The notes below the pieces were generated by a model. It ran no database searches. It was not told the DNA's origin and saw nothing but the letters and a program-made list of their open reading frames with translations. Of a stretch of 64,000 bases of DNA, positions 1-64,000 are shown one piece after another. Within the stretch, counting starts at the first letter, position 1, and every line of letters starts with the position of its first letter. The DNA lies in the NCBI RefSeq assembly GCF_018350175.1, contig NC_058382.1, positions 15,004,001-15,068,000 on the forward strand. Reading direction: 5' to 3'. The stretch is from Felis catus (taxonomy: Eukaryota). The translations under genes and the position numbers were made by a program.

Positions 1-199
1 ATCCGACCTCGGCTCACATAATGATCTTGCGGTTGGTGAGTTCGAGCCCCGCGTCAGGCTCTGTGCTGACGGCTCAGAGCCTGGAGCCTGTTTGGGATTC
101 TGTGTCTCCCTCTCTCTGTCCCTCCCCCGCTCACGCTCTGTCCCTGTCTCTCTCTCTCTCTCAAAATTAAATAAAACATTAAAAAACATTAATAAACAA
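1..199 (+). mobile_element. Can-SINE (SINEC), cut by window start
   Basis: GTTCGAGCCCC B-box, (CT)n, AATAAA tail. Confidence 0.9.
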
Positions 200-259
200 A
201 TAAATAAAATACAAATTATAACCATGTACATACCTCTGGATCTGGTGGTTCTATTTCTA

Positions 260-690
260 GAAATGTACACTGTTTGATATAGTAGAATTGATCATAAAGA
301 TATTGGATGACACACACTGGGTTTGGTAGCACTGTTTGTAATAATGAAATATTGGAAACGCCCTATATTTCTGTCAATAAGGGACAAGAGAAAAATATCA
401 GGTACATCCATGCAATGGAGATCTATGTGGCTGTTACCAAAAACAAAAAAAAGAAGCTCTCTACACAGTGATATTGAAAGACCACGAAACTGTTCAATGA
501 TAAATGCCAAGTGTCGGAGTATACGGTATGTTGTTGTTTGTTTACAGGGTGTGTATGTGAAATTCCTTGTATATGTATAGAAAAAAATCTCTGCATGAGA
601 ATCTCAGCATCCAGGGGAAAACTGGGGGTAGCTGAGGGCAGTGGCAGAAGAGAAATTAGCACTGGAAACCTCTTTAATACATTTCAAATT
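260..690 (+). mobile_element. Old L1 (L1M/ME) 3' fragment
   Basis: GCACTGTTTGTAATAATGAAATATTGGAAAC-type L1 3' text. Confidence 0.6.
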
Positions 691-984
691 TTATACAACG
701 CAAATATATCATCCTGGTCAAAACGAATACTACGAGAAGCTTAAAAACACTGGAGCTGAACAAAACCTACTCGCAGGCCTGATGCCCCCAGAGCCGCCCG
801 TCTGTGACTCCCGCCTTGTCCATTTCGACCCTCACCCACAAGGGCACTGACCACACGGTGAGACCACGAAGTGACCCCCTCGGATCACTCAGTAATCAGA
901 TGCTTAACACACCCTCATTTGTATCAAGTAAGTGCATAAAAAGGGAAATCAACCGACAGTGGCGATGGGCTGGGGCTTGAAAGC

Positions 985-1365
985 TGTATTCATTTCCCGC
1001 AGCCTCTGCAAGAAATCGCCAATAGCTTTAGTGGCTTAAAACTACGAAATTTCTTCTTGTACATTTCCGGGGGTTGGAAGTCCGACACCACTTCCACCGG
1101 GCTAAAGTCAAGGCGTTGGCGGGGCTGGTCCCTTCCGGAGGCACTGGGTGGAGAGCCGCGTCTTTGCCTTTTCCAGCTTCTAGAGGCCACCTTCACTCCT
1201 GGGCTTTACTCCCAGCCGGGTAACCCAGGGCCACCTCCCCATCTCAGGATCCTCAGCTCAATCACATCTGCAAAATCCCTTGTGCCTGGAAGGTGACGTT
1301 CACAAGTCCCAAGGACTAGGGCATGATTAGGTCTTTAGGGGGTCATTATTCGGCCCCACGGACAC
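985..1365. mobile_element. MaLR LTR (MLT1A-D-like)
   Basis: TGTATT start; GTGGCTTAAAAC..GGAAGTCC..ATCACATCTGCAAA..CA end resemble recalled MLT1. Confidence 0.75.
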
Positions 1366-2190
1366 CATCCACACACGAGAGATCCTAACACATTCCTGGT
1401 AGACAGATCAGGTAGAGGCTTGGGGACACGAATGGCGTGAGGAGGTCACTGCATTCAGGAAAGGGCTGCAGGGGAGAGGGAGCCCAGCGCCACCAGGGTA
1501 ATAGAGAGCAGACGAGAGTGAGAAAACGTAGCCAAGACAGACAGGCTCAGATGATAGTCTGTCCATGCTTTCTGTACCCCGTCTTGCCCCCTTCTACCCG
1601 ACTACCAACATTCACATGCAGGGAAAGCAGAGCCAGAGGGCGGTTCCCCAAAGAGGTCCAGCTCTCTGACAGCCCGAGATGCTAACTAGGGTGGGTGCTG
1701 GCTTCTGAAAAAAGCCGGTCCTATTCTGGTGCTCGTGGAGGGTGGGAGGGGCAACCAAAAGTGGGGCTCCTGGCCTCTCGCCCCCACATGTGGGGCCAGC
1801 CCGAACGCAAGGCCCACACGCAGACACAAAGCTTCCATTCATGCTCCAACTCAGGGCAGAGGCCTGGAGGGAAACGGGCCAGCATTTATAGCAGGAAACA
1901 CCCCCCCCCCCCATCACCTACAGACGCTAGCCTTGTCCCTCTTCTGAGATTGACAAGGAACAAGCAAGCCTCACCAGACAGGATCCAGTCAGGGTGCATA
2001 CACCGTGTTCGGGTGATGTCTCTCTGGTGTCTTTTTTGGTTTGTCATGTTGACTTTTTTGAAAAGTACGGACCAGTTACCTGGTATATATTCCCCGTTTT
2101 CCATGTCTGGTTGTTTCCTTGTTATTAAATGCAGGGTTAACTTACTATTTTTTTTTTCCACAAGAATTCTGCATGGATAATTTTGTGTGC

Positions 2191-2418
2191 TTTTTTTTTT
2201 TTCTAAGTTTATTTGTTTATTTTTTGCGGGGGGGGGGGGGGTGCTCAAGCAGGGGAGGGGCAGAGAGAGAGAGAGAGAGGGAGAGAAAGAATCCCAAGCA
2301 GTCTCTGAGCTGTCAGTGCAGTGCCTGACAAAGGCCTGGAACCCACAAACCGTGAGATCATGACCTGAGCCAAAATCAAGAGTGGAAAGCTTAAGTGACT
2401 GAGCCCCCTGGGAGCCCC
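2191..2418 (-). mobile_element. Can-SINE
   Basis: Antisense body; TSD AATTTTGTGT(G/A)C. Confidence 0.88.
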
Positions 2419-2465
2419 AATTTTGTGTACTTCCTATAGCGCCACATCAAGAGATACTTGATGTC

Positions 2466-2722
2466 GGGGCGCCTGGGGGGGTCAGTCGGTTAAGCGTCTG
2501 ACTTCGGCTCAGGTCGGCTCAGGTCATGATCTCGACTTTGGCTCAGGTCATGATCTAGAGGTTCATGAGTTCGAGCTCCTCGTTGGGCTCTGGGCTGACG
2601 GCTCAGAGCCTGGAGCCTGCTTCGGAATCTGTGTCTCCCTCTCTCTCTGCCCCTCCCTGCTCATGCTCTGTCTCTCTCTCTTTCTCAAAAATAAATAAGC
2701 ATTTAAAAAATGAAAAACCAAA
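2466..2722 (+). mobile_element. Can-SINE with internal duplication
   Basis: 17-bp TSD AAGAGATACTTGATGTC at 2449-2465 and 2723-2739. Confidence 0.92.
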
Positions 2723-4099
2723 AAGAGATACTTGATGTCTTACTGTCCCACTGTTGCAGATTTGTCTGATCATTTGGTTGAGGGTGGGCAGGTACATTTT
2801 CCCCCTTTGTAGTGCATAAGTCATCTGTTGGGTAATAATTCTGGACTGTTCTGCAACATTTTACCAATGATTTTTAGCATCCTTTGATGATCCTTTTACT
2901 GGGGACCCTCTGTGTTTTTTCTAATTTATCTGTAATAAACCGCATTCTTTGTTGAAATAAACTGTGCAGTGCCTGTGAACTTGCACAATCTATGTAGTCT
3001 GTACCTGGTTCACAGTAGGTGCTTAATAATGGTATCCATGTAAAAACTCACCACCACAATCTCTTATGCACAAACGAACCTTCTTCAGGAATTGGGCCCC
3101 CAAACTCTTCAAGCAGGAAGACGTGACTAAACTGACAACAGGTTATTTACAACTTCTATTCCACTTAGTGTGTCTTCCCCTCTCTATACGCTTTGAAACA
3201 GAAGTATCACGTGACGTGGAGCACCCACCAGCCCCTGCGGGGAATACCGCAGAACCCCGGATATGGTATAATCGTTAAAAAAAAAAAAAAAAAGTCCGGA
3301 CTCCAACCATAGCCTAAGCCCTTTAAGTAAGGGACCGTGTGTGGATCGATACTAAAAGTGTTTGAGTACAGTAGAAATGCTTGGTGAGGCGGTTGGTACA
3401 ATAAGAGGTCACATTTATTGAGCGCTACACGCGCAGGATCCGCGCCATCCTCACGATGGCGCTGTGGTGCCTCGCTGAGGCTTCTAGCAGAGGGGGCCTG
3501 GGGAACCCAAGCTCCAACCCTTGCCTGTTATGTGACCCCCAAACAAGGGACTTGCAACGCGTGCATAGACCACCTAACTCTGGGCCTCAGTTTCTCACGA
3601 GGGGCGTCTTTGGGGTCATGCATATAAAGCTTTTAGCACAGTGCTTGCTGTGAGCCAGCTCTGGGGGAACTGGGACCAGCAATGGTTTGCTAGCGGGAGG
3701 AAGGCCTGGCGTTCCGAAGTCTGGCTCTAGGATGTCTCAGGTCAGTCATTTGAGGTCCCTTGGGCGATCTAGGGCGATCGGAAGGAAAGTGACTGCCCAG
3801 GAGGTCAAGAGAGAAATGGGTCGTGGTCCCATCCTTGCTGCTACTGAACCTCGGATGTTTCAGTGGTTTTCAGGGAAGGGGGCAGGTTTCCAAAGTGGGG
3901 GGCACGCGGGCTGTCGTGGCCGCAGAGAAGTACGCGTGGCAGAGAGGTCCTCCTCAAGCACAAGCCGGGCTTCTGAGACTCTACGCTGGGGACGCAGTGT
4001 AAATGCGAGAGAATCCCTGGGGATAGGAACTTGATCCAATGTTTCAAAACCAGGCCCAGGGTCGGAGTCACAGCTAAGCCATTTACAGCACTGGCCAGA

Positions 4100-5000
4100 T
4101 GGCGGGAGAGACGTTTTGAATGGCGGAGGCGGCTGTAGGCAAGGAGGCCGGAACGAGGAGGCAACAAGATTTGGGGGGGAGGAAGCAGCTGGAACCATTC
4201 CCGCGACGGAGGCTCTTGGGGAGGTGGACCTCGCTGGGAGGAGGTGGCTGGGGGGGTGGGGGGGGGACCGGGACCTGGTATCAGATCGCCGGGCGCTTGG
4301 CAGCAGGGACGCGCGTGGTGTGGGGAGGGGGGTGGACGGGGAGTGTAAGCTCTCCAAGGGGCGGGCCCCCGGGTCCCCGAGCGCGGGGGCTGCGCGTCCT
4401 CCCCGCCCCGCCAGGCGGCAGCTGGGCCCTCCCCCGGCGCCTGCAGCCTCCCGGATCCCGCCCCTGCCTCGCTCCCGCCCGCCGCAGCCGCCCGCCCGCG
4501 GATCCCGGAGCCGCCGGCCCCCGCAGAGGACCGACTGCCCAGACTGCGGGTCCCGGGGCTCCCTGGGCGGGGCCGATCCCAGGGAGCCCCCCTGACTGCC
4601 TCCCAGAGCAGGGTGGGGAAAGGGATCTTAGCCCGCCGCCGCCTCCGAGCGGGCCGCCAGGTGAGCGTCGGGACAGGTAGGGACGCAGGTCGGGACGGGT
4701 GTCCCGTCCCCACTCGCCCCCGGGGCGCCCGGGGAAGGACTAACGCCCCCAGGCCCTCGCCGAGGGGCGGGTCCCCCCGGAGTCCTTGTTCCCCAGCGCC
4801 CCTTCTCCTGCCCTGCCCGGGTCCTAGGCTGTCCCAGCCAACTTCCGCCCCTTTAAGTCCAGAGTCGCACGGACGCACGTTTGAAAGCCCCAGGTCGTGC
4901 GGAAAGGGCTTAAAACGGGTCCTCTGACGCCCACGCCTTCCACCCGGCTGCTCCCGGGCAGAGGCCACGGTGGAAGGAACTCCCCCTCCCCCCAAAACGT
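4100..5000. promoter_or_regulatory. CpG island / FBXO17 promoter with GC boxes
   Basis: Very high CpG density; GC boxes at 4358-4366, 4401-4409, 4565-4572. Confidence 0.75.
4580..4660 (+). other. FBXO17: Probable non-coding exon 1 of FBXO17 (5' boundary approximate)
   Basis: Strong donor CAG|GTGAGC at 4660/4661 inside CpG island; coding exon at 25981 starts with an acceptor (CCCGCAG|) and needs an upstream exon. Confidence 0.6.
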
Positions 5001-5324
5001 ACCCGACCAACACGTGTACTCCGCAGCCGGCGAGAGGCCAGACCCCTTTTACCAGCTCTGGTTTCTTCTGGCTGGCAGCCCCTTCGCCAAATCGGTGAAT
5101 CAGAAGGCTCAGAGCCCCGTTTCTCGATTTAGCAACTTGGGCACAGTTTGTTTTTAGCTGCGGCCGCTCCTCCCGATTTAAATTTTGTTCTTCTGAGTTA
5201 ACTTTTGCAGCGTTCAGTAATATTTCTTAACGCTCCATATCTTGTTCTTTCAGTCTGGATCCTTCAAGTTTAGAGAGCATCTGTTAACTAGCAATTTTGA
5301 AAGGCTGCAATATTAGGCACCTAC

Positions 5325-5555
5325 TTTTTTTTTTTTTTTTAATTTTTTTTTTCAACGTTTATTTATTTTTGGGACAGAGAGAGACAGAGCATGAACGGGG
5401 GAGGGGCAGAGAGAGAGGGAGACACAGAATCGGAAACAGGCTCCAGGCTCCGAGCCATCAGCCCAGAGCCCGACGCGGGGCTCGAACTCACGGACCGCGA
5501 GATCGTGACCTGGCTGAAGTCGGACGCTCAACCGACTGCGCCACCCAGGCGCCCC
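5325..5555 (-). mobile_element. Young SINEC_Fc
   Basis: CpG-rich, GGCGCAGTCGG head, perfect TSD TAGGCACCTACTTTT. Confidence 0.95.
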
Positions 5556-5849
5556 TAGGCACCTACTTTTAAAATAAATACTTTTTTAAAGTGCCCCAGG
5601 ACCGCCCAAGAACAAAAGACAAATGAGGCAGACGAAGCTTTGCAGCAAAAGCAGCCCCTTAAGCAACAGACCCCGGCCCCACGGCCAGTTAAAATTATTT
5701 GTAATTAATCGCACATTGCTCGCAGTTTCCCTATTGGCTGCTTTCATGACGTCAAAAAAAGTGTTTTAAACGTCTTTCTTGTTCTATGAAATATTGATAG
5801 GATCTGTTTGACTCCCCATTTTGTGAGGCCTGGCTGATGAATCTATTTT

Positions 5850-6064
5850 AATAATTTTTTTTTTCTTTTAATGTTAGAGAGAGCGCGAGCAGGGGAGAGG
5901 GTCAGAGGGAGAGAGACAGAATCTTAAGCAGGCTCCGGGCTTACATAGGGCCCTGGGATCCTGACCTGAGCCGAAATCAAGAGTCCAGGGTTCAACCACC
6001 CAGGCGCTCCTTCTTTAATAATATTTTGTAAGTTTATTTATTCATTTGAGAGAGAGAGAGAGAG

Positions 6065-6097
<33 letters not shown>

Positions 6098-7045
6098 GCA
6101 CGCGCGCAAATGGGGGAGGGGCAGAGAGAGGGAGAGAGAACCCCAAACAGTCTCTGCACTGTCAGCGCAGAGCCCCACGCAGGGCTCAATTTCACCATCA
6201 GTGAAATCATGACCCGAGCCAATACCAAGAGCCCGGTGCTCAACCCACTGAGCCACCCAGGCGCCCCAATATTTTTTAATAAAGTTTTTTGTATTTATTT
6301 AAATACGAATTTTTTCATCCAATCAAGTTATAGATGTGATTCACAAATCAAGTAGAAATGAGTCTGCCTTTTTATTTCCTATATATATAAAAGCAATATC
6401 TTTAAGAGCACGGAAAGGGAGAAGCAGTGTTTGATCTTTTTTATTTTATTTGGGGGGGGCAGTATTTTATCTTTTACTTTTTAAAATATTTTTTAAGTTT
6501 ATTAATTTATTTTGAGAGAGAGAGAGAGAGAGAGCAGGGGAGGGGCAGAGAGAGAGGGATAGAGAGAATCCCAAGCAGGCTCCGCACCATTAGCATGGAG
6601 CCCGATGTGGGGCTCAAACCCACAAACCACGAGATGGTGACCTGAGCTGAGACCAAGAGTCAGGTTCAAAGCCTGGCTCTGCGGCTTTTGTGTCAGGTGA
6701 CCTTGGGTCCGTGGCTCCCCTTCTCCAAGGCTCAGTTTTCCCGGCTGAAAAATTGGTACCTCCCTCCTGGAGCTGTTCGTGAGGCTTCTGTGAGATTCGA
6801 TAAAGCCCTCGCCACGTGCCGAGAGCAGTTACTGTGCGGTTAACCGTAGCTGGTAGTTTATGAAGGCCTTTTCTTTCTTTTTTTATTTTCTTGTTTCTTT
6901 TTTTAAATGTTTATTTTTGAGAGAGTGTGAGCAGGGGAGGGGCAGAGAGAGCGAGCTGGGGACAGAGGATACGAAGCAGGCTCAGCTCTATTAGAGCAGA
7001 GCCCGATGCGGGGCTGGAACTCACCACCCGTGAGATCGTGACCAA
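5850..7045 (-). mobile_element. Cluster of four antisense Can-SINEs plus a MIR (~6665-6860)
   Basis: SINE bodies at ~5850-6010, 6022-6267, 6470-6662, 6880-7045. Confidence 0.85.
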
Positions 7046-7796
7046 TGCGTGACATACTCACCGGGATAGTCAAATCTCACACCAGTGTGACTCAGCCCTG
7101 CCACCAAATGGGTCTGGGAAAGACTTCCAAAAGGTTTTCCAGGCTTTTGGATTTGGGGACTGGGGAGAGGAGATGGGGACCTGCACATTTCTCATTTTAC
7201 GGAGAGGAAAATCCACTCAGAGAGGGAAGCCCGTTCCCCCAAGGTCATGAACAAGAGTTTGGGGTGGGGCTGGCCCAGGAGTGACTGACCATATAGAACC
7301 TGCGACACTCACCTTCCCCACAATGCCACTTTCTCTGCGGGCTGTCACCAGCAATTTCCGAAAGCAATGTCCCTTACTAGCCCGGTGATGCCTCCTCGCC
7401 CAGAAATATCACTGCTGCCTCCTGGGAATGAGATGATGCACAGAAAGAATTTTCCAGAGTGCCTTACCCAAGGAAAGCACTTGGCAAATGTGAATTATAA
7501 TTTGCGCAAAGATGCAGTGAGACTGTTTCCTTCCTGGGTTCAATAACATCAGTGGTGTTTATTGATAGCATTAATATTTTTTAAATGGTGAATTATAACA
7601 TCCATACAGAGAAGTATATAAAACAGATGAACAGTTTAACAAATAATTGTAAAATATGGAACCAGGGCCTAGGTCAGCAGTAAGAACATCGTCAGCCCCC
7701 AGAAGCTTCCCTGTGGGCACCTGGTTAATAGCCCTCTCCCTCCCCACAGGGGAAACCAGCGCCCTGACTTTTACGATACTCACGTTCCTATTTTGC

Positions 7797-7991
7797 TGTT
7801 TTTATTTTTTTTTTGTTTTTTTGTTTATTTTTTTTATTTTTGAGAGAGAGAGACACACACAGAATCCGAAGCAGGCTCCAGGCTCTGAGCTGTCAGCACA
7901 CAGCCCGACTCGGGGCTTGAACTCGCGAACCGTGCGATCATGACCTGAGCCGAAGCCGGACGCTCAACCGGCGGAGCCACCCAGGCGCCCC
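7797..7991 (-). mobile_element. Can-SINE inserted in an old L1 fragment
   Basis: Antisense SINE body; TSD-like CCTATTTTG on both sides. Confidence 0.85.
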
Positions 7992-8440
7992 TATTTTGTT
8001 CTTCTTTATATGGTTTTAGTACCCACGTGTGGATATTAGCGACACTTTATTAGTTTAGCCTGTTTGCGAACTTTCTAAGAGTAGCACCACGGGTGGGAGT
8101 ATATAGTTTATCATCCAAGCAGGAAACTTTAGAAGTAGTGGAGGTCTGGAATTACCCGAATTACCCTGGGGACCTTATGTGTCGTAGACCAGGGCTGCCC
8201 CGCGGAATTCAAGCTGCCCGGGTGTCCCAGGACTCAACGTTCTAGGTGCCTTGCCGCCGTTCTGTGACCACCTTAATTTACTCCTACATCCTCCAGTGGA
8301 TGGATGGGTCATTTCCAGACCGGAGCTGTTAGAGACAATTGTGTCATGAACATTCTAGTGTGTGTTTCCCGGCTCTGGGGTCAAATGGCTGGGTCCTGGG
8401 GCAGGCACACATTTTCAACTTCAGTAAAAAATGCCCATCT

Positions 8441-8720
8441 AGGGCGCCTAGGTGGCTCAGCCGGTCGAGCGTCCTACTCTTGATTTCGGCTCGGGTCATG
8501 ATCTCGAGGTTTGTGAGTTCGAACTCCACCATCGGGCTCTGCGCTGACAGTGTGGAGTCTGCTTTAGGGGCACCTGCGCGGTTCAGTTGGTTTTGGCTCA
8601 GGTGGGGTGGAGCCCTGTGGCAGGCGGAGCCTGCTTGGGATTCTCTCTTCCTCTCTCTCTGCCCCTCCCCTGCTCCCCCTTGCGCGCTCTCTCTCAAAAT
8701 AAATAAATATTGAAAAAAAC
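8441..8720 (+). mobile_element. Can-SINE with an internal second head fragment
   Basis: GGGGCACCTG..GGCTCAGG restart at ~8565-8600. Confidence 0.8.
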
Positions 8721-8744
8721 CTCATAAGAAAATAATTGTACTTT

Positions 8745-9267
8745 TTAAAGATTATTCGCTATTGACCTTTGTAACTTCAAATGTTATGCTTCACTTCTTT
8801 TTCTGATTCTGGCAACTTCTGAGTCCCGTGACGTGAAGCCGGTGAGCCAAGCATCTTGGTTTCCCCTCCTCCCGCCTTGGTTTCCCATCTTTTGTTACTT
8901 GTACATTTATTTTCACAGTGTCAAGGTTGATAACATCTACAGTCTGTTCTGTTACCATATTTAAGTCTTAGATGCTTTCACTGTAGAGTTTCCAGGGTTT
9001 TCCTGACAGCTTCAGTGAGGTGTAATTTACATACCATAAAAGTCAGCCCTCTAAAGTGTGCAGTTCAGGGATTTTTTAGTGAATTTACAGAGTCGTGCAG
9101 CTATCACCAGTTTTAGAGCATTTCTGTCACCTCCAAAATATCCCCCGTGCCTATTTGTGGTCACTTCCCCGTTCCCCAGCCCAGCCCCAGGCAACGACTA
9201 ATCTTTCTGTAACTTTAGATATGTCCTTTGGGGACATTTCATGTAAATATATCATACAGTATGTGGG

Positions 9268-9308
<41 letters not shown>

Positions 9309-10345
9309 TGGCTTTTTTCACTTAGCATGCTGTTTGGGGGTTCATTCATATCGTAGTGTGTACCCATTCTTGGTTCTTTGTGCTGCCGATCAGTGTGCTG
9401 TTGTGCGGATAGACCACGTTTCGTTTATCCATTCACCAGCGGACGGACGTTCGGATCGTTTCCAAATAGATAATGTTGCTGTGAACGTTTGCAATCAAGC
9501 CTGTGCGTGGACACGTGTTTTTACGTCTCGTGGGCAGGTAGCCTCGTGATAGAATTGCTGTGTTTCGTGGAAAGTTTATGCTGAGCTGTTTTTGTTAATG
9601 TTCACCTTTCAAAGAAACTGCCTGTTTTCCCAAGTGGCTGTCCCATTTCACGTTCCCATCAGCAACATGCGGGGGTTCCAGAAACTGCCTGTTTTCCCAA
9701 GTGGCTGTCCCATTTCACGTTCCCATCAGCAACATGCGGGGGTTCCAGTTTCTCCGGGTACTGGCCAATCTTTTGAACAGTAGCCATTCCGGTGGGCCTG
9801 ACGTGGTGTCTCATCGTGATTTTAATTTGGAGTTCCTTAATGACTAATGATGTTGAGCATCTTTTCATGTGCTCGTTAGTCATACACATATCGTCTTTGG
9901 TGAAATGTCTCCTCAAATTTTGTGTCTATTTTTAAAGTGGTTTGTTTGTCATACTGTTGAATTTTAAGTGTTCTTTATATATTCTGGATACGAGTCCTTT
10001 ATCAGATACACGATTTGCAGACATATTCTGCCAATCTATAGCTTGCCTTTTCATTTTCTCACTGGTGTCTTTTAAGTGCAAAAGTTTTAAATTTTGAAGA
10101 TGTTTAATTCATCCATTTTTTCCTTATACGAATCACACGTTTGGTGTCTTATCTACGAAGTCTTTGCTTGACCCAAGATCATTAGAGTTTTCTCCTATTT
10201 TCTTCTAAAAATTTTTATGGTTGTAACTCTTAAATTCAGGTGTATGGTTTATTTTGAGTTGATATTTGTGTGTGGTATGAGGTAAAGGCCTAACCTCATC
10301 TTTTTGCATGTAGATTTCTCATCACCGTTTGTTGAGAAGACAGCC
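8745..10345 (-). mobile_element. L1M (MB/MC-like) 3' region, antisense, containing (GT)n at 9270-9307
   Basis: Typical antisense L1 text (GTTGAGCATCTTTTCATGTG, TATATTCTGGATAC, TATGAGGTAAAGG). Confidence 0.85.
9614..9747. repeat. Perfect 67-bp tandem duplication
   Basis: 9614-9680 is identical to 9681-9747. Confidence 0.97.
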
Positions 10346-10369
10346 TTTATGCTAAGAGACCAGATCTTA

Positions 10370-10590
10370 TTCAATTTTTTTTTCAACGTTTATTTATTTT
10401 TGGGGGGGACAGAGAGAGACAGAGCATGAACGGGGGAGGGGCAGAGAGAGAGGGAGACACAGAATCGGAAACAGGCTCCAGGCTCTGAGCCATCAGCCCA
10501 GAGCCCGACGCGGGGCTCGAACTCCCGGACCGCGAGATCGTGACCTGGCTGAAGTCGGACGCTTAACCGACTGCGCCACCCAGGCGCCCC
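10370..10590 (-). mobile_element. Young SINEC_Fc in an L1 3' UTR fragment
   Basis: 17-bp TSD TAAGAGACCAGATCTTA at 10353-10369 and 10591-10607. Confidence 0.95.
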
Positions 10591-11019
10591 TAAGAGACCA
10601 GATCTTAAATGTTCTCACCACAAAAAAGAAACGATAATTAAGTGACATGATTGGAGGTGCTAGCTAATGCTAAAGTGGTAATCATCTTGCAATACATAAA
10701 TGTATCAAATCAACACATACACCTTAAATTTACACAATGTTATATGTGAGGTGTATATATATATTTATATGTATATACTCAGATATATATATACATATAC
10801 ATACATGTGTGTACATATATATATATATTTTTTTTTTTTTTTAAGAAGAATGTTCCTAGTTTAGTGAGAATGTCTCTAGCCTCCAGGTCAAATTGATTCT
10901 TTTTTCTTGCATATTGTCAAATTGACATAACATGGATACAGTTAGTGTATATATTTGGACCACAATTTTCTTAAGCAGTTTTTTGTTTTTCCTGCAGTTT
11001 GTCAGAGCTTTAATTTTTC

Positions 11020-11940
11020 CCTTTTTTTCTGAGTTTTTTTGTTTTTTGAGTGTATTTACTTATTCTGAGAGAGACAGAGTAGTGCAAACAAGGGAGGGGC
11101 AGACAGAGAGGGAGACAGAAAATCCCAAGCCGACTCTGCACTGCCCGTGCAGGGCCCAATGCAGGGCTCAAACCCATGAAACCACGAGATCGTAACCTGA
11201 GCCGAAACCAAGAGTCGGATGCTCAACAGACTGAGCCACCCAGGAGTCTCTAGGATTTTATATTTTTAAGTTTTTCTAAGCGATCTCTGCAAAAGAACGT
11301 GGAGCTCAAACTCAAAACCATGAGGTCAAGTCACATGCTCCACTGACTGAGCCAGCCGGGTGGCCCTTTAATTTTTCCCTTTTGAGAGAGGTATTTTCTG
11401 GGTTCTAACTCATCCAATCTACTTTTGGAGAATTTTTTTTCTTCTAGAAAACATTCTTCCTTTTATAATATCCTGTCCTTACTGTGTTTTGAGTAACTTC
11501 TCTAATCTAAACGTACCCAGGGCAAATGTACCAATTTGCAGGGCCCAGTGCAAAATGCGTGGATGGGCCCCTTGTTTAGAAAGGATTGAGAATTTCTGGG
11601 GCGCCTGGGTGGCTCAGTTGGTTAAGTGTCAGACTTCAGCTCAGGTCATGATGTCACAGTCTGTGAGTTCGAGCCCCACGTCTGGCTCTGTGCTGACAGC
11701 TCGGAGCCCGGAGCCTGCTTCGGATTCTGTGTCTCCCTCTCTCTCTGCCCCTCCCCCACTTGCGCTCTGTCTGTCTCTCAAAAATAAATAAACATTAAAA
11801 AAAAATTTTTTTTTAATCAAAGTAACTGGTATGATGGGGCCGGCTTGGTCGGTAGAGCACATGACTCTTGATCTCGGGGTCATGAATTCGAGCCCCACGT
11901 TGGGTGTAGAGATGACTTAAAAATAAAATCTTAAAAAATA
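11020..11940. mobile_element. Four Can-SINEs (two long, two short CT-less type)
   Basis: ~11020-11250 (-), 11255-11366 (-), 11597-11815 (+), 11836-11940 (+). Confidence 0.82.
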
Positions 11941-12116
11941 AGTAACTGTTTTGAAATTTGGGGCTGTTATAAATATAGTCCTGCTTTCCCACTGGCTTCT
12001 TAAGTCTAGTTGAAGGGATGACTGAGAACTGTGTTTGGGGACAGCACTTGGTGTTAGCAGGGAGAAGCCAGTCTTTGCTGGGAGCTCACTCCCAGAGGCT
12101 TCATGCAGTTTCTTTA

Positions 12117-12702
12117 TTTCTTTTTTTAACGTTTATTTATTTTCGAGGGAGAGGGAGAGACAGAGCGTGAGCAGGGGAGGGACAGGCAGAGAGAAAGAGA
12201 GGGAGACAGAATCTGAAACAGGCTCCAGGCTCCAAGCTGTCAGCACAGCACCCGATGCGGGGCTCGAACTCACGAGCTGTGAGATCATGACCTGAGCCGA
12301 AGTCAGAGGCTTAACCACTCAACCGACTGAGCCACTCAGGCGCCCGGAGAGATCTTTTAAAGTAGAAATGAGCAGTCGCCACTGAGGTCTGTCCAGCACA
12401 TCCAGTCTGCCAATCGTCACGTATTTGAATAAGGCCTTTCCAGACCATTCCGTCCACCCGAGCTGGCTTAGAACAGAAGAACCACCTTGCTGACATTTAG
12501 AGTGGTGAAAATAGCGCCTGGGTGGCTCAGTCAGTTAAGCGTCCGACTCTTGGTTTTAGCTCAGGTTGTGAGTGTTGGGGTTTTGGGGGTATGGGTGGTG
12601 GTCGTGGGCTCCGGCCAAGAAAGAATTCTTGAAGACGTCTTTGGTGCAAAAAGGTGATTTTATGAAAGCCCGGGGACAAGATCCGTGGGCGGGAAGAGCT
12701 GC
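12117..12702 (-). mobile_element. Composite retroposed insertion: LTR-like 3' end + SINE head + unique DNA + poly(A)-tailed SINE
   Basis: 18-bp direct repeat CTTCATGCAGTTTCTTTA at 12099-12116 and 12703-12720. Confidence 0.75.
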
Positions 12703-13254
12703 CTTCATGCAGTTTCTTTAGAGAACAGTCCTCCGGTATGGTTTTGTTTTTCCCGTGGATGAATGTTGGGCAGCCGGAGACCTGTGTGGCGAAGCACATG
12801 GGGAGCAGGAGAGGGAGTGGGGAGCCCATAGGCGCAGTCATTGCGAAGACAGCCGACCTCTGTCCTGACTCTGCTCTCTCAATCTCCACCTGCACACCTA
12901 CCCCAGCCTGGCCCCCCTCGACCCCTGGCTCTGGGTCCAAAGCCTCTTGAGGTTAGGGTTAGCCTCCTTGAGGCTCCATTGTGCCCACTTTGAGTTTGAC
13001 CCTGGCCCCTACACTTGGGTCTGCTTTCTGTCTTTCTGGAAAATAGTGGCATTCCTTTTTTGTGGATGGGCTTCCTCCTGTTTGCTTTGCGTTTGCATTT
13101 CTTTGCCGTCCATGGAGAGGACATCCTTTGAGAGGGAGATCAGGCTGCCCAGATTCCAATCCCCGGTCCAAGGTCTGACTGCTGTGTGACCTTTTGGGAG
13201 TCATTTTGCCTCTCCGGGCCTCAGTTTCCTCCTGGTGTGATCAATTGGGATAAT

Positions 13255-13560
13255 ACAGAAGTCACAAATGGCCACACCCATTCAGTTCCTGGGTCTGCAG
13301 ATCTGTCTGTTATCTGGCCCATACGGTGCCTTAATCTTTTTCTAATGCATTGCTAACCTTTAAAAATTGGGTGACTTCACATGGAAACTGGGGTTTCCAG
13401 TTTCTTTTGAACAAACTGGAAGATGTGGCCAAAGCAGGCCAACCTTCCTCCTTGGCGGTAAAGGAACCAGAGTACACAGATTGGCACAGACTTCAGGCTG
13501 GCTGTACCTTCTGGTTTGCCAATCACCACCACTCTCCGTTTCCTCCTACCCAGCGGCCTC
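13255..13560. mobile_element. hAT-Charlie MER-type DNA transposon relic (MER102/MER45-like; family uncertain)
   Basis: CAGAAGTCACAAA start; CTGGAAGATGTGGC motif resembles recalled consensus. Confidence 0.45.
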
Positions 13561-13582
13561 GTTTAAGATACTGCCCATCTCA

Positions 13583-13748
13583 GGGGCGCCTGGGTGGCTC
13601 CGTCGGTTGAGCGTCCGGCTTCGGCTCAGGTCATGATCTCACGGTTTGTGAGTTCGAGCCCCGCGTCGGGCTGTGTGCTGACAGCTCGGAGCCTGGAGCC
13701 TGTTTCAGATTCTGTGTCTCCCTCTCTCTCTGCTCCTCCCCTGCTCAT

Positions 13749-13791
<43 letters not shown>

Positions 13792-14487
13792 AATAAGTAA
13801 ACATTAAAGAAAAATTTTTTAAAAAGGATACTGCCCGTCTGGGAGTTAAGCGTCCTATTCTTGGTTTCAGCTCAGGAAGAGATCTCCCAGTTGGTGAGTT
13901 CGAGCCCCACTTTGGCTTGGTGCTCATGGGGCAGAACCTGTTGGGGATTCTCTCTCTCTCCCTCTCCCTTTCTCTCTGCCCCTCCCTCGCTCCCTGTCCC
14001 TCAAAATAAATAAACTTTAAAAAAAAGAAAAGGATACTGCCTGTCTGTTGGAGGCATTTGAACTTGCTTTTCCTGGGATACCGTTTCCAGGGCATCGAGC
14101 ACAGTGGATCAGGCACATAGGACTGTCACTGTTAAGAGGCCAGCCAGGGGCAGCAGTGTGAGTGGGGGCCCAAGCCCAGCCCTTACCTTCATTGGCAGGC
14201 CAGGCCACCCCAGGGTTGGATTCACCCAGAAGGGATGGCTGTTTTTTAAAGCTTTATTTATTATTATTATTATTTTTTTAGTATTTTTAAAGTTTATTTA
14301 TTTATTTTGAGAGAGAGAGAGAGAGCACATGTTGGGGAGGGGCAGAGAGAGAGGAAGAGAGAGAGAATCCCAAGCAGACTCTGCAATATCAGTGCAGAAC
14401 CCGATGGGGGACTTGAACCCATGAACCTCGAGATCATGACCTGAGCCAAAGTCGGCCGCTTAACCTTAGACTGAGCCAAGATTTTCT

Positions 14488-14518
<31 letters not shown>

Positions 14519-15215
14519 AAGGCATCCCTTCCAGGGGTGCCTGGGTGGCTTGGTCAGTTGAGCATCTGACTTTGGCTCAGGTCATGGTCTTGAGGTTTGT
14601 GAGTTCAAGCCCCACATCAGGCTCTGTGCTCACAGCTCAGAGCCTGGAGCCTGCTTCGGATTCTGTGTCTTCCTCTCTCTCTGCTCCTGCCCTGCTCACA
14701 CTCTGTCTGTCTGTCTGTCTCTCTCTCAAAAATAAGCAAACATAAAAAAATTTTTTTAAATAAATAAATAAAAATAAAAGGCATTCCTTCGGGGTGCCTG
14801 GGTGGCTCAGTCAGTTGGGTGTCCAATCGGCTCAGGTCATGATCTCACGGTTTGTGGCTTCGAGCCCCATGTCTGGCTCTGTGCTGACAGCTCGGAGCCT
14901 GGAGCCTGCTTCGGATTCTGTGTCTCCTTCTCTCTCTGCCCCTCCCCTGCTCACACTCTATTTCTCTCAAAAATAAATAAGCATTAAAACAAATATTTTT
15001 TTTAAATAAAAAGGCATCCTTTCTGGATGGCTCAGTTCGTTAAGCATCTGACTTTGGTTCAGGTCATGATCTCACAGTTCGTGGGTTTGAGCCCCACTTC
15101 CGGCTCTGTGCTGACAGCTTGGAGCCTGGAGCCTGCTTCAGATTCTGTGTCTCCTTCTCTCTCTGTCCCTCCCCCACTTGCTCTCTCTCTCTCAAAAATA
15201 AACACTAAAAAAATC
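13583..15215. mobile_element. Dense cluster of six Can-SINEs
   Basis: 13583-13825 +, 13841-14031 +, 14245-14480 -, 14533-14775 +, 14790-15010 +, 15022-15215 +. Confidence 0.92.
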
Positions 15216-15589
15216 TTTTTTGAAATCAACCCAAAGACTGATAAAAGCCAGCATAGGCCCTGATTATCAGCAGCTCGTCTGACTTCTTGAAAGGGAAGCC
15301 ACATCAAATCTTTGAACCTGCATGTAATTCTTAAGAGCAAAGAATTCTGATCTCGGTTTATTGAGAAACAACATCAGCGCTATGGTTCAAGAGCAAAGAC
15401 TTAAAATTAATAAGGGAAGATGTCAGGTAGAGGAAACTCCCCCGAGGGCACGAAAAACAAGCCATTCTGTCAAAAATTAAAAAGACAATTGACAACAAGT
15501 GGTCCTGGCAACTGCAACTAGACTGAGAACACATCATTGAAGGGACTGAGAACGGCCCATTGTTGCCGAGAAAACCTATTGGGTGTTTT

Positions 15590-16930
15590 CTTGTCAAGTG
15601 AAATATACACTTACTGTATGATCCGAGAATGTCCCTCCTGGGTATTTACTCATGAAAAATGAACATGTATGTCCATACAAACACTCATACCTGAATGTTC
15701 ATTGCAGCTTTATTCACAACAGCCCCAAACGGGAAAGAGCCCGATGTCCCATCATGGTGAGTGGATAAACAGATTGTGGTTTATCTGCTCGATGGAATAC
15801 TCCTCAGCGATAAAAAGGATCCAAGTACCGATTGACGCATGCAACAACGTGGGCGGATCACAGAGACGTTATCCTGAAGGAAAGAAGACACAGGGGAACA
15901 TACTGTATGTATCAGCCAGAGTCCAGTCGGGAGACAGAAACCAGGCAGTAAATTGAAGGGAGAACGTTTAATAGACAGAATTATTAATTATAGCAGGGAA
16001 AATAGCTACTAAGAAATGAAGAGAATGCTAAAGAATATAGAAATAGCAGAGATCAGGAGCAGTACCACCTCTGTGATCCAAGACTGAGAGCTTGACGGCG
16101 CCTGGGTGGCGCAGTGGGTCAAGCCTCGGGCTTCTGCTCAGGTCACGGTCTGGCGGTCCACAAGTTGGAGCCCCGCATCAGGCTCTCTGCTGTCAGCACG
16201 GAGCCGGCCTCAGATCTTCTCTCTCAGTCCTCCCCCACTTGCACGCTCTCTCTCAAAAATAAACATTAAAAAAAAAAAAAAGACTGAGAGCTTGAGAAAG
16301 ATGACAGTCCCAGACCCTGATCTCATTCGAGAACTCTTGGAGGAGGCTCGCAAAGGGCATAGGAGCCGCCCCCCCCCACCCCCCGCCCCGGTCGTGCTGC
16401 ACCTGGAACTTGATGGAAAGGCCCCCCTCTGGAACTTGCCAGAAGTCTGTCCAGCGGGATGCTGGGGAATGCAGTTCGCAAGGAAGTGGGGCGCTCGAGG
16501 CAATTGGAAACCGCCTGAGGGGGGGGCGCCAGGGGACGGCGCTGGCCGCGGGGTGCTGGCAGGCACGGGAGAGGCTTGCACGCTGCAGGTGCCTGAGAAG
16601 CTGCCCTGGGGCGACGAAGCTGGAAGAAAAAAAGAAAAAAAAAAAAAAAAGCCTTCTTCCTGTCGTGTTCCTCTGGCGCCCTCTACTGGGGAAATTCAAC
16701 CTGTCAGCCGGCACAGAAAAGTTTAAATGGGCAAACTCGAGTTTGGCCAAGGGGAACTATGAGGCAGTATATGCCTCTGTGGATTCGCCTTGGGGAGAGG
16801 GTACACAGGGGAGGGGAGTGGGCACATGTGAAGCTCCCTGCCCCCTCTGAGCTCTGCCAACTCCCCACAGCACCCGCGCTGAACGGGTATGTTATATGAT
16901 TCCATTTGTATGGGATTCTAGGAAAGAATG
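15590..16930 (+). mobile_element. L1M 3' fragment interrupted by an LTR-like element (~15908-16870) that carries a SINE (16097-16282)
   Basis: L1 text stops at ATACTGTATG and resumes at TATATGATTCCATTT; inner piece starts TGTATCAG; SINE TSD AAGACTGAGAGCTTGA. Confidence 0.65.
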
Positions 16931-17640
16931 TTAAGCATCTGATCATAAGGTCATGATCTCATGGTTCGTGGGCTCGAGCCCCGCTTGGGGTGAGCCCCGC
17001 TTCTCTCTCTCTCTCTCTCTCTGCCCCTCAGTCACTAGTGCCCTCTCTCTCCCTCTCACAATAATGCTAAAATGCTAAAATTTTAGCCTGGGTGGCTCAT
17101 CGGTTGAGCGCCTCTTGGCTTCAGCTCGGGTCATGATCTCGCAGTTTGTGGGTTCGAGCCCCAGGTCAGGCTCCAAGCTGGTGGTGTGGAACCTGCTTGG
17201 GATTCTGTCTCCCTCTCTTTCTGCTCCTCCCCTACTTGCTCTCCATCTCTCTCAAAATAAATACAAATTGAAAAAATTAAGTAATCTTTAAAAATGATGC
17301 TAAAATTAATAAAGGTAAAATCAATACAAATTCAGTAATAAAATTAATGAAGGACGAACATCCTATAAAATGAAGACCACTTAATGAATCATGAGCCTTG
17401 AAAATGAAATTCTAGGAGCTCCCGGGTGGCTTAGTCAGTTAAGCGTCCAACTTCGGCTCAGGTCATGATCTCACAGTTCTTGAGTTCAAGGCCCACATCG
17501 GGCTCTGTGTTATCAGCACAGAGCCCCGTTCGGATCCTCTGTCCACCTCCCTCTCTCTGCCACCACCCCCCACCCCCCGGTGCGCTCGCTTTTTCTCTCT
17601 CTCTCTCTCAAAAATAAACATTTAGGGAAACGAAAGAAAG
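16930..17640 (+). mobile_element. Three sense Can-SINEs
   Basis: ~16930-17060, 17085-17290, 17416-17640. Confidence 0.85.
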
Positions 17641-18089
17641 AAAATGAAATTGTATTATTTGGCCTTTGACAAAAGTAGGCTTTAGCTGGAGAGACCGTAT
17701 GGAGATAGACAAGAGCCTGCCAAGCCCCAGCTGTTCGAGTCTCCCCATCCCAGGCGCCAGACAGGGGACTGAATAAGCCCTCAGATGACCCAGCCGCACC
17801 CCTGCCGGATGACAACTGCACTCCAGCCCCCGAGAACTGCCGACCTGCGCCCAGGCAACTCCCAGAGCCAGAAAAAAAAAATCATAAAATAATGGTTATT
17901 GTGAGTGGATTCCAGCAAACAAACCATGTCAATGGTGTCATCACTGAGTCATGGAGGTATTTTGGGGCAATATTTTCCAGTCACTATAAAAAGGCCACTG
18001 GCCCCACACAATTTGAGGAACTGCTGAGGAGAGAGATAAGCGAGCTTACTAGTTTCCAGGGACGCCTTCGCTTTAAATAGTCCCATATT

Positions 18090-18329
18090 GGGGCGCCTGG
18101 GTGGTGCAGTCGGTTAAGCGTCCGACTTCAGCCAGGTCACGATCTCCCGGTCCGTGAGTTCGAGCCCCGCGTCGGGCTCTGGGCTGATGGCTCAGAGCCT
18201 GGAGCCTGCTTCCAATTCTGTGTCTCCCTCTCTCTCTGCCCCTCCCCCGTTCATGCTCTGTCTCTCTCTGTCCCAAAAATAAATAAACGTTGAAAAAAAA
18301 AATTTAAAAAAAATAATAAATAAATAAAT
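18090..18329 (+). mobile_element. Young SINEC_Fc
   Basis: TSD AAATAGTCCCATATT at 18075-18089 and 18330-18344. Confidence 0.95.
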
Positions 18330-18598
18330 AAATAGTCCCATATTTTGTTTGGCAAGTCCGGGGAGAGCTTCTCTGACATCTTTTTGTCCCTTTCCGTGGA
18401 CTGCCATCTCGGCTTATTGTTAGGGTTTCTCCTAAACCTTTTACAGAAAGGACTCAAGCTGTACAGCCTGATGAATATTTAACACACACATATAGCCAGG
18501 CCTCGGGTCAGGAAACGGAAACAAAATCCTTTCTAAATCCTTTCTAAATGAGTACATCTCTGCCTGCTTAGAATTTCTTTTTAATATATATGTATTTT

Positions 18599-19183
18599 GG
18601 GGGCGCCTGAGTGGCTCAGTCGGTTGAGCGTCTGACTTCGGCCAGGACATGATCTCACGGTTCGTGAGTTCGAGCCCCGCGTCGGGCTCTGTGCTGACAG
18701 CTCGGAGCCTGGAGTCTGCTTCGGATTCTGTGTCTCATTCGCTCTCTGCCCTTCCCCCGCTTGCGCTCTCTCTCTGCGTCTCAAAAAATAAAAAATGTAA
18801 AAAAAAAAAAGAAAAAAGCATATATGTATTTTTAAGTTTATTTGTTTATTTTGAGAAAGAACGCACAAGCAGGTGAGGGGCAGAGAGAAGGAGACACAGA
18901 ATTCTGCGCCATCGGCACAGAGCCCGATGCGGGGCTCGAACTCACGAGCCCTGAGATCATGACCTGTGCTGGGATCAAGAGTCGGATGCTCAACCGACTG
19001 AGCCACCCAGGTGCCCCTGCCCAGTTAGAATTTTTAATGCTGCCTGAAATTCTCTTAGCAGAGATTTTTTTTTTTTCTTAAGATTTTATTTTCAGGTAAT
19101 CTCTACACCCAACGCGGGGCTCAAACTCACAACCTCGAGATCAAGAGTCGCAGGCTCCACCGAAGGAGCCAGCCAGGCGCCCC
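18599..19183. mobile_element. Three Can-SINEs (+, -, short -)
   Basis: 18599-18815 +, 18828-19018 -, 19065-19183 -. Confidence 0.88.
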
Positions 19184-19184
19184 A

Positions 19185-19925
19185 ATGGCAGAGAATTTGT
19201 TGTTGCTGTTCAGCACGTGTGGTCACCATGAAGTGAGCCATCGTGTCATCGACCACAATCTCAAGGTGCGAACGACTCCGGATGGTTAAATAAAACGAAA
19301 TAAAGGTATCACACCAACAAAAATACCTATCGTCAGAATAGCTAAAACGGGGAAGCGGCCCATGTCCAACAGCCGATGAATGGATCAGCAAAATGGAATA
19401 TTAAGCAGCTTTAAAAAGGAAGGAATTCTGGGACGCCTGGGTGGCTCGGTCGGTTAAGCATCCAACTCTTGATTTCGGCTCAGGTCATGATCTCAGGGTC
19501 GTGGGATCAAGCCTCGAGTCGGGCTCCACGCTAGGCATGGAGGCTGCTGGAGACTCTCTCTGCCCCTGCCCCACTCTCTCATCAAATTTTTTTAAAAAGG
19601 AAAGGAATTCTGATTTATGCTACAACACGAGTGAACCTTGAGGACATTACGCTAAGTGAACAGGCCAATCACAAACGGGTGCTGTATGATTATTCCTCTT
19701 AGGTGAGTTACTTAGAGTGGTCGAAATCATACAGACGAAAAGGACAGTGGTTAGCGGGGGCAAGAGGGAAGGGGGTGGTGGGGAATTACTGTTTTTACAA
19801 GGTGAAAAGACTTTTGGAGATGGATGGCAGGGATGGTGACACGTTAATGTATCTAATATCACTGAATTGTACACTTAAAAAGGGTTATGATGCTAAACTT
19901 TATGTTACATGGGTTTTACCACCAA
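19185..19925 (+). mobile_element. L1MB-like 3' fragments with a SINE at 19430-19600
   Basis: GATGAATGGATCAGCAAAATGG..GAACCTTGAGGACATTACGCTAAGTGAA..TGAATTGTACACTTAAAA. Confidence 0.8.
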
Positions 19926-20012
19926 AAAGAAAACGGTGGAGAAAAAGAATGAGCCCCGTAAACAGGCAACAAATATAAATAAAGTAGATTTCTGAATTAA
20001 AAAATAATAATA

Positions 20013-20455
20013 GGGGCGCCTGGGTGGCGCAGTCGGTTGAGCGTCCGACTTCAGCCAGGTCACGATCTCGCGGTCCGGGAGTTCGATGGCTCAGAGCCTG
20101 GAGCCTGTTTCCGATTCTGTGTCTCCCTCTCTGCCCCTCCCCCGTTCATGCTCTGTCTCTCTCTGTCCCAAAAATAAATAAAAAACGTTGAAAAAAAATT
20201 AAAAAAAAATAATAATATGCTAGTAGTCAGTACTTAAAAACAGCATTGTTCAAAAACAAAAAATCAAGGGCGCCTGGGTGGCTCAGCCGGTTAAGGGTCG
20301 ACTCTTGATTTTGTGAGTTCAAGCCCCGCATTGGGCTCCGCGCTGTCTGCAGGCTGACAGCCTGCTTGGCATTCTCCCTCTCTCTCTGCCCCCTCCCTGC
20401 TTGTCCTGCCTCTGTCTCTCCCAACATAAATCAGTAAACTTAAAAATTCAAAGAA
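20013..20455 (+). mobile_element. Two Can-SINEs (first young and internally deleted)
   Basis: 20013-20215 and 20267-20455. Confidence 0.88.
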
Positions 20456-20679
20456 ACCAAAAACACATGCTATTCCCGAATTACGTTTCCTAGGCTCAAA
20501 GGAGATAAATACGTTGCATAGGCAAGGAAGTGGGTAGTCGGGATTGGAACCCAGATTGGTCTGTGTCTGCACTCAGGGTGCCCGCTGTTTCTTACCGGGC
20601 GGGGGCTCTTTTGGCTTTCGGGGCAGGACGGTTCTTTGTGGAAGGTACCCATCCCACACAGTGCAGGTCACTGAGCCTT

Positions 20680-21385
20680 GTCCCATTTAGTTAGTGCTGC
20701 ATAACAGACTACTCAAAACATAGTGACCTAAAACGATAACCTTTATATCACGGCTCTGGGGGTTGGCTGGGCTCAGCTAAGCTGTTCTTAGAGGCTCACA
20801 CGCGGTGCCGTCTGACAGTGACTGGGGTTGGGTCACCTGAAGGCTTATTCGCCCCTGTGTCTAGCCCCCGGGACGTGACTCAAACAGCTGGGGCTCCCCG
20901 GACTTTTCTCCGCCTGAATTCACGGGGTCTCTCCAGTGCGATGACTTCAGGGCAGCCAGACTTAAGCAATGACTCGGGCAGGGGTGTCCTGGAGCCGGCT
21001 TGTGAGAGCAAGACTGTGGGCAGCTCTCCAGCCCCACAGTTCGGGGACTTCATGTTGGGAGCTTGTGATGAGCGGCGGCAGGTGCATTTACCCAGATGTC
21101 AGTCAGTAAATGCTATGGACCCAGACTCTTTGTCTCCTCCTTGTTAACCATTTAGCCCGCGCACCCACTGGAGTCAGGGCTCCCAAGGCACCTGTCCCAA
21201 GAGAGCCAGGCAGTGACCTGTATCTTTTACGACCCCGCCTTGGAAATGCCTTAGCGATGTCACATCTGTGGTGCTCTGAAAGTTGAAGCAGTCACAGAGG
21301 TCTGCCCGTGTCAAGGGGAGGGGTGTGGACTCTCAATGGAGGGCAGTCGAGTCCCAGAAAAGCATGTGACGTAGGATATGTTACT
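20680..21385. mobile_element. MaLR LTR (MLT1F/G/H-like)
   Basis: GCTGCATAACA..AAAACATAGTGACCTAAAAC..CCAAGAGAGCCAGGC..CAAGGGGAGGG. Confidence 0.65.
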
Positions 21386-21627
21386 ATAGCCATCGTGGTC
21401 TGCAGAGCGTCCCGGGTCCTGGAAACTGCCTTCCAGTAGCATCCCCTGGTCGCTGTGCCGGCCAGTAAAATAACCACACCCTCCCCCCCCCAACATACGC
21501 AGCCCCAAACACTCTGACAGCAGGGCATTGTTGTGCCTTACGTGTCCCATACTGGCTCAGCCAGTAGTTGGCATTCAGCCGTGTGGACATCATGGCCATA
21601 AGGCTCCTTATGGCCCTTTAAGCAATT

Positions 21628-21874
21628 TGTTTTGTTTTTAAATGTTTATTTATTTAGTTTTGAGAGAGAGAGAGAGCGCGCGCGCGCGCGCGCACACACA
21701 CACACACACACACGGGGGAGGGGCAGAGAGCGAGGGAGTCACAGAATCCAAAGCAGGTTCCAGGCTCTGAGCTGTCAGCATAGAATCCGGCACAGGGCTC
21801 GAACCCACAAACTGTGAGATCATGACCTGAGCCAAAGTCGGACGCTTAACTGACTGAGCCGTCCAGGCGCCCCC
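21628..21874 (-). mobile_element. Can-SINE with (GA)(GC)(CA) compound microsatellite
   Basis: Antisense SINE body. Confidence 0.9.
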
Positions 21875-22369
21875 CACTCCCCCCTACCCAGACAAGCATT
21901 TTGTATACTCAGGGCTCGTAAGGTACATCACTTGAAGGTCCTTGCTCCTTGGCAAAGTCTGCCTGCACTCATCTTGTGAGGAGGCCACCCCAGCTCCAGA
22001 GATCCCTTGTTCGCCAGTGTCCAGCACATTCTTTTTTTTTTTTTTTTTTGATCAGCACATTCTTAAGGAGAGCCAAGCCAGGAAACCACACTCTAATGAG
22101 TTTCACGTCCATGACAGGCAAATTGGTAAGCTTGGTATTAAATTGTTGCTAATTATTCATGCAACTAAGAACCACTTGGGGAAAAGCACACCCTGTCTCT
22201 TGAAGCCTGTCTTATAACCCATCACCGAATCAGGGTGAAGGGGGGTATCAGGACCCATGTGGGTGGGTCACTAGCCCTCCGCAGGCTTCTTAACAAAACC
22301 TTAATCAACTTATTTAAAAATAATAACAGCTGTCACGAGCTGAGCACCTCCCGACGTTAGACAACATAA

Positions 22370-22985
22370 CAACGTAACAAGCATTAGATCGTTGGAGCCT
22401 GTTAACCCGGGGCAACCTCCTGTGATCGGTTTGCCCATTACACAAGATAATGGGATTCGGTGAGATGACCCAGCTTAAATGCGCAGCACAGTCGCTTAAT
22501 AAAGGCCCAATAAATGTCACCAGATGAAAAAAATCATAGCTAAATGGCTATTCGTCATTCTTTTACGATGGGTAATAATAATAGCAACTAACATAATTTG
22601 GCGTTCAATATTAATTTAATGTCACTCATTTCTGAGACACAGCGGTTTTTCTTAAGTGCTTTACACACATGAACCCGTTTCGTCTTTACAACAATCCCGT
22701 GCAGTAGGTACTGTTACCATCCTCGTTCTCAGAGAAGGAAACGGCACTAAGAGGTTGAGTGATGTGACCTCGGTCACATAACCACCTAGCGGCAGAGCCA
22801 GAACTTGAACCCAGGCTGGCCAGGATCCAGCCACAAGGTGTTCATCGCTAGGCAGTTCTGCCCCGATGGAGAAAATGCAACGAGTTTCTCACTAGGTCTT
22901 GAGCCCCATCACTGAGTTCTTGCTAAATAAAGGTGTTTCACCTTGCCATGCCTCAGTTTCCTCATCTGTGGAGTGGGTTTCTGAT
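22370..22985. mobile_element. MIR fragments
   Basis: CAGTAGGTACTGTTACCATCCTC, GCAGAGCCAGAACTTGAACCCAGG, CCTCAGTTTCCTCATCTG cores. Confidence 0.7.
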
Positions 22986-22989
22986 GTGA

Positions 22990-25930
22990 TGATTCATTTG
23001 TTCATTCCATGAACATCTGTTCATTGAATACTTACTATGTGTCAGGCACTGGTGTGGACGGGGTGGTGTGTAATATACAAAAGAAACAATAACTCTTCCT
23101 CATGGTGATTATAATGCAGTTAGGGAGACAGGCAATAAACAAAGTAAAGTAGATTATATATACTTGTGTGTGTGGTGTGTTGAGGTGATAGGAGCTTTAG
23201 AGAGGTATAGGACAAAGGAAGGGGGTGTAGGTGGTGGTCAGGAGGCCCTGAAATTGTAAACAAGGCGGCCAAGGATGGTCTCATGGAGAAGTTGACATTT
23301 GAGCAAAGACTTGAAGTCTGGAGGTGAGCCTAGAAATCCTCTGGATCCGGGTGGCAGGAACAGCCCATGCGAAGGGCCTGGGGTGTGGGGGCCGGTGTCG
23401 CTGGGCAGAGGGGGGTAAGGGGGAGATGAGGGCAAGGAGGTGATGGGGGCAGACTGTGTGGGAGCTTGTGGGCCACAGTGAGGACTCTGCCTTTACTCTG
23501 AGCGAGGTGGAGCCCGAGGCGGGGGGGGGGGGGGGTGGGCCCTGAGCAGGACAGGGACAGGACCTGACTCGGGTGCTCACCCCGACCTGGCTACTAGTGA
23601 GGAACAGACACCTGGGGAAAAAAACAGGGAGACAGTGATGAGCCGGGTGGGAAGTGTACGAATGGGCAAGATTCCCCAAGGGAGTGAGTGGTGATGGAGA
23701 ATACAGGAGGTTCAAATACCAGTCCCCGACGTTGCCAGATCAGAGGGAGGATGGACAGTCAAGGAGACTCAGCAGGAGGCACCAGGCAAACTCGGAGGGG
23801 TCCAGAGGTTGTGGGGCTTGGAGCCAAGTGAAGAGGGAATAACCCTCTGTGGCAAGTGCTGCTCAACAGGTCCAGCAAGGTGAGGACTGAACTCTGACTT
23901 TGATTTAGCACCGAGGGGGTCACTGGTGACCTGGGCATGTCAGGGGGGCGAAGCCTGATGAGACAAGATTTAAGAGAGAACAGAAGTAGAAAATATGGAG
24001 GCAGAGACTGGAGACAGCTTTTTTTGAGAAGTTTTACCATAAAGAGGAGCAAAGAGGGGTGCCTGGGTGATTCAGTCGGTTAAGCATCCTACTTCAGCTC
24101 AGGTCATGATCTCACGGTCCGTGGTTTCGAGGCTCCCGTCGGGCTCTGGGCTGATGGCTCGGCGCCTGGAGCCTGCTTCAGATTCTGTGTCTCCTTCTTT
24201 CTCTCTGCCCCTCCCCTGCTCATGCTCTGTCTTTCTCTCTGTCTCTCAAAAATAAGTAAGTGTTAAAAAAATTTTTTTAAAGAAAAACATTTAAAAATTA
24301 AATTTAAAAAGAGAGAGAGAGAGAGAGGGGAGCAAAGAAATGGGGCCAGAGCTGAAAGGGGAGGTGAAGTGAAGAGAGGGTTTGTTTTCAGACGAGAGGG
24401 ATGACTGTGTGGACTGCTGAGAATGATCCAGTGCGAAGGGGGAATCCAAGGCGTGGCAGAGAGTGAGGAGAACTTGAGACTGAGGCCTGGAGTGAGTGGG
24501 AGGGGTGGGAGCAGGCTGGGGAGGGGGGGGGGGCTGGGGGCGGGGGCTGACGTTTGCAGAGCAATCAGGGGAAAGCACAGAGGCCACGGGGCAGGGAGCT
24601 GGTAGATTGGGTGATGGGTACCTGTGAAAGTTCACTTCTCATTGCTTGTATTTTTTTCTGCAAAATAAGAAAGCAAGGGGAAAGTGAAGAGGTGGAAGGC
24701 AGGGTGTGATAAGCTAGGCTAGCGCTGGGGGAGAAGGTGCGAAATAGTTATGTATAGAGAGGAGGAGCCTGTGGATAAGAGAAATGGTCTCTGCTTGCCG
24801 GGCCGGGCTGGGCTGGCCCGTGTGGGTCAAGTTCACAACCTTGAAGTGAGACCAGCCAGTGGAGTTGTGTGTCCTTTGGCGACCTTAAAGTGGGTAGGCA
24901 GGGGGCTGATTGAACCAAGGTCACGTGTCGGAGGAAGCCGGAGGCCAGGATGTATGCAAAGAATGTTTTTAACGAGTATCTGAGCAGTTTAAACTGGATA
25001 AGGAAGACACGAGGACTTGGGGGGCGGTGAGGGGCAGTGAAAAGGAGGTAGACACAAAGGATGGGGGAATCACAGTGGGCTGGAAGGATTGTGGGGGTCT
25101 GGGGCACTGGAAGGAAAGAGCTGGAGAGAGAAAGGGTGATGGTTGGCAAGGAGATTGAGGTCTTGAAGAATCTGTGGTTATTGAGACAAGGTCTAGGTGT
25201 GACCATAGAAGGGAGAAGACAGCAGGTCAGAGAACAGAGAGGCCGGTGGCCCAAGGAAGGATCACATACCTGGATGTGGAAATGACCAGGGATGTTGAGA
25301 AGAGCAGCGTGAGTGGCAGTGAGCCTGAAGCTAAAGTCATGAAGTGAGTAGCGATCTGGGTCAGCAGATGATGCACAAGGCGGCCTAATGAACCGCCTAT
25401 TCTGATGACACGGGAATCATAGCTGGGGAGTTTGAGGGGAGGATGGGAGAATGGTCTGGAAGTAGCACCAAGGAGCAAGATTCACCCATTTGGAAGGGCC
25501 ACAGGAGAGCTGGGTTTTGGTGAGAGCAAGATGACAAGAATGTTCAGCGAAGAGAGCGAGGAAATGGGTTTTGCTGACGACAGTTCAGAAGTTTCAAAGG
25601 CCCAAGGAGTTGGGAGCCGGCTGGGCGATGGGGGTGGAGATGGTTTCCTCCTCGGTGGGTTTTTGTGCGCGTTCGTGGTCATACACGTAAACTGACTAGC
25701 CTGACTCAAGTGCACCGGCCAGACATGGAAGCCGTGGTGAGCGGTAGTGGGGGTCATGGTCAGACCAGGGGTATTTTGCTCAAGGGGGAAAGGTGGGAAA
25801 CCGATCGCCCCAGAGCCAGTGAACGGTCAGGAAATAGGTACCCGGTTTTCACGGCCCTAGCAGCCCCTGGTCCTCCACCGGAGCTGGTGGGGTCACGGTC
25901 AAGCTGCAGGGACCTTGCGTCCTGGGAGAG
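22990..25930 (-). mobile_element. Long L2 relic with a Can-SINE at 24056-24317 (5' extent uncertain)
   Basis: L2 3' end in reverse (TTCATT..TACTATGTGTCAGGCAC) then continuous purine-rich L2-like text; it resumes across the SINE at AGAGGAGCAAAGA. Confidence 0.65.
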
Positions 25931-25997
25931 ATGAAGGGAGGCCACATTGCCCTGACCTGCTGACCCCTCTCAACCCGCAGGATTCCGGCGGCCTGAG

Positions 25998-26343
25998 ATG
26001 GGCGCCCGGCCTTCGCGGCGGCGGCTGCCCGCGGACCAGCCCATAGCCTTGGACGCGCTGCCCCCGGAGCTGCTCGTGCAGGTGCTGAGCCACGTGCCGC
26101 CGCGCGCATTAGTGACGCGCTGCCGCGCAGTGTGCCGCGCCTGGCGCGACGTGGTGGACGGGCCCACCGTGTGGCTGCTGCAGCTAGCCCGCGACCGCAG
26201 CGCCGAGGGCCGCGCACTCTACGCCGTGGCCCAGCGTTGCCCGCCCAACAACGAGGACGAGGAGTTCCCGCTCTGCGCCCTGGCGCGTTACTGCCTGCGC
26301 GCACCCCTCGGCCGCAACCTCATCTTCAACTCCTGCGGAGAGC
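25998..26343 (+). CDS. FBXO17: FBXO17 coding exon 1 (F-box)
   Basis: ATG 25998; acceptor at 25980; donor C|GTGCGT. Confidence 0.95.
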
Positions 26344-29300
26344 GTGCGTGCCGGGGGCGGAGCCAGGGGCGGGGCCGGGGAGACCGGAGCATTGTAGGGG
26401 GGGGGGGGGGCCGAGCCAGGCTTAGTGGGCGTGGTCAGGATAATGAGGCGGGGCGGGGCCGGGCAGGTAGCCAGGGGGCGTGGCCGAGGGCAGAGCAGGG
26501 TGGTGGGGGGAAAGAGATGGACTGGGGCGGGGGGTGGGGGCAGGTGCTGTGGGCAGTGAAGGGAGACGAACTGGATGGGCGAGAAAGCTGGAGGAGCCAA
26601 GAGTCGCGCCCTGGCAGGAATGACACGTGCTTGGACTGTAGACACAGTGGGCGGAGTTAAGGGGGAGGACTGTGGGAAAGCCAATTGGGTGGCTGGCGGG
26701 GGCGGAGCTTGCATGGATATATGAAGCCGCATTGAGAGCCTGTGGGGAGGGGGAACTGAGCGAGTGGGCGGGCCCAAGGCAGGGGCAGCCAGGAGGCTGC
26801 TGTAAGAGGGGGTGGGACCTTGATGGCAAGAGCCCGCAGTTAGGGCTCTTCATTTACCCAAGTGGGTAAATGAAGTAGATGAAGGGAGACAGAACTGGAG
26901 GCGGGGCCGAGTGGGGCTGAGGGCGAGTTGAGTGGAAGGGCAGGGCTAAATGACGCGGTGGTAGGGTGGGAACAGGAATGCCCGCGTCTGGGAGGCGGGG
27001 CCAGAGTGGAAGAAACCGGGGGCGGAGCGCAGGAGGGAGGAGTCGATGGGCGGGGCAAGCTGAGCTGTGGCGGGCGGTCGGCTGGGCGAGCGGCAGGTGA
27101 ATTCCTCGACTTCAAGGTTGTTGTATCCCACAGAGGGCTTCAGAGGCTGGGAGGTGGAGCACGGCGGGAATGGCTGGGCCGTGGAAAAGAACCTAACACT
27201 GGTGCCGGGGGCTCCTTCCCAGACCTGCTTCGTGACTTCTTTCCAGTGAGTGGCCCCTGATCCCTGGGGCAAGGGCCTTGAGTTGGGAAGGGGACCCTAC
27301 CTACATCCTCTCTTTCCCTCATTGATTTACTCAGTCAAATATTTGTTGAGGGCCTGCCAGTACCAGGCCCTGTTTTATATGCCAGAGAGATACCAGGAAA
27401 ATTCAGAAATGCAGTGGGGGAGACATTAAACACATAAAACAGTGAAATAATAATGACAACAAAACGACAAACATTTACATATAACTCTTTGAATCCTGGC
27501 AACAGCCCTGTGACACAGATAGTATGATTATCTCCACTTTATAACAGGCACAAAACGTAGCCAACATCTAGTAAATGGCGGAGCTGAGATCTGGGCCCAG
27601 GTGGTCTGGCGCCAGAGCTTCCGATGGTGATAAGTTCTATGAAGACATCAGAACAGTTGACTGGTTGATTCTCTCTATTCTCCTACCTCTTACCCATTTT
27701 CCTTGTTCCCTCCTCCCATATTCAACCATTCTCATGTGGCATCATCCAGCTCGCTAGTAGTTGCCAGTATATTGGGCATGAAGTGATGTCTCATTGACGT
27801 TTTAATTTGCATGTTTTGATTTACTAATAATTAAGCATCTCTCCAAGTGCTTGTTAGCCTTTTGGAATCCCTCTTTTGGAAATTGCCCATTCATCTTTTC
27901 TATTAGGGTTGATGTCTTATTCTTGTTATACGAGAATTCCTCATATATTTTAGCCCCTTGTCCGTCCTGGCCATCTACTATCTGTATCAACTGTGTCCCT
28001 GGTGTTCTTGGTTGTTATTTTCACATATCAAATGCATCGCTTGTTTGCTTTAGAATGTGTTTTTGAAATTTTGGGTAAAAAAAACCAGTCCCTACCCAAC
28101 AGTATTCTCTCATAGTCTCTTCTAGTAGCCTCATAGTTTTATCTTTCACATTTAGATCTTTAATCCACCTTTGAATACGGCGTGCCGCTTCTATCGCTAA
28201 CGAAGTTGCCAAATATACCTAGGTCTGTCCCCGAGCACTCTGTTCTCTTCCACTACGCTATTTCTATTATGACGGCATGTTCAAATTAGGGGGGACTGTT
28301 TACAGAGGGGTAGGCAGACCACAGGGGAGACTGCGTGAACCTTAGGCTAGTCACAGTGAGGGGAAGGGGCATTACCAGCCCTGGGCCTGACAAAGGTAAG
28401 GGGAGGACGCAGCTCCTAAACCTGAGACAGAGAAGGCTGTGAGGAGAGGGTCCCGTGGAGCTGTATCCTTTCATGAAGAGATGTAACAGTCCCACGGTGA
28501 TCCATTGGGAGGGAGCCAGGAGGCCACATAACCTGATTTTACTCTCCTCTCTCCCTTCCCTCCTGCTAGAGCTTCCCATCTGGGAAGTGGGACCCATCTG
28601 GGACCCAACAGGAAGGGGAGAGTAAGGGAGACCAGTCCACACAGGCAGTACACCCTCAGACTTGGGCCTCCGCACTTTAGGAGACTCCAGGATTGCCTGC
28701 TCAGTGTTGAGCATCCATTTGTACTCCTGTCGCAGTCCCCACAAATGTTAGGGACATACAGGTCAGCCTGTATCCGGAGCCTAGAGCCTGGTGGAGAATG
28801 GTGGAGGGGATGTGAGAGGCCAATGGGATCGCCCCGCCCACCATATATCTTGTCTAGTAGAGCAAACCCCAAGGGAGGCTTCTTGGAGGAGGTGATTTCT
28901 GGGCTGTGACTTTCTGCCTCATCCCTTCACCATCTCCTCTTTCCAGATGGTGCTTCAAGAGGCAGCTTGTGGACTTGGTGATGGAGGGGGTGTGGCAGGA
29001 GCTGCTGGACAGCGCCCAGATCGAGATCTGTGTGGCCGACTGGTGAGGAAAGAATGGCAACCTGCCCCAAGCGTCACCCGTGGTGGCAGCAGTCGCGCAG
29101 AAGGGGTTCACCTGGGCCCCCATCAACCCCCTGGGCTGGCCACTGCTACTGTGCTCCTGGAGTGAGGCTGAGGGGGGGGAAGTGATGCTCTCACAGTGGC
29201 AGAGGCAGGGAGGGGCAGGGTTTTGATGAGCCCAGAACCCCACTCTGCACTCTTCCCTGTCCCCCGTCAGCAGGCCCCAGGGTTGTTGACATGGGGGCCA

Positions 29301-29583
29301 TTGGCCGGTGCCCCATCTCGCCCACTCCTCCCTCATCGCCCACACTCAGTACGGACCCGAAGGGTCTGTGGACACCCAAGGCCCCAGGAAGGTTTGGAGC
29401 ACTGTGCCCTGAGAACTGAGACTCAGGGGGGCAGAGTTGGGATGGAGGCAGCGGTTCCAGAGCACTCGGGCTCTTTCTTCAAGCTCTCACTCCTCCATCA
29501 AAGTCTGGTTTCTTCCCTGGGGCTCTGGCTCCTCCCCAGAAATACCCAGGCTTCTCCTCCCCTGGGGGCGGTGGTTCCTCCCA

Positions 29584-29619
<36 letters not shown>

Positions 29620-30891
29620 ACAAAGCCTCTAGAATCCACCCCAGGGGCACCCAGGCTCTTCCCCGCAAATTCCCAGGACTTGATCTCTCCATGTGCAGGG
29701 TGGGTGTGTGCGACCCTCACCCAAGTGCAGGGAGGCTTAGTCCTCAGCCTCCCTCTCCCCGCCCCAGAGACCGGGTGGGTGGCGGGGACATCAAGGCTCA
29801 CCACGACCTGGCAGGTGGGGTGCCCGCGAGAACTGTGGCTGCATCTACCGGCTCCGGGTCCGCCTCCTGGACGTGTACGAACACGAAGTGGTCAAGTTCT
29901 CGGCCTCCCCCAACCCGGTCCTTCAGTGGACTGAGAGAGGCTGCCGACAGGTGGGTCCAGACTGCCTTGTGCCAGGCACAAGAGGCCACATCTTGTAGGA
30001 GTGCAGTTATATGAAATGTCCAGAATAAGCAAATCCCTACAGAGAGAAAGCAGACAGACTAGCGATCGCCAAGGCTAGGGGAAGGGAGGGATTGGAAGTG
30101 ACAGCTAACGGATATGAGGCTTCTTTCTGGGCTGATGGAAATGTTCCAGAATTAGATAGTGGTGATAGTTACATAACATTGTGAATATAGGTAAAAGCCA
30201 CTAAATTGTGCAGTTTAAATGGTGCATTTTGTTAGGTGAATATTATCTCCGTAAAAAAGTTTTGCAAAGGATAAGAAGTGCCAGAAGCCAAAGTTCTTCC
30301 GTGGCCTACGAGGCCCCACGTGATCTGCCCCTTACCTCGCTGACCCATCTCCTGTTCTCTCGTTTGCTCCAGATACACTTCTACCCCAGGGCCTTTGCAC
30401 TGACCGTTCCTCTGTTCCAAACACTCTTTGTCTCTGTCCTAATCCCCGCATGGCTCTCTCCCCTCCTTCGGGTTTCTGCCCTAGTGTTGCCTTAGTGATG
30501 CCTTTGCTCACTCACTTTACAACCCCACCCTCCTGCATACCTTACCCTCTGCCTCTTACCCCCAGCTGTCTTCAGGGTCTGAGTCCCCGACTAGACTGTC
30601 AGGTTCACCAGGTTGTTCTTCGCTGCTGTAGCCCCAGCACCTAGAGCAGGGCCTGGTACCTACTTGATCCTTGGGGAGTGCCTGTTGAGGTGGAGGAAGA
30701 CAGGGCCCCCCAGCTCCTCAACCTCCCGCTCTCCTTCCCCATTACAGGTGTCTCATGTCTTCACCAACTTTGGCAAGGGCATCCGATACGTGTCTTTCGA
30801 GCAGTATGGGAGGGACACGCGTTCCTGGGTAGGGCACTACGGCGCCCTCGTGACCCACTCCAGTGTGAGGGTCAGGGTCCGCCTGTCCTAG
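25998..30891 (+). CDS. FBXO17: F-box only protein 17 (F-box + FBA lectin domain), 277 aa, 5 coding exons
   Basis: Exons 25998-26343, 27134-27245, 28947-29042, 29815-29950, 30748-30891 total 834 nt, all GT-AG, open frame; [50 protein letters not shown] matches recalled human FBXO17. Confidence 0.96.
27134..27245 (+). CDS. FBXO17: FBXO17 coding exon 2
   Basis: cag|AGGGCTTC..TTCCA|gtgagt; [19 protein letters not shown]. Confidence 0.95.
27780..28260 (-). mobile_element. Old L1 fragment
   Basis: TTTAATTTGCAT..AAGCATCTCTCCAAGTGCTTGTTAGCC..TTTCACATTTAGATC. Confidence 0.7.
28947..29042 (+). CDS. FBXO17: FBXO17 coding exon 3
   Basis: ttccag|ATGGTGC..GACTG|gtgagg; [21 protein letters not shown]. 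Confidence 0.95.
29585..29620. repeat. (CA)n microsatellite
   Basis: Direct reading. Confidence 0.95.
29815..29950 (+). CDS. FBXO17: FBXO17 coding exon 4
   Basis: gcag|GTGGGGT..CGACAG|gtgggt; [19 protein letters not shown]. Confidence 0.93.
30000..30610. mobile_element. L1ME 3' fragment followed by an L2 3' fragment
   Basis: TTAGATAGTGGTGAT..CACTAAATTGTGCA; CCCAGGGCCTTTGCAC..CCCAGCACCTAG. Confidence 0.65.
30748..30891 (+). CDS. FBXO17: FBXO17 last coding exon
   Basis: tacag|GTGTCT..TCCTAG; [23 protein letters not shown]. Confidence 0.95.
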
Positions 30892-31091
30892 CCGACCAGC
30901 CTGAGCCAGCCTTCCAGAGTGTACTGCCGTCTGCCAGACGTCATCAGTCAAAGACAGCTTTGCAGTCGGGAGCCGGATGCCTGTGGACAGTGAGGGTCCC
31001 GTGTGGCCCATTCCTGGCACACCTCCAGTGAACCCCACTTGCTGCTGCTTCAGCACGGTGTCACACATGCTGTGCAAGAAACCAGGGACCT

Positions 31092-31310
31092 AGGGCGCCT
31101 GGGTGGCTCAGTAGGTTGAGTGTCTGCCTCTTGATCTCAGCTCAAGACGTGACCTCGTGGTTTGTGAGATCGAGCCCTGTGTCGGGTTCCGCGCGGACAG
31201 TGCAGAGCCTGCTTGGGATTCTCTCTCCCTCTCTCTGCCCTCCCCTCGCTCATGCTCTCTCTCTCAAAATAGATAAAATAAAAAAGAAAGAAACAAAAAG
31301 AAACCAGAGA
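31092..31310 (+). mobile_element. Sense Can-SINE in FBXO17 3' UTR
   Basis: TSD-like AAGAAAACCAGGGA / AAGAAACCAGAGA; AATAAA in tail at 31277-31282. Confidence 0.88.
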
Positions 31311-32639
31311 TCCAACAAGACCGCTCACAGCTTTCTGGGGTAGAGGGTGGGGAGTCAGGGGGTAATCAGAGAGGTTTCCTTTGCAAATTATTTGCTTAGA
31401 TACGTGGACATCCGTTGGCAGCCGGGGTCAAAAAACAGGCCAAACCAGGATTTCTAATCGTAGGGAAAGCTGCTGACCGTTCTGGGGTAAGCCAATCGCT
31501 AGCAGGGAGTTGGGAGTCAGGGTGGTCTGTCCTTGAGGTGACCAACAGGGACATCAAAAGGAACCCTTTCTGTAGTTTGGGGAGTCTCTGGGGTTCAGCT
31601 GTGGGGCCCTGGGCAACCTCTGTGGGCACCACCCATCGGCACCTGCCCTTTGGACCAGGCTGGGGCCACTCCTTTCAGAATTCCTGAGTCCCTGCGGATC
31701 CCCAAACCACGTCCCCCACCCCGCCTCCCACCTCAGGCGCAGCTCCCCTCCTGCGGGGCAACATACCGCTGAAGCCAGCGTGCCACAAGGGAGAGCGCTC
31801 CTGCCAGCCTCCCCTCGTGTCTCCTGCCATCTCCCCGGCTGGGCACAGCCAACACACTGGCTCCATAAAATTGGTGCGACACGTGAAGGGATGGGGGACC
31901 GTTGTCTGTAGTCAATGCCCCGTCGGCCCCCAGCCCTGATCCTAAGAGGCCTTGTGGGATATCTCCAGCCGTGAGAACTTCAGGAGGTGTGCTAAGCTCC
32001 ATGCAGGCCCTGTTCTTTAGTCCAGGAGGAAACAGGCTCAGAGCTTACATGACCTGCCCAAGGTCACCTGGGCAGTAAGCAGGGAAGGCAGGACTTGCAC
32101 AGAGCCGTGAGAAGGACGACTCCCAAATCTTAAAGTCGAACACGGTCAAACGCGTGATCAGGTGAGGTCAGTATCGCTCCCGGTGCCACTTCCTGAGGGA
32201 GGAAACTGAGGCCCAGCGCGGGAACAGCGCGAAGTCACACAACAAGGGGGGAGAGGCAGGATTCAGATCCAGGTGGGGGTGGAGTCTGAAAATAACCTAG
32301 GAGAGCAGCTCCCATGTGGGCAGCAGCGCATCCCGACCGATCCTTTCAATGTCCCTTCCACAGATGGGGAAGCTCGAGGGCCGGGCTCTCTTTGCACAGA
32401 TCCTGGGCCTGCGGGGAAGGGAACAGGGTGGTCCCAGCGCTGCCTACCAGCAGCTTAAAGTAGGGGCGCATGTGTTATGCACTTAGAGCATTGAATTTAT
32501 ACCAAGAAGGGGGATATGTGAGTGGAGCTATTTTCTGGAGGAAATCGAGGCCCACGGGGGATGTCAGAGGTTAATACCACGCAGAGGGTAAATACCGTGC
32601 AGGAGGGTTCACATCACAACCATGGGGGAAGGGGCGTTT

Positions 32640-32645
32640 TTTATT
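32640..32645 (-). terminator. MRPS12 poly(A) signal
   Basis: TTTATT (AATAAA on minus) ~305 nt after the stop. Confidence 0.7.
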
Positions 32646-32949
32646 GCCATTCCTCCCCAGCAGATGGCAGTACAGAGCCAGGGCCTTATCCCAACAGAAG
32701 AGGCCCCCCCCCCCGCCGGAGCCACCGCTCTACAGGGAAGGCAAGGGTGTGGCCAGGGGGTGCCTCTTCCCAATTCACACCCGGAACCCCCACAGGCAAG
32801 CAGTGTTCCAGGTGGAAGAGGCGAGGCCAGGATTTGAATCAAGGACCAGGCTCTTCCAGGGCTGGGATAGCTTCCCAAGGACTCCACAGGCACCCGGAGA
32901 GGAAGGGTCTCGTTCTGGGGGAAGCCCCGGCCGCCGGCGGCCCCGGCGG

Positions 32950-33320
32950 TCACTTCTTCTTCTGCACGTGGCCACAGTCGTACTTGCCGCGCACGATGGT
33001 GAGCTTCACGCCGGGCAGGTCCTGGGTGCGGCCGCCCTTCACGAGCACGACGTGGTGCTCCTGCAGGCTGTGGCCCTCTCCGGGGATGAAGCACACGGCC
33101 TCTCGGCCGGTGCTGAGCCGCACGCGGCAGCATTTGCGATTGGCCGAGTTGGGTTTCTTGGGCTTCCGGATGAACGTGCGCAGAACCACGCCCTTCAGCT
33201 GCGGCCGGCCCTCCGTGGGGCCCGGAGGGGCAGGCGGCCGCTTCGGAAGCCCCCGGCGGTGCATCTGGTTCAGGGTGGCCATGGGGCGGGCGGCCCCGAG
33301 CCGCGGGACCAGGGCTAGGC
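32950..33320 (-). CDS. MRPS12: MRPS12 last coding exon
   Basis: Acceptor TCTCCAG at 33321; TGA at 32952-32950. Confidence 0.96.
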
Positions 33321-36300
33321 CTGGAGACACACAACCGGGAGGGCGGAGGGGGGTTATCATCCCAATGAAGGCAACGCATAAGACTTCTAGGCCCCGTTGC
33401 GAGCACTTTACAAGGACGGATTTGTTTACGTCCAGAGGTGGTTGCTAATATTAATTAGCGATAACGTTTACTGAGCAACAGCCACAGGTCAGGTTCTATC
33501 TTAAACGTTTAACGTGAATTAACTCATTTTATTCGCAAGGAAGATACTGACTTTAATGCTGTTTAAAAACAGTAACAGGGGCGCCTGGGTGGCTCAGTCG
33601 GTTGAGCGTCCGACTTCGACTCAGGTCACGATCTCGCGGTCCATGAGTTCGAGCCCCGCGTCAGGCTCTGGGCTGATGGCTCGGAGCCTGGAGCCTGCTT
33701 CCGATTCTGTGTCTCCCTCTCTCTCTGACCCTCCCCCGTTCATGCTCTGTCTCTCTCTGTCTCAAAAATAAATAATAAAACGTTAAAAAAAAATTAAAAA
33801 AAAAAAAACCAGTAACAAACACAATCAGACTCAGGGGCGCCTGGGTGGCTCAGTCGGTGGGGCGTCCGACTTCAGCTCAGGTCATGATCTCGTGAGTTGA
33901 TGGGTTGGAGCCCTGAGTCGGGCTCTGGAGCCTGGAGCCCGCTTCGGATTCGGTGTCTCCCTCTCTCTCTCTGCCCTTCCCCTGCTCATGCTCTGTCTCT
34001 CTCTCAAAAATAAATGAAGATTAAAAAAGAAAAAAAAAAAAAAAAGCAAACAGATTCACACCATGTCATGTACTGTTCTATGCATTGTACCTATATTAAC
34101 TTGTGCCCGCCCCACAGCAACCCAGTGGGGTGTTTCGGGGAGGTGTCCCTCCTCCTCCCGGGCACACTCATTTCACACACAAACTTTATGCTCCCTCCAC
34201 ATCCAGGGAAGGCCCTGGCTCATGTTCTGTGTCTCACATTACAGCAGAGTCCTGAAAGGGGCTGAGACGTTCCTAGGAGTCTCTTCCTAGTGGCGTGCCC
34301 TTGAGTAAGACTGCCGCTCAGTGGCCTCACTGTATCACAAACACCATGATCGAATCTCCCTCCTGAGTATGGTGTGTAAAGGCTGCCACGAGGGACGCAT
34401 ATCGAGTCAGCTTGGGAGAACGAATATTGTTAAAATGTCGATACTACCCAAAGCAATCTACATATTCGATGCAATCCCTATCGAAATGACACCAGCATTC
34501 TTCACAGAGCTAGAACAGTCTTAAAATTTTCTTTGTATTATTTTTTTAATGTTTATTTATTTTTGAGAGAGACACAGTGAGAGCAGGGGAGGGGCAGAGC
34601 GAGAGGGAGACACAGAATCCGAAGCAGGCTCCAGGCTCTGAGCTGTCAGCACAGAGCCCCACACGGGACTCGAACTCAGAAGGGGGAGATCATGACCTGA
34701 GCCAGTTGGACGCTTAACAGACTGAGCCATCCAGGCACCCCAAACGATCTTAAAATTTGTATGGACCCACAAAGACCCCAAATAGCCAAAGTAATGTTGA
34801 AAAAGAAAACCAAAGCAGGAGGCATCACAGTCCCGGACTTCAAGCTGTATTACAAAGCTGTAATCATCAAGACAGTATGGTACTGTCACAAAAACAGACA
34901 CTTAGATCAATGGAACAGACTAGAGAACCCAGAAATGGACCCACAAACGGATGGCCAACTAGTCTTTGACAAAGCAGGAAAGAATATCCAATGGAAAAAA
35001 GACAGTCTCTTCAGGAAATGGTGCTGGGAAAACTGGACAGCAACATACAGAAGAATGAACCTGGACCACTTTCTTAGACCATACACGAAAATAAATTCAA
35101 AATGGGTGAAAGACCTAAACATATGAAAGGAACCATCAAAATCCTACAGGAGAAAACAGGCAACAACCTCTTTGGCCTTGGTCACAGCAACTTCTTACTT
35201 GACATGTCTCCAGTGGTAAGGGAAACAAAAGCAAAAATGAACTATTGGGACTTCATCAAGATAAGAAGCTTCTGCACAGCGAAGGAAACAATCAGCAAAA
35301 CTAAAAGGCAACCGACAGAATGGGAGAAGATATTTGCAAAAGACACATCAGATGAAGGGTTAGTATCCAAAATCTATAAAGAACTTATCAAACTCAACAC
35401 CCAAAAGACAATACAGTGAAGAAATGGGCAAAAGTCATGAACAGACACTTTTCCAAAGAAGACATCCGGATGGCCAACGGATACAATGAGAAGATGCTCA
35501 TCATCAGGGAATGCAAACTGGTGCAGCCACTCTGGAAAACAGTATGGAGGTTCCTCAAAAAATTAAAAATAGAACTACCCTATGACCCAATAATTGCACT
35601 ACTAGGTATTTATGCAAAGGATACATAAATGCTGATTCGAAGGGGCACATGCCCCCCAATGTTTATAGCAGCGCTATCGACAATAGCCAAAGTATGGAAA
35701 GAGCCCAAATGTCCATCGACTGATGAATGGATAAAGAAGGGGCACCTGGGTGGCTCTGTCCAACTTTAGCTCAGGTCATGATCTCTTGGTTTTTGAGTTC
35801 GAGCCCCATGTCGGGCTCTGGGCTGACTGACAGCTCAGAATCTGGAGCCTGCTTCAGATTCGGTGTCTCCCCGCGCCCCCCCTCCCCCAGTCATGCTCTC
35901 TCAAAAATAAACATTAAAGAAAAATTTTTTNNNNNNNNNNNNNNNNNNNNNNNNNNNNNNNNNNNNNNNNNNNNNNNNNNNNNNNNNNNNNNNNNNNNNN
36001 NNNNNNNNNNNNNNNNNNNNNNNNNNNNNNNNNNNNNNNNNNNNNNNNNNNNNNNNNNNNNNNNNNNNNNNNNNNNNNNNNNNTCACTCATACGTGGAAT
36101 TTAAGAAACAAAACATATGAAGATAGAGGAAGGGAAGCAAAACTAAGATAAAAACAGAAAGCGAGACAAACTTTAAGAGACCCTTAAATACAGAGAACTC
36201 AGGGCTGCTGGAGGGGGTGTAGGGTGGGGAGGATGGGCTAAATGGGGGGGAGGGGCATTAAGGAGGGCACTTGTTGGGATGAGTACTGGGTGTTATATGT

Positions 36301-36766
36301 AAGTAATAAATCACTAAATTCCACTTCTGACATCATTATTACATTATATGTTAACTAACTTGGATTTAAACTTTTAAAAAAATTAAAAATTAAGAATTAA
36401 AAAAAATACATATCAGCTGAATGAATGAGCCAAGCGCTTTGCTTGGATGTCTCACCCACGGAATTTAGTAAGTACCTGCTGAAGAAATCAGCAACTGACC
36501 CAAACTCCTGATGCCCCCTGACGACGCATAGCAGCCCCCAAGGCAACCACTTCCCACCTCTTGCCCCCCGCAGCCCGAGCTCTGCTAAAACCCACCGTGT
36601 ATCCATCCATCCCTAATTTAACCCCTGATTCCCCCGGGGCTGCGGCAGAGGCACACAAGTCCCAGCGGGGATAGCCCTTATCCTGCTGCGTCTCTGCAGC
36701 TCAAGCCCCTAACTTACCATAATTTAGGGACGTGTTGAGGCCACGGAGAAGACCGGACCAGGACAT
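32950..36766 (-). CDS. MRPS12: Mitochondrial ribosomal protein S12 (uS12m), 139 aa, 2 coding exons
   Basis: Exons 36766-36718 (49 nt) and 33320-32950 (371 nt); [42 protein letters not shown]12 signatures. Confidence 0.97.
33578..34046 (+). mobile_element. Two Can-SINEs in MRPS12 intron
   Basis: 33578-33810 (TSD CAGTAACA) and 33833-34046. Confidence 0.9.
34400..36410 (+). mobile_element. Carnivore L1 (ORF2 3' end + 3' UTR), 5'-truncated, with SINEs at 34525-34740 (-) and 35739-35930 (+)
   Basis: ORF2 remnants ([46 protein letters not shown]); carnivore L1 tail TATGTTAACTAACTTGGATTTAAA. Confidence 0.93.
35931..36083. other. Assembly gap (153 N)
   Basis: Run of N after a SINE tail inside L1. 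Confidence 1.
36718..36766 (-). CDS. MRPS12: MRPS12 first coding exon (presequence)
   Basis: ATG at 36766; donor G|GTAAGT at 36717. Confidence 0.93.
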
Positions 36767-37039
36767 CCCACCGCCTGCAGGGTCCCTGTGTGAGGGGATA
36801 CGAGCATCAGGAAGGAAAAAGTGGCCGTAGCCGGACAAGGGCCCAAATTCTCCCCACCACGTCCTCAGAGCCTTCTGATTAAATCCAAGGAATTTCCTTG
36901 ACGGTCTAACCGCAACCCCACACGTTGCTGACAGAAATTCCCTCGGTAAATTTAGTTTCGCTCTGAGTGGGCACCCAACAACCTCTCCCGCTCCCTGCAC
37001 ACAGAAGCAGAAGAGAATCTGAGGAGAGGGCCGGGTAGA

Positions 37040-37357
37040 ATCCAATGATTTCCATCAACTTCACCGACCCTTGCAGGGTCCGCAGGCACGCTGAATCTGC
37101 CTCTTGCCCCTTCCGGAGGTCACCCCGGCAGGGATTGGCTGGTTCTGCCTCCCGTGTACGCTGAAGGGGCGGGGCACAGATGACGATTGGTCAACGACAC
37201 AGTCAATCACAGTCGATTTTTCTCATCGAATTGTATTTGAGGCTCGAGAGGCGCTCACCCCATCCAGGGTCTGATTGGCAGGACGGCTGCTTTGCAATTG
37301 GTCTAAACGCGGAGGGGGCGGGACGAAGGGTGCGTGACTCCTTGTCCCCTGTCCAAG
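37040..37357. promoter_or_regulatory. MRPS12/SARS2 bidirectional promoter with CCAAT-box array
   Basis: ATTGG at 37134, 37186, 37274, 37297; CCAAT at 37042; GC boxes 37166-37174 and ~37315-37322; ETS-like CTTCCGG at 37110-37116; YY1-like CAAGATGGCGGC over the SARS2 ATG. Confidence 0.85.
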
Positions 37358-46810
<9,453 letters not shown>

Positions 46811-47123
46811 GAGCTCACCGCCATCGGTCAGCAGGGCTGTTGCCGCTTCCTGGAGCTCAGGGGACCCTGGAGACCTGGGACCCGTTTTCCTAAGCCCGTC
46901 CTGACATCTGCATTCCTCACACCGGCTCCGTGCCCGGGCCCCTTTCCTACTTCCGTACTTCCTCAGAATCAGCCGGTGACCCTGTTGTCACTGGTGGTCC
47001 CAGCCTGCACCGGAAAGCAGGACGCCTGGGGATTTAAAGGTTGTAGGGATGGGGGAAGGAGAGGAAGAGGCCTCCAAGCGTCCTTCCTTCTTCCCTCCCC
47101 CAGTACTTAGCAGAAAAGTCCCC

Positions 47124-47129
47124 AATAAA
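47124..47129 (+). terminator. SARS2 poly(A) signal
   Basis: AATAAA ~315 nt after the stop. Confidence 0.75.
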
Positions 47130-47907
47130 TGGTGAGAACCAAGGCCTTTGTGGATCTGTGAGCAAGGGAGATGACCCTGGCTGACCTGCGGGGGTGCTGT
47201 GCAGTTGGTCAGAGGTACTAAACCATCATAGGGTCTGTGGCCACAGGGACCATGGCCAAGAGTGTCCAGCAGCCCCCAGAGCACACGGAGGGCAACTTGG
47301 GGGCCACCTCAGGAACTGACAGGGTGCGAGGCCTCTCCCTTGCTCTAGGACGAGGGGCACCTTGCACTGACCCCAGTTTCAACCTCACTCCCCCGTCTCC
47401 ACTGCAGGGGGTTGGGGGGGGGGGTCCAGTAGGCAGCACAAACTCCACGAAGCAGAACTCGTTCTTCCCCTCGCTGTGCCTTCCCAGTTCTTCAGGCCAC
47501 AGCCCTTCGGTCACTCTCTGCTCCCTCCCCTCGTGCCCACGTAGGTCAGACCCTGGCGGCTCCTTCTCCAAACCATTACCAGAATCCACCCTTACTCTTT
47601 TCCTCCCCGGTCCCTCCCTGGTCCCTCCCCGGTCCTGTCCACTGTTTTCTCCCCATCTGGAGAGTCACGACAGCCCCTCCACCATCTCCTCGCTCCCCCG
47701 CCCCCACGCAGCCAGAGCGACCCTGCGGACACCCATGTCTGGTCACATCCCTCCCCCGCTTGGAGCCCTCGTGTAGCTCCATCTCAGGGGAAAGGACAGA
47801 GCTGTCCCCGTGATCCACAGAGCCCCGCGTGGTCTGCCCCCTGCCTTCCATTTCAACCCACCTCCTCTCTCTCGTGCTCTGATCTTGCTGTCCTAACTCT
47901 GCAGACT

Positions 47908-48133
47908 CATTTTTTTTTTTAATTAATCTTTATTTATTTTTGAGAGAGAGAGAGAGAGAGAGACAATGTGAGTGTGGGGGAACAGGGAGAGAGAGGGAGA
48001 CACAGAATCTGAAGCAGGCTCCAGGCTCTGAGCTGTCAGCACAGAGCCCGACGTGAGGCTCAAACTCACGAACCACGAGATCATGACCTGAGCTGAAGTC
48101 AGACGCTTAACTGACTGAGCCGCCCAGGCGCCC
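47908..48133 (-). mobile_element. Can-SINE
   Basis: TSD TCTGCAGACTCATT on both sides. Confidence 0.92.
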
Positions 48134-48224
48134 CAGTCTGCAGACTCATTCTTGACTCCGACCTTTGGGCTGGCTAGTCCCTTCTGTGGCTACTCTTCCC
48201 CTCAATCTTGTGTGATTGCCTCCA

Positions 48225-48490
48225 TTTTATGACTCAGGCCTTAGCCCACATATCACCTCCTCAGAGAGGACTTCCCTGGCCGGCCAAAGGAAAAGCCGCT
48301 CGCACTGTGTGATGCAGGCGTCTGCGGTCATTTCCTCCTTCCTTATAGGCGCGGAGTTGAGCGTTGTGTCTTCCCCTTCTCAAATGTCGGCCCCAAGAGG
48401 ACGGGGAAGTTTGCCTGCTTGTTCACTGCTGTCACCCGGGCTTTCTGAGAGGGCGGGGCATATAGTAGGTGCTCAATAAAAGCTACTGGA
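48225..48490 (+). mobile_element. L2 3' end
   Basis: TCACCTCCTCAGAGAGG..TAGTAGGTGCTCAATAAA. Confidence 0.75.
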
Positions 48491-49004
48491 CTGAGGGTGC
48501 TGGGACGGGTGTAGTTCCCAGGGCCAGACACTGTCTAAATGAACTTACGCACCCGTTATGTATTTACCCCTCACCTGTGGGGCAGGTGGCCACCCGCGCT
48601 GTCTCACAAAGCATAAAACCAATCCTAGAGAGGTCTGGCAGTTTTCCCAGGCTGCACAGCTGGCCGTGGTGGAGCTGGGATTCAGGCGGAGCCCAGCCAC
48701 CACCTCTGCGGAAGTAAGTTTAGGACCTCCAAATCTCCAGATGAGGAAAAGGCCAAAGAAGGGAAGGAGTTGCCTGAGGTCTATCTGTGAATGGCTGCCG
48801 CTGGATTCGAACTCAGGTCGCCCTCCCCGTGCAGCCTTAAGCTCAACAGACCGTGTCTCTCGTGTCTCTCTGGGGGAAGCACCCTCCCTCCATGCTGACG
48901 CTCCGGGACCATTAGCTGGAAGAGGAGCGGGTGCGGGACGTGGGTCTCCATGAATTATTGAGGGTCTCCGGCAGGTGGCCGCCCGGCAGCTGTCACCCCA
49001 GCGC

Positions 49005-49070
49005 GGGCGGGGAAGGGGCGGTGATGACGTCACTTCCTCCCCCGCGGGGCCACTGGCGCGGGTTATAAGG
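49005..49070 (+). promoter_or_regulatory. CCER2 core promoter: GC boxes, palindromic CRE, ETS core, TATA
   Basis: TGACGTCA 49025-49032; CACTTCCT 49031-49038; TATAAG 49064-49069, 55-60 nt upstream of the ATG. Confidence 0.8.
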
Positions 49071-49123
49071 AGCTGCCGCGCCATCCCGCGCGGCGTCGAG
49101 CACCCTGGTCCCGACGCCCCACC

Positions 49124-51308
<2,185 letters not shown>

Positions 51309-51536
51309 CCCCCGACCTCGCGTCCTCCTTCCTGACACACCCTATGGCTTATGACTGTTGACCCCCAAAGCTCGCCTAACACCCCACTCCGTTCCCCAGC
51401 CTGAAGGAATGGGGGCACAGGTGTGCCACGCGACCAGGCCCGAGGGGCCGAGTCTGAGCTGGGTAGAGGGGCTGGGCTCCAACCGAATCAGGAAACACCC
51501 GGCCACCCATGTAACCCACTCCAACCCTGCCGAGTG

Positions 51537-51542
51537 AATAAA
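51537..51542 (+). terminator. CCER2 poly(A) signal
   Basis: AATAAA ~230 nt after the stop. Confidence 0.75.
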
Positions 51543-51630
51543 GCACAAAGAAAACCGCTAAGGCTCATGTGGCACTTGATGTTAGACAGACGGGGACCCG
51601 GGAACGGTCTCTGGTTGTCAGAACTGGGAT

Positions 51631-51636
51631 TTTATT
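51631..51636 (-). terminator. NFKBIB poly(A) signal
   Basis: TTTATT 27 nt beyond the stop codon. Confidence 0.7.
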
Positions 51637-51663
51637 AAATTGGAAATCCTATTAACAATGAGG

Positions 51664-51759
51664 TCAGACGGGGTCATCAGGGAGAGGTTTCGAGGCTGGG
51701 GTGGGAGGTAGCCGGTTTTGGCCGCGGCCACTGTGGACCACGATGTCGTCGTATTCGTC
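51664..51759 (-). CDS. NFKBIB: NFKBIB exon 6
   Basis: DEYDDIVVHSG..KPLPDDPV*. Confidence 0.95.
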   Translation of the reverse strand, partial: DEYDDIVVHSGRGQNRLPPTPASKPLPDDPV

Positions 51760-54700
51760 CTGGGGACAAAGGGGGCAGGCACAGGGGCTCAGGCGGCTGT
51801 CACCCCGCCTGCTGTCCAGCTGCTTCCACCCACCCCGACAGCTGGGTCTTGTCTCGAAGCCCCAGCTCGCCCAGTCATCCTTCAACTTCCCTGCTTAGTT
51901 TTCCACACACCACGTTCAAGGTCACCTGTGTTCTCCCACCACCACTGCCTGGGCTCCGGCCCCACTGCTTTGCCAGTACTTAGGCAGCCACAGCCACTGG
52001 GGTCTCCCTCCTCCGCCCCCTCCCTCTGCCTCTACCCAGATTCCTCGCCGCCCCCCCAACATTGTCCCTGCCCAGAGTGGGGTCTCTGCCACCTGGGTTC
52101 TCCAATGCAACCTCCTCACTGGAGGTCTCTCCCCACTGCCGCCAGGGTTGGAATCAGTGCTTCCCGGAGCCTGAGTTCTCCGACTCCTGCCCTGTGAGAT
52201 CACTCCCTACGCTGTCAGCCACCACTGCCAACCAGTACCATTATCAGTCACCACGATCGAGGTCTTTTCTCTAACTCTGCCCGAGTTCCACCTCTGCCCT
52301 TGCCTTCGGTTCCCCACCACCCCTGCCCAGGTCTCCCTGCACAGCTGCCCGAGTTCTCGAATCACAGCAGCCCGAGGTCAGTCTCAACGTGCTGCCCAAT
52401 GTCTCTTCTCCCCTTTCCCGTCTGCCCGTTTACCCTGACCCCCCGGCTGGGCCGCCCGGTCCTGCCCCCCCACTCACGCCCTCGTCCCCGCTGTCACTGT
52501 CGCTACTGCTGCTGCAGGGGCCGGGTCTGTCGTCCTCGTCCTCGGGCTCAGCGGCTCCATGTGCACGGAGAAGGCGGGCGAGGATGGGGTTGGGCCGGAG
52601 CGTGGCACTACCCAGTGGGGTGCGGCCACCGTACATGCGGGCGGCAGGGTCGGCCCCTGCCCTCAGGAGAAGCTCCAGCACGTCGGCTGCTTGGGCCTCC
52701 ACTGCCAAGTGCAGGGGGCTCCGGCCGCACGTGGGCTCCTGCGAGGCGCAACAGAGGGGTCAGGGAGGCCCTGCCCCACTCTGGGGGCCAAGCCTCCCTG
52801 CCACATCCTCTCCCCAGGGCAGCTCACCGGTTTGTTGAGGTCAGCTCCAGCCTCCCGGAGCAGCCGGACCATCTCTGCGTCTTTGTGGATGACGGCCACG
52901 TGAAGCGGGGTATGGCCTGTGGATAGGGCGACAGGTGTCGGACATGGGGGTGAGGGGCCTGGGCCTCAAATGCCAAGGTCCCAGGAGACGGCTTTGTGGC
53001 CTGAGGAGACTGAGTTTGGGGTACAGCTCCTGATTTCCTGGGTATGTCAAAGAGGCTTCTGCAGCCCAAATGCCTACGTCTCAGTGGTCTGGAACTTACT
53101 GGGGGTGCCAATGCCCGGCTTGTGGCATGTCTGGGGCTTATGGATGAAGAGCCTGGGGGCTTTGGACAAGAGGCCTGGATCTTGGGACCAGGAGACCGAG
53201 TTTCTGGTCTTTACTTCACAAAGGGCCTGGACCCCAAATTCCTGGGTCCCGAGTAGTTGAAGGGCCTGCGACCTTGGAAGGTGGAGTGGGCCCTAGACAC
53301 GGGGTCCTGGGTGATCTCAGTCCCTTTGTGGAAGGGGCTTAGGTCCAGGCAGTCGGGCTTAGAGGTAGGGGAGCCGAGACTCAGATGCCTTTTTTCTCAT
53401 GAGGCCTGGCTGAGGGCTGTCCTTGAACCCAGTGTCAATCTCTGGGAACCTGGGCCTTGAGTTCCCTCGTCCCGGGCGGGCTGGGACCTGTGGCTGGTGA
53501 GAGGGCGGGAGCTGTGCCTTCAAGCTGGGCAAGCTGGACCCAACAACTGGATCTTAGTGGCTCCAGGCCTGTGGGTGACAGGTCTGGGTCCCACGTGGTC
53601 CGGGTTCCGAGTTCCACATGCCCAAGTCTCAGTAATCTGGGGCTCGAGTGGGGACCCTTCCCAATGCCTGGGCTCCTGAAGCCTCGGTATTATTCCCCAA
53701 GGGGCTGGGTCTTGAGTCAGGAGAACCGAGCCCAGAGCCAGGAATTCTCGCTCCGCCTGGGAGCCCGAGCCCTGCCCGGTGCCTGAGAACCCCTCACCCT
53801 CATAGTTTTCAGCCTCCAGCTGCAGCTTCCAATCCTCCTCGCTCTCGTCATCTTCCTTCTCCGAGTCGGGTCGGGGTACGAGGCGACAGGTAGGCGGTCG
53901 GCGTCAGAGGTGCGGTCGGGGCCCTGAGCGAGGTAGGTGTTGGGGGCTCCCCTGGCGCACCGGGGACGGGGCTGGAGTAGCACACGGGCGCAGGCGTGTG
54001 CCCTCATGCGACAGGCCAGGTGCAGTGCCGTGTGGCCCCCGCGCTCCGCCACACGCAACCCGGCACCCGCCGCGTACAACTTCTCCACTGTGGAGGCCTC
54101 CCCCAGGATGGCTGCCAGGTGAAGGGCTGTCTGCGGGAGCAGAGGGCAGGGATCAGGGGGTGCACGGAGAACCCAGTCCCAAGCCCTAAACTGTCCCCGG
54201 GGGACTCACCTGGCCCAGGTCATTCTGCAAGTCCAGGTACTCGGTGCCAGCCGCGAAGCCTAGGAGGAAATCCAGGAAGGGCTCATGCTGATGAATCACT
54301 GCCAAGTGCAATGCCCTGAAGACAAAAACAGGGAGCAGAGCATAGAAGTCTGGAACCAACTGTCAGGAATCTAGGAGGGTCAGGTCAGTTAAGTCAGCAT
54401 ATTTGTTTAATCAGTACTTTGGTTTTTAAAAAAATTTTTAAGTTTATTTATTTACTTTGAGAGAGAGAGAGAAAAAGTGAGAGTGGGGGAAGGGCAGAGA
54501 GAGGGAGAGAGAGAGAGAATCCCAAGCAAGCTTCTGCACTGTGGGCGTGGAGCCCGACGCGGGGCTCGAACCCACGAACCGCGAGATCATGACCTGAGCT
54601 AAAGTCAGATGCTTAACCAACTGAGCCACCCAGGAGCCCCTAATCGGTGTGTATTAAGTAGGACTTCTACTGCCTCCCAAGACGAAATAACAGGGACCAG

Positions 54701-55324
54701 ATTTCCCTCCCATCTGAATCAACCAAAAAAATCTAACAGACTATGGTATAGGAAGCAACAGTTTTCCAGATGCTAGTCCTCATGCAATGAATGACCATGA
54801 TCCCTAAAGAGGAAACAAAATGAGGTGAGCCCTTCAACTGATTGCCAAGTTTACCGTCTTGAGAGTAGACACCGCACAGAGAGGGGCCTCGCAGATTGCA
54901 TACGAGGCAAGAAGGAGGGGAGGCTGGGGAAGGCAGGCAGCTAGAGTCAGAGGACAGAGAACCCAAGAGGAGAGGGCTGAACAGGGAGAGACCCTGGGGG
55001 GTCTACAGAGGGGCCTCTCGAGTATTTGGGAGAGTGCTGATTAATGCAGGGGTGTGAAGAAACCATCCAAAAAGATTAGGGAAACATGCCCATCGCTCAC
55101 AGGAGACCAGGAATAATGCCTGTTCCCACCAATCAGACTAGGAAAAACCCAAGGACCTTGGGTAGAATACTCTGGAAGGCTCTTACCTCAGTTGTGGGGA
55201 ATAATAAGCCCTAGATGAGGGCTGCTCAGGACCCACCCAACAAATCATGAAAGCAAAACCCCAAAGGATCAATCCGCTTACAAGTAGTTGGTTTGTTTTT
55301 TTTTAATGTTTATCTACTTTTGAG

Positions 55325-55359
<35 letters not shown>

Positions 55360-58300
55360 AGGCAAGTGAGGAAGGGGGGCAGAGAGAGAGAGGGAGACAC
55401 AGAATCCCAAGCAGGCTCCAGGTTCTAAGCTATCAGTACCGAGCCCGATGTGGGGCTCAAACTCACTAACTGTGAGATCGTGACCTGAGCAGAAGTCAGA
55501 CACTCAACCAACTAAGCCACCCAGATAGCCCGAACTGCTTACAAGTAGTTTAACTGCATCCCCAAACAACACTCAACAATATTTATAGGAATCCACAACT
55601 TGCTGGCCTAACAAGGTAAAATTCACAATATGTGGCATCTAATCAAAGATTACCAGGTAGGCAAATAAACAGGAAAACATGATCCATAATGAGAATGATC
55701 AATCCGTTGAAATTGACCCAGAAATGACCCAGATGTTGGAATTAACGAACAAAAACATTAAAAGAGTTCATTATAAGTGAATCTCAAACATTCAAAAAGT
55801 TAAGTAGAGACATGGATGATAAAAAAAAAAAAAAGACTCAAACCAAACTCCTAGTGATAAAAACTATAGCATCTGAAATGAAAAATACACTGGATGGGAT
55901 TAGTAGCAGGTTAAACACCGCAGGAAAAAAAGATTAGCAAACTTGAAGACTTCACCATAAGAGCTATTCTTAATGAAACACAAGAGAACATTTTTTTTAA
56001 CGTTTATTTATTTTTTGAAAGAGAGAGAAAGAGACGCACTGCGAGCAGGTAGGGGTGGAGAGAGACGGAGACACAGAATCCAAAGCCGGCTCCAGGCTCT
56101 GAGCTGTTGGCACCGAGCTAGTTGCGGGGCTTGAACTCAGAAACTGCGAGATCGTGACCTGAGCTGAAGTCAGACACTTAATTTAATTTTCCAAATCCAC
56201 AGATCCAAGAAGCTCAATGACTCCCAAGAACAAGAAATACTGAAAAAAAAAACAAAAAACAAAAAAACAAAAAACCTATGCAAAGGCCCAACATAAAAGT
56301 CCTGTTCAAAACCAATGATGAAAACAAAAATCTCACACGAGCCAGAGGCAAAACTACTTGAAGTACAGAAAAATAAAAATAAGGCAAGGGAACACAATGG
56401 AGCACCACTTTCAAGTATTCAAAGACAGTCAACCCAGAATTCTTTAACCCAGCGAAAACGTCTTTCAAACGTGAAGACAAAATAATGACGCCGAGAAAAC
56501 TCAGCAGCAGCAGACCCATATCGCCAAAGCAACATTAAAGGAAATCTGTGAGCAAAAGGAAAATGACATCAGACCACAATACGAACTGACAGAGGAGAAT
56601 AACGAAACCTGAAAATAGTAACTATGTGGGTAAATATGGAAGATTTTTTTTCTCTTGTTACTGTAAGGCTCTTCAGAAGGTAATTTGGAAAAAATAGCTG
56701 ACTGTTTAAACAAAAATACTAACAAAGTATGGGGGAGTTTAGGACACACGTGTAAGTGGAATGTATGGCAACAATGACGTCGAGGCCAGGAGGGGACAGA
56801 TGGAAATATATTCTCTTCTAAAGTTCTTTCATCTTTTATCCTATGTGAAATGACATATAAGCCAAAAAAAAGCAGAAGTCAGCAAACTTTTTCTAGAAAG
56901 GCCAGTTAAAGATTTTAGGCTTTGTGGACCCTACCGTGTCTCTTTTCACCTACTCAGCTCAGCACTTGTGATACAAAAGCAGCCACTGGCAACATATAAA
57001 TGACCCCTCATGGCTGTATTCCAACGTAACTTTCTTTGTGCAGTCTGAAATGTGAATTTCACGTAACTTTCACTTGCGGCAAACTATTCTTCTTCTCTTC
57101 TGATTTTTTTCAACCATTGAAAATGTAAAAACCATTCTTAGCTCACAGCCTTACGAAAGCAGATGGCTGGCCAGATTTTGCCTGGAGGCCACAGTTGGCC
57201 AACCATTTAAATAACAGAACAAAGAGAAAGTTAGTAAAGCCAGAGGGCCTGGCTGGCTCAGTCAGCAAAGCATGGTTTTGAGTTCTAGGTTGTCAGTTTG
57301 AGCCGCACGTTGGGAGTAGAGATTACTTAAAAATTTTAGTCGGTTGGGGCGCCTGGGTGGCGCAGTCGGTTAAGCGTCCGATTTCAGCCAGGTCACGATC
57401 TCGCAGTCCGTGAGTTCGAGCCCCGCGTCAGGCTCTGGGCTGATGGCTCAGAGCCTGGAGCCTGTTTCCGATTCTGTGTCTCCCTCTCTCTGACCCTCCC
57501 CCATTCATGCTGTGTCTCTCTCTGTCCCAAAAATAAATAAACGTTGAAAAAAAAAATTAAAAAAAAAATTTTTAGTCTGTTAAGCATCTGACTTCAGCTC
57601 GGGTCATGATCTCATGGCTCTTGAGTTCGAGCCCCGTGTCGGGCACTGTGCTGACAGCTCAGAGCCTGGAGCCTGTTTCGGATTCTGGGTCTCTCTCTCT
57701 CTCTCTGACCCTCCCCCATTCATACTCTGTCTCTCTCTGTCTCAAAAATAAACATTAAAAAAAATTATTAAAAAAAAAAAAAAAAGAGGGCACCTGGCTG
57801 GCTCAGTCAGAAGATCATGTGACTCCTGATCCTGGGGTCATGAGTTCAAGCCCCGCATGGGGTGTAGGGATTACTTAAATAAATAAAACTTTTTAAAAAA
57901 TCAATTTAAAAAGGGACATTTGGAAGACCTTCCAAATACCTTGAAACTAAATAACATACTTCTAAATATTCCACTGGCCAAAGAAGGAATCAAAAGAGAA
58001 ATTAGAAAGTATATTGAATTAAATGAAAATGAAAACAGAGTATATCAGAATTTGTGAGACTGCTAAAGCGGTACTACGGGAAATTTATAGCATGAAACAC
58101 CTATATTAGAAAAGAAAGGTCTCAAATGGATAAGCTCAGCTGCCGCCTTAAGAAACAAAAAAAAAAAAGAAAGAAAGAAAGAAAGAAAAAGAACAAATTA
58201 AACCCAAAGTAAGCAAAAGAAGGGCAAGAATGAAAGTCAGAACAGAGATCAATGAAATAGAAAGCAAAAATCCAATAAAGAAAATTAATGAAACCTAAGC

Positions 58301-59507
58301 TGGTTCTTCAAAAAGATCACTATTTCCTGAGTGCGTATTATGGGTCAAGCACTGTTCGGTCACTGAGGACAGAAGAGTGAACACAATGAACAAAACACCC
58401 AGTACAATCCGTCACAGGGGCCTTTACAACCATTGTCCCTTCTACATGGAGTGCTCCCCCCCCCCCAAATAATTCACTGGTCTCACTTTCCTGCTTTATT
58501 TTTTCCCAAAGACCTTACTACCTTCAGACATACCGTTTCCCTGCCTTTCTTTTATATTGTTTTTCATTTTTCTGTCTTTCTTCCTTTCCTCTCTCTTTCG
58601 CTCATTCTCACTTTGTGTCTTTCTTTCCTTCTCTGACCCTTTCTTTCCTTCTTTCTCCTTTTTTCCCTCCCCGCTTCCTTCCTGTCTGTCCATCTGTCCT
58701 ATCGATATACCCACCCTTGGAACGCAAACTCCACAAGGGTTTAAGCTTTTGTCTGTTTTCTTCACTGCTTTATCACAGCACCTAAAACGGGCCCTGGAAC
58801 CTGGTAGTGTTCAATAAATATTTCACACGTGAACCCTGCTATAATGGAGCTTACGTTTTCTCTTTGAATGTAAGATTTTAAGATCAGTGCTCAGAAGGTA
58901 GAATCTTGGAGTCAAGGCCAAGTATTAATTTTGGAAATCTAAGTCCCAGGCTCATAAAGCAGGAGCTAAGGATCAAAGATCATATTTGGAGGTAGGAGGT
59001 CAGGAGGGGGCTGTCTGAACTACAGCTCTAACAAAGGTCTCAGGAATAAGGTCAGGAAGATCAATAGAGTTTTGGGATCAATGGATAGGGATGTGGAGCT
59101 CTCTATGAACCAGAGTTCAAGAAAGGAAGATCAGAAATTAAGGCGCTAAGATCAAAGTTGGACAGTAAATTGCTTTTACTGAGGTTAGGGCTTGGCGGTT
59201 AGGGATCAGAAAGTCAAGCATCACAAGTTAGATTCAGGAGTGAAAGGTTAGGAAGCCGGGTTCAGAGACTAATAAGGAATCAGACGTCGGATCCTTGGGC
59301 CCGGTTTGGCAGCCTAAGGTTCACTCACGTGTCCCCATCCTCAGTGACGTAGCCGAAGACGAGGGGCGCCCACGACAGACCCGGGCCCAGCTCGGCGCCC
59401 AGCCCCGGTCCTCCGGGGGCTGCTGCGTCCGGACCCAGAGAGCCCAGTCCACTGTCGCACCATTCGTCGGCCTCCGCAACTTTCCCCAAGCACGCGACCC
59501 CCGCCAT
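51664..59507 (-). CDS. NFKBIB: NF-kappa-B inhibitor beta (IkB-beta), 6 exons; 1-bp frameshift in exon 3 as written
   Basis: DEWCDSGLGS degron, ankyrin repeats (TALHLA, HTPLHVA, RSPLHLA), PEST tail; 354 aa if one base is restored at 53868-53870. Confidence 0.95.
52478..52738 (-). CDS. NFKBIB: NFKBIB exon 5
   Basis: EPTCGRSPLHLAVEAQ..SSSSDSDSGDEG; GT-AG. Confidence 0.95.
52828..52916 (-). CDS. NFKBIB: NFKBIB exon 4
   Basis: HTPLHVAVIHKDAEMVRLL; GT-AG. Confidence 0.95.
53798..54130 (-). CDS. NFKBIB: NFKBIB exon 3 (333 nt; flanking phases require 3n+1)
   Basis: TALHLAAILGE..SYPD then frame change to DSEKEDDESEEDWKLQLEAENYE. Confidence 0.9.
54210..54315 (-). CDS. NFKBIB: NFKBIB exon 2
   Basis: ALHLAVIHQHEPFLDFLLG..LQNDLGQ; GT-AG. 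Confidence 0.95.
56874..57204. mobile_element. MER58B (hAT-Charlie)
   Basis: CAGAAGTCAGCAAACTTTTT..TTTTAGGCTTTGTGG..AAAGCAGCCA..CATTCTTAGCTC..CACAGTTGGCCAACC. Confidence 0.8.
57244..57900 (+). mobile_element. Nested and tandem Can-SINEs (short type, young SINEC_Fc, 5'-truncated SINE, short type)
   Basis: 57244-57335, 57346-57572, 57573-57786, 57787-57900. Confidence 0.88.
59329..59507 (-). CDS. NFKBIB: NFKBIB exon 1
   Basis: MAGVACLGKVAEADEWCDSGLGS; AC|gtgagt. Confidence 0.95.
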
Positions 59508-59959
59508 AGCCCCCGACGCCTCAGGGGTCCCAGCGGCCGCCCGCCTATAACTAAGCTCTGCCTGAGGTCCTGGCGCTTCCGCCCTGCGGGGAATTCCCCA
59601 ACACTCCCCCTGGTTTATCCAATCAGAGTGAGGTAAAGAGTACGCGCCCCGCCCCCTTACCACACCATGACCAATCAGAGTATTCAGATGGACCGCGACT
59701 CTCTACCCATTCCCACATTTTCCGGGCGCCCTTTACCAACATGGCTGCCGGCGCGGAGCCCTCTGGGACTCGTAGTCCTCCTGTCCGCAAGTCTTTTTAA
59801 CCTAAGAGCCGCTCCCCGGACGTTGTGTGAAAGCCTGTATGCATCCGCGATGGTTGCCGGGAGTTGTAGTTCTCTGCCTGGTCTCTGCCCCTCCTGTTTC
59901 CGGTGCCGTCACGGGACAGAGCAGTCGGTGACAGCACCGAGGGCCCCCGCCCCGCGCCC
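59508..59959. promoter_or_regulatory. NFKBIB/SIRT2 bidirectional CpG promoter
   Basis: Palindromic kB site GGGGAATTCCCC 59588-59599; CCAATCAGAG at 59619 and 59671; GC box 59647-59655; two ACTAC(N3)TCCC ZNF143/THAP11-type motifs on minus at 59764-59776 and 59855-59871. Confidence 0.85.
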
Positions 59960-59975
59960 ATGGCCGAGCCGGACC
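59960..59975 (+). CDS. SIRT2: SIRT2 exon 1 coding part
   Basis: ATGGCCGAGCCGGACC|gtgagt. Confidence 0.92.
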
Positions 59976-62900
59976 GTGAGTCGGGGGCCCCGGTGGGAGG
60001 GTCGGGCCGCGCCGGGGCCTGGCTGAGGGCTGCAGGCCCCGGGGCCCGAGAATGGGCATGGTGGGGCTGGAGGTTGGGGCTGCATGGCGGAGAGTGGGAT
60101 TGGGGGTACGGGAGGTCGTTGCCAAGTGATCCATCCTGCTAGATTGTTGGGTTTCTGGGTCGCGAGATTTTGAGGGTCCGTTTGCCACGTCCCCCAAGTT
60201 ACTAACGATCGCTGTTTCTCGCACCTTGGTTGCTGGGGACCCTCGTTGCTAAGAATTTAGATTGCCGCAGACCCGGTTGCTAAGGGTACCTGGTTGTTAG
60301 GGGGAACTGTAGGATGCTAGGGGACCCCTGGCGTCCCTCCCTATCTCTTCCCTCTAGTTCCTGCGTCCCCCCTAAACATACCATCCCCACTGCACCTCCC
60401 TTTCTAAATTCGTCTCTAGTCAGAGTATCTCTTCTTATCTCTTGTCTTCCTTTTCAAACTTCCCTCTGTTTGTAAACCTAACCCTCCCTGGATTCGCGCG
60501 CGCTCTCACTCACTCACTCACTCACTCACTCACTATTTCCTTCCTCACTTCTCCTAAGTCCTCATCCTGCCCTGTATGCCTTACTTTCTCCTCCCTCTCC
60601 TAAACCTTCCTGTCCCAGGCTCTTTGTCCCTCACTAACCAGTACTGTCCTGCCAGTACTGTCCACTGTAGTATCTGCTTCCCCCTCCATCCCTTCCCTCC
60701 CTCTGCTCCATTTTTGCCACCACCTCCCACCCCAGTATAATTAGGTTGGTGGGTCTTCTTGCCCCCTGCCTTCTGCTTTGAAGCCCTTCATTCCCCCTTA
60801 ACTGTGCCCCGCACTGTAACCACGTCTGCTCCCCCTCCTCCCCCAGCCTCTGACCCTCTGGAGACCCAGGCAGGGAAGGTGCAGGAGGCTCAGGTGAGAT
60901 TTGGGGAAGGGTGGAGGGAAGGAGAGAGATGGACTTGTTCCCACACCCCACACTGGGGGGGGGGGGAGGTGGCAGAGGGGAGACAGTTACCCCAGGGCCC
61001 TCAGCTCACTGCCCCAGTCCCTTACCCCAATTCCCGGTTCAGCCTCCTGGGGAATGGTGGATTCTGGGAATTGTCAGAGAGGGGTGTGCCCCCTTAACTC
61101 CAGGCCTGCCCTCCCAAACTTTTCTCTTTCCTTGCCCCCTACCCCTGTCCTTTCTGAACTTCATTTATGCTGGGCATGGAAGATTCAGGTATCCAGTTTG
61201 ATCACAGAACTCACAGATCTCATGGACAGGTGACTAGAAAGTGACCCTACAGGGTGATTCTGAAAGTAGCTCAAGGAAGAGTAAACTTTGTGGGGCCACA
61301 GGGATTCCAGCCAGTCCCTTCCCAGGAGGAATCCACAGGCTGGGCTAGGAGTCAGACTGAGATACAGACACATCACAGTGAGCGAAGAGGGACTTAGAAT
61401 TTTCTTAGGTAGAGTGAGAAATGGCACTCCACGCAGAGGATACAGCTTGTGCAAAGACTGGGGGACACGAAGGGTGTAATGTGGTCAGCAGTCAGGTGGC
61501 TGGGAGTGGTTAGCTTGTTATATTCGAGGTTAGCATTTATTGAGTCCTTATTCCAGCCAGGTACTCTGCTCAGTGCTCTGTGTACATCATCTCATTTCGT
61601 CTTCCCAGAATCCCTGGGGGGAGCAAGGCCTATTGTGGCCATTTTACAGATGAAGAGTCCGAGGCAGAGCTGTTAAGCGACTTGTCCTCTGTCCCCCAGC
61701 TAGAAGAGCAGGGACTGCTTTGCAACCTACAGTACCCGGCACGTTGCCTTCCAGATACCTCAGGGAGAGGTAGACAGGACACCTCACAGAGGCTTGAAGG
61801 CCCCACCAGCACCTCCGGCTCCCCCTTAGGCCAAGTGGCTCCCACACGCGGGGCAGGGCCCTCGAGTCCTTCCACAGAGCCTCACTGTCCGCTGCTGAAA
61901 GAATGCCAGGCCACCCACAGACGCGAGATCACTGTTCAGATGTAGGGCAGCGCCGAAGCTGGAATGCTTAAAGCCCCTGACAGATGCGGGGCAGGGCCAC
62001 GCTGAGGGGGTAAAAGCCTCCTGCCAGGCCAGGGCTTCTCCCTCGCCTGGCTCCTAGGGCTCAACCACTGTCACAGCAAAAGGTTTAATGTTCAAAAGGG
62101 ATCCTCAGTCCCAGAAAGAGAGATCCGAGGATGTAAATTGCAGCATTGTCTGTGACAGGCCAAAACTGGAAACAGCCCAAATGGCTGTCAGCAGACGGGT
62201 TAAATGAAGTATAGTGCGTCCTTACAATGCAACACTATGTAGCTTTTTTAAAGGAGGAGCTGGATCTGTAGTATATTGTTCTGCGGAAACCGCGAGGTGC
62301 AGCATCGTACTATGGTAGGACCCATTTCTGGAAAAATAGTGAGTTTTATAGGCAGAGAAAAAACTCTAGAGCGATTGCCATCCTGCTGTTAATAGTGGTT
62401 ATATTGACCCGGGGTGGGTGAGGGAACTCGAGGCAAGCGCCTCAAGTCGTACATTGTCTAGTGGCCAGAGTTTTTGCAAAGCTTATGTAATCTTAGAAAG
62501 CAATAATAATAAAACAAAAAATGTAAATACGTCTGGAAGGGCAGTTCCTACTCAAAAAGGCTTGGAACCAGAGCAGAGAATGATGGGGGAGGGGCTGGTC
62601 GGAGGGGTTTTAAGCAGGGGAATGAGTTGGTCAGAACTGTGGTTTTTGCGAGGTCCATTGCAGGACCCAGCCCTGCGCACAGCAGGTATCCGTTCGTTCA
62701 GTGGTGGATGGTTCTGGAGCAACTGCCAGGGGCCAGACCCTGTTGTTGGTTGGTGCTGGGCATCCGGCGGTGAACACGAAAAGTCCCCGCCGTCTTGGAG
62801 CTAACATCATGGCAGACTCCATACGCGGGGGTGATTGGACGGTTAGACTGGAGAAGCCAGCAAGAGGGGCCCTTGGGGCCGAGGGGGTGGTGGCCTGACA

Positions 62901-63898
62901 CAGCCAGGCCATCACCCCGAGGGCCGTCGAGTAGATCGGAGGTGAAGGCTGAGGCTGGGAGCTCAGGGAGGAGGCCAGGACAGGGACCCCAGAGGGGGAA
63001 CAGGCTGGACCCAGGTGGAGCCCTGGGCAGGGGGACACATCATGGCAGGAGGGCAGGAGAAGGAAACAAAGACTCGGGGACAGAAGCCACACTGAGCTAG
63101 GACCTAGGAGGAAGAGCAGGTTCAGGAGAGATGCTAAGGCCAGTTTGGAACACGGTGGGAAAGAGAGGGCAGGGGTCACTTCGGGGGAGGCATCCAGGAA
63201 GCTGCGGGAACCCCATCTCCGGGGACAAAGAGGTAGCATCATCAATGCCCGGGCCAAGGCCATGAGGCAGCTAGCCCAGGAAAGGTGGAGAGAGGAAGTA
63301 GGGAAGGCCCAGGACAGAGTCTCAGACCCGCCATCTGGGGGCCTGATCGAGGGGAGGAGTATACAATGAGATGGATGTGTCGGAAAGGTGGTGTCCGGGG
63401 CTTGGAGCAGAAGAGCCCAGGGCCCCAGGGTGAGGACCGAGGCGTTTCCACTGGCATCATTCACAGGAGAAGACTGGAGTGAGGAGGGCTGCAGGGGTGC
63501 CGGAACCCCGCCGGCTGCTGCTTGGAGCACCTCTCGTAGGTTAACCACTTCATCTCAGGTGGCCCTCCGAGGCAGTGCCCTCCGAGCTCCATTCCCGAGA
63601 TACAGAACGTCAGGCTCAGAACAGCCGAGAACGCACAGGCCTCTGCGCGCTCCTCGGGAGTAGCAGGACCAGGTTTCCAGCCCAGGCAGCCCACCCCAGA
63701 GCCCGCACGCCGGCCCCCCACCGCACCTCACTTCCTGGGGCCCACTCCCAGCCGGAGGCTTTTCCCCCAGACCCGGGTGCCACCCTCCCCTCTCCTCCCT
63801 CCCTCACCCCACTTCTGGGGCCTGCTCACCCCACCCCCACCCCTTCCAGGACTCAGATTCAGACACTGAGGGAGGAGCGGCTGGCGGAGAGGCCGAGA
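59960..63898 (+). CDS. SIRT2: NAD-dependent deacetylase sirtuin-2, exons 1-3 (continues beyond window)
   Basis: Exons 59960-59975, 60847-60893, 63850-63898 give MAEPDPSDPLETQAGKVQEAQDSDSDTEGGAAGGEAE. Confidence 0.94.
60847..60893 (+). CDS. SIRT2: SIRT2 exon 2 (47 nt)
   Basis: ccag|CCTCT..CAG|gtgaga. Confidence 0.93.
61540..62650. mobile_element. MIR (61540-61720), L1ME 3' fragment (62100-62520) and L2 fragment (62555-62650) in SIRT2 intron 2
   Basis: CATTTTACAGATGAAGAG; CAAAACTGGAAACAGCCCAAATG; TTTTAAGCAGGGGAATG. Confidence 0.65.
63850..63898 (+). CDS. SIRT2: SIRT2 exon 3
   Basis: ccag|GACTCA..GAGA|gtgagt. Confidence 0.93.
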
Positions 63899-64000
63899 GT
63901 GAGTATCTTCCCGGGAACGGGGTCCCTGGGGAGCCGCCTCGGGCAGGGATCCCATTTCTGCCCCTCGCCGCCACCAAAGGTGACGTTCAAAGTATGTCAT

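Follow-up and report, generated by a model that had tools for sequence, protein, structure and literature searches.

A retrocopy of host DNA in the domestic cat genome, very probably started from an LTR and made by L1

In chimeras of the U6-L1 type, which arise by template switching, a full-length 5' RNA and a retroelement 3' end are joined inside one target-site duplication (TSD). Processed pseudogenes of HERV-W, which has been called the only group of human endogenous retroviruses (ERVs) to be mobilised by L1, have a 5' LTR cut to R-U5, an A tail and an L1-type TSD (PMC5537654; this and the other sources given by PMC identifier are drawn on in part). In the 5' transductions of SVA and L1, extra 5' sequence lies inside the TSD and transcription starts at an upstream promoter; most of the transduced DNA is made of fragments of transposable elements (PMC12593883), as it is in the insert described below. 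The dog genome has 'parentless' L1 transductions, in which the transduced DNA maps to a locus without a source element; these are young and were resolved in other haplotypes (PMC13756887). The TSDs of L1-mediated insertions range from 7 to 20 bp (PMC13756887), and an extra G at the 5' junctions of full-length L1 reflects capping (PMC11702581).

The subject of this report is a 586-bp insert in the window, the whole stretch of 64,000 nucleotides of Felis catus DNA that was analysed, and it is very probably an LTR-initiated read-through retrocopy made by L1. Sequence comparison bears out an earlier note on this DNA in that an exact 18-bp direct repeat (12099-12116 and 12703-12720, 18/18 identical) brackets all 586 bp, SINE included, and in the order of the modules on the minus strand, namely an LTR piece, a SINE head, 167 bp of other DNA and a full SINE. 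The repeat sits within non-repetitive DNA. Other exact 18-mer repeats in the window, at a spacing of 100-1500 bp, are SINE or low-complexity sequence by eye, with the exception of those at 10352 and 11008, which resemble ordinary SINE TSDs. The 5' copy of the TSD (12703-12720, minus strand) has the L1-type target site CT|AAAG. The earlier comparison with an L1 endonuclease site thus holds for a variant of that site and not for the canonical TT|AAAA, from which it is two transitions away, and given this site the true TSD may be 17 bp. At 17-18 bp, it falls inside the range for L1, and insertion of an L1 type as a single unit is supported.

Read on the minus strand, the insert begins with a 130-nt R-U5 piece of a gammaretrovirus-like, multi-copy LTR family (12573-12702), which starts with GCAGC, lacks U3 and has a 3' end that reads CCCCAACA. 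Within it, CATAAA (12659-12664), correctly read in the earlier note, replaces the AATAAA poly(A) signal of the family. This is followed by the head of an older CanSINE, SINE1 (12514-12572, plus strand), antisense to the transcript and cut off at the LTR edge as had been noted, with the difference that it starts at 12572 and is one base longer than the start at 12571 implied. The transduced host DNA of 167 bp (12347-12513) leads into SINE2 (12117-12346), a full-length felid-type CanSINE that is subfamily II-like, has AATAAA motifs and forms the 3' end of the retrocopy ahead of the 3' TSD copy (12099-12116). SINEs of the types seen here point to a genome of the cat family (PMC4084570). The short tail of SINE2, seven A followed by GAAA, could be its own genomic tail. 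Elsewhere in the window, a SINE at 11599-11803 forms an inverted pair with SINE2, about 310 bp away (78% complementary over 161 nt), and an F-box domain exon (25956-26657, plus strand; Pfam E 1e-11) lies about 13 kb from the insert.

The LTR piece has 1440 candidate matches in its own genome, with a best identity of 90% among the best 40 of the 1440, and an exact 20-nt start pattern of the family occurs 695 times. The 36 other LTR copies compared had been picked for likeness to the window piece; its mean identity to them is 85.6%, and theirs among themselves is 88.7%. These copies have a TATA box, AATAAA and TG..CA ends, and three of the nine with a located 5' end have an exact 5-bp TSD, in support of an LTR origin of 12573-12702. 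The TG..CA ends, the short TSD, the TATA box and the poly(A) signal fit a class I, gammaretrovirus-like ERV, to which the family probably belongs as judged by these features. The family may be CarLTR1-like. Measured against its relatives, the piece lacks U3, as had been stated, and ends at the exact LTR terminus (CA). The strict motif TATATAA is found in 15 of the 36 copies, 31 nt before the position of the insert's first base in 13 of them and 29 nt before it in two. This spacing, together with the U3-less copies that share the same start base, agrees with the earlier view that the piece begins where transcription starts. The CATAAA variant is also present in five of the 36 other copies (a set chosen for likeness to the window), and probably pre-existed the retrocopying for this reason. 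Apart from the insert, two LTR starts of opposite orientation lie within 0.5-2 kb of each other seemingly more often than is likely (L022 at C18:7643736-7644294; C1:70659341/70660694; C1:87215288/87217089; C1:209811452/209813436), and one copy, L024 (C10:140182081), has its U5 end expanded to a tandem array of units of about 20 nt.

The start of the insert is shared by a family of short, tailed copies. A start-anchored search, with a pattern that forbade the usual upstream C-run, gave 36 matches, 30 of which were fetched. Three of these are U3-bearing variants (L098, L116 and L117), and the other 27 lack U3 and all start at the insert's first base. In 24 of the 27, the R region gives way at about +55 to +65 (about +46 in L107) to a tail that is A-rich or made of simple repeats; of the remaining three, L121 ends at +29, L099 is interrupted by a SINE and L122 reads through. 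A G precedes the start in 24 of the 27 U3-less copies (24 of the 36 matches) versus six of 34 U3-bearing copies. A TSD abuts the start in 13 of 26 copies (p<=0.02, 100 shuffles), and perfect TSDs are found in L104 (15 bp), L119 (17 bp), L121 (14 bp) and L126 (13 bp). Because this search was anchored at the start, a tail-anchored search was added, which gave 13 matches, two of the loci overlapping the first set: three genomic LTRs with an A run, two copies ending as U3-R-poly(A), six with the same start base and two truncated near AATAAA. Six of the eight U3-less copies from the tail-anchored set thus start at the insert's base, and in total at least 31 other U3-less copies coincide to the base with its start. 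From the two sets of copies, it is very likely that an RNA of about 60 nt, capped and tailed, arises from solo LTRs of the family and is copied by L1.

Dispersed R-only retrocopies of about 60 nt, with the layout TSD, G, R, A tail, TSD, are seen at L099-L115, L118-L121, L123-L127, L143, L144, L149 and L150 (examples are C11:160212946 and C21:20678875), and some look young, having perfect TSDs and pure A tails. In L148 (C37:13862044) and L152 (C42:27265740), U3-R is joined directly to the A tail. No description of R-only tailed copies was found in the literature, searched at listing level and mostly in open-access papers, with Repbase and Dfam outside the scope; such copies may already be familiar to repeat curators.

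A sibling of the insert is the read-through copy L122 (C21:108570284-108570880, minus strand, 597 nt), composed of LTR R-U5, a KRAB box (Pfam E 7e-5), a second exon and an antisense SINE, with a 13-A tail and a TSD of 14 bp. Its KRAB pieces are 54 nt apart versus about 580 nt in a zinc-finger gene on C39, and L122 therefore went through a spliced RNA. As its sequence reads, L122 is a spliced LTR-KRAB read-through retrocopy, and its source LTR stood immediately ahead of the KRAB exon. A search of 31 stretches (20 fetched and 11 loci), which mostly cover part of the C39 KRAB cluster, did not turn up its donor. Another family copy, L021 (from C39:61754859 downwards, minus strand), has the same start base and no U3. 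Its LTR is followed by a PBS-like stretch (by eye) and, within 1.5 kb, by a weak match to MLVIN_C, the C-terminal part of MLV integrase (E 1.9e-4; 21.5 bits, below the Pfam cut-off of 29.2). A 3' end was not found, nor were a second R or a convincing TSD within about 19 kb, and L021 was dropped as a proven retrocopy on the latter ground. A weak poly(A) signal, such as the earlier note had the transcript read through, is unnecessary, because L122, which retains AATAAA, and L021 both ran past an intact signal.

The 167-bp segment had been called apparently unique. It does have one paralogue in the genome, at C11:76291300-76291507 (80-82% identity), which runs into the same SINE head; the part that corresponds to the 167 bp is C11:76291300-76291459. 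The segment is also part of an ancient interspersed repeat, neighbouring parts of which weakly match 31 other loci, as the inner part weakly does too. This repeat is presumably MLT1-like. On C11, SINE1 (C11:76291460-76291634) is intact and has its own decayed 16-bp TSD, and the TT|AAAA site is present; there is no LTR and no SINE2. In the intron-containing RPS3A gene downstream of the C11 segment, the 5'-most exon with a Pfam match is 9.9 kb away, and an LTR at a C11-type donor would have pointed towards this gene. The assembly has no locus of the kind predicted for the donor, in which a full LTR would be accompanied by the remainder of the interrupted SINE. Queries with the 167 bp and with the 356-bp 5' part return C11 alone (80-82%), an exact 22-nt junction pattern matches only C11 and the window in the genome, and the 1351-bp flank on C11 has no close second copy in the genome.

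C11 itself is ruled out as the direct donor, both insertions being missing there. A wider duplication between C11 and the window was likewise rejected, just a 216-bp block and SINE matches being shared. A Y-linked donor is unsupported: the gene name 'RPS3AY' is the horse's (PMC3143126). Transpositions to the cat Y, in about 10% of the ampliconic Y, have been traced to A2 and A3 (PMC6280758); RPS3A is not mentioned in the main text of that paper or of PMC3759724. Metagenome pattern scans, one for the shared junction and one for flank and TSD, gave no matches and are uninformative, and Rfam gave none at E<=0.1. PMC4494074 and PMC7353768 offered nothing of relevance.

Both internal junctions bear on how the modules came together. 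The junction between the LTR and SINE1 falls at the exact LTR terminus, and six of the 36 other loci have a complete, U3-bearing LTR ahead of an antisense SINE head (the query favoured this layout, and none of the six carries the 167 bp). L022, L034, L036, L038, L039 and L043 each have a full LTR with an antisense CanSINE head after it, joined at almost the same, near-palindromic position, and in L034, L038 and L039 the rest of the interrupted SINE is seen upstream of the LTR. Such recurrence could be due to bias in the search or to a preference in integration. A hot spot for the LTR in SINEs was dropped as an explanation; six of 36 loci fit, but the query selected for the layout. The head of SINE2 lies 12 nt after a perfect TT|AAAA L1 endonuclease site, and this site with the 12 nt (12347-12360, minus strand) would be the 5' TSD copy of SINE2 at the donor. 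TT|AAAA is found at a spacing of 7-20 nt in 20 of 68 real SINE heads versus 310 of 14090 random positions (ratio 13), and a looser motif at the same spacing in 36 of 68 versus 999 of 14090 (ratio 7.5). This likelihood ratio of 7-13 makes it probable that genomic DNA with a TT|AAAA site was the target of SINE2.

Sequence divergence suggests that the event is old. Between the window and C11, there are 25 mismatches at 158 sites of the 167-bp segment, 20 at 150 outside CpG (about 13%), and 13 at 61 sites of the SINE head. Faster evolution of the insert was considered and rejected: 19 of 20 sites leaning to C11 were due to alignment bias, and with biased sites masked the polarity of change is balanced (7 versus 9, p=0.8). 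SINE2 differs from the pooled majority at 8 of 104 non-CpG sites, the median of 60 copies being 4.8%, and from a subtype-matched set at 8 of 111, all eight members of which are lower (3.6-5.5%). All modules of the insert would thus be about 7% diverged per lineage; they are probably similar in age and, because of this divergence, the event is probably older than the radiation of living cats. The origin of subfamily II SINEs is put at about 35 million years ago (PMC4084570). The chance of an exact 18-bp TSD at such an age is roughly 1 in 8 to 1 in 12 by our own arithmetic, which is acceptable, yet a mild point against. The window copy is richer in G+C and CpG than C11 (14 versus 5 strong-weak differences; 5 versus 0 CpG), in line with its GC-richer surroundings.

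On balance, the insert is very probably an L1 copy of a capped RNA from a solo LTR, which ran through flanking DNA and probably ended in a SINE resident at the donor. On C11, the ancient repeat that contains the old SINE1 is found about 10 kb upstream from RPS3A. On a version of this locus that is missing from the assembly, the LTR would have entered the head of SINE1, facing RPS3A, and the younger SINE2 would have entered 225 bp downstream at the TT|AAAA site. This version would be an allele that has since disappeared or, alternatively, a duplicate now deleted or still unassembled; we lean slightly to a lost allele, because the module ages are nearly equal and L122 is a second parentless case. 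RNA polymerase II would have started at the GCAGC of the LTR, a start that is mapped, with the normal end, by the other copies. The RNA would have passed CATAAA and would have been polyadenylated at, or primed on, the tail of SINE2. The L1 proteins would then have copied the full-length RNA into C39, where the 17-18-bp TSD is the hallmark left behind. Because U3 was lost, the insert is probably promoterless and inert.

Several points weigh against this reading. It requires two insertions on a locus version seen nowhere in the assembly, the short tail may be genomic and not a product of Pol II polyadenylation, the outer target departs from the canonical site, a likelihood ratio of 7-13 is a modest margin over a random junction, and SINE2 is more diverged than its eight matched copies, which leaves little time between the steps. 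Only one lost insertion, the LTR allele, is needed if reverse transcription by L1 proceeded to the 5' end of a free SINE RNA and then switched to a read-through RNA of a C11 allele that carried the LTR. Such a switch, which the earlier note had kept as its alternative to read-through into flanking DNA, would account for a C11 locus without SINE2 and for a full-length SINE2, and insertions made from two RNAs occur experimentally (PMC11702581). It is nevertheless unlikely. The junction lies 12 nt after a perfect TT|AAAA, an arrangement with a frequency of 2.2% (strict) to 7.1% (loose) among random positions and of 29-53% among real SINE heads, which disfavours the switch 7-13 fold, and microhomology is absent at the junction. 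Read-through itself is supported.

The TT|AAAA signature and a C11 locus without SINE2 would both be accounted for, again with one lost donor insertion, if the insert had been built at its present site in two steps: SINE2 would have entered an originally longer read-through retrocopy of the LTR at a TT|AAAA in that copy, and the DNA between the A tails would have been deleted later. This requires an extra deletion that spared the TSD, and a long one, the next AATAAA or ATTAAA on C11 being 1244 nt further on, and we regard such a history as rather improbable. The non-canonical outer target site and the short tail would suit a copy of a lost locus made at the DNA level, as a small duplication or a repair patch, with the start and TSD fitting by chance. 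That 31 other U3-less copies begin at exactly this base, and that the insert extends from an LTR start to a SINE tail within an exact 18-bp repeat, makes this very improbable.

The value of the insert is as a record of LTR-driven, L1-mediated transduction of host DNA in a carnivore, and it points to an LTR-bearing version of the upstream region of RPS3A that is missing from the assembly. With DNA as the only source, the U3-less copies pin down where transcripts of the LTR family start and where they are polyadenylated. A broader and more tentative proposal is that the family acts as a germline Pol II cassette that has repeatedly been copied by L1. The capped and polyadenylated R-only RNA of about 60 nt from solo LTRs would have given rise to an undescribed, SINE-like family of mini-retrocopies, and the rarer read-through copies (the insert and L122) would be the sole record of LTR insertions beside genes (RPS3A and a KRAB gene) that were later purged. 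If this were true, the retrocopies would preserve in fossil form a CAGE and poly(A) map for the LTR, together with an archive of extinct, probably harmful alleles.

Compared with known systems, the insert is like the HERV-W processed pseudogenes in its 5' LTR cut to R-U5 and its L1-type TSD, its short A tail may be a further likeness, and the HERV-W type of 3' end (U3-R-poly(A); PMC5537654) is matched by L148 and L152. Unlike those pseudogenes (PMC5537654), the insert lacks both retroviral genes and a 3' U3-R; from a solo LTR it continues into host DNA, and a SINE forms its end. The DNA that follows its U5 maps to host DNA on C11 and not to retroviral internal sequence. R-only copies of 60 nt, as made by the cat LTR family, are not described for HERV-W in the parts of PMC5537654 drawn on here.

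The insert is also like the 5' transductions of SVA and L1 in having extra 5' sequence inside the TSD and a start at an upstream promoter; it is unlike them in that the 3' element is a CanSINE, transcribed by Pol III, and the promoter is an LTR (PMC12593883). SINE2 is probably a passenger that supplied the tail. A further difference is that the source locus is absent, C11 having neither the LTR nor SINE2. In this the insert resembles the parentless L1 transductions of the dog, whose transduced DNA likewise maps to a locus without the source element (PMC13756887). The dog cases are young and were resolved in other haplotypes, whereas the paralogue of the insert is about 13% diverged at non-CpG sites (PMC13756887 for the dog), and because of this divergence the source allele is probably extinct or a separate duplicate. 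Finally, the insert has the layout of chimeras of the U6-L1 type but is unlike them in that both of its internal junctions resemble junctions of genomic integration.
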